Shown: piece by piece, positions 1 to 52,849 of the stretch
Layout: every line of letters starts with the position of its first letter
How positions within the stretch are numbered: the first letter of the stretch is position 1
Origin: a virus
Lineage: Duplodnaviria > Heunggongvirae > Uroviricota > Caudoviricetes
IMG/VR virus record: IMGVR_UViG_3300045988_151019
DNA length: 52,849 bases
Direction: 5' to 3' (one strand)
The notes under the pieces: generated by a model
Told to the model about the DNA's origin: nothing
Seen by the model: only the letters and a program-made list of their open reading frames with translations
The model's database searches: none
Translations under genes and position numbers: made by a program

Positions 1-518
1 CCATCCGAGATAACACCTTCGTAATACTCACGCTGCTCGTTGAGTTTTGATTTTGCGGCTTCCAGCGCCGCAACCAATTCGTCTACAGTTCCGGCAGCTT
101 GCAGTGCGTAATCGGTAATAGACATCTCATGATCAATTTCAGTACCGTTCTCATTAGTTGAGGTGATAGCAAAAAAATCAGAGTCGATTTCGTTATCAGC
201 TAAGTGGCGTAGCGTATCGGCAACAAGCTGACCGTTTTCGATTAACAGCTTCCCTACCGTTAGCGCAATATCCTCGTTCTCCTGGTCGCGAGATTTGATG
301 TATTGCTGGTTTCTTTCCCGTTCATCCAGTAGCGCCAGCACGGTTTCTGGTCCGGCCAGAATTTTGAAGGCGTTGAGCGCATCAATATCAACACCGCTAT
401 CTTTAAGTTCCTGCTCGCTTATCAGATCATCATCAACTGGCAACATTAACAGGCGTTCCATTGCCGGAATTGCACGCTCTGCCGCCTCACGCAGTGCCTG
501 ATAGTTAATTTTGGTCAT
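1..518 (-). CDS. Ea22-like modular phage protein, N-terminal part (gene runs off window start)
   Basis: ATG at 518-516, one nt after upstream stop; N-terminus MTKINYQALREAAE matches paralogue at 1783-2481; reading frame open to position 1. Confidence 0.45.
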   Translation of the reverse strand, partial: MTKINYQALREAAERAIPAMERLLMLPVDDDLISEQELKDSGVDIDALNAFKILAGPETVLALLDERERNQQYIKSRDQENEDIALTVGKLLIENGQLVADTLRHLADNEIDSDFFAITSTNENGTEIDHEMSITDYALQAAGTVDELVAALEAAKSKLNEQREYYEGVISD

Positions 519-519
519 A

Positions 520-819
520 TCACATCACCCTGAATCCGTTGCATTTACGTAAAAAATCGCAGATATAGCCCTTCATTTTTTCGTGCCAATCTCGATCATT
601 CCCATTGCACCAACCATCAGGTGGAGTCCAGTTTTCTATCAGAGCAGCCATTTTCTTTGCTTTCGCCGGAGTAGCTGTTGCGGTATCGCAGTAATGACGA
701 GTGTCAACCAACGTATCCATACCATCGATATCAAGTACGCAAAACCATGTGTGATTCGGCATTTCAACAGATGGTATTTGTTGCCCACGTCGACGTTTAT
801 CAATAAGACATACAGTCAC
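520..819 (-). CDS. hypothetical Cys-rich protein (99 aa)
   Basis: ORF track; GTG start overlaps upstream stop (GTGA), AGGAGG 7 nt upstream inside junction cassette. Confidence 0.4.
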   Translation of the reverse strand: MTVCLIDKRRRGQQIPSVEMPNHTWFCVLDIDGMDTLVDTRHYCDTATATPAKAKKMAALIENWTPPDGWCNGNDRDWHEKMKGYICDFLRKCNGFRVM

Positions 820-1499
820 TGGTTGCCTCCTTTGCGAAGCTGTTCAGCAATACTTACGCATATCTCTGCGCCTCTAATCAGCCCCGGAACGTTCTTGTTT
901 GGCCCAACTTCACCATCGACAAAATCAATCATCGCGTTACGAGCCATATCCACGCCCTGCGCACGCACTTCAGCCAGGAAAGCATCGGTGGCTGGCGTTT
1001 CCCGTGAACGGTAAGACCAAACAATGTCGTCTGTTTCACTGGGTTCTTCATGAGAGCAATTTGGGCAGACAGCAGTACAACCAGCATGATCTTCTATGAG
1101 CATCTTCAGCCACGAGTTCTCCTCCGCCAGCGTCACGCGACTGGCCTCCAGTTCTGCTACGCGCTGTTTTGCAGCATCCAGTTCAATCGACAATTTTTCC
1201 AACTGCTCTTGATGCTTCTTGTATTCCTGATATGCGTGCCAAGACTGACCTTTGCGCACACTATCAGTGATATCAGTAATCTGTTCTGGTGTTAGCGTGG
1301 TCAGTGGCTGTGATGGGAAAATAAGCACTTTCCCGGAATCCCAATCAAAACCAGCGTGAATTGACTGAACCTCAACTGAAGGTGTTGAACCAATGCTGCC
1401 AGGCGAATGAACAACGATTGTTACATCCATATCGCGACGATGGCTGTGGTTGTTGGACAAAATACGATTCACCAACTCAGAAAATTTGGAAAATTTCAT
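816..1499 (-). CDS. Ea22-like modular protein (227 aa)
   Basis: ORF track; C-terminal module ETPATDAFLAEVRAQG...IAEQLRKGGNQ shared with 1783-2481; coiled-coil middle; CxxC motif. Confidence 0.5.
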   Translation of the reverse strand: MKFSKFSELVNRILSNNHSHRRDMDVTIVVHSPGSIGSTPSVEVQSIHAGFDWDSGKVLIFPSQPLTTLTPEQITDITDSVRKGQSWHAYQEYKKHQEQLEKLSIELDAAKQRVAELEASRVTLAEENSWLKMLIEDHAGCTAVCPNCSHEEPSETDDIVWSYRSRETPATDAFLAEVRAQGVDMARNAMIDFVDGEVGPNKNVPGLIRGAEICVSIAEQLRKGGNQ

Positions 1500-1819
1500 G
1501 CTGATTCCCCTTTCTCTGCTCTCTCCTGTCGGAACATCACTATCATCAGGTCGCCTTTTGTCGCTATCCTGGCTGTTGTACCTGGTTCAATGCGGCTAAG
1601 CTCAAATGCGTCATAGAACGCTTCTAATGCCTTCTGGCGTAGTTCCTGTTTGCGCCGTTTTTTCCACTGTTTTAGGAAAATGGAACCCAGCCATCGCCAT
1701 GTACGGGACATGATGTAAAGCCAACCGAGAAGTGCCAGACCGGTATTTAGGAGCGTATCGATCGTTATTGTCGTGTCGATATTCACTGGCTGCTTCCTTT
1801 GCGAATCTGTTCCGCCCAT
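1496..1819 (-). CDS. small membrane protein (likely GTG start near 1786)
   Basis: ORF track; hydrophobic helix GLALLGWLYIM; ATGA overlap with downstream gene; SD-like AAGGAAG before GTG. Confidence 0.35.
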   Translation of the reverse strand: MGGTDSQRKQPVNIDTTITIDTLLNTGLALLGWLYIMSRTWRWLGSIFLKQWKKRRKQELRQKALEAFYDAFELSRIEPGTTARIATKGDLMIVMFRQERAEKGESA

Positions 1820-2481
1820 TCTTCAAGGGATTTCTCCGCATATTCACCAGACAGGCCATCAATCGGATGCGCTTCATTAGCCAACTCTTCTTTCGCTGAC
1901 AAAATCATGCGTGTAACGTCGAAAACTTCACGCAAAGACTTATTGATAAATCCGTGATTGAACGCAGCAGCAAGACGGCTGGCGGTATAGTTAATCCCCT
2001 CGTTGCGTGCTTCCGCACGAATTTCAGCCAGAAAAGCATCGGTAGCTGGAGTTTCGCTGTGGTGCAGGGCATCGTTGATAATCATTGCAGCAACTCCGGC
2101 CTGCCCTGCATCCGTGACCGACACATGCTCAAGAGTTACGGCCATTGCGTGTTTCAGCCCGGCGTTCTCTGCCACCAGCGCCGCGAGATTAGTCTCAAGC
2201 TCTGCAATTCGACACATAGCATCAATATTTGTGTCCTCCAGGCACTTAATTTCACCAAGCAGCTCCAGTGCAACCTTTGGGTTGAACGCGGCAACATGAC
2301 GAGCGTTGTTCTCTGCATTTTTCTGTCCATCAAAGCCGGTCCATTTGATAACGTCTTCACATCGTTCATCACCGGGCGTGTGCACCGCATAAGTACCAGT
2401 ATCCGTCGAAATAAATGCGACCCATTCGTCTGGTGTTGCCTTTTCTGCCGCCTCACGCAGTACCTGATAGTTAATTGTCAT
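1783..2481 (-). CDS. Ea22-like modular protein (about 232 aa)
   Basis: ORF track 1783-2490; ATG at 2481 overlaps upstream stop (ATGA); N-terminus MTINYQVLREAAEKATPDEW; C-terminus EQIRKGSSQ. Confidence 0.5.
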   Translation of the reverse strand: MTINYQVLREAAEKATPDEWVAFISTDTGTYAVHTPGDERCEDVIKWTGFDGQKNAENNARHVAAFNPKVALELLGEIKCLEDTNIDAMCRIAELETNLAALVAENAGLKHAMAVTLEHVSVTDAGQAGVAAMIINDALHHSETPATDAFLAEIRAEARNEGINYTASRLAAAFNHGFINKSLREVFDVTRMILSAKEELANEAHPIDGLSGEYAEKSLEEWAEQIRKGSSQ

Positions 2482-3158
2482 TCTCGCCATCCTTCACAGT
2501 TGTAATCACTACAGCCTTCAAAATCATATGGGCTGTACTGCCAGGTAATTTTTCCGCAATGCGGACAATTCCAACGCACCTTCCCGCTTCGCGACTTCTT
2601 TCTTCTGTTCTGCTTTTTCAACCAGTCAGGCATGACCAAACCTGCGCCCTGAACCATTGTTCTGCGGTTAAAGTTATTGATATTGAACGTCCGGCGCTTT
2701 GCTGAATCAGCAATGGAAAATGGCAACCAAACTATTCCTGGTTCGTTTTTGTTGGCGACGCTAAAGATGGTCGCTTTACTGAAGTCATCTGTTGGCAATC
2801 CACCGTGTTGAAGCCAGTAAACATCGTTGCCGTTCCAGCTACCTTTTTTGTAGGCCACATACGCAGTGCAATCTGACTCAATCAGGCTTTCTGTAGGGAT
2901 GTACTGGCAATCAACGTGCCACACAGCCATTGCATCCACGCTATCAGCGCAAACAGGCTGATCGATATCTCGTCCACAATTCCAGGCTTTTTGGGCTTCT
3001 TCCAGCGTGTAAACATGAGCGCGATCGATATCAGAACTGTAACCATTGCCGTTATGGCAATGGAATGAGGCGTTATTACCCACAGTTTCACGCAAGCACA
3101 TCATGTAAAAACGGTTACTCACTGGTTGCCTCCTTGGCGGAGTTGCGCTGCGATGCAT
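2478..3158 (-). CDS. zinc-ribbon protein (C-terminal CPHCG...CSDYNC); probable true start GTG at 3122
   Basis: ORF track; AGGAGG then GTG inside junction cassette; Cys/His-rich. Confidence 0.4.
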   Translation of the reverse strand: MHRSATPPRRQPVSNRFYMMCLRETVGNNASFHCHNGNGYSSDIDRAHVYTLEEAQKAWNCGRDIDQPVCADSVDAMAVWHVDCQYIPTESLIESDCTAYVAYKKGSWNGNDVYWLQHGGLPTDDFSKATIFSVANKNEPGIVWLPFSIADSAKRRTFNINNFNRRTMVQGAGLVMPDWLKKQNRRKKSRSGKVRWNCPHCGKITWQYSPYDFEGCSDYNCEGWRE

Positions 3159-3358
3159 GAAAAAAAAGACTCCCGAGTGTGACAGTTAAGAGCTGGTGCG
3201 AACGCCGCGTTAAGAACGGCGGCATCACAGCCGTCATCAATATAGAGCGCAATTTTTTTCTCCAGGCGCGCTTTGGCTTCCTGCAGCTGCATACCCCGGC
3301 ACGCACGCGGGATATAATCAGCAATTTGAGCGATAGCTTTTTCGTTCTGTTTAAACAT
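3119..3358 (-). CDS. small protein carrying the Ea22-like C-terminal tail (AAQLRQGGNQ); possible remnant module
   Basis: ORF track; third copy of junction cassette at its 3' end. Confidence 0.4.
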   Translation of the reverse strand: MFKQNEKAIAQIADYIPRACRGMQLQEAKARLEKKIALYIDDGCDAAVLNAAFAPALNCHTRESFFSCIAAQLRQGGNQ

Positions 3359-3554
3359 GCTTCACCTCGATAGGCTTGATGGTGTCTAACAGCAGTCGAC
3401 GGCGCGTATTTTCTGCAAAGTGGCGGCGTCCGGTATCTTTGTGGTAAAACTCATTTTTGCCGACGACCCACATCCGCTCTGTTTGGTGCAGTTTTTTTAC
3501 CTTCGGGCCATCTTTGGTGATCACGGTACCGGTATGGGTTTTTACGATTGTCAT
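3351..3554 (-). CDS. hypothetical small basic protein (67 aa)
   Basis: ORF track; ATGA overlap with upstream PAPS-reductase-like gene. Confidence 0.35.
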   Translation of the reverse strand: MTIVKTHTGTVITKDGPKVKKLHQTERMWVVGKNEFYHKDTGRRHFAENTRRRLLLDTIKPIEVKHV

Positions 3555-4429
3555 TCCACTACCTCTTCGAATTTCAACTCCAATTGGTCACCCCAGATTT
3601 CACATGATTCGGAACACGAACCAGTATCAAACCGCTTGGCCAGCACCATCGCCTGATACAAATTTCTGTAGTCACTGTCGGCATACATTCTGGCAATCCC
3701 GTCAAGCGTCAGGTGGCCACGGTACATAACGTCTTTACCTGTTCTGCGATGACCATCCCTGACGTGTTTGCCTGTAACCAGTTCATTAAAAACCCGCATC
3801 AGACCTGGTTCGTCTTTACATGCAAGCCCCAGCTTTTGCGTTGACTTTTTGATGCAAAAAACACAGTTCCCGAGGTGCTCCGGGATTTGCAAATCAAAAG
3901 GTTGTTTTCGCCACCACCGGATAACATCCGACTTATCAAAATCTGACAGTTCGGCAAGATACCGGACGCCCGGTTTCGGTTTCAGCCTACGGGGTTCGTC
4001 CGCACGAATACCGAGCCATGTGATGTAATTCCCTCGCCCAAAATGGTCATCGCAATATTTCGTGAAAGGGGTGAGTTTTAGCCTGTCGGTACAGAACGCG
4101 CCGCCGATGTATGGCGTACCGTACTTTTTAACCATGTCCATAAACGGTTTAAGCACCGGCATTCGCGTCTGAATATCCTTTGGTTCCCATTCCGTATAAC
4201 CATTTGGCTGCCCAAGTTCTGGATTTATATCGACCTGCAACACCGTTAGCGGTACGTTCCAGAACTTCACAACCTCACGAATAAAGCGATACGTCAGAGG
4301 ATGTTCACAGCCGGTATCCATAAAAATGAAATGGACGCTAGCGCCAGCTTTTCGCTGTGCTTCCATCAGATGAACGAGATAAGCCGATGTTCGTCCACCT
4401 GAAAAGCTGACGACTTGATGCATACTCAC
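3551..4429 (-). CDS. PAPS reductase-like (PP-loop ATP pyrophosphatase family) protein
   Basis: N-terminal SFSGGRTSAY PP-loop motif; C-terminal Cys cluster (NCVFC, CSESC); 292 aa. Confidence 0.7.
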   Translation of the reverse strand: MSMHQVVSFSGGRTSAYLVHLMEAQRKAGASVHFIFMDTGCEHPLTYRFIREVVKFWNVPLTVLQVDINPELGQPNGYTEWEPKDIQTRMPVLKPFMDMVKKYGTPYIGGAFCTDRLKLTPFTKYCDDHFGRGNYITWLGIRADEPRRLKPKPGVRYLAELSDFDKSDVIRWWRKQPFDLQIPEHLGNCVFCIKKSTQKLGLACKDEPGLMRVFNELVTGKHVRDGHRRTGKDVMYRGHLTLDGIARMYADSDYRNLYQAMVLAKRFDTGSCSESCEIWGDQLELKFEEVVE

Positions 4430-4432
4430 GGT

Positions 4433-5011
4433 TTATTCCTGAATGCGCTTAAACTCGATTACCCATACCAACGGGTTAGATAGCCAGTTATCCTGCCCGT
4501 AAATACTGCGCCAGATATCACCAAAACCAACGCGATAAACAGCTTCAGATGGCGTAATCTTGTACGTCGCCGGAGTTGCGCCTTCTGCTTTAGCATCTGC
4601 CTCGCTCATGTCATGCAGCCGTTCCACACGCACGTCGGTAATTTCCAGAAGAATGCGCGATGCCCAGCGCGGCATGTGAATTGATGGCGTCCACTTTTCT
4701 GATACTGGTTTATTACAAACCTCGACCGGAACCCGGTGCGTTTGTTCTGTCCAGGAGTTACGCACGCTTGCGCGATAAACCAGCGTTGCGACGTCCGTCG
4801 CTTTGCCATGTACCCGGTAGGTTTCGCGAACCCAAATACGATCGCCCGGTTGACCATATGGACAATGCTTAGCAAGCAACTCTGCGGCCACTGCCCGTCC
4901 ATAGAATTTTTCTTCAACAATCCTGCGAGTCTGTGTTTTATTCCCGCCAAGAATTGCCCGGACCATCTCATCGTTGAAAATCATGCCGCGCTCTTTCACT
5001 TCGCCTTTCAT
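4433..5011 (-). CDS. ASCH-domain protein
   Basis: ILGGNKTQTRR motif typical of ASCH/PUA-like fold; 4 nt after upstream gene; GGGGGA SD. Confidence 0.55.
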   Translation of the reverse strand: MKGEVKERGMIFNDEMVRAILGGNKTQTRRIVEEKFYGRAVAAELLAKHCPYGQPGDRIWVRETYRVHGKATDVATLVYRASVRNSWTEQTHRVPVEVCNKPVSEKWTPSIHMPRWASRILLEITDVRVERLHDMSEADAKAEGATPATYKITPSEAVYRVGFGDIWRSIYGQDNWLSNPLVWVIEFKRIQE

Positions 5012-5189
5012 GCATCCCCCTTACCCATGCGCGACGATGCCGCCAAAAGTGATAGAGAACAGCCAGAAATAGATCGCGGCCATAATGATTTTGAATGCCG
5101 TGTTCATATTTTCAGCTCCTGTGATTGATTGGATACATGCCGCGCCTTGCGGCATGTTTTTATTTTCACTTTCTCTGTTTTAAAAATCA

Positions 5190-5206
5190 AGATTTATTAG
5201 AGCAAT
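5190..5206 (-). promoter_or_regulatory. C1-repressor-type operator motif (plus strand AGATTTATTAGAGCAAT)
   Basis: 16/17 match to consensus ATTGCTCTAATAAATTT as I recall it; lies between two leftward genes. Confidence 0.55.
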
Positions 5207-5712
5207 TATTGTTGGTGGAGAAGCGCGTTTTCATACTCCCTGACCATTAACGTAAGTACGCCGTGACTCCTGAAAACACGCGCCACTTCAATCTTATCTT
5301 CCAGCGCGAACGCAATTTTACTTAGACCAATTTTCTTCAGGAGATCAATCTTTGCTGGACCATCATTTCTGTCATCGGTGGCAGGACGCATAGATAGCAA
5401 AGGCTCAGCCCCGTTTGTTACGTACTTCCGCAGCCAGGCTCGTGTTTTATCCCTTGCGATCTCACAGCGCCCGGTTACAAACCAGACCGTGTAAACGTTA
5501 AATAACTGGCGCACCATATCAATAACCGGAGTGATGGGAGTATCGGTGTCACAGGCGAGATTAAACTCGTTCCAGTCCTTTGTTAATGCACCTTTACCTG
5601 GTGGCGGAAGCAAATGCAGTCTGTCTTCAGTTGCCTCTGATATTGTTCCATCAATATCGACTATGACGATATACGGACGTTCCTGGTGTGCGTGTTTATT
5701 GAAAATACTCAA
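5206..5712 (-). CDS. HAD-superfamily phosphatase (possibly the P1 acid phosphatase Pap)
   Basis: Motif I VIVDIDGTI near N-terminus; 168 aa. Confidence 0.55.
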   Translation of the reverse strand: MSIFNKHAHQERPYIVIVDIDGTISEATEDRLHLLPPPGKGALTKDWNEFNLACDTDTPITPVIDMVRQLFNVYTVWFVTGRCEIARDKTRAWLRKYVTNGAEPLLSMRPATDDRNDGPAKIDLLKKIGLSKIAFALEDKIEVARVFRSHGVLTLMVREYENALLHQQ

Positions 5713-5784
5713 ATGCCCTCCTCATTGGACGAAAAAAATGCTGGTGGGCGCACTCCACCAGCATTAAAAGTGACACTGTAACTA

Positions 5785-7047
5785 TCAGCGGACGTAAATA
5801 GTGCCGCCGTTCTCTTTTTCCCATGCATCGCTACGTGCATAGCAAACATCGAGAAGTCTTCTTGCCGCTGTTTCCTCTAAACCCAATTCGACAACCAACT
5901 GCTCATGACGGCGGGTAACCACATCAAACAGGGTATGCAACCCTTTAGTTGCCAGATCATCAATGAATTCCGGTTCGAACGGCAGCTCTGTATCTGCCAA
6001 CATAACCTCTTGCGCCCACTCAACTCGACGGACCAATTCCGGGCGGCGGCTTTCCATCTCTTTACAGATCAATTCATGGAAGAACTCTACCCAACCTTCC
6101 GGCTGGAACTCGCGGAAAATTGCCAACGGCTGGAAGTTTGGCATCAACCATTCGTTGATACGGATATCAATGGCATAGCCCATGTCGCAGCAGAACTGAT
6201 AAGCAAAGTCCAGCTTAGAAACGATATAAGGACGCTCGTTATTGAACTCTTTAGGCGATGAGATCCCATAAGCCAGGAGGCGCGGGAAGAAGGAGATTTG
6301 CCCTAACGTCGGATGAAGTTTGCTTGCAGGGAAACGGCGCTCAGTAATGCCATACATTTCCTTCTTGAGCGTCGCAAATTTGGCATTCTCATTAACCAGC
6401 GCGGTAACCTCTGCTTTTTTATTAGCAAATGCCACGCGCGCTTCGCTTGCATCTTTAATAGTTTTTTTGAGCTGTTGGTTAAGGTCGGCGACCTGCTTAC
6501 GCAGTTCCTGTCGCTCGCTTTTAGCTTTGTTATAGCGTTTCTCAAGGTTAAAAGGATCAAGTTTCATGATCTCTTTATATTGAGATTTTAGCGTTGAAAT
6601 CTGTGAGTTCCGCAGTTCAACCATCGCGGTCATTTCATTGAGTTTTGTTTCCAGCTCAATGCTTATACGTTCGGCATTATCAGCACGCTGGTTGGCGTCA
6701 TGCGTCGCATCGTCGATCGCGTCCTGTTGCTGGCGTTTCAAATGTTCAATTTGTAGCTGAAGCTCTTCAATTTCTTTACCCTTCAGACCGAGATCCAACT
6801 GCATATTTTCAGCTGCATCTACCAGGGAGTTATGGCTATCAGCTTCTGCGTTATAAACATCAATAAGCTGTGCGTGAAGCATCTCCGCTGACTGAACCGC
6901 ATTATCAAAAAAACGCGCTGTGAGGTCATCACAACTAACGCGGCGTTGCGCGGCCCGGATGTTCTGGATAATGGCCGGGATACCGGCATTCAGGACGTCA
7001 GGGATAGATACATTTTCGATTGATTGGTTTTGTGCTGAAGTGATCAT
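5785..7047 (-). CDS. coiled-coil protein with C-terminal globular domain, function unknown
   Basis: ORF track 420 aa; heptad-rich residues 60-230; conserved-looking C-terminal half. Confidence 0.55.
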   Translation of the reverse strand: MITSAQNQSIENVSIPDVLNAGIPAIIQNIRAAQRRVSCDDLTARFFDNAVQSAEMLHAQLIDVYNAEADSHNSLVDAAENMQLDLGLKGKEIEELQLQIEHLKRQQQDAIDDATHDANQRADNAERISIELETKLNEMTAMVELRNSQISTLKSQYKEIMKLDPFNLEKRYNKAKSERQELRKQVADLNQQLKKTIKDASEARVAFANKKAEVTALVNENAKFATLKKEMYGITERRFPASKLHPTLGQISFFPRLLAYGISSPKEFNNERPYIVSKLDFAYQFCCDMGYAIDIRINEWLMPNFQPLAIFREFQPEGWVEFFHELICKEMESRRPELVRRVEWAQEVMLADTELPFEPEFIDDLATKGLHTLFDVVTRRHEQLVVELGLEETAARRLLDVCYARSDAWEKENGGTIYVR

Positions 7048-7048
7048 T

Positions 7049-7267
7049 TCAAAGTTCCGTATTAGCTTGTGCTTCGGTCATTTTTCCTAAGTATGAAGGA
7101 GGAAGGACTACGCAATTTGTATCCAGTCCCTCACCTATGGCAGCCTGTAAAATTCTGGCTAAGGTGAGTCTCTTGTTGCGATACCTGGTGATGACATGCC
7201 TGATACCGCCGGTCGGCGTAACAAAGGCGATCAGCCAGTAGTGATATTTCCGTCGGAATGGCCACAT
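7049..7267 (-). CDS. hypothetical small ORF downstream of operator pair
   Basis: ORF track only; stop 2 nt before next start. Confidence 0.25.
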   Translation of the reverse strand: MWPFRRKYHYWLIAFVTPTGGIRHVITRYRNKRLTLARILQAAIGEGLDTNCVVLPPSYLGKMTEAQANTEL

Positions 7268-7281
7268 AGTGCACCTTGTAG

Positions 7282-7298
7282 ATTGCTCTAATAAAAAA
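7282..7298 (+). promoter_or_regulatory. C1-type operator motif (ATTGCTCTAATAAAAAA)
   Basis: 14/17 consensus match; inverted partner at 7331-7347. Confidence 0.5.
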
Positions 7299-7320
7299 CG
7301 TGATGAGTGTACATCACGTT
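7297..7320. other. perfect palindrome AACGTGATG-agtgtac-CATCACGTT between two operators
   Basis: Read directly; flanked by A-run and T-run, so a possible bidirectional hairpin. Confidence 0.45.
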
Positions 7321-7330
7321 TTAAAAATAT

Positions 7331-7347
7331 GGAATTATTAGAGCAAT
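7331..7347 (-). promoter_or_regulatory. C1-type operator motif (plus strand GGAATTATTAGAGCAAT)
   Basis: Close consensus match in inverted orientation. Confidence 0.5.
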
Positions 7348-7348
7348 A

Positions 7349-8050
7349 TTATTCTGATTCTCGCTCAAAAAATGAGCTGATAAGGGGAAGCCAATCCTCT
7401 GACACTTCGCGAGGTCGCGGTTTGCCGTGGAAAAAGATTATTCGGCAGTCTTTTGGTAATGCCCCATTCCCCCTGGAGTAACGCGCGCTCGCATATTTTG
7501 AACCAGGTTCCACAACATCGGCCTTGTAACTTACAAACCATCCTGGATACAGATCCTGAAATGCTGGTGTATCATCGCCCATAACCTTTCGTAAGAACCC
7601 CTGGTCACCCCAGCACTCAGTAGTGACACAACGAGAAATCCAACCTTCCGGATCTTGCCAGAATGAACTCCAGATATGCGCTTTAACACTATTTGGTATC
7701 CACAGGGCACCGCTGCCACGATATTGTGGATGGTAAAAATCCCTAAGCATGGTGAAGCTGGTTGGTGGATGCTCTAGGATTGGGCGTATATCACCGGCAA
7801 TAACCGTGTCCAAATCCAGATAGAACAGATCATCGGTTATATCCGGTCGGAACAACTCGATTTTCGCCCACCAGCCACGGCACTTTTGCCACTGGTTGAT
7901 CAATGGGACAACTTTGACGCCAGGTACATGTAAACGCTTCAGGTCTGTCAGGCAAATAATTTCATAGCCTTTTGGCAGTTGATTAACCAGCCACTGCACA
8001 TCGGAAGCGTTATAGTCACCACCAGAGCGAAAAACTAAAGCAATCTTCAT
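7349..8050 (-). CDS. GT-A-like (family 8-like) glycosyltransferase candidate
   Basis: [19 protein letters not shown] resembles the GT8 YLDxD(I/V)xxDIxxL nucleotide-sugar motif; 233 aa. Confidence 0.4.
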
Positions 8051-8739
8051 GCTGCACCATCACCTTTCACTTTCATCAATGTCAGGTTTCCGCAAAATAC
8101 GGCACCAGTGTCGATATACTGCTGATTCCAGAATGTCTTCGGGCTTTTCACCGGAGTGTGACCAAAGATAAAACGATCTGCGCCAGAAATTTCGCCACCA
8201 ATATCATCCATCGAATCACTGATACGCTCGCGCGCCCAGACAACGTTGAAAAGCGGCACCTCCTTACCGAATTGGTATTCATTATCCGGATAGTCGGCAT
8301 GGGCTATAACGATAGTTTCTTGCCCGGTGTTCAACTCAATGATATAGGGCAGACGCTTTACCAGCTCCACCAGCGCCCTGGCTAATATTTCCTGATCAGT
8401 GTCCAGCATGAAGAACCATTGTCCGCCATTCATTAGCCAGTTATTCACGTTGCCATCAGGACTTAACGCATCGAGCATCAACCGCTCATGGTTCCCCATC
8501 ACTGCCCTGAACCAGGGCATCTGCAATAGTTCCAGACATTCGACATTTTCAGTACCGCGATCGATAAGGTCGCCGACCGATATCAGTAAATCCTGCGCCG
8601 GGTCAAAATCCACACGATGGAGTTCGGACATCAGTCTGGTGTAGCAACCATGCAGATCACCAACAACCCAGACATTCCTGTATTTGGTACCGTCGATACG
8701 GTGATAAATTGTGGGTGCCATCATGTATTCTTCAGCCAT
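8047..8739 (-). CDS. ppp: Ser/Thr protein phosphatase (lambda PPase / calcineurin-like metallophosphoesterase)
   Basis: GDLHGC, GDLIDRG and GNHE motifs; 230 aa. Confidence 0.8.
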
Positions 8740-9347
8740 TCTTTAAGAGTCATCTGCGGAATACCTCCCATTTTCCCGCATGAAACAACGTCAATCTGTT
8801 CACGCGCAGACTGGAATAACAAAGGCAGGTGACTTAGATTTTTTGGCGTGCCGCCGGAGTGAACGCGTAGTTCTTGCGTAGCGTCAACGCCCACCAGAGC
8901 TACATGTTTGAATCCGATATGGAAAGCCAGGTTCAGAGCACCATATGCACTATTGCCGCTGGCAATTTCATTCTCATCTTCGCAAAGGCCGAAATGTGCG
9001 GACCAGCGCCACGCCCACCACTCGGGAGAATTCGTATTTTTTGGCTCCATGCCGCGTTCAGCCACACGACGGAAGCACAGAACGCCATCTCTGACTTCAC
9101 GTTCTTTAACATCGGGTAGTGCCATGCAATAACAAACACCACGGCGACGGCGGCCACGACCAACGCGCCGCATATTGTCTGGCGATGGATCAAGTGTGAA
9201 AAAATAAGAAGCGCGGTTCAGCCAGTCGATGGCCCCATTGACCGCTATAATCGGCACTCCGCGCGGCGCAACAAAGTTTGCGGCGCTTGGGCCACTGCCG
9301 ACGATAATAACGCGATCACTGCCTCTAAATTTATTCTTGGGAAACAT
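8721..9347 (-). CDS. GSGPS-motif Rossmann protein, paralogue A (DUF115/MptE-like?)
   Basis: [34 protein letters not shown]; paralogous to 9245-9907. Confidence 0.5.
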
Positions 9348-21405: not shown

Positions 21406-23660
21406 ATTGCTATAACGTCATGAGCAACACCTCGAGTGTCCCCCTTACAAGACACAGAACGTCTGGCAAAAAGAGGTTCCACTCTGAAGCCACTGTCCTG
21501 ATAAAGTTCTCTGATGTTTGGCGCGCCACTGTTAGTAATGAGAACCTTTGCACCTCGGCGATGAGCATCCGTCAACAGAGACGCCAGGCGTTTTTGCTCT
21601 TCAAACTTAAAGTCATGACCGGAATAGTTCGTGAATCCCTCTGTATTTGGGAGCGGTTCATACGGCGGATCGCAAAAGATGACATCTCCTTCTCCGGCAG
21701 CTTCAATCACCGCAGCAAAATCACCACATACAAACTCAGAACGCCCTTCCGCACCAAGGAAGGCTACCATCTCCTGCAATGGGAAATACGGAGTTTTATA
21801 CTTCCCATAACCGACATTGAACTCACCGGCTTGGTTGTAACGCGTCAATCCGTTAAAACAATGTCGGTTCAGGAACAAAAACGCCGCTGCGCGATGTAAA
21901 TCATCATAGACTTGTTTGTTAAACGCATTCCGTACTGCCAGGTATCCTTCCTGCGTGTTGTAGTCCTGGAAGAAACGATGTGCCAGAGTGATAAGTGAAT
22001 GCGCCTCGCGTTGCAGAGTCTTGTAAAAGTTAATCAGGTCAGCATTCACATCATTTAGCAGATTTTCCTGGTATCCGGCATTCATGAAGACAGCTCCGCC
22101 ACCAACGAAAGGTTCAATCAGGCGCTTCCCTTCTGGCAAATAGCGAAAGATTTGTTCCAGAACACCAAATTTTCCACCAGCCCATTTGAATATGGACCGT
22201 TCGAATTCTGCCGCTGGTTTAACTTTTCGCTCTTTTGTTTCACTCCCTTCCTTCTGCCGACATGCAGCCTTGGCAATCCGATCGCCAATCCAGCGCATTA
22301 CTGGTATCGCCATACTATTGCCGATCGCTTTGTAACGCGGTCCGTCAGCTGCAAGCATTGCGGCCTCTTCTTCGCTTAAATCTGGATAGTGATTGTGCAG
22401 ATATGCCAGTTCATCTGAATTAACTTTTTTACGCTTTTCCGTAGGGATCAATGTATGCCCATCAGGAAAACCTTGAAGTCTCTCACATTCGACAGGGGTA
22501 AGACGGCGGACAGCTACTTCTTCGTTTCTTACTTCATAGCAAACAGCAGTTGGATTTTGAGCCATTAGAGATGGTGAAGTATTCTTAGTTGCTGCATGTT
22601 GTGTACCACTCATACGCTCAGGAAAAGCCAATGTAACAAGATGCTCATGGCTTTCTTGCTCACGCGCCCGCAATGTACCATGCCCTTCTGACCAAAAACC
22701 TGCTCCAGTGCTGCTAAAAACGGCAAGGTCAGTGGCATCTTTAAAGTCTCTTGCCTTTACTGTCGATGCGGTTTCATCGTCAATATATTCCCCAAATGCC
22801 GCCATCCTGAAACCGTTTACGGATTTCGTCGATTTCATACCGGGGGACATGCCAGCGTGTAGGCATGGATTTAGGCTTTCGCCACTGATTGCAGCGCCAT
22901 TTGCAGTAATGGCGGAAGCGATTTCCTTCTTTTTTCGGCTCGGCGCAATATTCCGGCGCACGCCTTCGAACTCAAAAAGTACCGTTGCGGGATCGAAGTC
23001 TGTTCGAGCACTTGCGACAACAAACACGCGTCGGCGTCGTTGTGCCACTCCGAAGTATTGGGCATCAAGGATTCTCCAGGCCACCTTTCGCTGCGGTCCA
23101 TAAATACAACCACACTGCGGCCACTTTGGAGCATGGCAACCGGTTTTGCCATCCCACCGCCAGAACGCGTTACTTTTTCCTGATTCAGGTCGATCACCTG
23201 GTTCAAATGGCGCATCTTCTCCAGCCAATCCGGCAAGGAAACATCCGAAGGCGTTATCTGCCGATGACAGGACTCCTGGGACATTTTCCCAGACGATAAC
23301 TGTCGGTTTGAGGAAGGACTCAGACCGTTTGTCGTCAATTGCATTTGCAAGCTCCACATACTTCAAAGTTAGCGCGCCGCGTTCATCATCAAGCCCACCA
23401 CGTAAGCCCGCGATACTGAATGCCTGACAAGGCGTACCCCCGACGAGCACATCAGGGGATTCGATTTCCCCAGCCAGGACTTTTTTGGCAAGTTTTGTCA
23501 TGTCGCCAAGGTTGGCGACATGGGGCCAGCGGTGCGCAAGAACGGCAGATGGAAAAGGCTCGATTTCAGCAAACCACGCCGGACGCATACCCAACGGTTC
23601 CCAGGCAATACTCGCGGCTTCAATTCCACTGCAAACAGATCCATAGCACAGCTCTTTCAC
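21396..23660 (-). CDS. dmt: bifunctional DNA methyltransferase: N-terminal C5-cytosine MTase fused to C-terminal Dam-like N6-adenine MTase
   Basis: 754 aa; N-terminal [17 protein letters not shown] motifs; C-terminal AGGK...GGGAVF and DPPY motifs. Confidence 0.9.
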
Positions 23661-24562
23661 TGCTTAGCCTCTCCACCAAGGGCATTTACCAGAGCATCAA
23701 CCAGGCACGAAATTTCACTGGTCAACAGGAAGAAATCTGCGTCCAGTCGCTGCGCAACATCTTCACTATCAATATCAGAGTTCTGCTCAAGCAATTCATC
23801 CGCAAATTTGACGCTGGTAAGGCTGAAGTTATGGTCCAGTGTAAATTTAATGCGGTTCTGCCAGTCGAGTGCCAACTTAGTAACGAGCTTGCCAGCTTCC
23901 AGGTGTGTGGAAATTTCATCGCTTCCCAAATCCTGCTTTTTCACTCGGGCAATACCGCCATCCTCAAGCACTGCCTTAAGTTCTGCCGCATCCCCCATTT
24001 GAAATCCCTGTGGAGCACTACCATCACGTACCCAGTCGGTCAGCGTTAATTCAATGGGATTTTCAACACTTAGGGGAACAACAGGAAGAGAACCCAGAGA
24101 TTTACGCATAAGCGCGAGCATATCCTCTGCCTGCCGCGCGCTGGCATTGATATAGATACGTTTAGTTGAACCGTCGTAGATCGCCTGGATAACAGAAAAC
24201 TTTGAAAAAGCCCGTGGCAGAAGAGAATGCAGAACTTCGTCTTTCAGGGAGTCCTTCTCTGTTTTCTTCAGTTTACGCGCTTGTTCTTGCTCGAGTTTTT
24301 CAATTTTTTCTTGAATAGCTCGCTGGATAACCGGCGGGGGAAGGATTTTTGTTTCGCGCTTTGCTTCAACAAGGATAAAACCATTTCCATGCATAGCGAT
24401 AACTTCGGAATTATCACCAAATGGAGATACAAAACCGAACTTGGCCATATCCTGACTACCGCATGGCGTGAAAAGGATCATTTTCTTTTTATCTTCTAAG
24501 TCGGTCAGATCCGCTTCACGAGAAAGTTTATAAATAGTAATGTTTTTCCAGTGCTTAAACAT
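23657..24562 (-). CDS. hrdC: RdgC-like recombination-associated protein (start [13 protein letters not shown])
   Basis: Near full-length similarity to E. coli RdgC as recalled ([31 protein letters not shown]); ORF track 23657-24676. Confidence 0.8.
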
Positions 24563-24839
24563 GTTGTAACCCTTGAATATCAACCACAGAAAGCTCGTTT
24601 TTGTAGAAAAAGGCCAGGTTGAGGCACCCCCTAGTTTGAGCGTATGAGCTGGGACCAATTTCGTTCTTCCAGACAAATGGCTTCAAATCCGTACGGCGAA
24701 GCATAAAAACGCGATTTGTTCCGCTCTGATTCCCAATGAGGCAAAAGCCTTCTTTCACCTTGATAGCCTGCAAGTTGTCGAGTTCACCGCTGGTTACACG
24801 GCTATCGAACTCTTTGCGGCTTATTAGCTCCATCTGCAT
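24555..24839 (-). CDS. hypothetical protein upstream of rdgC-like gene
   Basis: ORF track 24555-24911; GGAG 7 nt before ATG at 24839; stop overlaps hrdC start. Confidence 0.4.
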
Positions 24840-24910
24840 CTGACGACTCCAAACAAATACCCATTGAAGGGCGATGGCTGAATGGTACCGAAAACACGAC
24901 ATAAAAAACA

Positions 24911-24927
24911 ATATTTATTAGAGCAAT
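24911..24927 (-). promoter_or_regulatory. C1-type operator motif (plus strand ATATTTATTAGAGCAAT)
   Basis: 16/17 consensus match in divergent intergenic region. Confidence 0.55.
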
Positions 24928-25007
24928 CATGCAATAGTTAACACCATATAGACCACAAGTAACCTAAGTTAAAATAACGAAAACCAGAGCAAATAATTGG
25001 TGATGAC

Positions 25008-25292
25008 GTGGCAAGTATTGCAACAAAAGACAGCATTTGTTCGGGGCACGGAGGATTCCCATCCAGGCCTCCTGTAGAGAGTGAACCACTACTTAAAGTC
25101 AACGGAGTCGAAGTGTTAGTTGATGGTAAGCAATATGCACAGCATACCGATGGAAACAGTACGCACGGTGGGCAAGCTATATCAACCAGGGCATGGTTTA
25201 CCGTCAATGGTAAAGGGATCGTATGCGTTGGTGACCCTGTTTCATGCGGATCTACCGTAGCATCCGGAGACGGCCTGGTTCAGGTAAGTTAG
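25008..25292 (+). CDS. PAAR-like spike-tip protein candidate (GTG start)
   Basis: 94 aa; SGHGG, VNGVEVLVDG and VNGKGIVCVGDPVSCG motifs resemble PAAR repeats. Confidence 0.5.
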   Translation: MASIATKDSICSGHGGFPSRPPVESEPLLKVNGVEVLVDGKQYAQHTDGNSTHGGQAISTRAWFTVNGKGIVCVGDPVSCGSTVASGDGLVQVS

Positions 25293-25300
25293 GAGATATC

Positions 25301-26089
25301 ATGCTGGAAAAAGACTACCAGTTATCCGCATATAAAAAATTGGCCGCCGCCGGTGGGATGAAAACACCTGGTGCCATAACATCGGCACGAAACAGTGCTA
25401 ACACAGCAAAACTGCTTGCAGAAGAATTGACCGGATTAATTCTGGATACAATTGTCTATCCCGACACTATTACCAGCTATGTTTCAACGATCAGAACAAC
25501 CACAACCGGCTTAACGAACATTGGAGAACTGGCAACTAAGCACGCGGACCTGTTGGCTGGTTATGCAGATCTGTCAATGCTGCTTCAACTCGATATTGGT
25601 TGGGATGTTTACTGCCGTGCTAATGAGCGAGAAGTTTCAGAACTGCCGATCTCTATTGCCATTGGTGATGTGAATATTACTAAATCGCTTGAGGACGCTG
25701 TTAACGCGCTTAATACATCAAGTTTAGTCGCTGCTATGGGGGAGATTAACCAGACCCTTAACACTGGCTCAGGAAGCTCGTCAGGCTCTGGTTCAGGCGG
25801 CGGCACTGCCACTCCCCCACCAGCACTAACAGAAGAGCAAATTGAATCTCTGAAAGTAGCAACTGAACAGTTTGGGGTTGTTTTCAACCAGACAACAGCG
25901 CCCACAACTGCGTTACAACAGCAGTATGAACGAGCGAATGAAAGCGCCAACGTAGCCATAACTGCTTATAACCATGCTATCGGTACCGCTCTTGCGGAAG
26001 CATCAGCAAATAAGGTCAGCACAGCCAGCGCAGTTGCCGCTTTGGTTCCTGATTCTGTTCTTGATGAATTAAACAAAGCGGCACAGTAA
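25301..26089 (+). CDS. hypothetical protein with internal Gly/Ser linker (SGSSSGSGSGGG)
   Basis: ATG at 25301 with AGGAGA SD; ORF track frame 25244-26089. Confidence 0.45.
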   Translation: MLEKDYQLSAYKKLAAAGGMKTPGAITSARNSANTAKLLAEELTGLILDTIVYPDTITSYVSTIRTTTTGLTNIGELATKHADLLAGYADLSMLLQLDIGWDVYCRANEREVSELPISIAIGDVNITKSLEDAVNALNTSSLVAAMGEINQTLNTGSGSSSGSGSGGGTATPPPALTEEQIESLKVATEQFGVVFNQTTAPTTALQQQYERANESANVAITAYNHAIGTALAEASANKVSTASAVAALVPDSVLDELNKAAQ

Positions 26090-26128
26090 CAAAGGACTTC
26101 ATTGATAATTTTTCTTCAGGAGGAAGAC

Positions 26129-26551
26129 ATGTCATTCTTTTCTACGTTAAAAACAGCTTTGTCTTTGAAGGAGAAACTTGCTGCTACTGGTGTTCTTGTT
26201 CTGATTTGCGCACTTGTTGGTGCTGGGTTTGCATGGGAACGTCATCAGCTAAAGCAAGCCATGGAGAAAATTGGCAGTCTTGATCAGGCTGTTAAGGAAC
26301 GTGATAAGTCAATAATGGATCTTAACCAGACCATTGAGACGATGAACAAAGCAGAGCAACATTTTCACAGCCAGGAAGTGAAAAATGAATCAGAACAAGC
26401 CAAATATGCTGACAGGCAAATGGAACGAAAAGCTGAAGTTCAGAAACAACTGGTTGCGGCGGGTAATGTTCGCCAGCGCATTCCTGCTGACACTCAGCGG
26501 TTGCTCCGGGAGTCGATCAGCGAATTTAACGCCGACGCCGACAAAGGTTAA
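26129..26551 (+). CDS. Rz-like i-spanin candidate
   Basis: AGGAGGAAG SD then ATG; N-terminal TM helix ATGVLVLICALVGAGFAW; coiled-coil periplasmic domain. Confidence 0.5.
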   Translation: MSFFSTLKTALSLKEKLAATGVLVLICALVGAGFAWERHQLKQAMEKIGSLDQAVKERDKSIMDLNQTIETMNKAEQHFHSQEVKNESEQAKYADRQMERKAEVQKQLVAAGNVRQRIPADTQRLLRESISEFNADADKG

Positions 26552-26717
26552 CCACCCTGCCCCCAAAAGTGCATTTATGTGCAGAATGCCAGAGTTTAGC
26601 AGTGAATATTTTGATGATCTGCCAGCGTATATCCTCGATACAGAAACGATGCTGAAGGGGATTAACAGGAAGAATCGCAACGTTAATGATTACAACCGTG
26701 CTATCAGCGGTAACTAA
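26385..26717 (+). CDS. Rz1-like o-spanin lipoprotein candidate, overlapping the i-spanin in another frame
   Basis: Lipobox LTLSGC, Pro/Thr-rich stretch TPTPTKVNHPAPK, one extra Cys; start codon uncertain (26385, 26406 or 26466). Confidence 0.45.
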   Translation: MNQNKPNMLTGKWNEKLKFRNNWLRRVMFASAFLLTLSGCSGSRSANLTPTPTKVNHPAPKSAFMCRMPEFSSEYFDDLPAYILDTETMLKGINRKNRNVNDYNRAISGN

Positions 26718-26728
26718 AAGGAAAAACT

Positions 26729-27088
26729 ATGTCCGATATGGAAATTGAAAAAGAGATTCTGGCCAAAGGCAAAACAGCACCACGCCTGACTCCTGATCAC
26801 ATCGAGAGTGTGATTGCCGAAGAGCATTATTTCACAGCTTTTGACGGCATTCGCGCTGCGCACGAAGGCGTTCGTGAGGTGCTGTCTGTTCATCCCTCTA
26901 CGCGTAGCCTGACCATCTGTGTCTTGGTGCTGTGCAATGGATTCATTGTTACCGGGGAAAGCGCCTGTGCCAGCCCTGAAAATTTCGACGCGGAGATTGG
27001 CCGTAAGGTGGCCCGTAAGAACGCCATTGAGAAAATCTGGCCGCTGGAAGGTTATCTGCTGAAGCAAAAGCTCAGCGAGCAGATTTAA
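26729..27088 (+). CDS. hypothetical protein (119 aa)
   Basis: ORF track. Confidence 0.45.
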   Translation: MSDMEIEKEILAKGKTAPRLTPDHIESVIAEEHYFTAFDGIRAAHEGVREVLSVHPSTRSLTICVLVLCNGFIVTGESACASPENFDAEIGRKVARKNAIEKIWPLEGYLLKQKLSEQI

Positions 27089-27158
27089 TCAACTGTAGAA
27101 ATCGTAATATCAACACTCATGACTTTACTTTGGCAGGAAGCCACTAAGGACAAACAAC

Positions 27159-27560
27159 ATGTTTGCGGTTAAACAAGAAATAAACAACGCTACTTCTTTG
27201 TTCGAAATTGAGAGTATTACCGTTGGATATCCTGGGTCAGATCAATTTAAACAGGCGTTCGAGATTGCTGAAGAACTGGGTATCAAAACGCCTGATGCGA
27301 TTGAATATATCCCTGTTGCGTACGAAGATGAGGAGATGACAAAGGCAATCGGGGAAGAGCAAACTTTGAGTACAGAGCGTAAGGATGTACAGCGGGATGA
27401 CTGTATCGCCGTGATTTGCTCTGGGGTTGCTTCTGAAATGTTCCCCGACCTCCCTGCCATAGGAGGTGTTGGTTATCAATTCCTCTACAAAGGTGATACG
27501 TTACGCATCTATACAAGTAGTTTGTTGATCGAAGAAGTAGGTACGGAAAACGACAACTAA
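27159..27560 (+). CDS. hypothetical acidic protein (133 aa)
   Basis: ORF track. Confidence 0.45.
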   Translation: MFAVKQEINNATSLFEIESITVGYPGSDQFKQAFEIAEELGIKTPDAIEYIPVAYEDEEMTKAIGEEQTLSTERKDVQRDDCIAVICSGVASEMFPDLPAIGGVGYQFLYKGDTLRIYTSSLLIEEVGTENDN

Positions 27561-27609
27561 TTCGCTTCAACTCTTCACAGAAATCGGTCCTCAGTGGCCG
27601 GTTTTTCAC

Positions 27610-27687
27610 TTATCCACATTATCCACTGGGTAGATCCAATAATCAGGTCCATACAGATCCCAATTAGATCCATATAGATCCCTGATC
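27610..27687 (+). promoter_or_regulatory. plasmid origin oriR core: tandem DnaA boxes and five clustered GATC sites
   Basis: DnaA boxes TTATCCACA at 27610 and TTATCCACT at 27619; GATC at 27633, 27656, 27667, 27677, 27684. Confidence 0.8.
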
Positions 27688-27726
27688 GTTGCAGGCCGCG
27701 CCACGTCTGGCTTAGAAGTGTATCGC

Positions 27727-27828
27727 GATGTGTGCTGGAGGGAAAACGATGTGTGCTGGAGGGATAAAAATGTGTGCTGACGGGTTGCTAATGTGTGCTG
27801 GCGGGATATAGGATGTGTGCTGACGGGA
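27727..27828 (+). repeat. incC: five direct iterons (GATGTGTGCTGGAGGGA-type) upstream of repA
   Basis: Copies at 27727, 27748, 27768, 27788, 27812, about 21 bp apart. Confidence 0.85.
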
Positions 27829-27886
27829 AAGCCTGGGTAGTTATCACCACTTATAAAAACTATCCACACAATTCGGAAAAAGTAAT

Positions 27887-28747
27887 ATGAATCAATCATT
27901 TATCTCCGATATTCTTTACGCAGACATTGAAAGTAAGGCAAAAGAACTAACAGTTAATTCAAACAACACTGTGCAGCCTGTAGCGTTGATGCGCTTGGGG
28001 GTATTCGTGCCGAAGCCATCAAAGAGCAAAGGAGAAAGTAAAGAGATTGATGCCACCAAAGCGTTTTCCCAGCTGGAGATAGCTAAAGCCGAGGGTTACG
28101 ATGATATTAAAATCACCGGTCCTCGACTCGATATGGATACTGATTTCAAAACGTGGATCGGTGTCATCTACGCGTTCAGCAAATACGGCTTGTCCTCAAA
28201 CACCATCCAGTTATCGTTTCAGGAATTCGCTAAAGCCTGTGGTTTCCCCTCAAAACGTCTGGATGCGAAACTGCGTTTAACCATTCATGAATCACTTGGA
28301 CGCTTGCGTAACAAGGGTATCGCTTTTAAGCGCGGAAAAGATGCTAAAGGCGGCTATCAGACTGGTCTGCTGAAGGTCGGGCGTTTTGATGCTGACCTTG
28401 ATCTGATAGAGCTGGAGGCTGATTCGAAGTTGTGGGAGCTGTTCCAGCTTGATTATCGCGTTCTGTTGCAACACCACGCCTTGCGTGCCCTTCCGAAGAA
28501 AGAAGCTGCACAAGCCATTTACACTTTCATCGAAAGCCTTCCGCAGAACCCGTTGCCGCTATCGTTCGCGCGAATCCGTGAGCGCCTGGCTTTGCAGTCA
28601 GCTGTTGGCGAGCAAAACCGTATCATTAAGAAAGCGATAGAACAGCTTAAAACAATCGGCTATCTCGACTGTTCAATTGAGAAGAAAGGCCGGGAAAGTT
28701 TTGTAATCGTCCATTCTCGCAATCCAAAGCTGAAACTCCCCGAATAA
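27887..28747 (+). CDS. repA: iteron-binding plasmid replication initiator RepA
   Basis: 286 aa, flanked by iteron arrays on both sides; sequence matches my recollection of P1 RepA. Confidence 0.9.
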   Translation: MNQSFISDILYADIESKAKELTVNSNNTVQPVALMRLGVFVPKPSKSKGESKEIDATKAFSQLEIAKAEGYDDIKITGPRLDMDTDFKTWIGVIYAFSKYGLSSNTIQLSFQEFAKACGFPSKRLDAKLRLTIHESLGRLRNKGIAFKRGKDAKGGYQTGLLKVGRFDADLDLIELEADSKLWELFQLDYRVLLQHHALRALPKKEAAQAIYTFIESLPQNPLPLSFARIRERLALQSAVGEQNRIIKKAIEQLKTIGYLDCSIEKKGRESFVIVHSRNPKLKLPE

Positions 28748-29030
28748 GTGTGTGCTGGAGGGCAGCTGCATTCAAAAAATGTGTGCTGCCGGGAAGGCTT
28801 GTCCAATTTCCTGTTTTTGATGTGCGCTGGAGGGGGACGCCCCGCAGTTTGCCCAGATTTTCCCTCCAGCACACATCTGTCCATCAGTTTTTCCCTCCAG
28901 CGCACATGTAATTCTCTGTCTTTCCCTCCAGCACACATATTTGATACCAGCGATCCCTCCACAGCACATAATTCAATGCGACTTCCCTCTATCGCACATC
29001 TTAGACTTTTATTCTCCCTCCAGCACACAT
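28748..29030. repeat. incA: nine iterons downstream of repA (three forward, six inverted)
   Basis: Forward at 28748, 28778, 28819; inverted TCCCTCCAGCACACAT-type at 28861, 28892, 28922, 28954, 28984, 29012. Confidence 0.85.
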
Positions 29031-29304
29031 CGAAGCTGCCGGGCAAGCCGTTCTCACCAGTTGATAGAGAGTGAAGCCTGGCTGCCCGTTGAAGCAGGAA
29101 ATCACCAAAATGATTCAGGCTACAACCTGAACATAGAAGAAATCCGCGTCCTTTATACGTGGAGGATGCCAAAGCATGTTGTGACACACTTGGCAAAGGA
29201 GTAAACATGCAGAGAATGCTATGTACAAGCATCTACGCATACATTATTATTTTATGCAGCATTTTTAATTAAATTCAAAAATACAGCATAAAGGATGACT
29301 TTCG

Positions 29305-30501
29305 ATGAGTGATTCCAGCCAGCTTCACAAGGTTGCTCAAAGAGCAAACAGAATGCTCAATGTTCTGACTGAACAAGTACAGTTGCAAAAGGATGAGCTA
29401 CACGCGAACGAGTTTTACCAGGTCTATGCGAAAGCGGCACTGGCAAAATTGCCTCTACTGACTCGAGCGAACGTTGACTATGCCGTAAGTGAAATGGAAG
29501 AAAAGGGCTATGTTTTCGATAAACGCCCTGCTGGCTCTTCAATGAAATATGCGATGTCAATTCAGAACATCATTGACATATATGAACATCGCGGAGTGCC
29601 AAAATACCGGGATCGCTACAGCGAAGCGTATGTGATTTTCATCTCCAATCTTAAAGGCGGTGTGTCAAAAACTGTATCGACGGTTTCTCTGGCGCATGCA
29701 ATGCGTGCCCACCCTCATCTTCTGATGGAAGATTTAAGGATTCTGGTTATTGACCTTGATCCTCAATCTTCAGCAACGATGTTTTTAAGCCATAAACACT
29801 CTATTGGTATCGTAAACGCAACATCTGCACAGGCTATGTTGCAGAATGTAAGCCGTGAAGAGCTGTTAGAGGAGTTTATTGTTCCTTCTGTTGTACCTGG
29901 GGTTGACGTTATGCCTGCGTCGATTGACGATGCCTTTATTGCATCCGATTGGAGAGAGCTGTGCAATGAGCATCTACCGGGTCAGAACATCCATGCTGTC
30001 CTGAAAGAAAATGTGATTGATAAGCTGAAGAGCGATTATGACTTTATCCTCGTTGATAGTGGTCCTCACCTTGACGCCTTCCTGAAAAATGCTTTGGCCT
30101 CGGCCAATATACTGTTTACACCTCTGCCGCCAGCAACTGTCGATTTCCACTCATCGCTTAAATACGTTGCCCGCCTTCCTGAGTTGGTGAAACTCATTTC
30201 GGATGAAGGCTGCGAGTGCCAGCTTGCGACTAACATTGGTTTTATGTCCAAGTTGAGTAACAAGGCAGATCATAAGTATTGCCATAGCTTGGCTAAAGAA
30301 GTGTTCGGTGGGGATATGCTCGATGTCGTCCTCCCTCGCCTTGACGGTTTTGAACGTTGCGGCGAGTCTTTTGACACTGTTATTTCAGCTAACCCGGCAA
30401 CGTATGTTGGTAGTGCTGATGCATTGAAGAACGCGCGAATTGCCGCGGAAGATTTTGCTAAAGCAGTTTTTGACCGTATTGAATTTATCAGATCTAACTG
30501 A
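29305..30501 (+). CDS. parA: partition ATPase ParA (type Ia, with N-terminal DNA-binding extension)
   Basis: 398 aa; deviant Walker A KGGVSKT; Walker B ILVIDLDPQ. Confidence 0.9.
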   Translation: MSDSSQLHKVAQRANRMLNVLTEQVQLQKDELHANEFYQVYAKAALAKLPLLTRANVDYAVSEMEEKGYVFDKRPAGSSMKYAMSIQNIIDIYEHRGVPKYRDRYSEAYVIFISNLKGGVSKTVSTVSLAHAMRAHPHLLMEDLRILVIDLDPQSSATMFLSHKHSIGIVNATSAQAMLQNVSREELLEEFIVPSVVPGVDVMPASIDDAFIASDWRELCNEHLPGQNIHAVLKENVIDKLKSDYDFILVDSGPHLDAFLKNALASANILFTPLPPATVDFHSSLKYVARLPELVKLISDEGCECQLATNIGFMSKLSNKADHKYCHSLAKEVFGGDMLDVVLPRLDGFERCGESFDTVISANPATYVGSADALKNARIAAEDFAKAVFDRIEFIRSN

Positions 30502-30517
30502 GGAGTAAGAAACCCCC

Positions 30518-31519
30518 ATGTCAAAGAAAAACAGACCAACAATTGGGCGAACCCTTAATCCTTCAATATTAAGCGGATTTGATAGTTCTTCAGCCTCTGG
30601 CGATCGAGTCGAGCAGGTATTCAAGTTATCAACTGGTCGCCAGGCCACATTTATTGAAGAGGTAATACCTCCGAACCAGGTAGAAAGCGATACCTTTGTT
30701 GATCAGCATAACAACGGGCGTGACCAGGCATCTCTTACGCCAAAATCATTAAAAAGTATCCGAAGCACTATTAAGCATCAGCAATTTTACCCTGCAATAG
30801 GTGTTAGACGGGCTACAGGGAAAATTGAAATTTTGGATGGTTCCCGGCGTCGAGCTTCTGCCATCTTAGAGAACGTAGGGTTGCGGGTTTTAGTCACGGA
30901 CCAGGAGATCAGCGTTCAGGAAGCGCAAAATTTAGCGAAAGACGTTCAGACAGCATTGCAGCACAGCATTCGAGAAATAGGTCTGCGTTTGATGCGAATG
31001 AAAAATGATGGGATGAGTCAGAAGGATATTGCAGCCAAGGAAGGGCTGTCTCAGGCGAAAGTCACGCGTGCTCTCCAGGCAGCGAGTGCTCCGGAAGAAT
31101 TAGTCGCCCTTTTCCCTGTGCAGTCGGAATTAACCTTTTCGGACTACAAAACGCTTTGTGCTGTTGGCGACGAAATGGGGAACAAGAATTTAGAGTTTGA
31201 TCAGCTTATTCAAAACATATCCCCGGAAATAAACGACATCTTATCCATTGAAGAAATGGCCGAAGATGAAGTTAAAAATAAAATCCTGCGCTTGATAACA
31301 AAGGAAGCCTCACTACTCACGGATAAAGGTTCTAAAGATAAGTCCGTAGTTACTGAATTATGGAAATTTGAGGACAAGGATCGCTTTGCAAGGAAGCGCG
31401 TGAAAGGCCGTGCATTTTCTTATGAGTTTAATCGACTTTCAAAAGAGCTACAGGAAGAACTCGACAGGATGATTGGGCATATCCTTAGAAAGAGCCTCGA
31501 TAAAAAGCCGAAGCCTTAA
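30518..31519 (+). CDS. parB: centromere-binding partition protein ParB
   Basis: 333 aa; directly downstream of parA; ParB-family box (ILDGSRRRAS); parS follows. Confidence 0.9.
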   Translation: MSKKNRPTIGRTLNPSILSGFDSSSASGDRVEQVFKLSTGRQATFIEEVIPPNQVESDTFVDQHNNGRDQASLTPKSLKSIRSTIKHQQFYPAIGVRRATGKIEILDGSRRRASAILENVGLRVLVTDQEISVQEAQNLAKDVQTALQHSIREIGLRLMRMKNDGMSQKDIAAKEGLSQAKVTRALQAASAPEELVALFPVQSELTFSDYKTLCAVGDEMGNKNLEFDQLIQNISPEINDILSIEEMAEDEVKNKILRLITKEASLLTDKGSKDKSVVTELWKFEDKDRFARKRVKGRAFSYEFNRLSKELQEELDRMIGHILRKSLDKKPKP

Positions 31520-31522
31520 ACT

Positions 31523-31610
31523 TTCGCCATTCAAATTTCACTATTAACCTACTGTTTTTAAAGTAAATCACTCTAAAATTTCAAGGTGAAATCGCCACGA
31601 TTTCACCTTG
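31523..31610 (+). promoter_or_regulatory. parS centromere (box B hexamers TCGCCA and box A heptamers ATTTCAC/ATTTCAA around an A/T-rich bend site)
   Basis: TCGCCA at 31524; ATTTCAC at 31535; ATTTCAAGGTGAAATCGCCACGATTTCAC at 31577-31605. Confidence 0.7.
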
Positions 31611-31673
31611 GATTTTACCTTCCTCCCCTACTCCCGAAAAAAAATAAAAAAATTGCTTGTCACGAGAAAGTCA

Positions 31674-31694
31674 ACAAGTGACTTTCAATAAAAT
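31674..31694 (+). promoter_or_regulatory. late-promoter-like motif ACAAGTGACT-N5-TAAAAT, inside inverted repeat AGTCA-n5-TGACT
   Basis: Same architecture as 10994, 42525, 51082. Confidence 0.45.
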
Positions 31695-31746
31695 CTCTTC
31701 CGAAAAGGGATTCACACAAGTGCCTTGTGTTTAAGGAAGAGTAAAT

Positions 31747-33452
31747 TGAGTAACTTACGCGAATACCAGAATCGTATTGCAGATATCGCAAAACGCTCTA
31801 AAGCTGTGCTTGGCTGGGCAAGCACTGCGCAGTTCGGTACTGATAACCAATTCATTAAAGATGATGCCGCGCGTGCCGCATCTATCCTTGAAGCTGCACG
31901 TAAAGACCCAATTTTTGCGGGTATCTCTGATAATGCCACCGCTCAAATCGCTACAGCGTGGGCAAGTGCACTGGCTGACTACGCCGCAACACATAAATCT
32001 ATGCCACGTCCGGAAATTCTGGCCTCCTGCCATCAGACGCTGGAAAACTGCCTGATTGAGTCCACCCGCAATAGCATGGACGCCACCAATAAAGCGATGC
32101 TGGAATCAGTCGCGGCAGAGATGATGAGTGTTTCTGACGGGGTTATGCGTCTGCCTTTATTCTTGGCGATGATCCTGCCTGTTCAGTTGGGGGCAGCTAC
32201 CGCTGATGCGTGTACATTCATTCCGGTTACGCGTGACAAGTCCGAAATCTATGAAATCTTTAACGTAGCGGGTTCTTCTTTTGGCTCCTATGCTATTGGT
32301 GATGTTCTGGACATGCAATCCGTTGGCGTGTACAGCCAGTTGCGCCGCCGCTATGTGCTGGTTGCAAGCTCCGACGGCACCAGCAAAACTGCAACCTTCA
32401 AGATGGAAGATGTCGAAGGTCAGAATGTCCCGATTCGCAAAGGTCGCACAAACATCTACGTTAACCGTATTAAGTCTGTTGTTGATAACGGGTCCGGTAC
32501 TCTGCTTCACACATTCAATAACAAAGCAGGCGAACAAATCACTGTTACTTGCTCTTTGAATTACAACGTTGGTCAGATTGCCCTGTCGTTCTCCAAAGCG
32601 CCGGATAAAGGCACTGAGATCGCCATTGAGGCGGAGATCAATATAGAAGCAGCTCCTGAGCTGATCCCACTTATCAACCACGAAATGAAGAGTTACACCC
32701 TGTTCCCAAACCAGTTCGTCATCGCGGCTGAGCACACGGTACAGGCGGCGTATGAAGCACAGCGTGAATTTGGTCTGGATCTTGGCTCCCTACAGTTCCG
32801 CACCCTGAAGGAATACCTGTCCCATGAGCAAGATATGCTTCGTCTTCGTATCATGATTTGGCGAACTCTTGCGACCGACTCCTTTGATATTGCACTACCA
32901 GCTAACCAGACCTTTGATGTGTGGGCAACCATCATTCGAGGCAAATTCCAGACGGTATATCGCGGTATTATTGAGCGTGTTAAATCTTCTGGTGCGATGG
33001 GGATGTATGCCGGTGCTGATGCGGCATCTTTCTTCAAACAATTGCCGAAGGATTTCTTCCAGCCAGCAGAAGATTACATCCAGACCCCATACGTCCACTA
33101 CATTGGCACTCTGTTCGGCAACGTCAAAGTGTTCGAAGTACCAGAAGGTATTTGTACGAACCTGACCGCCGACGGTATCCAGTTCAGCCCAATGGATGTG
33201 CTGTGCTACGTCCGTGATGAAAATCCGGGCAAAGCGGGCTTCGTAACTGGTGATGCAGTCCCGGCTGTCCCATTCCAGCATCCGACCACCCCGGCACTAG
33301 TCAACCGAACCACTCTGTGGGGTTCGGCTATCAACGATATGCATCCACGCAACGGTGCTGACTACTTCACCCGTGTAACTCTGACTATGGCAAAAAATGG
33401 CGGAATTAACTTCCTGACCGGTAACACGATTGATGCTGGTGACTCTGAGTAA
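31747..33452 (+). CDS. putative major head protein precursor (TTG start after AAGGAAGAG; ORF track ATG at 31725)
   Basis: About 568 aa; helical N-terminal region could be a cleavable scaffold-like domain; followed by hairpin. Confidence 0.45.
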
Positions 33453-33478
33453 TCAGGGGAAGCTCTCCGTTTAACATA

Positions 33479-33497
33479 GCGCCCCCGCGCGGGGCGC
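33479..33497 (+). other. GC-rich hairpin GCGCCCC-cgcgc-GGGGCGC after head gene (no T-run)
   Basis: Read directly. Confidence 0.4.
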
Positions 33498-33512
33498 ATA
33501 ACAGGGAAAGTT

Positions 33513-35102
33513 ATGTCTCAATATTCAATTCAACAGTCATTAGGTAATGCATCCGGCGTCGCGGTTAGCCCGATCAATGCCGATGCGACGTTATCTACCG
33601 GTGTTGCATTAAATAGCAGCTTGTGGGCTGGTATTGGCGTATTTGCGCGTGGCAAGCCGTTTACTGTTCTTGCGGTTACTGAGTCCAATTACGAAGATGT
33701 TCTTGGCGAACCGCTGAAGCCGTCTTCCGGCTCACAGTTTGAACCAATTCGCCATGTGTACGAAGCTATTCAGCAAACGTCTGGTTATGTTGTCCGTGCT
33801 GTTCCGGATGATGCGAAGTTCCCGATTATTATGTTCGATGAATCAGGCGAACCGGCTAACAGTGCGTTGCCATACGGTTCTGAAATTGAACTTGATAGCG
33901 GCGAAGCCTTTGCTATCTACGTTGATGATGGTGATCCGTGTATTTCACCTACCCGTGAGTTAACCATCGAAACGGCAACAGCGGACAGCGCGGGTAATGA
34001 ACGCTTCCTCTTAAAACTGACCCAGACGACTTCGCTCGGTGTGGTAACGACCCTGGAGACACACACTGTGTCTTTGGCGGAAGAAGCGAAAGATGACATG
34101 GGCCGCTTGTGTTATCTGCCTACGGCTCTGGAAGCCCGTTCTAAATATCTGCGTGCGGTTGTTAATGAAGAGCTGATTTCTACAGCGAAAGTAACAAATA
34201 AAAAATCGGTGGCATTCACTGGCGGTACCAATGGCGATCAGTCGAAAATCTCAACCGCTGCTTACCTGCGTGCGGTTAAAGTGCTGAATAATGCGCCGTA
34301 CATGTACACCGCTGTTCTTGGCCTGGGCTGCTATGACAATGCGGCTATCACCGCATTAGGTAAAATCTGTGCAGATCGCCTGATTGATGGCTTCTTTGAT
34401 GTCAAACCGACATTAAGGTACGCAGAAGCACTAACAGCTGTTGAGGGTACCGGTTTACTTGGTACCGATTATGTAAGCTGTTCTGTCTATCACTACCCGT
34501 TCTCCTGCAAAGACAAATGGACCCAATCCCGTGTGGTCTTCGGTCTGTCTGGCGCGGCGTATGCGGCGAAAGCTCGTGGCGTCAAGAAAAACTCTGATGT
34601 CGGCGGTTGGCATTACTCACCGGCTGGTGAAGAACGTGCCGTCATTGCTCGTGCGTCAATTCAACCGCTGTATCCGGAAGATACCCCGGACGAAGAAGCA
34701 ATGGTCAAGGGCCGTCTCAATAAAGTATCTGTTGGCACCTCTGGCCAGATGATCATCGACGATGCTTTAACTTGCTGCACGCAGGATAACTATCTGCACT
34801 TCCAGCACGTCCCATCCCTGATGAATGCAATCAGTCGTTTCTTTGTCCAGTTAGCCCGACAGATGAAGCATAGCCCGGACGGTATTACTGCGGCTGGCCT
34901 GACTAAAGGGATGACCAAACTTTTAGATCGCTTTGTCGCCTCCGGCGCTCTGGTGGCTCCTCGTGATCCCGATGCTGACGGTACAGAACCGTATGTGCTG
35001 AAAGTTACGCAGGCGGAATTCGATAAATGGGAAGTAGTCTGGGCCTGCTGCCCGACTGGCGTAGCCCGTCGTATCCAGGGCGTACCGCTGCTTATTAAGT
35101 AA
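33513..35102 (+). CDS. contractile tail sheath protein candidate
   Basis: 529 aa; N-terminal GIGVFARGKPFTVLAVTESNYEDVLGEP resembles sheath N-domains; followed by tube-sized genes. Confidence 0.5.
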   Translation: MSQYSIQQSLGNASGVAVSPINADATLSTGVALNSSLWAGIGVFARGKPFTVLAVTESNYEDVLGEPLKPSSGSQFEPIRHVYEAIQQTSGYVVRAVPDDAKFPIIMFDESGEPANSALPYGSEIELDSGEAFAIYVDDGDPCISPTRELTIETATADSAGNERFLLKLTQTTSLGVVTTLETHTVSLAEEAKDDMGRLCYLPTALEARSKYLRAVVNEELISTAKVTNKKSVAFTGGTNGDQSKISTAAYLRAVKVLNNAPYMYTAVLGLGCYDNAAITALGKICADRLIDGFFDVKPTLRYAEALTAVEGTGLLGTDYVSCSVYHYPFSCKDKWTQSRVVFGLSGAAYAAKARGVKKNSDVGGWHYSPAGEERAVIARASIQPLYPEDTPDEEAMVKGRLNKVSVGTSGQMIIDDALTCCTQDNYLHFQHVPSLMNAISRFFVQLARQMKHSPDGITAAGLTKGMTKLLDRFVASGALVAPRDPDADGTEPYVLKVTQAEFDKWEVVWACCPTGVARRIQGVPLLIK

Positions 35103-35111
35103 GGGAATACA

Positions 35112-35927
35112 ATGAGCAAAAACTTTTTTCAATCCGGGGCATTTTTGGGGAATGGACTGTCCCGTTTCGCTTTGAACTCTGATCCTGTGCAGTTGATGGA
35201 GTCTGCCCGAGCAAGCGCCGAACCGCCAACAGATCCGGTTATTAATAATAATCCGGAACCGGCGGCACAGACTAACGATAACGTTCCATCTGCCCCGGCT
35301 CCAGAGCAAATCCTGGAAGGGAAAGACGGTAAAGAATGGACCGTCGAACAGGCGCACCAGATGATTCTGGAAGCTGCAAATCGAAGTGCTATGCAGAATG
35401 CGTTGAGTGATGCGGCCGACGCCGTTTTCTCCTGGGCTGATAGCGGTGATCTGACTTTCGACTCCCTTGATGGTTTCGTTCAGGCTATCGCTGGTATCTC
35501 TGATGACGACGACTCCGAAGTTACAGAAGAACAGGACGATGCCTATAACGAAGCATGGGCAAATGTTGCTGACTTCCTCGCAGCATGCGGTGTAGATGAT
35601 GACCTGATCGAAGCACTGGCTGACGATGAAGACGACGACGCTGCTGCTGATGTTGGTGCCTCTATCGCTGGTTTAGATAGCGACGACCGCGACGAACTGG
35701 AAGCGGCGTTTGTTGTTGCTGGCACTTCTGATGAAATGCTGACTGAAGCATTTAAGAAGGTTGTTCGTAACGGTGAGATCAAACTCATCCGTAAACGCCT
35801 GCGTAAAAAACGTCTGACTGCGGCTCAAAAATCGGCGCTGAAAAAAGCGCGTCGAAAAGCCCAGACCGGCGCGGCAAAACTTGCCCGCAAAAAGTCAATG
35901 AAACTGCGCCGTAAGCGCCTTGGCTAA
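35112..35927 (+). CDS. acidic protein with poly-basic C-terminal tail
   Basis: 271 aa; acidic core, last 45 aa about 50% K/R. Confidence 0.45.
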   Translation: MSKNFFQSGAFLGNGLSRFALNSDPVQLMESARASAEPPTDPVINNNPEPAAQTNDNVPSAPAPEQILEGKDGKEWTVEQAHQMILEAANRSAMQNALSDAADAVFSWADSGDLTFDSLDGFVQAIAGISDDDDSEVTEEQDDAYNEAWANVADFLAACGVDDDLIEALADDEDDDAAADVGASIAGLDSDDRDELEAAFVVAGTSDEMLTEAFKKVVRNGEIKLIRKRLRKKRLTAAQKSALKKARRKAQTGAAKLARKKSMKLRRKRLG

Positions 35928-35934
35928 AGGAGGA

Positions 35935-35952
35935 GGCCGGAGAACTCCGGCC
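35935..35952 (+). terminator. hairpin GGCCGGAG-aa-CTCCGGCC followed by TTT
   Basis: Read directly. Confidence 0.4.
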
Positions 35953-35962
35953 TTTAACTTGA

Positions 35963-36544
35963 ATGGCACCTATACCTTATGGGGTTTACAGCCAGGCTGA
36001 CGGTGTATCGCCATTTCTGAAAGTTACTTTAACGAACTCTCAGTACCAGGTTACCGGATATATCAGCCAGGGGGCAGCAATGAACATGGCCCAGAATTGG
36101 GAAGCGCCGTTTACCGGTATGTCCATGGGGTCTGTTGCTGGTGCTTTCAGTGGTTTTGCGCAGGTTGGTACTGAAACAACGTCGGTGGCCCGTTGGAACA
36201 GCTTAATGGTTTGGGAGGGGGGAACACCGCCGACTTTCACGCTGCCTGTAACTTTCATCGCTTTGTTTGACCCATTCACGGAGGTTTCAGGAGCTATCGC
36301 CGCATTGTCAGCGATGATTAGCCCGGAACTTAAAGATGCCAGCATTGGTGGTCGAATACCGGAGCGTGTGACGCTAAACATTGGTCGCCGGATCAACATC
36401 ATTGATGTCGCTATCCAGGACATAAGTTTCGATCTCGATGCGCCCAGGGACAGCAATGGGCATTTCCTGAAAAACACCGTCAACCTCCAGTTGACCGGTT
36501 CTTCGATATATAACAGCTCCGATATTGTTCGGGCGTTCCAGTAA
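35963..36544 (+). CDS. putative tail structural protein (193 aa)
   Basis: ORF track; Gly/Ala-rich. Confidence 0.45.
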   Translation: MAPIPYGVYSQADGVSPFLKVTLTNSQYQVTGYISQGAAMNMAQNWEAPFTGMSMGSVAGAFSGFAQVGTETTSVARWNSLMVWEGGTPPTFTLPVTFIALFDPFTEVSGAIAALSAMISPELKDASIGGRIPERVTLNIGRRINIIDVAIQDISFDLDAPRDSNGHFLKNTVNLQLTGSSIYNSSDIVRAFQ

Positions 36545-36555
36545 AAGGATTTTAT

Positions 36556-37065
36556 ATGGGGCACAATAACACTAAGGGAAACCGTAAATTTATTAAGGGC
36601 CGCTATACTGCCAACGCGGCCAAAGGCGAACGACTGGTATCTTCTGAATTCCAGCTCACTTTTGCAGGCCATGAAGATATCAGCGTACTGGTTCGCACGT
36701 CGCAAATTCCTGAAATGACCCGCGAGGATGTGGAGGACTATGGTCCGAATGGTGTGAAGTTCAACCAGCACGGTCCAATTCGAAACTCTGGGGAAATCCA
36801 GGTCCAGTGCGTGGAGACTATCGAAGGCGATATTCTTCAGTTCATTAAAGATCGCATTGCGGCGAAGGACTATGTTGATATCACGATGGCTGCGACCCCT
36901 GAATCCAAATCTTCCGGGGTTAACGCTGTGACAAAAGCTGCTACAACAATTGAAATGTTGGACTGCAAAATCTACAGTGATGCAATCGACTTTAGTACCG
37001 AAGATGTGACTGCCGCTGTGCGCCCGTCACTTCGTATCGTCTACAACTGGATTGAGTGGGATTAA
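36556..37065 (+). CDS. tail tube protein candidate
   Basis: 169 aa; size and C-terminal IVYNWIEWD resemble myovirus tube proteins. Confidence 0.45.
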   Translation: MGHNNTKGNRKFIKGRYTANAAKGERLVSSEFQLTFAGHEDISVLVRTSQIPEMTREDVEDYGPNGVKFNQHGPIRNSGEIQVQCVETIEGDILQFIKDRIAAKDYVDITMAATPESKSSGVNAVTKAATTIEMLDCKIYSDAIDFSTEDVTAAVRPSLRIVYNWIEWD

Positions 37066-37084
37066 GAGTCATCCCTTGTATTTT

Positions 37085-37107
37085 AAAGCTCCTTCGGGAG
37101 CTTTTTT
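37085..37107. terminator. bidirectional terminator AAAGCTCC-ttcg-GGAGCTTT + T-run
   Basis: Read directly; serves the convergent structural operon and hok mRNA. Confidence 0.55.
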
Positions 37108-37181
37108 ATTTGGAGAGGAAAGGGTGCATTGAGGATACCTGACACACGAAGAGTGGCGGAGATCTCTCCCCGCCAGGTCTC

Positions 37182-37337
37182 TTACCTTTCAGATTCGTAG
37201 GCTGTGAAGACAGTGACCTCCGTCTGGCTGGTTCGGATTCGTACCTCGCAGAGGTCTTTCCTCGTTACCAGTGCCGTCACAATGACGGTTAAACAGATGA
37301 CGATCAGAGCGATTAACATCGCTTTTTGCTGCTTCAT
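37182..37337 (-). CDS. hok: Hok/Gef-family type I toxin (51 aa)
   Basis: MKQQKAMLIALIVICLTVIVTALVTRKDLCEVRIRTSQTEVTVFTAYESER, near-identical to chromosomal HokC/Gef and HokD/RelF as I recall them. Confidence 0.85.
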   Translation of the reverse strand: MKQQKAMLIALIVICLTVIVTALVTRKDLCEVRIRTSQTEVTVFTAYESER

Positions 37338-37395
37338 AGCCTGCTTCTCCTTGACCTTTTGGTCGGTAAGAGGCTAATCTACGTATGCTAAGCAT
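37189..37395 (-). CDS. mok: Mok-like overlapping reading frame (modulation of killing)
   Basis: 68-aa ORF overlapping hok in another frame, as in hok/mok/sok loci. Confidence 0.5.
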   Translation of the reverse strand: MLSIRRLASYRPKGQGEAGYEAAKSDVNRSDRHLFNRHCDGTGNEERPLRGTNPNQPDGGHCLHSLRI

Positions 37396-37450
37396 AGATA
37401 TGGCCTCAGATTAATGTTAAGCGTCTTGCAGGACGCGTAATGTTATCTGG
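37349..37450 (+). ncRNA. putative Sok-like antisense RNA and its promoter (boundaries approximate)
   Basis: Plus-strand TTGACC-18 nt-TAATCT promoter at 37349-37377, antisense to the mok start region. Confidence 0.3.
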
Positions 37451-37518
37451 GGCTTTCTTCTATCTGCTTTTCGGGTAATGCCTGAAGCAGATAGCCTCAA
37501 GCACCCGCAACGATTGTA

Positions 37519-37764
37519 TCAATGTCTGGCTTTTTTTCTATAGAAATCACCTGGAAGGGTGAATATCCACATCAGAAGAAATGTTGCAGCAAACATGATC
37601 CCTAATGGCCAGACCGCGCCAAAGAAAATCCATACTAAGATCTTCTCTGCTTGTTCTTTGCGGTCGATATCGACAAGCATTTTTCGGCTGATCATGTATA
37701 CACAGAAGCCAATACAAACATATCCTGCAAAAGCGATCGCTAACTGTAAAAAATCAGATTGCAT
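37519..37764 (-). CDS. small two-helix membrane protein downstream of repL (start ATG at 37764)
   Basis: ORF track frame 37519-37845; two hydrophobic helices. Confidence 0.4.
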   Translation of the reverse strand: MQSDFLQLAIAFAGYVCIGFCVYMISRKMLVDIDRKEQAEKILVWIFFGAVWPLGIMFAATFLLMWIFTLPGDFYRKKARH

Positions 37765-37814
37765 CTCCGACCTCAAACTGAAAACGCCAGGTAACTCCAG
37801 ATTAGAGCAATCTA

Positions 37815-38660
37815 TCACCCTCTGAATCCTGCCGGTATACCCCATTGTTCGTTATCTTTATTTTTGGCTAAAACCGCATTAAGAGCTTCGTTTACCGTCA
37901 TGCAATGCGGCAGATTATCGAAGTTTGATACCCCGCCAATATCAGGAGAACGCTTGTTCTTCAGGTAAGCATATTTCCGCGCTGCCGCCTCTACTTTCTG
38001 CTTGAACTCATGTTTTTGTGCGCGTTTTTTGGATAACCGCAGATTGTCAGCCTTTGCTTTTGTCTCAGCGATCCATGAAGTCAATTTTTTGAGTCTGATC
38101 GTTCCGGCACCGCCGGAAACTGATCTTTTTGTTTTTTTAACTTGTGACTTCTTATTCTTTATTGCCACGTCATCCTGACATGGGGAGGGGGTATCATTTT
38201 GACATGGGGGTGTGGATAAAAAATTAAATAAAGCCAATGTCTTAGCGAGAACAGCTTTAACCTTGGTTGCCGCTGAAGAGATCTTTAATTTGCTTTCAAT
38301 CAGCGCATTTTTGGCTTGTTGTGCGAAGGCCAAAAAGGATGGTGTAAACCGGTACAGGTTAGCGCGACGTTCACGGTGATCGCCGATAACAATCTCTACA
38401 GATAGAATTCCTTTGTTTACAGCTTCACGGAATGCACGAACGACGGTTGATTGGCTATAACCAGTTTCTGCCGCGATCAGGCGGTGGGGCTTGTGAATGA
38501 AGTATTCACTGGTTGTTGCCGCGAGATTTGCACATTGCGACAGGATATGCCCGGCGCTACGGGATAGACCGGAGTGTGTTACAAAGAAGGCCAATTCATA
38601 GCCAGAAAAAGTAAAATCGCTCATCGTTATACAGCTCAGGAAAGTGACTTTAGCCAGCAT
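37815..38660 (-). CDS. repL: lytic (L-replicon) replication initiation protein RepL
   Basis: 281 aa; downstream of kilA in a C1-operator-controlled operon. Confidence 0.7.
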   Translation of the reverse strand: MLAKVTFLSCITMSDFTFSGYELAFFVTHSGLSRSAGHILSQCANLAATTSEYFIHKPHRLIAAETGYSQSTVVRAFREAVNKGILSVEIVIGDHRERRANLYRFTPSFLAFAQQAKNALIESKLKISSAATKVKAVLAKTLALFNFLSTPPCQNDTPSPCQDDVAIKNKKSQVKKTKRSVSGGAGTIRLKKLTSWIAETKAKADNLRLSKKRAQKHEFKQKVEAAARKYAYLKNKRSPDIGGVSNFDNLPHCMTVNEALNAVLAKNKDNEQWGIPAGFRG

Positions 38661-38689
38661 TACAATGCTGGTGGTTCTTACTACGTCTG

Positions 38690-39466
38690 TTAGCGCGTTG
38701 CCGCGACAGGTACCAGCACACCAGCATCAAGCAATCGCTTCATCAGCCACTGCTGACCTTTGCCGGTTATACGAGTCGTGAAAGAAATCCTGCTTCCATT
38801 GCTTGTATCGATCACGGTTTCTTTAAGGGTGAAATACCCACGGGATATGTATTCTTGTTTGGGGACGTTCCTGCGTTCACCGGTTGCGATCAGAATTCCG
38901 TTATCACGCAACCAGGTGAAGAGATAGTTTTGGCCCAGGCCGAGCACTTTGGCATAGTTGCCGATTAGAACCCCGCTGGCGGTAGCAACGCGTTCGGCGA
39001 ATTCGACTTTAGGTGCATCCATCAGCATTTTTTGCTCCAGCCGTTGCTTTTGCTCTGCCAGGTCAGCAGCCAAACGGAGAGCTTCTGGGAGGCTCTTCGG
39101 AATAGCAGGTTGTAATCTTCCGGCTCGATAGTCGATAAATGTCTGGTTTACCTTCAGCCGAAACGCGGGAGAAATCCAGCCTGCGTACTCCACTGCGAGC
39201 AATTCATGGGCAAAAGTGCCGCCGCCACGGCCTTCGAACGAAACTATGCAATTCTGCATAGTTTCTTTTTCAAGCTCTTCGATGAGCTGTTTGGCTGACA
39301 GCGTTCTTAGCCATTGAGCTGGCGCTTTATGGGCACCGAGTCCGCTCGCTCTGTGTAGAGCATTAAGGTTGTAACGGCCAGCGCGGTCGGTCGTAATTTC
39401 AACACCACAAATAACGGGCAGAGTGGTTGAAGGATCGACATTTTGATGAAGGTTTGATATATTCAT
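38690..39466 (-). CDS. kilA: KilA (KilA-N domain / antirepressor-like C-terminus)
   Basis: 258 aa; C-terminal half paralogous to ant C-terminus (LPEALRLAA-LAEQK...GKGQQWL). Confidence 0.7.
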   Translation of the reverse strand: MNISNLHQNVDPSTTLPVICGVEITTDRAGRYNLNALHRASGLGAHKAPAQWLRTLSAKQLIEELEKETMQNCIVSFEGRGGGTFAHELLAVEYAGWISPAFRLKVNQTFIDYRAGRLQPAIPKSLPEALRLAADLAEQKQRLEQKMLMDAPKVEFAERVATASGVLIGNYAKVLGLGQNYLFTWLRDNGILIATGERRNVPKQEYISRGYFTLKETVIDTSNGSRISFTTRITGKGQQWLMKRLLDAGVLVPVAATR

Positions 39467-39559
39467 ATCCGCATTGAATGTTTGTTGAATTTTTTCTCCA
39501 AATTTGCATCAACCTTCAATCACCAGCTCGAAATGGTGATTCTTTGCACTTAGAAAACG

Positions 39560-39576
39560 AAATTTATTAGAGCAAA
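39560..39576 (-). promoter_or_regulatory. C1-type operator motif (plus strand AAATTTATTAGAGCAAA) upstream of kilA-repL
   Basis: 16/17 consensus match. Confidence 0.55.
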
Positions 39577-39654
39577 TTTTTCTGACTCGATCCAGATCGG
39601 GTTGGACGATCTGCTCAGAAACCTGCCAGTTTGCTGGCAGGTTTTTTTCTTTTG

Positions 39655-40689
39655 TTAACCTATTGCTACTGGTTTTAACAAACCAGCATCAAGTAGCTTG
39701 CGAGTTAACCACTGCTGGCCTTTACCCGTTAATTGTGGCGTCAGCCGTATCTGATAGCCATTTTCATCATCCAGCACCACTTCTTTCACCGTGAAATACC
39801 CGGCGTTAATGTACTGCTGGCGCGGTACGTTTTTGCGCGCACCAAAAGCCATGAGAATGCCGTTCTGGCGCAACCATGAGAAAAGGGCGTTTTGCTTAAG
39901 TCCAACGACCTTTGCAAAGTTACCGATCAGGATTCCATTAGCCACTGATACCCGGTCGGCAAAATCGACTTTAGGTGCTGCGGCCACCAGCTGTTGTTCC
40001 AGATGCATTTTCTGTTCTGCCAACTCGGCAGCCAGGCGTAGGGCTTCTGGTAATGTTTGGGGGATCGATGGGGTAGGGGAGTTTGCCTGCTGTAATTCTT
40101 CCAGTTTGTCGATCAGCGAACGGCGGACCGCTTTTGACTCGCGCGCGGCAACTCGCAGGGCTTGTTTGTAGGTCATGGTTATAATATCTATTTCTGCGCC
40201 GTTTTTTTGACCTACGAAAATTTCGTAGGTTTCTCCTTCAAGCTCATCCTTAACTCTGGCAATGAAATCATTGTTGCGAACTGGTTTTTCGCTACATAAT
40301 TTCCGTGCCTCATTGACCATCTTCAACAATGTTTGGCTGTCGATTGTGTCTCCGGTGTTGGGGATGACATTCAGGGCTGGTGCTGGCGTAGCTGAAGCAA
40401 CAGGTGCTGGTTTTTCAACATTTAAATTATTACCGGTCATTCTATGTGCCTCCTTTCTCATTTCTGCTGCCACTGTTGCGTAACGTAGACGTCCTTGTTC
40501 AATCAAATAATCCCTGATCTCGGCTATCAGTAGCCTGTTGATCACAGCCTTATCTGTTCGGGTATAAAAACGCCTGGTTATCATGAAATAGTTGGCAATT
40601 GCGCCGGGGATCTCCCGTGTCGGCATACAGATTGTATGCAAGGCGATCGCTTCGGCTATTTCATTACGGGTGACGAGAGGTGTTTTCAT
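39655..40689 (-). CDS. ant: antirepressor Ant (Ant1 with in-frame Ant2)
   Basis: 344 aa; shares C-terminal module with KilA; ATGA-coupled to icd. Confidence 0.75.
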   Translation of the reverse strand: MKTPLVTRNEIAEAIALHTICMPTREIPGAIANYFMITRRFYTRTDKAVINRLLIAEIRDYLIEQGRLRYATVAAEMRKEAHRMTGNNLNVEKPAPVASATPAPALNVIPNTGDTIDSQTLLKMVNEARKLCSEKPVRNNDFIARVKDELEGETYEIFVGQKNGAEIDIITMTYKQALRVAARESKAVRRSLIDKLEELQQANSPTPSIPQTLPEALRLAAELAEQKMHLEQQLVAAAPKVDFADRVSVANGILIGNFAKVVGLKQNALFSWLRQNGILMAFGARKNVPRQQYINAGYFTVKEVVLDDENGYQIRLTPQLTGKGQQWLTRKLLDAGLLKPVAIG

Positions 40690-40907
40690 AAACCCCCCTG
40701 AACGTCGGCAGAGAAGGGGAGGCTCCAGTAACTAAGTGAATTGCGCGAGTTAGTTGAAAAACGGGCAGTAAAAATGCAGGGGCCATCAGGCAATTGAGAG
40801 CGTGCTTCGTCTTCTGTTGCAGCGATAACGAAGTGATAGTGGTGTTTTTTACAGGAATAGAAACGCCAGATGAATTCTTGGCGTGCGCAAGGATTGGCAT
40901 TAACCAT
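40686..40907 (-). CDS. icd: Icd-like small protein (cell-division interference), coupled to ant
   Basis: 73-aa ORF ending in ATGA overlap with ant start. Confidence 0.55.
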   Translation of the reverse strand: MVNANPCARQEFIWRFYSCKKHHYHFVIAATEDEARSQLPDGPCIFTARFSTNSRNSLSYWSLPFSADVQGGL

Positions 40908-40909
40908 AG

Positions 40910-41200
40910 TTACGGCCTCGTAAGTTGATAAACAACCTGCGACCCGCTGCTAAACAGGTGGCAGGACGTGACGGGGTTAGCAGACTGGCACTTACGAAAC
41001 CAGCAGGCCGAAGCCTCCCCATCACGCCCCACCATAATTCGGGCGTAACGTGGTTTACGGACACAAAAATACCGCAATATCGGAAATCTGCGGTTGTCCG
41101 CGTAAGTATTCAGGCTGCTAAACCCGGTCGCAGAATTTGCTACGACGGCGGAACTATAAGCCTGAACGATTAAAAGGTCAATATGATGCGAAAAGATAGC
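40910..41200 (-). ncRNA. immI leader region expected to hold the c4 antisense RNA and its target repeats (boundaries not resolved)
   Basis: No protein-coding signal; repeated GCTGCTAAAC at 40946 and 41113; sits between operator and icd. Confidence 0.3.
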
Positions 41201-41219
41201 ATTCGCGACTTAAAAATAC

Positions 41220-41236
41220 AAATTTATTAGAGCATT
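41220..41236 (-). promoter_or_regulatory. C1-type operator motif (plus strand AAATTTATTAGAGCATT)
   Basis: 16/17 consensus match. Confidence 0.55.
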
Positions 41237-41305
41237 GTGTGCTTAATAAATACACAATTGGATCTAATAACCTCTTTTTTTTAAAGGCGAAAATATGTAC
41301 CCTAA

Positions 41306-41980
41306 ATGAGTTATAAGGCAGGTGAGGTTATAATGAGAAAACTATTACTACCGTTATTATTTATGGCTGGGACTGTTAATGCAGCATCAAGCGTAAAGGA
41401 GATTTGTACCGATTATACGAAATACCTTGGGCACGTTTACGGCTTTGCTGTCAGTCAAGACGAATCCATGCGCAAGAAGTTACTGTCAGATATGAAACGC
41501 CTTAAACTTTCTGAAGCGATGGTGCAGCAAGAACTGTATAAAGTCGCAACCAACGAAAATGCTAAATATCAATATTCTCGCCTGTTAAATCCCGACGCAA
41601 ACGAGATCAATCGAAGCTCTTTCGATTATATGGTAAAGGCATGCGAAACCGCTCCTGATTTTGCTATTCCTAGCTGGGGTGTGCTGGTGGCGAGCAATGC
41701 CGTTAATAAAGAAGACGTTGGAAGAAATGGCATTGACTCAATCAGAAATGCCCCTGGAATGCGCCATCAAAACGTGCAGGGTACGCTTGAAGAGCGGGCC
41801 AGGGGGCCGGGTACAAACTCCCCAATGGGAAACCTCTCACCAGAGGAATTGCAAGAGTATAACCAACGGATGGAGCAGTATGAGAAAGCGGCACGCGAAC
41901 AAATGGAACAACAAAAGAACGGCTCACTTAATACCTTTCAGCAAGGTTTAAAAGCGCTTAATTTACCATATGAATGGTAA
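41306..41980 (+). CDS. secreted periplasmic protein, Sim (superinfection immunity)-like candidate; probable start MRKLLL at 41333
   Basis: Signal peptide MRKLLLPLLFMAGTVNA; about 24 kDa; AT-rich codon usage. Confidence 0.45.
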   Translation: MSYKAGEVIMRKLLLPLLFMAGTVNAASSVKEICTDYTKYLGHVYGFAVSQDESMRKKLLSDMKRLKLSEAMVQQELYKVATNENAKYQYSRLLNPDANEINRSSFDYMVKACETAPDFAIPSWGVLVASNAVNKEDVGRNGIDSIRNAPGMRHQNVQGTLEERARGPGTNSPMGNLSPEELQEYNQRMEQYEKAAREQMEQQKNGSLNTFQQGLKALNLPYEW

Positions 41981-42041
41981 ATATATTATGGATAACCAAT
42001 TAAAATATTGATAATCGTTAATCTCCAAAGGAGATAAATTA

Positions 42042-42518
42042 ATGCGCATCAAACGATTTTTTCTAATTCTTGCTTTGCTTACTCCATTTTCATCAATGGC
42101 AAATGTAAGCAAATGGTCAACCGGCGAGACTCATGGTGTTCGTTCTTATGCTGTTTCCAGCAAAGATAATTATACGCTTACATTTGAGTGCGATGTTGGA
42201 TTTAATAATACGGATCCCAATCAAGTAGGAACACGACTACTCACTCTCATGAAAACAGAACCTGGCGGTGAGTCATTTGATGCTAAAAAAGAACAAATAA
42301 CGCTGAAAGTTGGTGATGATGAATATCCTATAAGTTCTATCGGTTCCTCTGTGGGTGATAGTTACTGGTATGGTTTTTGGTCAGATACCCCTGATATGGA
42401 AGTAAAAACATTCGATGCATACGTAGACGGAAAAAAAATCGCAACATTTACGCTACGTAAGGCCGCAGAGCTTTTCAACGCGGCACCTGAAGATGGCTGC
42501 CTGAAGCGCGCAAAATGA
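42042..42518 (+). CDS. AT-rich secreted protein (158 aa), function unknown
   Basis: Signal peptide MRIKRFFLILALLTPFSSMA; visibly lower GC than neighbours. Confidence 0.5.
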   Translation: MRIKRFFLILALLTPFSSMANVSKWSTGETHGVRSYAVSSKDNYTLTFECDVGFNNTDPNQVGTRLLTLMKTEPGGESFDAKKEQITLKVGDDEYPISSIGSSVGDSYWYGFWSDTPDMEVKTFDAYVDGKKIATFTLRKAAELFNAAPEDGCLKRAK

Positions 42519-42524
42519 CCTGTC

Positions 42525-42545
42525 ACAAATGACTACTCGTAGAAT
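42525..42545 (+). promoter_or_regulatory. late-promoter-like motif ACAAATGACT-N5-TAGAAT, followed by 9-bp inverted repeat CGTAGAATC...GATTCTACG
   Basis: Same architecture as the other three sites. Confidence 0.45.
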
Positions 42546-42552
42546 CGGTTAA

Positions 42553-43143
<591 letters not shown>

Positions 43144-43153
43144 GGGGGCTGAT

Positions 43154-43765
43154 ATGGGGCTTAATGTTGCTTCAGTAAAGTCTTATGTATCTTCGGCATT
43201 AACGACGACATTATTTGGCTCCGGCGTTGGTGAGCGGGAAGTTGGCAAGCTGACGTCAATCATCATGAACAAAATGCTGTTCGCGCAAGGATGGCAGTTC
43301 TCTGTCGAAGTTGATGGTCTGGAGGGGGCAGACTTCTTTGCTAAAGACATTACCTACCACGATTACAGCATCGAATATGAAACGATTAAAATCGGCGGAG
43401 GGAATATCCTTCAGCCAACGGAGCGTTCGCCTGGGCAGATAACAATGATGGTCAGGGATACCGTTGATGGCCTCGTTTTGGACTGGTTTAAGACGGCAAA
43501 AAGTCGGGTGATCAATCCGGACGGTACCGGGAATATACCGTCTAAATATTTGCTCAATGTGCGTATTTATCGGTTGCTGTCCTCCGGTTTAACCAAACTG
43601 GAAAATGAGATGACGGTATTCCCGGTCACTACCGGCGATGTCACCTATGCGCGGGATCAGGTTACGGAATTTAAGTCATTCCCAATGACCTTCGCGTTGC
43701 ACAGCACGTTTAACCAATCCTCAAGTTCTTTAGCTTCCCTTCTGGGCTTTAGTTTTTCGCTTTAA
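43154..43765 (+). CDS. putative tail structural protein (203 aa)
   Basis: ORF track. Confidence 0.45.
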   Translation: MGLNVASVKSYVSSALTTTLFGSGVGEREVGKLTSIIMNKMLFAQGWQFSVEVDGLEGADFFAKDITYHDYSIEYETIKIGGGNILQPTERSPGQITMMVRDTVDGLVLDWFKTAKSRVINPDGTGNIPSKYLLNVRIYRLLSSGLTKLENEMTVFPVTTGDVTYARDQVTEFKSFPMTFALHSTFNQSSSSLASLLGFSFSL

Positions 43766-43779
43766 ATTAAGGAGCAAGG

Positions 43780-44661
43780 ATGCTTTTACCCCTTTTCCCG
43801 CTACCATCGCGGCCAACTGAATTAATCCAGTTCCGTCAGCCAAATATTGCTGATGCGATGCGTTTCAACTCGATAACACCGGAGGAACAAGAACAGCAGA
43901 CAACAGCGTATTTAAAAGCCTTGCTGGCTGAAGCTGCGAAACATGATCCACTGAAATGGACGGCACAGGACCGGATTACCGCGTTATGGTGGATATTTAC
44001 TGGCTCCCGCGAAACACCGATCGAGACATTTACCTACACCTGTAAACATTGCGGTAAAGAGCATTATTACGATTGCGATATGAATGCTCTGGCTGAAGAT
44101 ATCCAGGTCCTGGAAGTGGAACCGTTCATTGACGATATTGAGGTGTCTGTAGAGGGCGTGCCTTATCAATGGCGTATCGTGCCGCTTGATGGTTGGGCAA
44201 TGGAAATGCTGGAGATGCGCCGAGCAGCATTGCCACCTGAAGACGACGCGGAATTCAAAGAAGCGATCGTTGATTTGCGTTTTTGGGAATTCGCTTATCA
44301 GTGTGAACTTTATAACGATGTTAGCGGTACTCGTGAAGAGCAGGCTGAGCGTCGTTATGAAACGATCAAACGGATGGCCATTGATACTGAATTTATGAAG
44401 CTGGCGGCACACATCCGGCTGGCTCATGAAAAGCTCGAACATGGTTTACCGTGCTACATCGATAAAGGCGAAATGCGTCTTCGTCTCCCGCCGCACAAAT
44501 GCCCAAACCAGGATACAAAGGAGTCCACAGAGGGTGCGTATACCCGTCTGTGGGTGCCCTTTCGGGCTACCGACTTCATTCCACAGGTGGGGATTGAAAA
44601 GCTATCAGACCTTAGTGTCCAACCTGGTTTTGTATGGGGGTATACCGATTCAGGACGCTGA
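43780..44661 (+). CDS. putative tail assembly protein (293 aa)
   Basis: ORF track; AGGAGCAAGG SD. Confidence 0.45.
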   Translation: MLLPLFPLPSRPTELIQFRQPNIADAMRFNSITPEEQEQQTTAYLKALLAEAAKHDPLKWTAQDRITALWWIFTGSRETPIETFTYTCKHCGKEHYYDCDMNALAEDIQVLEVEPFIDDIEVSVEGVPYQWRIVPLDGWAMEMLEMRRAALPPEDDAEFKEAIVDLRFWEFAYQCELYNDVSGTREEQAERRYETIKRMAIDTEFMKLAAHIRLAHEKLEHGLPCYIDKGEMRLRLPPHKCPNQDTKESTEGAYTRLWVPFRATDFIPQVGIEKLSDLSVQPGFVWGYTDSGR

Positions 44662-44742
44662 AAGGCTTACTGAATCCTATGCGTTTTTCCTGTTGGAGAA
44701 ACTGGAAGAAAAACTTAAACCGAAACGGTAGGCGATAAGATC

Positions 44743-47700
44743 ATGGAAAGAAAAAACGCCAATATTGACGATGTTATAAGGACAGTTGAAACCGCCAGCG
44801 CGAAAGAGCTGGAAGAGCTTGCAGGTATTCGGGAAGCTGTTGAAGATTTGAAAGGGGAACGAGTTGCAACTGTTGATCCTGTCTCTCGCAGTGTGTCGGC
44901 ATTAAATCGCACAATCGAAAATTCACGTCCTGACTTTGTGACCAATGTGCCATCAGTGGACTCTATTGTTGACGCAATGAAACGGCTTAATTTAGGGGAC
45001 GTTTCTCGTATACGGGAGGACAAAGTCACTAACCGTGAACAGCAGGCTGCACCAACAGCGCACAATCCCCCAAATAGACGAAGAGAGGCAATAACAGAGG
45101 ATGTTAAAGCACAGCGGTTAGAAACGGTCAAACTCGCTCGTGATTTGAAAGGGGAACGCGTTGCAACGGTTGACCCAGTATCTCGCAGTGTGTCGGCATT
45201 AAATCGAACAATCGAAAATTCCCGGCCAGACTTTGTGGCCAATGCGCCATCAGTAGACCCTATTGTTGACGCAATGAAACGGCTTAATTTAGGGGACGTT
45301 TCTCGTGTAGTTCAGGAGGGCATTGCTCAACAGGAACAGCAGGCCAAATCAACTACACCAAAGGGTAAAAAAAGACGCAGGAAGGCTATATCAGAGGATA
45401 TAAAGGCACAACGGACCGAAGCAGCCGAACACGCTCGCGAAATGTTCGATCAAAAAGGCGGTGCGCAAAAAAGCCAAAACCAACGCGATGCGCGTGGTCG
45501 TTTTATTGGAAAGTCAGGGAGTAAGGCCGCAGCGGAAGATGCCCGTGCTGAACGTGCTGAAAAGGCCAGGCGCAAAGAGGATGATGAGCGTCTAAATGCT
45601 GAATCAGGTTTATTAAAAAAACTGTCAAAAGTAGCTGAAGGCATAGGTAACCCTTCAGAGACTCGTGCCGTCGATGCGTTAGGTTATGCCGTTGCTGGTC
45701 CATTGTGGGCAGCAGGGAAGGAGCTTGGCGGGATATCAAAAGAAGTTGGTAGATCGCTTAATGGCGCCAGAAAGTCTATTGCCGATGTGATTCGTGGCAA
45801 TGACGATAACAGCCGTAGAAAAGGTTTTTTTAGGCGTAAATCGCAAAATAGTGCCGATGTCGTTCAGGTTAACACCCAAAAACGGACGGTTCAGGAACTT
45901 CAGGAGCAGACCAGCGAAATTAAAGAGGGCAATGACAAGATTCTCAGCGCCCTTGATCAGATAGCCAAAAACACCGGGAAAAAGAAGGGCGGCTTGCTGT
46001 CCAAACTATTTAGCCTGTTAGGGAAGGGGGCCGGTGGCGTCGCGTCGTTGTTAATGGGGCGTGGCATGCTGAAAAAAGCTGGAGCACTCGCTTTTGGCGC
46101 TCTGGGGGCAAAGAAACTTGTAGGAATGCTACGCGGTGGTGGCAAGAAGACTATCGCCCATGAAGGTGGAGATTTGGCTGCCCGGGCAGCAGGTAAATTT
46201 GGATTAAAGGCAGTTGGTAAAGGGGCGTTACGCGCAATTCCCTTAGTCGGCACAGTGGCTGGAGGTATTTATGATGCGGTAACCGGTTGGAATGATACAG
46301 AAGCGCAACGTCGAGCGTTTGGGCTTAAATCAGGACAAGAGCCATCATTCCAGCAAAAAGCCGCTTATACGTTAGCCAATGTTCTTGATATGGGGGGACT
46401 GGTATCTGGTATTAGCAGCGCCATTGGTGAGGTTCTCAAATCACTTGGATTTGAGGATATCGGCAATATGTTGCAATCATTTTCGACGGAAAGTATTGCC
46501 CAGGCCATTGATAGTGGGATTACCAACTTAGAAACATATATTTCTAACCTTGGCGACACCATTTCTACCAAGTTCGAAGATTACACAGCAAAGATTGGTG
46601 ATGCTGTTTCAGCATGGTTTAGCGATACATCTAATAAGCTGCTTGAAAAGCTGGATGCCATCAAAGACTTCTTTACTGTTGATAACCTGAAACAGGTTTT
46701 CAGTGATGCAATTGATAGTGCAATTGATTTCATTAAGAACCCAGGGAAACACATTAAAGAGGCGGCTGGTAATATTTGGGATGGGGTTAAAAATTTACCT
46801 GGTAAAGCATTAGATGCAGCGGTTGATGCCGTTAAAAATACCCCTGCGGCAATGATTGTATCAAAAATACCCAATCCGATCGGCGAGGCTAATGCGAAAG
46901 AAATCACTCCGGAGTTAAAAGCTCCGGTTAATAGCCACCAGGAGACGTCTGATTCTAAAACTGAATCCGATGCCAAACAGAGTAATATTGCTACCCGCGT
47001 GATAAATGCGGCACTGGACACAGCGAAAGATAGCAATAAAACAGTTAAACAAACTGCCAATCAGATTATCAATGCAAATGCCGTAGAAACGGGCAATAGC
47101 GCGTTGCAGAAAATTGATAAAGCTATTGGTCAAAATAGCTCGTCATCATCGTCGCTTAATACCACTGGCACCAGGAATGACATTCAGAAAGCTGCGGATA
47201 CTTACAACAATGGCAACTTAGATGTAAAAGTCGGAAGTCTTGGCGCTGAAGGTAAGGCAAATCTCGATAAGTTGGCTCCGTATTTTGCCGAACTAGAGAA
47301 TAAATACGGTCTTCCAGAAGGCACTCTTTACGCGATTGCTGCAACTGAATCTGGTGGTAATCCGTATGCAAAATCCCAAACCGGTGCTCTGGGGATGTTT
47401 CAGTTCACGGGGATTGCTCGTGAAGAGACTGGCTTAGCTGAAGGTGAATCGTTTGATCCTGTGAAATCGGCAGAAGCTGCGGCTCTTCTCATGAGCAAGT
47501 ATCTTAAGCAAGCCAATGGAGACTTAAACGAGGCCATCACTGCATATAATGCTGGGTTTGGCACTATTAATAAGTGGAAAAAAGGCACCGGTGACTTATC
47601 GAAAGAAAACCGTGAGTACGCGATCAAGGTCAATACTCATCGTGCTCGCTATTTAGGTGGTGAAATCTATACACCTGGAGCAGGAGCACAGGGTGGGGCG

Positions 47701-48432
47701 CAATATGGAGTGAGGGGACCACTGCCTGATAACGCTGTTATCGATCAGTATACTGGCCTGGCGTTTACCCCTGGTGATAGCCCGTTTGAGAAAGGCGGTC
47801 TGGTCGACAAAATCGGCAATGCTGTTGGCGTTAACGATCTGGTCAACAAATTCATGAATGGCCGGGGGATGCGTCGGGAAGTCGTTCAGGGAACGCTAGA
47901 AGAACGTGCACGAGAGAAGGGGACCGCAACAGCAGCTGGCAATGTGTATGTTGATACTCCGATGCCAGTTGAAGAGGCGCGTCCGGTGGCCAACAACTCA
48001 AGTTACTTTGACCATCTCGGCGCACAAATGGGGATTGATGGACTATTCGATAAACTCCGCAACTCGCCGGGGATGCGGAAAAATAATGCGCCTGAACCAG
48101 CCTCCACGTCCCAGGTGACGACTGCCGCCAACGATTTGCAGCAACCAACCGGTCGTATGCAGATAGACGGGCAGGTTATTAGTGACCTTGGCGGTTCCGG
48201 TGCCAAGCCGACAATGCAGTTGGCTGATAATACCGTTTCACTTGATGGTGAAACGAAGCGGCTGTTTGCGCAGATGACCTCATTGCTTGCCAGGATTGAA
48301 GAGCACACCAAAGACTCGGCGAAAGGCCAGGGAACTGTCGTAAAGGTCAGCACGCCTCAGCCGGGCGTTATGCGCACGGTACCACTGTCAATTGATGATC
48401 CGTTGATGAATGACTACGCGAGAGTTGATTGA
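44743..48432 (+). CDS. sit: tape-measure-like injection protein with lytic transglycosylase domain (Sit)
   Basis: 1229 aa; Gly/Ala-rich central segment; SLT motif AIAATESGGNPYAKSQTGALGMFQFT...AYNAG; internal 297-bp tandem duplication. Confidence 0.8.
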   Translation: MERKNANIDDVIRTVETASAKELEELAGIREAVEDLKGERVATVDPVSRSVSALNRTIENSRPDFVTNVPSVDSIVDAMKRLNLGDVSRIREDKVTNREQQAAPTAHNPPNRRREAITEDVKAQRLETVKLARDLKGERVATVDPVSRSVSALNRTIENSRPDFVANAPSVDPIVDAMKRLNLGDVSRVVQEGIAQQEQQAKSTTPKGKKRRRKAISEDIKAQRTEAAEHAREMFDQKGGAQKSQNQRDARGRFIGKSGSKAAAEDARAERAEKARRKEDDERLNAESGLLKKLSKVAEGIGNPSETRAVDALGYAVAGPLWAAGKELGGISKEVGRSLNGARKSIADVIRGNDDNSRRKGFFRRKSQNSADVVQVNTQKRTVQELQEQTSEIKEGNDKILSALDQIAKNTGKKKGGLLSKLFSLLGKGAGGVASLLMGRGMLKKAGALAFGALGAKKLVGMLRGGGKKTIAHEGGDLAARAAGKFGLKAVGKGALRAIPLVGTVAGGIYDAVTGWNDTEAQRRAFGLKSGQEPSFQQKAAYTLANVLDMGGLVSGISSAIGEVLKSLGFEDIGNMLQSFSTESIAQAIDSGITNLETYISNLGDTISTKFEDYTAKIGDAVSAWFSDTSNKLLEKLDAIKDFFTVDNLKQVFSDAIDSAIDFIKNPGKHIKEAAGNIWDGVKNLPGKALDAAVDAVKNTPAAMIVSKIPNPIGEANAKEITPELKAPVNSHQETSDSKTESDAKQSNIATRVINAALDTAKDSNKTVKQTANQIINANAVETGNSALQKIDKAIGQNSSSSSSLNTTGTRNDIQKAADTYNNGNLDVKVGSLGAEGKANLDKLAPYFAELENKYGLPEGTLYAIAATESGGNPYAKSQTGALGMFQFTGIAREETGLAEGESFDPVKSAEAAALLMSKYLKQANGDLNEAITAYNAGFGTINKWKKGTGDLSKENREYAIKVNTHRARYLGGEIYTPGAGAQGGAQYGVRGPLPDNAVIDQYTGLAFTPGDSPFEKGGLVDKIGNAVGVNDLVNKFMNGRGMRREVVQGTLEERAREKGTATAAGNVYVDTPMPVEEARPVANNSSYFDHLGAQMGIDGLFDKLRNSPGMRKNNAPEPASTSQVTTAANDLQQPTGRMQIDGQVISDLGGSGAKPTMQLADNTVSLDGETKRLFAQMTSLLARIEEHTKDSAKGQGTVVKVSTPQPGVMRTVPLSIDDPLMNDYARVD
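44845..45438 (+). repeat. tandem direct duplication (2 x 297 bp) inside sit
   Basis: Units 44845-45141 and 45142-45438 encode DLKGERVATVDPVSRSVSALNRTIENSRPDFV...MKRLNLGDVSR twice. Confidence 0.8.
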
Positions 48433-48788
48433 TGGCCAACAATAACGAAATTGATCCTTTGCTGACGCTGGAGTTATCCGGCGTAAAAACGTATGAGTCC
48501 CAGGAGGAGGCCTGGGGCGCTCGTTTATATGAGTGGCTAAACACTTATCAGGGTGAGGTATACGGAGATCCGTCATGGGGCAATGTTTTACCGCTGTTTA
48601 AACACGAACCGACCAACTTGTCGCATGTTCAAATTGCGGTTGAGGCAATGCTGTTGCAAAAACTGACGGTAGATTTACCTGACATACCGATTTCTGGCTT
48701 GTCAGTAGCCGAGGGGGATGCTTTTGATAAGTTGAAAATATCCATTCGTATCAGGGATATAACTATCACACAGGACGTGGTGCTATGA
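48429..48788 (+). CDS. small baseplate protein candidate (119 aa)
   Basis: ORF track; ATGA-coupled to sit stop. Confidence 0.45.
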   Translation: MMANNNEIDPLLTLELSGVKTYESQEEAWGARLYEWLNTYQGEVYGDPSWGNVLPLFKHEPTNLSHVQIAVEAMLLQKLTVDLPDIPISGLSVAEGDAFDKLKISIRIRDITITQDVVL

Positions 48789-50218
48789 GTAAAACAACAC
48801 CGACTAAAGACAGTATTCGTGCAGAGTTTGAAGAGCTTGTCGAGAAAGATTCATTCTGGTCGAAGTTTGTCGGCTCTCAATTTGTCTCGATGCTGACATT
48901 GTTTATTACCCAGATTGTCTACAGGTGCTTTCAGTATGCCGATGCGGCGCTGGCTGAAGGCTTTATATCGACCGCGACGCGGCGTTCCTCTATCCTGGCA
49001 GCGGCAGAAACGAATAGTTACGTTGGTACCAAGCCAACACCGTCATCGGGGATGATTGAGATCACCGCCACAAGTGAAGATGCCCCAGCGGTAATCCCCA
49101 AAAATATGCCTTTAATATCTGACGACCAGTACCCTTACATGACTATGGATGTATGCAGGTTGGTTGACGGCACCGGTACGGTAGAAGTGGCACAGTTGGA
49201 AATCCAGGAGGTGACATATACCGTTACGGCAGCCAAAGAATTTCTGGAAGTCGTGTTATCAAAGGCTCTCACTGCTGTCTGCTATAAGCTGGAAGTATTC
49301 GTGACGACCGATGGTAAGACCACGCAGTGGTCTTCCAGCACTATGTTCCGGTTAGCCGGTAGTAAAAGCCAGGTCTACGTTGAGTTTTATAAGCCATCCG
49401 AGCAGTTGGGGGTTCGATTCGGTGATGGGCTAATTGGGCAAATACCGCCAGAAGGCTCGACCATTACACTTAAGGTATGGTGCACCAACGGAGATATAAC
49501 CCTGGTTGCTGGCCAAAACCTGACGCCTGTCGATTCTGCGGCTAATTTAGCTAATTTGATTTCAGTTAAGACAACGACACCCATAACCGCAGGTACCGAT
49601 GCCGAAACAACGGAGATCACACGTAATCGTGCACAATATTACCTTGCCTATGATGATCAGGTCGTATGGGGCGGGGACTATACGTATTTTTTGGTGCGTA
49701 ACATCCCGGGACTGTCCTGGGTAAAGGCATGGGGCGAAGGCCAGCAAGAGAAATTAGATGGTGCTTATAATGTTCGGAATATCAATAAGATATTTATTTC
49801 AGGATGGCATCCAAACAAAAGCCAGTCAGAGCTTGAAGAAGTGATCCTGGCTGCCTTTAAGAAGGTGCCGAATGAGTTGAACAAGAAATTCTCGTATAAA
49901 GAGGTCAGAAAACTCCCCTTTAAGATCACTATCACTGGGCGGATATCGGCAAGCCTGACCATTGAGAACGTGACTGATGAGCTGAAGTCGGCACTGGAAA
50001 CAAAATTTGGGCGTGACTCAACTTTCTTTGATCCGAACCGTGTCGGCAAGTACATCCTAATCAAGAAAAAAGACGTTTGGGCATTTATCGAAACGCTGGG
50101 TTATTTCCGCGACTTTTATCTGGAATTTGTCGAGTGGAATGAGTCCAACGGCTTTTACGATTTCGTTTATCTGGATACAGAAAACTCCACCTTTAATATT
50201 TCGTATGAGGAGGAGTGA
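48785..50218 (+). CDS. baseplate J-like protein candidate
   Basis: 477 aa; size and position between small baseplate gene and fibre-proximal genes. Confidence 0.45.
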   Translation: MSKTTPTKDSIRAEFEELVEKDSFWSKFVGSQFVSMLTLFITQIVYRCFQYADAALAEGFISTATRRSSILAAAETNSYVGTKPTPSSGMIEITATSEDAPAVIPKNMPLISDDQYPYMTMDVCRLVDGTGTVEVAQLEIQEVTYTVTAAKEFLEVVLSKALTAVCYKLEVFVTTDGKTTQWSSSTMFRLAGSKSQVYVEFYKPSEQLGVRFGDGLIGQIPPEGSTITLKVWCTNGDITLVAGQNLTPVDSAANLANLISVKTTTPITAGTDAETTEITRNRAQYYLAYDDQVVWGGDYTYFLVRNIPGLSWVKAWGEGQQEKLDGAYNVRNINKIFISGWHPNKSQSELEEVILAAFKKVPNELNKKFSYKEVRKLPFKITITGRISASLTIENVTDELKSALETKFGRDSTFFDPNRVGKYILIKKKDVWAFIETLGYFRDFYLEFVEWNESNGFYDFVYLDTENSTFNISYEEE

Positions 50219-51054
50219 TGCAGCGTTCCTGGTTTAATAACCGGCTTACATCAGCTAAGCAAAAGTCATTACTTTATAAATCATTGGCTGATTTGGTTCA
50301 GTCAATGATGGACACCTTTGTTGACCCATGGTTGGAGCGAATTACCAACCGGAAGTCTATTTTCTCCATGAGCAAGGAGGATCTGGAGACTAGAACAAAT
50401 GAACTTGGCCAGTTTTTTACTATCAGAACGTCGAATTCATCTTCCGTTCCGATGTTGTTACAACAGCGGTTTGATGAGATCCATTTTAAGGGTACTGAAC
50501 GCCCTATAAACCAGACAATTTATCGCGAATTTAACGGTATATCGGTTTTATGGGATCCAATATATGCTCCGGTGGACTTTGAACGTCATCCCTATGGCAC
50601 GGTCCTGATTCCAGAAAGCACACTGGAAACCACCGGCGGCACATTCGGCGAGATGTTTCTGACTTCCAGAGGAATGATCAGTATTCCCATAAACGACCTG
50701 GCCCGGACAATGGGTATTACTGGAACGATAGATCAGTCCGCAATTACAGAAGAAATTCTCAGAAAGTTTAATCAGTTCGTAAAGCCTCTACTGCCACTGC
50801 ATATAGTGTTTGATGGGCTTACGCTCTATTTGTCGGTTGTTGTAAATGAACAGGCCGACATGATCACTTTGAATGAGATTTCTGATACCGAAAAAGCATT
50901 CTGCTGGTTTGAAACTTCGGATACAACTTCGCTTACTGAAGTTACGTCGATTAACGCCCCGATCACTGCAACGCCGGGCGGCACTATTGTGAAAGCAACG
51001 CCTACGTTTGATCGCACCCGCGCAGATGATTTGCTGTTGGATAGCGATGCGTGA
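50215..51054 (+). CDS. putative baseplate/tail-fibre attachment protein (279 aa)
   Basis: ORF track; translationally coupled. Confidence 0.45.
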   Translation: MMQRSWFNNRLTSAKQKSLLYKSLADLVQSMMDTFVDPWLERITNRKSIFSMSKEDLETRTNELGQFFTIRTSNSSSVPMLLQQRFDEIHFKGTERPINQTIYREFNGISVLWDPIYAPVDFERHPYGTVLIPESTLETTGGTFGEMFLTSRGMISIPINDLARTMGITGTIDQSAITEEILRKFNQFVKPLLPLHIVFDGLTLYLSVVVNEQADMITLNEISDTEKAFCWFETSDTTSLTEVTSINAPITATPGGTIVKATPTFDRTRADDLLLDSDA

Positions 51055-51057
51055 CAA

Positions 51058-51082
51058 TCACCCCGTCCGCAGGGCGGGGTGA
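51058..51082 (+). other. hairpin CACCCCG...CGGGGTG between structural operons
   Basis: Read directly. Confidence 0.4.
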
Positions 51083-51102
51083 CAAGTTACTTATCTTACA
51101 AT
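51082..51102 (+). promoter_or_regulatory. late-promoter-like motif ACAAGTTACT-N5-TACAAT
   Basis: Same architecture as the other three sites; 30 nt upstream of the 51133 gene. Confidence 0.45.
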
Positions 51103-51132
51103 GAGGCTTCACAACATTGATTAGGGAAAATC

Positions 51133-51567
51133 ATGTCTGACGTCTCAACAAACCTCTATAAGAGTCAGTTGTTGGACTATTACTATCAGCGGCGCGCTGA
51201 ATCGTCCATTAACAAAGGCTCTCGATTTTTAATCAGCAAGGCCGTTTTCGGTACCAGTTCACTGGTTACTAAGAAAGGAGATGGCACTTATGAGATTGGA
51301 GAACTGCCAAAGGCTTTCGATCTGGCAGAACTGACCAGTCAATTTTGCACCATCAACCTCGTCCCAACCTACTCAGGCGGGATAATTACTGTCCGAATGG
51401 ACCTTGATCAAAGTCAGTTGCAGGAAGGGAAAAACTACCCATTCAACACTCTGGTTGTTCTGGATAACGAGAATAAGCCAATCGCCATTATTTGTGTCCA
51501 GGAAGACTCGCTGTATGTGGGCAAAACATATACCGCAGTTATGGCCATAAACTCGACTACAGCATAA
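51133..51567 (+). CDS. tail-fibre-associated protein (144 aa)
   Basis: ORF track; immediately upstream of tail fibre gene. Confidence 0.45.
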   Translation: MSDVSTNLYKSQLLDYYYQRRAESSINKGSRFLISKAVFGTSSLVTKKGDGTYEIGELPKAFDLAELTSQFCTINLVPTYSGGIITVRMDLDQSQLQEGKNYPFNTLVVLDNENKPIAIICVQEDSLYVGKTYTAVMAINSTTA

Positions 51568-51578
51568 GGATATGCTTG

Positions 51579-52849
51579 ATGAATGACGTTACAGTTGTTA
51601 CATCGGTTACTTACCCATCACCCGAGTCGTTGGCTCTGGTGGCTGATGTGCAATACCACGAACCATATCTGTCAGCCGCTCTAAACCGAAAATTCAGGGG
51701 AATTGTTGACCCGGGATTTTATGCTGGTTTCTTGCCTAAGCCTGGCGGTGGGATGAACCTGTTAATCACCTCAGCGGATGGAGATAAAACCGCTGGCGCG
51801 GCGTCAGTGGATATTGGTGAATTCTACCAGGTAACTATTCAGCATCGTAAGGATATCTCTCTTGCACTTAACGCAGGCAAGAAATATGCAATTGTGCTGA
51901 AGGGAAGATACCTTCTTGGAGAAGATACCTATCAGGTGAATACCGCGTCACATATTCATGCAGCTGAATTTGTTGCCAGAACCTATACCGATTCATATCA
52001 GTTAGGTGATGGGGAACTGCTGGTTTGTACGGTGAATATCCCTGCTGGCGTATCTACCATTACTCAAGAGATGATTGATACATCCGAGCGTATCAACCGC
52101 ACGATCGGCATTGATATTTCAGACTCTGTAACCAGTACCAGAAGTGATGTTGCTGCGAGTTCGCTGGCAGTTAAAAAAGCCTACGATCTGGCGAAAAGCA
52201 AGTATACGGCGCAGGATGCAAGCACAACGCAAAAGGGATTAGTTCAGCTCAGTAGTGCCACTAACAGTACGTCCGAAGTGCTGGCCGCCACACCGAAAGC
52301 TGTCAAGGCTGCATATGACCTGGCTAACGGGAAGTATACAGCCCAGGATGCAACCACGACACAAAAAGGGATAGTTCAGCTCAGTAGCGACACCAACAGC
52401 ACTTCTGAAACATTAGCTGCAACGCCAAAAGCAGTTAAAGCTGCATACGATCTAGCAGCCGGAAAGGCACCATCCAGTCATACACATCCCTGGAATCAGA
52501 TCACTGGTGTGCCAACAGCTTCATTGACAGCGAAAGGCATCACTCAGCTCAGTAGTGCCACTAACAGCACGTCTGAAGTGCTGGCCGCTACACCGAAAGC
52601 TGTCAAGGCTGCATATGATTTGGCTAATGGAAAGCAAGCGGCAGACGCTACGCTCACTGCTCTAGCGGCACTAGCTACCGCAGCAGATAAACTCCCTTAT
52701 TTCACAGGGGTTGATCGTGCCGCGTTAACTGCACTGACAAGTGTTGGACGTGCAATTCTTAGTAAGCCCAGTATTCAGAGCGTTCTTAATTACCTTGGTT
52801 TAGGGGAAGGCTCGGCGCTGCCCGTTGGCGTGCCCGTTCCGTGGCCCTT
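51579..52849 (+). CDS. S: tail fibre protein S, N-terminal constant part (continues beyond window end)
   Basis: AAGGA SD then ATG; open to window end; three repeats of TQKG(L/I)VQLSS-TNSTSE-LAATPKAVKAAYDLA typical of Mu/P1/T-even fibres. Confidence 0.75.
   Translation, partial: MNDVTVVTSVTYPSPESLALVADVQYHEPYLSAALNRKFRGIVDPGFYAGFLPKPGGGMNLLITSADGDKTAGAASVDIGEFYQVTIQHRKDISLALNAGKKYAIVLKGRYLLGEDTYQVNTASHIHAAEFVARTYTDSYQLGDGELLVCTVNIPAGVSTITQEMIDTSERINRTIGIDISDSVTSTRSDVAASSLAVKKAYDLAKSKYTAQDASTTQKGLVQLSSATNSTSEVLAATPKAVKAAYDLANGKYTAQDATTTQKGIVQLSSDTNSTSETLAATPKAVKAAYDLAAGKAPSSHTHPWNQITGVPTASLTAKGITQLSSATNSTSEVLAATPKAVKAAYDLANGKQAADATLTALAALATAADKLPYFTGVDRAALTALTSVGRAILSKPSIQSVLNYLGLGEGSALPVGVPVPWP
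52170..52640 (+). repeat. about 120-bp coding repeats within tail fibre gene
   Basis: Three near-identical units read directly. Confidence 0.7.

Follow-up and report, generated by a model that had tools for sequence, protein, structure and literature searches.

Known exclusion systems and the sim locus

Phage mutants that escape exclusion by HK97 gp15 or TP-J34 Ltp map to the tape-measure protein, and the T4 protein Spackle is a periplasmic inhibitor of the gp5 tail lysozyme. A different principle is receptor interference, as known from g3p of Ff phages, which occupies TolA, and from retroviral Env. In phage P1, exclusion maps to SimC, the Sim protein responsible for superimmunity, which work by Maillou and Dreiseikelmann in 1990 is said to have found to be exported and processed. 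According to the passage on Sim in a published article, it was proposed that Sim blocks DNA entry after adsorption and before the DNA reaches the cytoplasm (PMC8546580, citing Devlin, 1982; Kliem and Dreiseikelmann, 1989). The sim locus, known for exclusion in P1, is a cassette in which secreted proteins are swapped in (PMC9603915). The tape-measure protein Sit is essential to P1 (PMC10695390) and is not resolved in the P1 cryo-EM structure (PMC12810830). A precedent for exclusion via the tape-measure protein is T4 Imm, which binds the tape-measure protein of T4 (bioRxiv 10.64898/2026.03.06.709160), and the escape mutants of TP-J34 Ltp in the tape-measure protein are documented as well (PMC3952083).

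The window analysed here, the whole stretch of 52,849 nucleotides, is a P1-like phage-plasmid, and its sim locus encodes a protein, ORF-A, that shares a segment with Sit. Like ORF-A, T4 Imm is phage-encoded and acts at the tape-measure step of genome delivery, which is shown for T4 and proposed for ORF-A; Imm is an integral protein of the inner membrane without a copy of a tape-measure segment and binds the helical-bundle domain of gp29, whereas ORF-A, by prediction a soluble periplasmic protein, bears a tape-measure-derived peptide. Spackle is small, secreted, all-helical, periplasmic and aimed at the wall-cutting component of the incoming tail tip, features that are predicted or proposed for ORF-A as well. 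HK97 gp15 and TP-J34 Ltp are prophage-encoded envelope proteins blocking DNA entry at the tape-measure step, but the first is a membrane protein and the second a lipoprotein, and they are not known to have a segment in common with the tape-measure proteins they target. In g3p and Env interference a resident element also makes the partner-binding part of an entry protein in the compartment of the partner; there it is a whole entry protein or domain with a known partner, whereas ORF-A would be a separate carrier with a peptide of about 37 residues. The mark of an entry-protein mimic, the same conserved segment in the resident and the entry protein, is found in ORF-A and Sit (hhalign, E 2.3e-10).

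A SimA-family gene in the sim locus

ORF-A lies between the Oc4 operator with the c4 RNA on one side and pmgC on the other.

40954..41039, minus strand: C4 antisense RNA of immunity region I (Rfam RF01695, 70.8 bits, E 3e-13)
41220..41236, minus strand: C1 operator Oc4 in the divergent intergenic region (16/17 match to ATTGCTCTAATAAATTT)
41306-41980, plus strand: longer alternative of ORF-A from ATG 41306 (224 aa)
41333..41980, plus strand: ORF-A, full-length SimA-family protein, predicted to be secreted (215 aa; ORF list; phrog_3933)
41333..41383, plus strand: predicted Sec signal peptide MRKLLLPLLFMAGTVNA, cleavage before ASS (n, h and c regions read from the sequence, V-N-A at -3..-1)
41390..41707, plus strand: folded all-helical N-terminal domain, aa 20-125, with two conserved Cys (C25, C104)
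41732..41842, plus strand: Sit-like motif, aa 134-170, IDSIRNAPGMRHQNVQGTLEERARGPGTNSPMGNLSP (hhalign, BLASTP)
41840..41956, plus strand: C-terminal helix, aa 170-208 (AlphaFold2 helix, pLDDT about 60-72)
42042..42518, plus strand: ORF-B, secreted YfjT-family protein, 158 aa (phrog_3429, E 1e-80)
42577-43143: pmgC, flanking the sim cassette

The start of ORF-A is likely ATG 41333 rather than 41306, because a GGTGAGG Shine-Dalgarno sequence is located upstream and the phrog_3933 profile begins there (E 6.3e-137, residues 10-224 of the long form against profile positions 1-213 of 213). A consensus scan revealed no promoter before the start codon; in the P1 annotation, Oc4 and a promoter, PsimA, are found at the corresponding position, the latter only as a prediction. 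The original prediction of a secreted protein agrees with a classic predicted Sec signal (MRKLLLPLLFMAGTVNA followed by AS), in which sequence inspection revealed no lipobox. N16, A17 and S19 are invariant across the SimA-like family and the ANA/[AS]S cleavage site is kept. ORF-A would be a soluble protein of the periplasm. AlphaFold2 modelling gave low pLDDT for residues 1-19, a confident helical domain and then a disordered linker bearing the motif, whose pLDDT is below 50, so that we regard this linker as flexible. The C-terminal end reads ...LKALNLPYEW, and the ending LNLP[YF] is seen again in the distant homologue P0159, while the tail is swapped for other modules in relatives. A PTP-like phytase assignment (PF14566) was rejected at 26.5 bits, below the cut-off of 27 and restricted to profile positions 47-132, as was a catalytic C-x5-R loop, since the sole candidate on reading the sequence, C104-ETAPD-F, has no Arg at +6. 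There was also no match of ORF-A to an SLT domain, and just 42 columns are common with Sit.

Judged by homology, ORF-A is the intact, full-length form of the P1 accessory gene simA. P1 SimA (P1_gp043, 52 aa, "putative superimmunity accessory function") has the same position and orientation beside Oc4; its residues 10-50 are 93% identical to ORF-A 1-41, and the first 41-48 aa of ORF-A show 85-93% identity to it. Unlike ORF-A, P1 SimA consists of only the signal peptide and about 25 residues, and P1 has simB-simC in place of the helical domain, the Sit-like motif and the C-terminal tail. ORF-A has 28-35 homologues, several of them called "simA domain protein" by their sources. The earlier designation as Sim-like therefore holds by position, as P1 Sim (SimC) and ORF-A occupy the same locus, but not by homology: the two belong to different families (phrog_14355 and phrog_3933) and BLASTP detected no similarity of ORF-A to SimC (best E 29). 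No similarity of SimC to Sit was found either. ORF-B is 34% identical (E 4e-32) to a gene carrying PF27224:YfjT in another lineage (L004), and in 7/7 lineages compared a YfjT-family gene lies 3' of the SimA-like gene, either directly or past one short ORF. YfjT, after which the family is named, is encoded by a cryptic prophage of E. coli.

A segment shared by ORF-A and Sit

The second partner of the comparison lies downstream on the same strand.

44743..48432, plus strand: sit, tape-measure / injection transglycosylase, 1229 aa (phrog_2533; 96-97% identical to P1 and P7 Sit)
47281..47610, plus strand: SLT lytic transglycosylase domain, Sit aa 847-956 (PF01464, E 3e-27)
47842..47952, plus strand: Sit motif copy 1, aa 1034-1070, VNKFMNGRGMRREVVQGTLEERAREKGTATAAGNVYV
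48034..48090, plus strand: Sit half-copy 2, aa 1098-1116, IDGLFDKLRNSPGMRKNNA (BLASTP against ORF-A)

All three peptides on which the original prediction of a common motif was based are present, GIDSIRNAPGMRHQNVQGTLEERARGPGT in the plus-strand ORF 41306/41333-41980 and NGRGMRREVVQGTLEERAREKGT and GIDGLFDKLRNSPGMR in Sit (44743-48432), and the pairwise alignment and profile search that it had suggested confirmed the relationship. The shared segment comprises about 37-42 residues and is located in Sit behind the SLT domain. BLASTP aligned ORF-A 131-177 (224-aa numbering) to Sit 1026-1068 with 22/47 identities (E 1e-7), and also detected the half-copy about 60 residues beyond copy 1 (Sit 1102-1116 against ORF-A, E 0.019-0.04). 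The Smith-Waterman score of 93 compares with 40.5 +/- 5.7 and a maximum of 69 in 1000 shuffles (z = 9.2), none of which attained the real score. A search with the motif through all six reading frames of the whole window gave Sit as the sole other match (93; runner-up 41). At profile level ORF-A 138-180 (224-aa numbering) matches the Sit family phrog_2533 (E 8.6e-8) and Sit 1028-1069 matches the ORF-A family phrog_3933 (E 1e-3), and hhalign, run with 15 SimA-like and 10 Sit sequences, gave a probability of 96.8% and an E of 2.3e-10 over 42 columns. In the joint alignment M, R, G, R and A are invariant across both families. An exhaustive HMMER profile scan of 1.84 billion representatives restricted the motif to Sit-like and SimA-like proteins, and we found no prior account of it in the searched literature.

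Among 10 Sit proteins of 50-97% identity, K1036, F1037, G1042, M1043, R1044, V1048, Q1049, G1050, T1051, L1052, R1055, A1056 and G1060 are invariant, and mean column conservation is 0.80 in the motif, compared with 0.73 in the SLT domain and 0.65 overall. When Sit windows are ranked by conservation, the motif comes no higher than the top quarter, and the extreme C-terminus is more conserved. The motif is retained where the SLT module has been exchanged. Half-copy 2 lies within an insertion of about 44 aa that is specific to the P1 group and absent from Salmonella and Klebsiella Sit. In the AlphaFold2 model of Sit 830-1229 the SLT domain is the sole confidently folded part and the motif region has low confidence. 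In both proteins the motif lies beside a folded domain, in a stretch that AlphaFold2 does not fold by itself, which fits a linear binding peptide.

In the SimA-like family the core N..GMR.Q follows the helical domain in every full-length member; N139 and R144 are invariant and G142, M143 and Q146 at least 90% conserved in 12-15 members, some of which are only 32-42% identical. Many members of the Klebsiella and Salmonella types retain just the first 8-13 motif residues, with Cys-loop modules replacing VQGTLEERARG..., so that the family can do without a full copy.

Distribution and evolution of the motif

On sequence evidence the motif is old and under amino-acid selection in both families. The ORF-A and Sit copies have 56% nucleotide identity with saturated synonymous sites, and identical residues mostly use different codons (4/18 with the same codon, single-codon Met excluded). 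The motif is conserved in both families in Escherichia, Salmonella and Klebsiella lineages and persists where SimA-like proteins share only 32-66% identity. Recombination break-points spare it, as in a common 163-aa allele that stops 3 residues past the motif. ORF-A has more identity to foreign Sit proteins (58-59%) than to its own Sit (47%), and co-variation between cognate partners is weak (permutation p 0.03 for 36 columns and p 0.2 for the core, 12 pairs each; p = 0.033 for the six full-motif lineages). In a distant lineage the SimA-like gene is not beside sit, yet both motifs have changed from GTL to GSM. Of about 477 PLSDB records with a P1-type Sit C-terminus, 84 match the motif-bearing form at a coverage of 80% or more and about 115 at high identity, so that about a quarter of the PLSDB P1-like plasmids appear to carry it, an estimate from identity bands.

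Possible roles of the shared segment

The explanation we favor, with a probability of roughly 40%, is that ORF-A is a periplasmic decoy for a docking peptide of Sit and excludes superinfecting P1-like phages, as the original prediction had suggested with competition for a common envelope target. From its variable sim cassette, a P1-like prophage would provide a Sec-exported soluble protein that displays the Sit-homologous peptide of about 37 residues on a flexible linker next to its folded helical domain. At the onset of infection the tail expels Sit into the periplasm, and therefore the motif most likely serves as a docking peptide there. Resident ORF-A would take up the docking partner, which may belong to the host envelope or to the phage tail tip, so that a resident copy of an entry determinant interferes with entry and genome delivery by the superinfecting phage stops after adsorption. 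We infer the docking role, the partner, the exclusion phenotype and the location of ORF-A in the periplasm. Amino-acid selection in both families, the spared break-points and the restriction to two families speak for a decoy, as do the strong conservation of the motif in Sit relative to the SLT domain, the position of the gene in the exclusion locus, the parallel change from GTL to GSM and the precedent of T4 Imm; the partial motifs in many members, the weak co-variation and the fact that its own Sit is not the best match speak against it, as do the mapping of P1 exclusion to the unrelated SimC, the higher conservation of the Sit C-terminus and the lack of a consensus promoter ahead of ORF-A. 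More tentatively, the SimA family as a whole may be a class of periplasmic decoys, in which a linear peptide derived from the tape-measure protein sits on an orphan helical carrier and excludes P1-like phages by taking up the docking site that Sit requires after its exit; we consider this extension rather doubtful. If it holds, it would be the first instance of superinfection exclusion through mimicry of a tape-measure motif and would point to a previously unrecognised motif-dependent periplasmic step in P1 genome delivery, and the divergence of P1-group Sit from NAPGMRHQ to NGRGMRRE together with the extra NSPGMR half-copy could be a trace of escape.

It is also possible, although we would not expect it, that the segment is a shared module without a role in exclusion, which goes back to an old capture of a piece of sit by a neighbouring accessory gene, or the reverse. 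The motif would then be retained for some general function in the periplasm, for example contact with peptidoglycan or service as a chaperone or protease handle, and ORF-A would contribute together with its YfjT-like partner to lysogenic conversion or envelope fitness and have nothing to do with phage entry. This is in line with a motif of which half is dispensable in many family members, with the constant YfjT-family secreted partner, with the lack of any defence-family match and with the fact that P1 and P7 manage without the full protein. The motif occurs in no other protein among the representatives scanned, however, and is therefore not a generic envelope module; moreover, the gene resides in the one P1 locus known for exclusion, and the change from GTL to GSM affected both partners in the distant lineage.

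An unlikely alternative is a direct binder or poison subunit, in which case the segment would serve the oligomeric tape-measure protein for self-association or for contact with the tail lumen. The copy in ORF-A would bind Sit as it emerges from the incoming phage, or the opened tip of the phage tube, and the helical domain would then sterically block SLT action or channel formation. Such a protein would resemble T4 Imm and Spackle in targeting the injected machinery instead of competing for a host target, and Imm indeed binds the tape-measure protein (bioRxiv 10.64898/2026.03.06.709160). The distance of about 75 residues between the SLT domain and the motif, the second half-copy in P1-group Sit, which fits a repeat-repeat contact, and the weak cognate co-variation expected from direct contact are in favor of it. 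On the other hand, in the AlphaFold2 monomer the motif packs neither against the SLT domain nor against itself, at low confidence, and ORF-A is nearer to foreign Sit proteins than to its own. Finally, a chance or low-complexity resemblance, to which only the shortness of the common stretch (about 40 residues) would point and which the original prediction had named as one outcome that would speak against it, is refuted by the shuffles, hhalign, the reciprocal PHROG matches and the columns invariant in both families, and low complexity is also discounted because composition-adjusted statistics were applied to the match.

Implications for P1-like phage-plasmids

The passage of the P1 genome across the periplasm and inner membrane is largely obscure, as it is for contractile-tailed phages in general. 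A peptide common to Sit and a dispensable secreted protein offers about 37 defined residues that can be mutated, synthesized or used as bait, and the question is therefore directly testable. If ORF-A is a decoy, mimicry of a tape-measure peptide would be an added mechanism of superinfection exclusion. It would also explain the ancestral role of simA before its replacement by simB-simC in P1, and why the sim locus is among the most variable cassettes of P1-like phage-plasmids. In that case, plasmids bearing the motif could limit P1 transduction and the spread of phage-plasmids in natural Enterobacteriaceae.

A motif shared by ORF-A and Sit is private to two protein families

The SimA-family protein ORF-A, predicted to be secreted, and the tape-measure protein Sit have a segment of about 37 residues in common (ORF-A 134-170, Sit 1034-1070). 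Pairwise alignment confirmed this shared segment over 47 residues with 47% identity (E 1e-7), and the peptides quoted in the original prediction were found at their places in both proteins. A half-copy further downstream in Sit, FDKLRNSPGMR, aligns with ORF-A at E 0.019. The local score of 93 between the two proteins compares with 40.5 +/- 5.7 (maximum 69) in 1000 shuffles of ORF-A, and a six-frame translation of the window contained nothing resembling the motif besides ORF-A and Sit. Each protein also matched the PHROG profile of the other, as the original prediction had proposed to check by profile search, and a profile-profile comparison of 15 SimA-like with 10 Sit sequences gave an E value of 2.3e-10 over 42 columns. 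The likeness holds at the level of the families, beyond these two sequences, and chance resemblance is excluded. When a joint profile of the motif was run exhaustively with HMMER against 1.84 billion representative proteins, nine of them matched. All nine are Sit-like, SimA-like or fragments of these, and the motif is thus confined to the two families. No mention of the similarity was found in the literature searched, Lobocka 2004 on the P1 genome not included. The members of the group that have been studied, P1 and P7, have no protein with the motif, and this would account for its having gone unnoticed.

ORF-A lies in the sim cassette locus

The window region is 92-98% identical to P1-like phages (Punavirus), with vB_EcoM-Ro157c2YLVW as closest relative (98% coverage). 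Coverage by P1 and P7 reaches just 81-84%, because the stretch from c4 to pmgC differs. The features around ORF-A are:

39655-40689, minus strand: ant1
after ant1 in gene order, minus strand: icd
40954-41039: C4 antisense RNA and its a1b1 targets (Rfam, 70.8 bits)
41220-41236: C1 operator Oc4 (16/17 match)
41333-41980: ORF-A, between Oc4 and ORF-B
42042-42518: ORF-B, then pmgC, tub and pmgB
44743-48432: sit, then pmgA and bplA

At this site P1 carries simA as a 52-codon stump followed by simB-simC and P7 encodes two other secreted proteins, and it is therefore a cassette locus. In P1-like phage-plasmids simABC is one of eight highly variable regions (PMC9603915); the sim genes are reported to be non-essential, and sit is the essential tape-measure gene (PMC10695390). 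None of the other sim-cassette proteins (SimB, SimC, P7 Upf50.0 and Upf50.5, YfjT-like) contains a copy of a Sit segment.

The gene for ORF-A is as originally predicted apart from its start, which is probably 41333 and not 41306, since a good Shine-Dalgarno sequence precedes it and the family profile begins there. The designation "Sim-like" does not hold as homology, as ORF-A has no similarity to SimC, the superimmunity protein of P1. ORF-A belongs to phrog_3933 (E 6e-137), and its residues 1 to 41-48 are 85-93% identical to P1 SimA. P1 simA (1807-1965 of the P1 locus L001) encodes the signal peptide and about 25 further residues and is the N-terminal stump of a 215-aa gene; in P1, simB-simC took the place of the rest of this gene and of the YfjT-like gene. 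ORF-B, of 158 aa, is a secreted member of the YfjT family and has two conserved cysteines. In every examined lineage in which the SimA-like gene is adjacent to the sit operon, the next gene, directly or past one short ORF, is of the YfjT family, which suggests a two-gene module.

In an AlphaFold2 model of ORF-A, made with the family alignment, residues 20-125 form a helical domain with high confidence (pLDDT 88-96), the linker that holds the motif (about 130-170) stays below a pLDDT of 50, and a C-terminal helix is of moderate confidence. Structural and sequence searches with the helical domain gave no informative relative. A PTP-like phytase assignment of the N-domain was rejected, as the Pfam match was under threshold and the C-x5-R loop is absent. 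NCBIfam and PADLOC hold no family for ORF-A, ORF-B, SimB or SimC, and a PDB sequence search with the SimA-family and motif profiles found nothing meaningful; a 16-bit match to a monofunctional glycosyltransferase and one to a disintegrin RGD loop were taken as coincidence.

The SimA family is modular

The family comprises about 35 cluster representatives from Escherichia, Salmonella, Klebsiella and metagenomes, several of which carry the source label "simA domain protein"; a partial version, covering residues 1-146, occurs in a Cronobacter phage. For all members a canonical signal peptide is predicted that has the site ANA|[AS]S and no lipobox, and C25 and C104 are invariant. No full-length member lacks the core N..GMR.Q, and one subset keeps the whole motif. 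Some whole-motif proteins, those of the window and of a Salmonella plasmid, have an added coiled-coil tail ending in LNLPYEW, and others an added Cys-loop module. A frequent 163-aa allele ends three residues past the motif, and in another subset one or two Cys-loop modules replace everything past the core. These Cys-loop tails, compared with the virion proteins of their own loci, match each other only.

The C-terminus L(K/N)xLNLP(Y/F) occurs in the window protein (41933-41977), in a 59% identical Salmonella relative (L004 10001-10669) and in a metagenomic relative that is 32% identical and whose middle differs (L084 10001-10651), and it may be a second conserved peptide. In the IMG/VR relative L035 (8731-12258) a 402-aa TnpB-like ORF lies directly upstream of the 163-aa SimA-like gene, and its downstream neighbors are a different YfjT-like gene, of 168 aa, and an ORF of 394 aa.

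The motif is conserved within a mosaic Sit protein

In Sit the motif lies about 75 residues past the SLT domain (PF01464, residues 847-956). Thirteen of its positions are invariant among ten Sit proteins that are 50-97% identical, and on average it is better conserved (0.80) than the SLT domain (0.73) or Sit as a whole (0.65), though less so than the final 90 residues (0.88). Sit proteins in which the SLT module is swapped for a divergent one still retain the motif. In four homologs (P0045, P0047, P0057, P0058) the module is a divergent lysozyme-like variant between conserved tape-measure and motif regions, and Sit is therefore a mosaic protein. An AlphaFold2 model of residues 830-1229 folded the SLT domain alone, with pLDDT below 50 for the rest, and thus allows no conclusion on packing of the motif against this domain. 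Sit is not resolved at all in the cryo-EM structure of P1 (PMC12810830).

In Sit proteins of the P1 group the first half of the motif is repeated (GIDGLFDKLRNSPGMR) in an additional insertion of about 44 residues. In the window this insertion corresponds to 47953-48090 (Sit 1071-1116). Its two alleles are LFDKLRNSPGMRKNNAPEP and LYDKLINARGMRSNNSPQP, and the alleles of ORF-A show a like variation between NAPGMR and NSPGMR at the matching position. A 297-bp tandem duplication inside sit (44845-45414, 1.9 copies, 81% match) encodes a 99-residue repeat close to the tape-measure N-terminus. Sit has 1229 aa in the window compared with 1140 in P1 and 1130 in P7, and 9 of about 56 related loci carry such a long allele (1225-1263 aa). 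The longer tape measure might specify a longer tail.

The relationship is old and co-variation is suggestive only

Over 37 aligned codons the motif is 56% identical in nucleotides between ORF-A and Sit, and the conserved residues are mostly encoded by different codons, which indicates an old relationship in which selection has preserved the peptide. A recent exchange between sit and the ORF-A gene, by DNA transfer or gene conversion, is rejected at this identity and with saturated synonymous sites. In one lineage sit and the SimA-like gene are non-adjacent and separated by other genes including a Rep gene. In the distant metagenomic loci L083 and L084 the SimA-like gene is away from the sit operon, with a replication/anti-repressor-side block on one side and rdgC-dmt-ban-like genes on the other, so that its tie to sit is independent of adjacency.

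A copy that tracks its own Sit should make cognate pairs more alike than non-cognate ones. Among 12 lineage-level pairs this signal was weak (p 0.03 over 36 columns, 0.2 for the core), and cognate pairs of the six full-motif lineages scored 104 where permutations averaged 96 (p 0.033). An additional distant pair consists of Sit P0152 on locus L082 and SimA-like P0157 on L083. The two loci have a 5,628-bp overlap with 100% identity and thus represent the same phage; both motifs read GSM, and all others GTL. The window ORF-A is less alike to its own Sit (47%, E 4e-7) than to the Sit proteins of Klebsiella and Salmonella in the same comparison (58-59%, E 3e-13 and 7e-11). Taken together, the co-variation is no more than suggestive of a SimA copy that tracks its own Sit.

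Possible role in exclusion

Sit is expelled on tail contraction (PMC12810830), and Sim-type exclusion is proposed to act after adsorption and before DNA entry (PMC8546580, with reference to Devlin 1982 and Kliem & Dreiseikelmann 1989). The most economical of three readings, to which we assign a probability of roughly 0.4, is that ORF-A serves as a decoy for Sit docking in the periplasm. On its flexible linker the secreted accessory protein would present the conserved peptide of Sit and thereby fill the periplasmic site to which the Sit peptide docks. Somewhat less probable is that the ORF-A motif is an old captured module without a role in exclusion; this explanation is strengthened by the many relatives in which half of the motif is dispensable. 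A closely related alternative, which we consider rather unlikely, is that ORF-A binds the incoming Sit or the tube tip directly by a homotypic contact. For T4, binding of the exclusion protein Imm to the tape-measure protein has been reported (bioRxiv 10.64898/2026.03.06.709160).

A P1-type Sit C-terminus is encoded by about 477 plasmids in PLSDB, and some SimA sequence is present in 267. Among the latter, 84 cover ORF-A to 80% or more, and roughly 115, as estimated from identity bands, have long and highly identical forms; the remaining sequences are P1-type stumps. ORF-A would thus belong with the prophage-encoded envelope proteins that block genome delivery, and the decoy reading yields an unusually concrete and testable hypothesis.

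What the first reader, a model, noticed from the sequence alone, without database searches (positions are those of the whole stretch)
41306..42518. Two AT-rich genes for secreted proteins look like acquired morons
Both ORFs have classical signal peptides and markedly lower GC than the flanking tail genes. They sit between the immunity operator and a late-promoter motif. The second (158 aa mature about 138 aa, two Cys) has no assignable function; it could be a periplasmic exclusion factor or lysozyme-inhibitor-like protein.
Basis: partly seen in the sequence, partly recalled or inferred. Interest (0 to 1): 0.45.

Follow-up and report, generated by a model that had tools for sequence, protein, structure and literature searches.

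The report
Secreted-protein cassette in P1 sim slot
The two genes are real, low-GC genes for exported proteins that fill the known, swappable "superimmunity" slot of a P1-like phage-plasmid, and the first carries a short copy of a motif from the phage's own DNA-injection protein, which suggests (but does not show) that it blocks entry of rival P1-like phages.

Summary
The window is a P1-like phage-plasmid. The two ORFs lie exactly between the C1 operator Oc4 (41220-41236) and the late promoter LPsit (42527-42545). This is the slot that holds simA-simB-simC in P1 and two other exported proteins in P7, and it is a published hypervariable, low-GC region.

- **GC:** the span is 41.8% GC against 47.9% for the window (0.6th percentile). 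ORF2 is clearly low (41.1%, GC3 30%); ORF1 only mildly (44.4%).
- **ORF1:** it most likely starts at ATG 41333 (215 aa). It is the full-length form of the gene that survives in P1 as the truncated "simA" stub.
- **ORF1 build:** a signal peptide, a confidently modelled helical domain with no fold match, then a disordered stretch.
- **The motif:** that stretch carries a ~40-aa motif shared with the tape-measure/injection protein Sit (reciprocal profile E about 1e-7).
- **ORF2:** a YfjT-family (PF27224) exported protein of unknown function. It shows no fold match to lysozyme inhibitors.
- **History:** the pair recurs at this position in divergent P1/D6-like phages, and ORF1 is under strong purifying selection. 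So it is a long-standing cassette, not a recent acquisition.

The most likely role is periplasmic superinfection exclusion aimed at Sit-mediated DNA entry. This is inferred, not shown.

The parts
40954..41039 (-). c4 antisense RNA of the immI operon (left-hand neighbour, context only)
   Evidence: Rfam RF01695, 70.8 bits, E 3e-13. It differs from P1 c4 at 8 of 77 positions.
41220..41236 (.). C1 repressor operator Oc4 (Op51). Left boundary of the variable slot.
   Evidence: Exact match to the annotated P1 Oc4. The P7 sequence diverges from P1 and the window immediately after it.
41242..41268 (+). Counterpart of the predicted sigma-70 promoter PsimA of P1
   Evidence: 2 mismatches to the P1 annotated PsimA. 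It was not found by the generic promoter scan. Prediction only.
41333..41980 (+). ORF1, full-length SimA-family protein (215 aa; phrog_3933). An alternative in-frame ATG lies at 41306.
   Evidence: dN/dS about 0.05 over 14 alleles.
41333..41383 (+). ORF1 signal peptide (aa 1-17, predicted cleavage VNA|AS)
   Evidence: Sequence inspection and hydropathy. Conserved in homologues. pLDDT below 50.
41384..41695 (+). ORF1 conserved helical N-domain (aa 18-121) with invariant C25 and C104
41696..41836 (+). ORF1 Sit-like motif (aa 122-168: ...GIDSIRNAPGMRHQNVQGTLEERARGPGTNSPMGN)
   Evidence: BLASTP to Sit aa 1026-1068, 47% identity. Hit to phrog_2533 (Sit family), E 8e-8. Reciprocal hit, E 1.5e-7. Low pLDDT, modelled as disordered. 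51.8% GC.
41837..41977 (+). ORF1 variable C-terminal tail (aa 169-215, predicted long helix, ends LNLPYEW)
   Evidence: The tails differ between family members.
42042..42518 (+). ORF2, YfjT-family (PF27224, phrog_3429) exported protein, 158 aa
   Evidence: AF2 beta-rich model, pLDDT 76.8.
42042..42101 (+). ORF2 signal peptide (aa 1-20, predicted cleavage SMA|NV)
   Evidence: Sequence inspection and hydropathy. pLDDT below 50 for residues 1-21.
42527..42545 (+). Late promoter LPsit. Right boundary of the variable slot.
   Evidence: Exact match to the annotated P1 LPsit. P1, P7 and the window become identical from 42524 onward.
47818..47946 (+). Motif copy 1 in the tape-measure/injection protein Sit (aa 1026-1068), about 70 aa after the SLT domain
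48028..48087 (+). Motif copy 2 in Sit (aa 1096-1115: GIDGLFDKLRNSPGMRKN)
   Evidence: Second stretch of the phrog_3933 hit.

Best explanation
The region is the resident cassette of the P1-family 'sim' (superimmunity) slot, a recombination-swappable low-GC segment bounded by the C1 operator Oc4 and the late promoter LPsit.

It encodes a two-gene operon for Sec-exported, probably disulfide-bonded periplasmic proteins.
- ORF1 is the full-length SimA-family protein. It has a helical N-domain, then a flexible linker carrying a copy of a peptide motif also found twice just downstream of the lytic-transglycosylase domain of the phage's own tape-measure/injection protein Sit, then a variable tail.
- ORF2 is a YfjT-family beta-rich protein.

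Most likely function (inferred): superinfection exclusion of P1-like phages at the DNA-entry step. When an incoming phage ejects Sit into the periplasm, ORF1 would act through its Sit-like peptide. It could work as a decoy that occupies whatever periplasmic or inner-membrane partner that part of Sit needs, or it could dock onto Sit itself. ORF2 sits where SimC sits in other variants and may be an alternative or co-acting effector.

Shown here: locus identity, export signals by sequence, family relations, the shared motif, conservation and purifying selection.

Inferred: periplasmic location, expression in lysogens, any exclusion phenotype, and the decoy mechanism.

The confidence of 0.45 refers to the exclusion function. 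The identity of the locus as a sim-slot cassette is about 0.95. The specific mimicry mechanism is about 0.2.
For: Locus:
- The window matches P1-like phages.
- Gene order icd-c4-Oc4 | slot | LPsit-pmgC-tub-pmgB-sit is the same as in P1, P7 and Ro157c2YLVW.
- P1 SimA aa 10-50 matches ORF1 aa 1-41 at 93% identity and then diverges.
- NCBI and UniRef name ORF1 homologues 'simA domain protein'.
- One variant (L046) has a full-length SimA-like gene directly followed by a SimC homologue. ORF1 therefore belongs to the sim operon, and YfjT-like and SimC-like genes alternate as the second gene.

Published background:
- Sim prevents DNA injection by superinfecting P1 (PMC8546580, citing Devlin 1982 and Kliem & Dreiseikelmann 1989).
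- The sim genes are non-essential (PMC10695390).
- simABC is a hypervariable low-GC region (PMC9603915).

Export: n-h-c signal peptides with AXA-type sites and invariant Cys pairs in both proteins.

Motif:
- ORF1 to the Sit family, E 8e-8.
- Sit C-end to the ORF1 family, E 1.5e-7, two stretches.
- BLASTP 47% identity over 47 aa.
- The core (F.N..GMR.Q) is kept in all full-length family members.
- Sit is the ejected tape-measure protein with the SLT domain (PMC9024508, PMC12810830). ORF1 is exported and Sit has no signal peptide, so the two can only meet in the periplasm during infection (inference).

Real, selected genes:
- ORF1 dN/dS about 0.05. ORF2 dN/dS about 0.44, with 4 of its 9 variable positions in the signal peptide.
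- The pair is conserved in divergent P1/D6-like phages of Salmonella, Klebsiella and Enterobacter.
- The stop and start are 2 nt apart in L080.

Precedent: exclusion proteins that bind tape-measure proteins, such as T4 Imm (bioRxiv 10.64898/2026.03.06.709160).
Against: - No experimental phenotype exists for either protein, and every database entry found is 'hypothetical'.
- There are no hits in PADLOC or NCBIfam.
- Neither protein is related to SimB or SimC, so the Sim phenotype cannot be transferred by homology.
- In P1 the sim phenotype works with SimA truncated, so a SimA-type protein is not needed for SimC action.
- Expression in the lysogen is unknown. The only promoter is a weak prediction next to a C1 operator.
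- The ORF1 motif does not co-vary with the Sit of its own genome (own 0.47 against other 0.45, permutation p 0.13, n=9).
- About half of the family keeps only the ~10-aa core of the motif.
- YfjT relatives also occur outside P1-like phages, for example in K-12 CP4-57. ORF2 therefore need not be P1-specific.
Confidence: 0.45

Rival explanations
1. The two proteins are lysogenic-conversion or fitness cargo unrelated to phage exclusion. They would be periplasmic proteins that change envelope properties of the host (stress tolerance, colicin or serum resistance, colonisation), carried in a cargo slot as classical morons are.
For: - Low GC and low GC3, especially ORF2.
- The slot holds unrelated exported proteins in different phages: the P7 lipoprotein plus DUF5384, and a 357-aa SH3-like protein in type B.
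- YfjT relatives occur in the cryptic prophage CP4-57 and in other enterobacterial contigs.
- The literature treats the slot as a cargo hot spot (PMC9603915).
Against: - It does not explain the Sit-like motif in ORF1.
- The pair is conserved with the backbone across divergent P1/D6-like phages rather than being sporadic.
- The only functionally studied occupant of the slot is an exclusion system.
Confidence: 0.25
2. One or both proteins inhibit the lytic transglycosylase of incoming Sit. This would be a periplasmic muramidase inhibitor, working like T4 Sp or Ivy/MliC-type inhibitors, so that the cell wall is not breached. It is the first reader's 'lysozyme-inhibitor-like' idea and a sub-type of exclusion.
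For: - Sit carries an SLT domain at aa 847-956.
- The motif shared with ORF1 lies in a stretch just after it that is conserved in other phage transglycosylase families (phrog_13449, phrog_669). It could therefore be an SLT-associated element.
- ORF2 is a small beta-rich periplasmic protein with one Cys pair, the general build of such inhibitors.
Against: - The profile search against PDB sequences finds nothing.
- The ORF1 N-domain has no fold match either.
- There is no sequence motif of known inhibitor families. The Pfam hit to Pepsin-I3 has E 0.011 and is below cutoff.
Confidence: 0.12
3. The genes serve the phage's own lytic cycle, not the lysogen. They would be expressed early or late during lytic growth to modify the envelope, for example to time lysis, protect against lysis from without, or prevent progeny from re-adsorbing and injecting into the dying cell.
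For: - The genes point the same way as, and lie directly upstream of, the late tail operon, with no terminator between.
- The putative promoter abuts a C1 operator, so it may be off in lysogens.
Against: - In P1 the sim genes are dispensable for plaque formation (PMC10695390).
- The slot is replaced by unrelated cassettes without loss of phage viability.
- LPsit lies downstream of the cassette, so late transcription does not need to cross it.
Confidence: 0.1
4. The genes are recently acquired foreign DNA with little or no function in this phage, that is, decaying passengers.
For: - Low GC.
- Truncated or frameshifted ORF1 alleles exist: the P1 stub, 163-aa type B alleles and 205-aa frameshift alleles.
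Against: - ORF1 dN/dS is about 0.05 over 14 alleles.
- There are 81 PLSDB plasmids and 24 IMG/VR loci with the intact pair.
- Orthologous pairs occur in divergent lineages.
- Cys pairs and motifs are invariant.
Confidence: 0.04

Closest known systems
P1 sim (superimmunity) locus, simA-simB-simC
   Same: - Same slot, orientation and boundaries: Oc4 operator on the left, LPsit on the right.
- Same 5' end: P1 SimA aa 10-50 is 93% identical to ORF1 aa 1-41.
- Both encode signal-peptide proteins.
- The slot has low GC (PMC9603915).
   Different: - ORF1 is full-length (215 aa), whereas P1 SimA is a 43/52-aa stub.
- There is no SimB or SimC homologue here. ORF2 is a YfjT-family protein instead.
- The Sim phenotype has been shown only for the P1 cassette.
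Escherichia phage vB_EcoM-Ro157c2YLVW gp35/gp34 and P1-like phage-plasmids of E. coli
   Same: - Same two genes, at 99% and 97% amino-acid identity.
- 81 PLSDB plasmids carry the whole cassette at 90-99.9% DNA identity.
   Different: Nothing material. All are annotated 'hypothetical protein', so no function can be borrowed.
E. coli K-12 YfjT (CP4-57 cryptic prophage), Pfam PF27224
   Same: - ORF2 and its homologues carry PF27224:YfjT.
- BLASTP gives 24% identity over 148 aa to K-12 YfjT.
- Same size, signal peptide and Cys pair.
- Both are prophage-borne and sit next to another exported protein.
   Different: - YfjT lies in an integrated P4-like cryptic prophage next to the lipoprotein YfjS, not next to a SimA-type gene.
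- Its function is unknown (y-ome).
Exclusion proteins that target the tape-measure protein of incoming phage (T4 Imm; also HK97 gp15 and Ltp of TP-J34, the latter two from my own knowledge)
   Same: - Proposed site and stage of action: the envelope, after adsorption, blocking DNA translocation that depends on the ejected tape-measure protein.
- T4 Imm binds the TMP (bioRxiv 10.64898/2026.03.06.709160).
   Different: - No sequence or fold relation was found.
- Those proteins are membrane proteins or lipoproteins, whereas ORF1 and ORF2 look like soluble periplasmic proteins.
- None of them is reported to carry a copy of a TMP motif. Binding is untested here.
P7 slot cassette Upf50.5 (lipoprotein) and Upf50.0 (DUF5384)
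   Same: Same slot and the same logic: two exported proteins with annotated signal peptides between Oc4 and LPsit.
   Different: Unrelated sequences. The P7 cassette replaces even the simA 5' end.

Membership tests
P1 sim (superimmunity) locus | Position between the C1 operator Oc4 of immI and the late promoter LPsit, transcribed towards the tail operon | tested here: met
   Exact Oc4 at 41220-41236 and exact LPsit at 42527-42545. Synteny with P1.
P1 sim (superimmunity) locus | simA reading frame at the 5' end | tested here: met
   P1 SimA aa 10-50 is 93% identical to ORF1 aa 1-41. Homologues are named 'simA domain protein'.
P1 sim (superimmunity) locus | Presence of SimC, the processed periplasmic protein that confers the Sim phenotype (and of SimB) | tested here: not met
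   No BLASTP similarity of ORF1 or ORF2 to SimB or SimC beyond E 0.35. A SimC homologue does follow a SimA-like gene in L046.
P1 sim (superimmunity) locus | Superinfection exclusion of P1 after adsorption | not testable with these tools
   Needs plating and DNA-entry assays.
YfjT family (Pfam PF27224), for ORF2 | Significant match to the family model or to the founding member | tested here: met
   - Precomputed PF27224 on the 99%-identical P0029 and all other homologues.
- Named 'YfjT'.
- BLASTP to K-12 YfjT gives 24% identity, E 1e-10 in a small database.
- The local Pfam copy lacks the model.
Sec (SPase I) signal peptide proteins | Positively charged n-region, hydrophobic h-region of 10-13 residues, small residues at positions -3 and -1, no lipobox | tested here: met
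   By inspection and hydropathy, and conserved in homologues. No dedicated predictor was available. Cleavage is not testable here.
Moron (independent transcription unit added to a phage genome) | Deviant base composition | tested here: met
   Span 41.8% against 47.9%, the 0.6th percentile. ORF2 GC3 is 30%.
Moron (independent transcription unit added to a phage genome) | Own promoter and own terminator | tested here: inconclusive
   There is only a counterpart of the predicted PsimA, with 2 mismatches. The generic scan finds no promoter upstream of ORF1 and no + strand terminator after ORF2.
Moron (independent transcription unit added to a phage genome) | Insertion relative to otherwise collinear relatives (presence or absence) | tested here: not met
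   Relatives have replacement cassettes, not an empty site. The pair is present in divergent lineages, with backbone-like divergence.
Periplasmic lysozyme / lytic-transglycosylase inhibitors (Ivy, MliC/PliC, PliG) | Fold or sequence similarity to a member | tested here: not met
- The A2 profile search against PDB sequences gives no hit.
- Pfam gives nothing.
PTP-like phytase (PF14566), for ORF1 | Score above the gathering threshold, and the catalytic HCX5R loop | tested here: not met
   - 26.5 bits against a cutoff of 27, over a partial profile.
- No CX5R motif in the sequence.
- Divergent family members give no such hit.
Tape-measure-targeting superinfection exclusion proteins | Physical or genetic interaction with the tape-measure protein of the excluded phage | not testable with these tools
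   There is only an indirect hint, the shared motif between ORF1 and Sit.

The most novel reading that the evidence does not exclude
ORF1 (full-length SimA) is a molecular mimic of the phage's own tape-measure/injection protein. A prophage would export into the periplasm a decoy carrying the Sit post-SLT motif ((K/E)F.N..GMR..VQGTLEERA), and the decoy would jam the step at which ejected Sit engages its periplasmic or inner-membrane partner (or Sit itself). That would exclude related phages. It would also define a previously unrecognised functional element in the P1 tape-measure protein, and it would explain 'simA' as a relic of this system.
Probability: 0.2. Interest if true: 0.7.

Novelty: new member of a known kind. 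Interest (0 to 1): 0.42.

Why it matters
P1-like phage-plasmids are widespread carriers of resistance genes, and P1 is a workhorse of E. coli genetics. Even so, the commonest alternative occupant of its superimmunity slot (81 PLSDB plasmids) is annotated only as two hypothetical proteins.

If the pair excludes related phages, that would bear on which P1-like elements can coexist or displace each other.

The shared ORF1/Sit motif gives a concrete handle on a poorly understood step: what the ejected tape-measure protein of a contractile-tailed phage does in the periplasm. That part of Sit is unresolved in the published P1 structures (PMC12810830).

The analysis also accounts for the origin of the short P1 gene simA, and gives the E. 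coli y-ome protein YfjT a testable context.

Tried and rejected
- **PTP-like phytase hit for ORF1.** It is below cutoff, has no catalytic motif, and is absent from divergent homologues. Rejected as spurious.
- **PDB sequence searches.** Nothing for A1 or A2, and only MltC-type SLT hits for Sit.
- **PADLOC and NCBIfam.** No family for either protein.
- **Recent gene conversion between sit and ORF1.** The DNA is only about 70% identical over 53 nt, and blastn finds nothing. Rejected; the similarity is at protein level.
- **Co-variation of the ORF1 motif with the Sit of the same genome.** Own 0.47 against other 0.45, permutation p 0.13, n=9. Inconclusive to negative. An early impression from P0028 against the L051 Sit did not generalise.
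- **Big-database search with the motif profile (A5).** It returned only four short ORF1-family fragments. Uninformative about wider distribution.
- **The genome-contig scan.** Only 4 loci. IMG/VR was the useful source.
- **Flanking repeats or recombination sites around the cassette.** None found.
- **Hidden RNA genes in the region.** None; only c4 and its targets to the left.
- **Lobocka 2004 P1 genome paper.** Not held in the library, so statements on sim biology rest on secondary citations and my own knowledge.
Full report
**What the window is.** DNA 40900-42700 matches P1-like phages (Punavirus). It is 96.3% identical over its full length to Escherichia phage vB_EcoM-Ro157c2YLVW, and matches P1 and P7 only at the flanks (42% and 29% coverage). 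The annotated records show the same gene order in all of them: repL-kilA-ant1/2-icd-c4 on one strand, then a variable segment, then pmgC-tub-pmgB-sit on the other strand. In P1 the variable segment is simA-simB-simC. In P7 it is upf50.5 (a lipoprotein) and upf50.0 (DUF5384). In Ro157c2YLVW and in this window it is two 'hypothetical' genes.

**Checking the observation.**
- *ORFs.* Both are present. ORF1 is listed from ATG 41306, but the ATG at 41333 is the better start. It has the RBS AGGTGAGG, it is the start shared by all divergent homologues, and RefSeq uses it for the closest phage. That gives 215 aa. ORF2 is 42042-42518 (158 aa).
- *Signal peptides.* Both N-termini have the n-h-c layout of Sec signal peptides with AXA-type sites (VNA|AS after residue 17; SMA|NV after residue 20). 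Neither has a lipobox or a further hydrophobic segment.
The Cys pairs of both proteins are invariant in their families.
- *GC.* The span is 41.8% GC against 47.9% for the window, which is the 0.6th percentile of same-length windows. ORF2 is 41.1% (GC3 30%). ORF1 is only 44.4% (11.5th percentile). The flanking tail genes are 47-49%.
- *Landmarks.* P1's Oc4 operator occurs exactly at 41220-41236 and P1's late promoter LPsit exactly at 42527-42545. The c4 RNA and its a1/b1 targets lie just to the left.

**A known, swappable slot.** Alignments show that P7 diverges from P1 and the window right after Oc4, and that all three become identical again from 42524, just upstream of LPsit. No repeats flank the cassette. 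The literature lists simABC among eight hypervariable, low-GC regions of P1-like phage-plasmids (PMC9603915). It reports the sim genes as non-essential (PMC10695390). It describes Sim as preventing DNA injection by superinfecting phage (PMC8546580, citing Devlin 1982 and Kliem & Dreiseikelmann 1989).

**ORF1 is full-length SimA.**
- P1 SimA (52 aa as annotated) matches ORF1 residues 1-41 at 93% identity and then diverges and stops. P1's simA is therefore the 5' stub left when simB-simC replaced the rest of the cassette.
- ORF1 homologues form one PHROG (phrog_3933, E 5e-137). Some are named 'simA domain protein', and they sit on contigs of about 90 kb from E. coli, Salmonella and Klebsiella.
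- The family has a signal peptide and a conserved domain (aa ~18-128; invariant C25 and C104). It then has a nearly invariant N-x-x-G-M-R-[HQ]-Q element, followed by variable tails.
- AlphaFold2 models the N-domain as a helical bundle with pLDDT 88-97, the next ~40 residues as disordered, and the tail as a low-confidence helix.
- No fold relative was found and no PDB sequence relative. A near-threshold Pfam hit to PTP-like phytase is spurious.

**The Sit-like motif.**
- ORF1 aa 122-168 (…GIDSIRNAPGMRHQNVQGTLEERARGPGTNSPMGN…) resembles aa 1026-1068 of the phage's own Sit protein at 47% identity. More weakly, it resembles a second copy at aa 1096-1115.
- The match holds at profile level in both directions. 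ORF1 hits the Sit PHROG (phrog_2533) at E 8e-8. The C-terminal 240 aa of Sit hits the ORF1 PHROG at E 1.5e-7 with two stretches.
- In Sit the motif lies about 70 residues after the SLT domain (aa 847-956). That stretch is also conserved in other phage transglycosylase families (phrog_13449, phrog_669).
- The DNA is only about 70% identical over 53 nt. This is old, protein-level similarity, not recent gene conversion.
- The segment is GC-richer (51.8%) than the rest of ORF1 (42-43%).
- The motif does not track the Sit variant of its own genome, and about half the family keeps only the ~10-residue core.
- Sit is the ejected tape-measure protein that carries P1's muralytic activity, and it is unresolved in the published virion structures (PMC9024508, PMC12810830).

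**ORF2 is a YfjT-family protein.**
- All homologues carry the precomputed Pfam PF27224, named YfjT. ORF2 is 24% identical over 148 aa to E. coli K-12 YfjT, which lies in the cryptic prophage CP4-57 next to the lipoprotein YfjS.
- An exhaustive profile search of 1.84 billion representatives finds only 27 relatives at E up to 1e-3. The 12 retrieved were ~150-aa proteins with signal peptides and the same Cys pair, apart from one spurious repeat protein.
- YfjT is uncharacterised in the literature searched.

**Conservation and linkage.** Among 69 IMG/VR loci that contain a SimA N-terminus, four arrangements recur:

| Arrangement | Number of loci |
|---|---|
| The window's pair | 24 |
| ORF1 cut at 163 aa + a YfjT relative + a 357-aa protein | 13 |
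| The P1 arrangement (stub + simB + simC) | 24 |
| Divergent SimA-like + YfjT-like pairs | several |

- More divergent pairs were fetched from Salmonella, Klebsiella and other contigs.
- In those divergent phages the cassette proteins are about as diverged (59-81% and 34-63% identity) as PmgC (76%), PmgB (73%) and Sit (about 48%). The pair is therefore an old resident rather than a recent import.
- One variant couples a full-length SimA-like gene with a SimC homologue. YfjT-like and SimC-like genes thus alternate as the second gene of one operon.
- ORF1 is under strong purifying selection (dN/dS about 0.05). ORF2 is less constrained (about 0.44), with 4 of its 9 variable positions in the signal peptide.
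- 81 PLSDB plasmids carry the whole cassette, always as 'hypothetical protein (x2)'.

**Interpretation.** The best-supported reading is an alternative cassette of the P1 superimmunity slot that encodes two periplasmic proteins.
- An exclusion role is inferred from position, from export, from linkage to SimC in a relative, and from the Sit-like peptide on an exported protein. ORF1 and Sit can only meet in the periplasm during infection.
- Tape-measure-directed exclusion is a known kind of mechanism: T4 Imm binds its TMP (bioRxiv 10.64898/2026.03.06.709160). Mimicry of the tape measure would be a new twist, to which I give about 0.2.
- The rivals cannot be excluded without experiments. They are generic envelope cargo, a transglycosylase inhibitor, and a lytic-cycle helper.
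- Expression in lysogens is unknown. Only a counterpart of P1's predicted PsimA lies next to Oc4, and no terminator follows ORF2.

**Verdict.** The finding is real and correctly located, but it lies in an already described variable region. The 'acquired moron' label is only partly apt.

Three points add to what I found in the literature searched:
1. simA is a relic of a conserved 215-aa exported protein.
2. That protein shares a motif with the tape-measure/injection protein Sit.
3. The partner gene belongs to the YfjT family.

Interest is moderate.

Noticed in passing
window 44845-45414 (inside sit, 44743-48432): Sit carries a 297-bp tandem duplication (1.9 copies, 81% match). This makes it 1229 aa against 1140 aa in P1. 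Many IMG/VR relatives lack one copy. It is a tape-measure length polymorphism that should change tail length.
   Followed up: partly
window 40954-41039 (- strand): The c4 antisense RNA (Rfam RF01695, 70.8 bits) differs from P1 c4 at 8 of 77 positions, so it may have a different immI specificity. An isrK-like match (47.9 bits, below the gathering score of 50) overlaps the a1/b1 target region at 41065-41146.
   Followed up: no
L046 10001-11451: This slot variant has a full-length SimA-like gene (212 aa, Cys-containing tail) followed directly by a SimC homologue (260 aa). It links the SimA family to the sim operon.
   Followed up: partly
L030 10001-12147 (same in L031-L042): This slot variant has ORF1 truncated at 163 aa just after the Sit-like motif. 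It also has a 168-aa YfjT relative (28% identity to ORF2) and an extra 357-aa protein with a hydrophobic segment and an SH3-like C-terminus.
   Followed up: no
L081 10682-11616 (E. coli K-12 CP4-57) and L003 3121-4185 (P7): Pairs of adjacent exported proteins recur in prophage cargo positions. K-12 has the lipoprotein YfjS plus YfjT. P7 has the lipoprotein Upf50.5 plus the DUF5384 protein Upf50.0.
   Followed up: no
window 41661-41951 (+1 frame of ORF1); proteins P0002-P0008: Several database ORF1 alleles of 205 aa switch after the GMR motif into the overlapping frame seen as a 96-aa ORF in the window. They are frameshift variants or assembly errors that remove the normal tail.
   Followed up: no
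window 41957-41977 (ORF1 C-terminus): ORF1 ends in LNLPYEW. This ending is conserved in a 58%-identical Salmonella homologue (P0013). The unrelated P7 slot protein Upf50.0 ends in SSWW. An aromatic C-terminus on exported proteins might be a shared signal.
   Followed up: no
L077 10768-11121: In one divergent relative, a 117-aa ORF with several hydrophobic segments is inserted between the SimA-like and YfjT-like genes.
   Followed up: no
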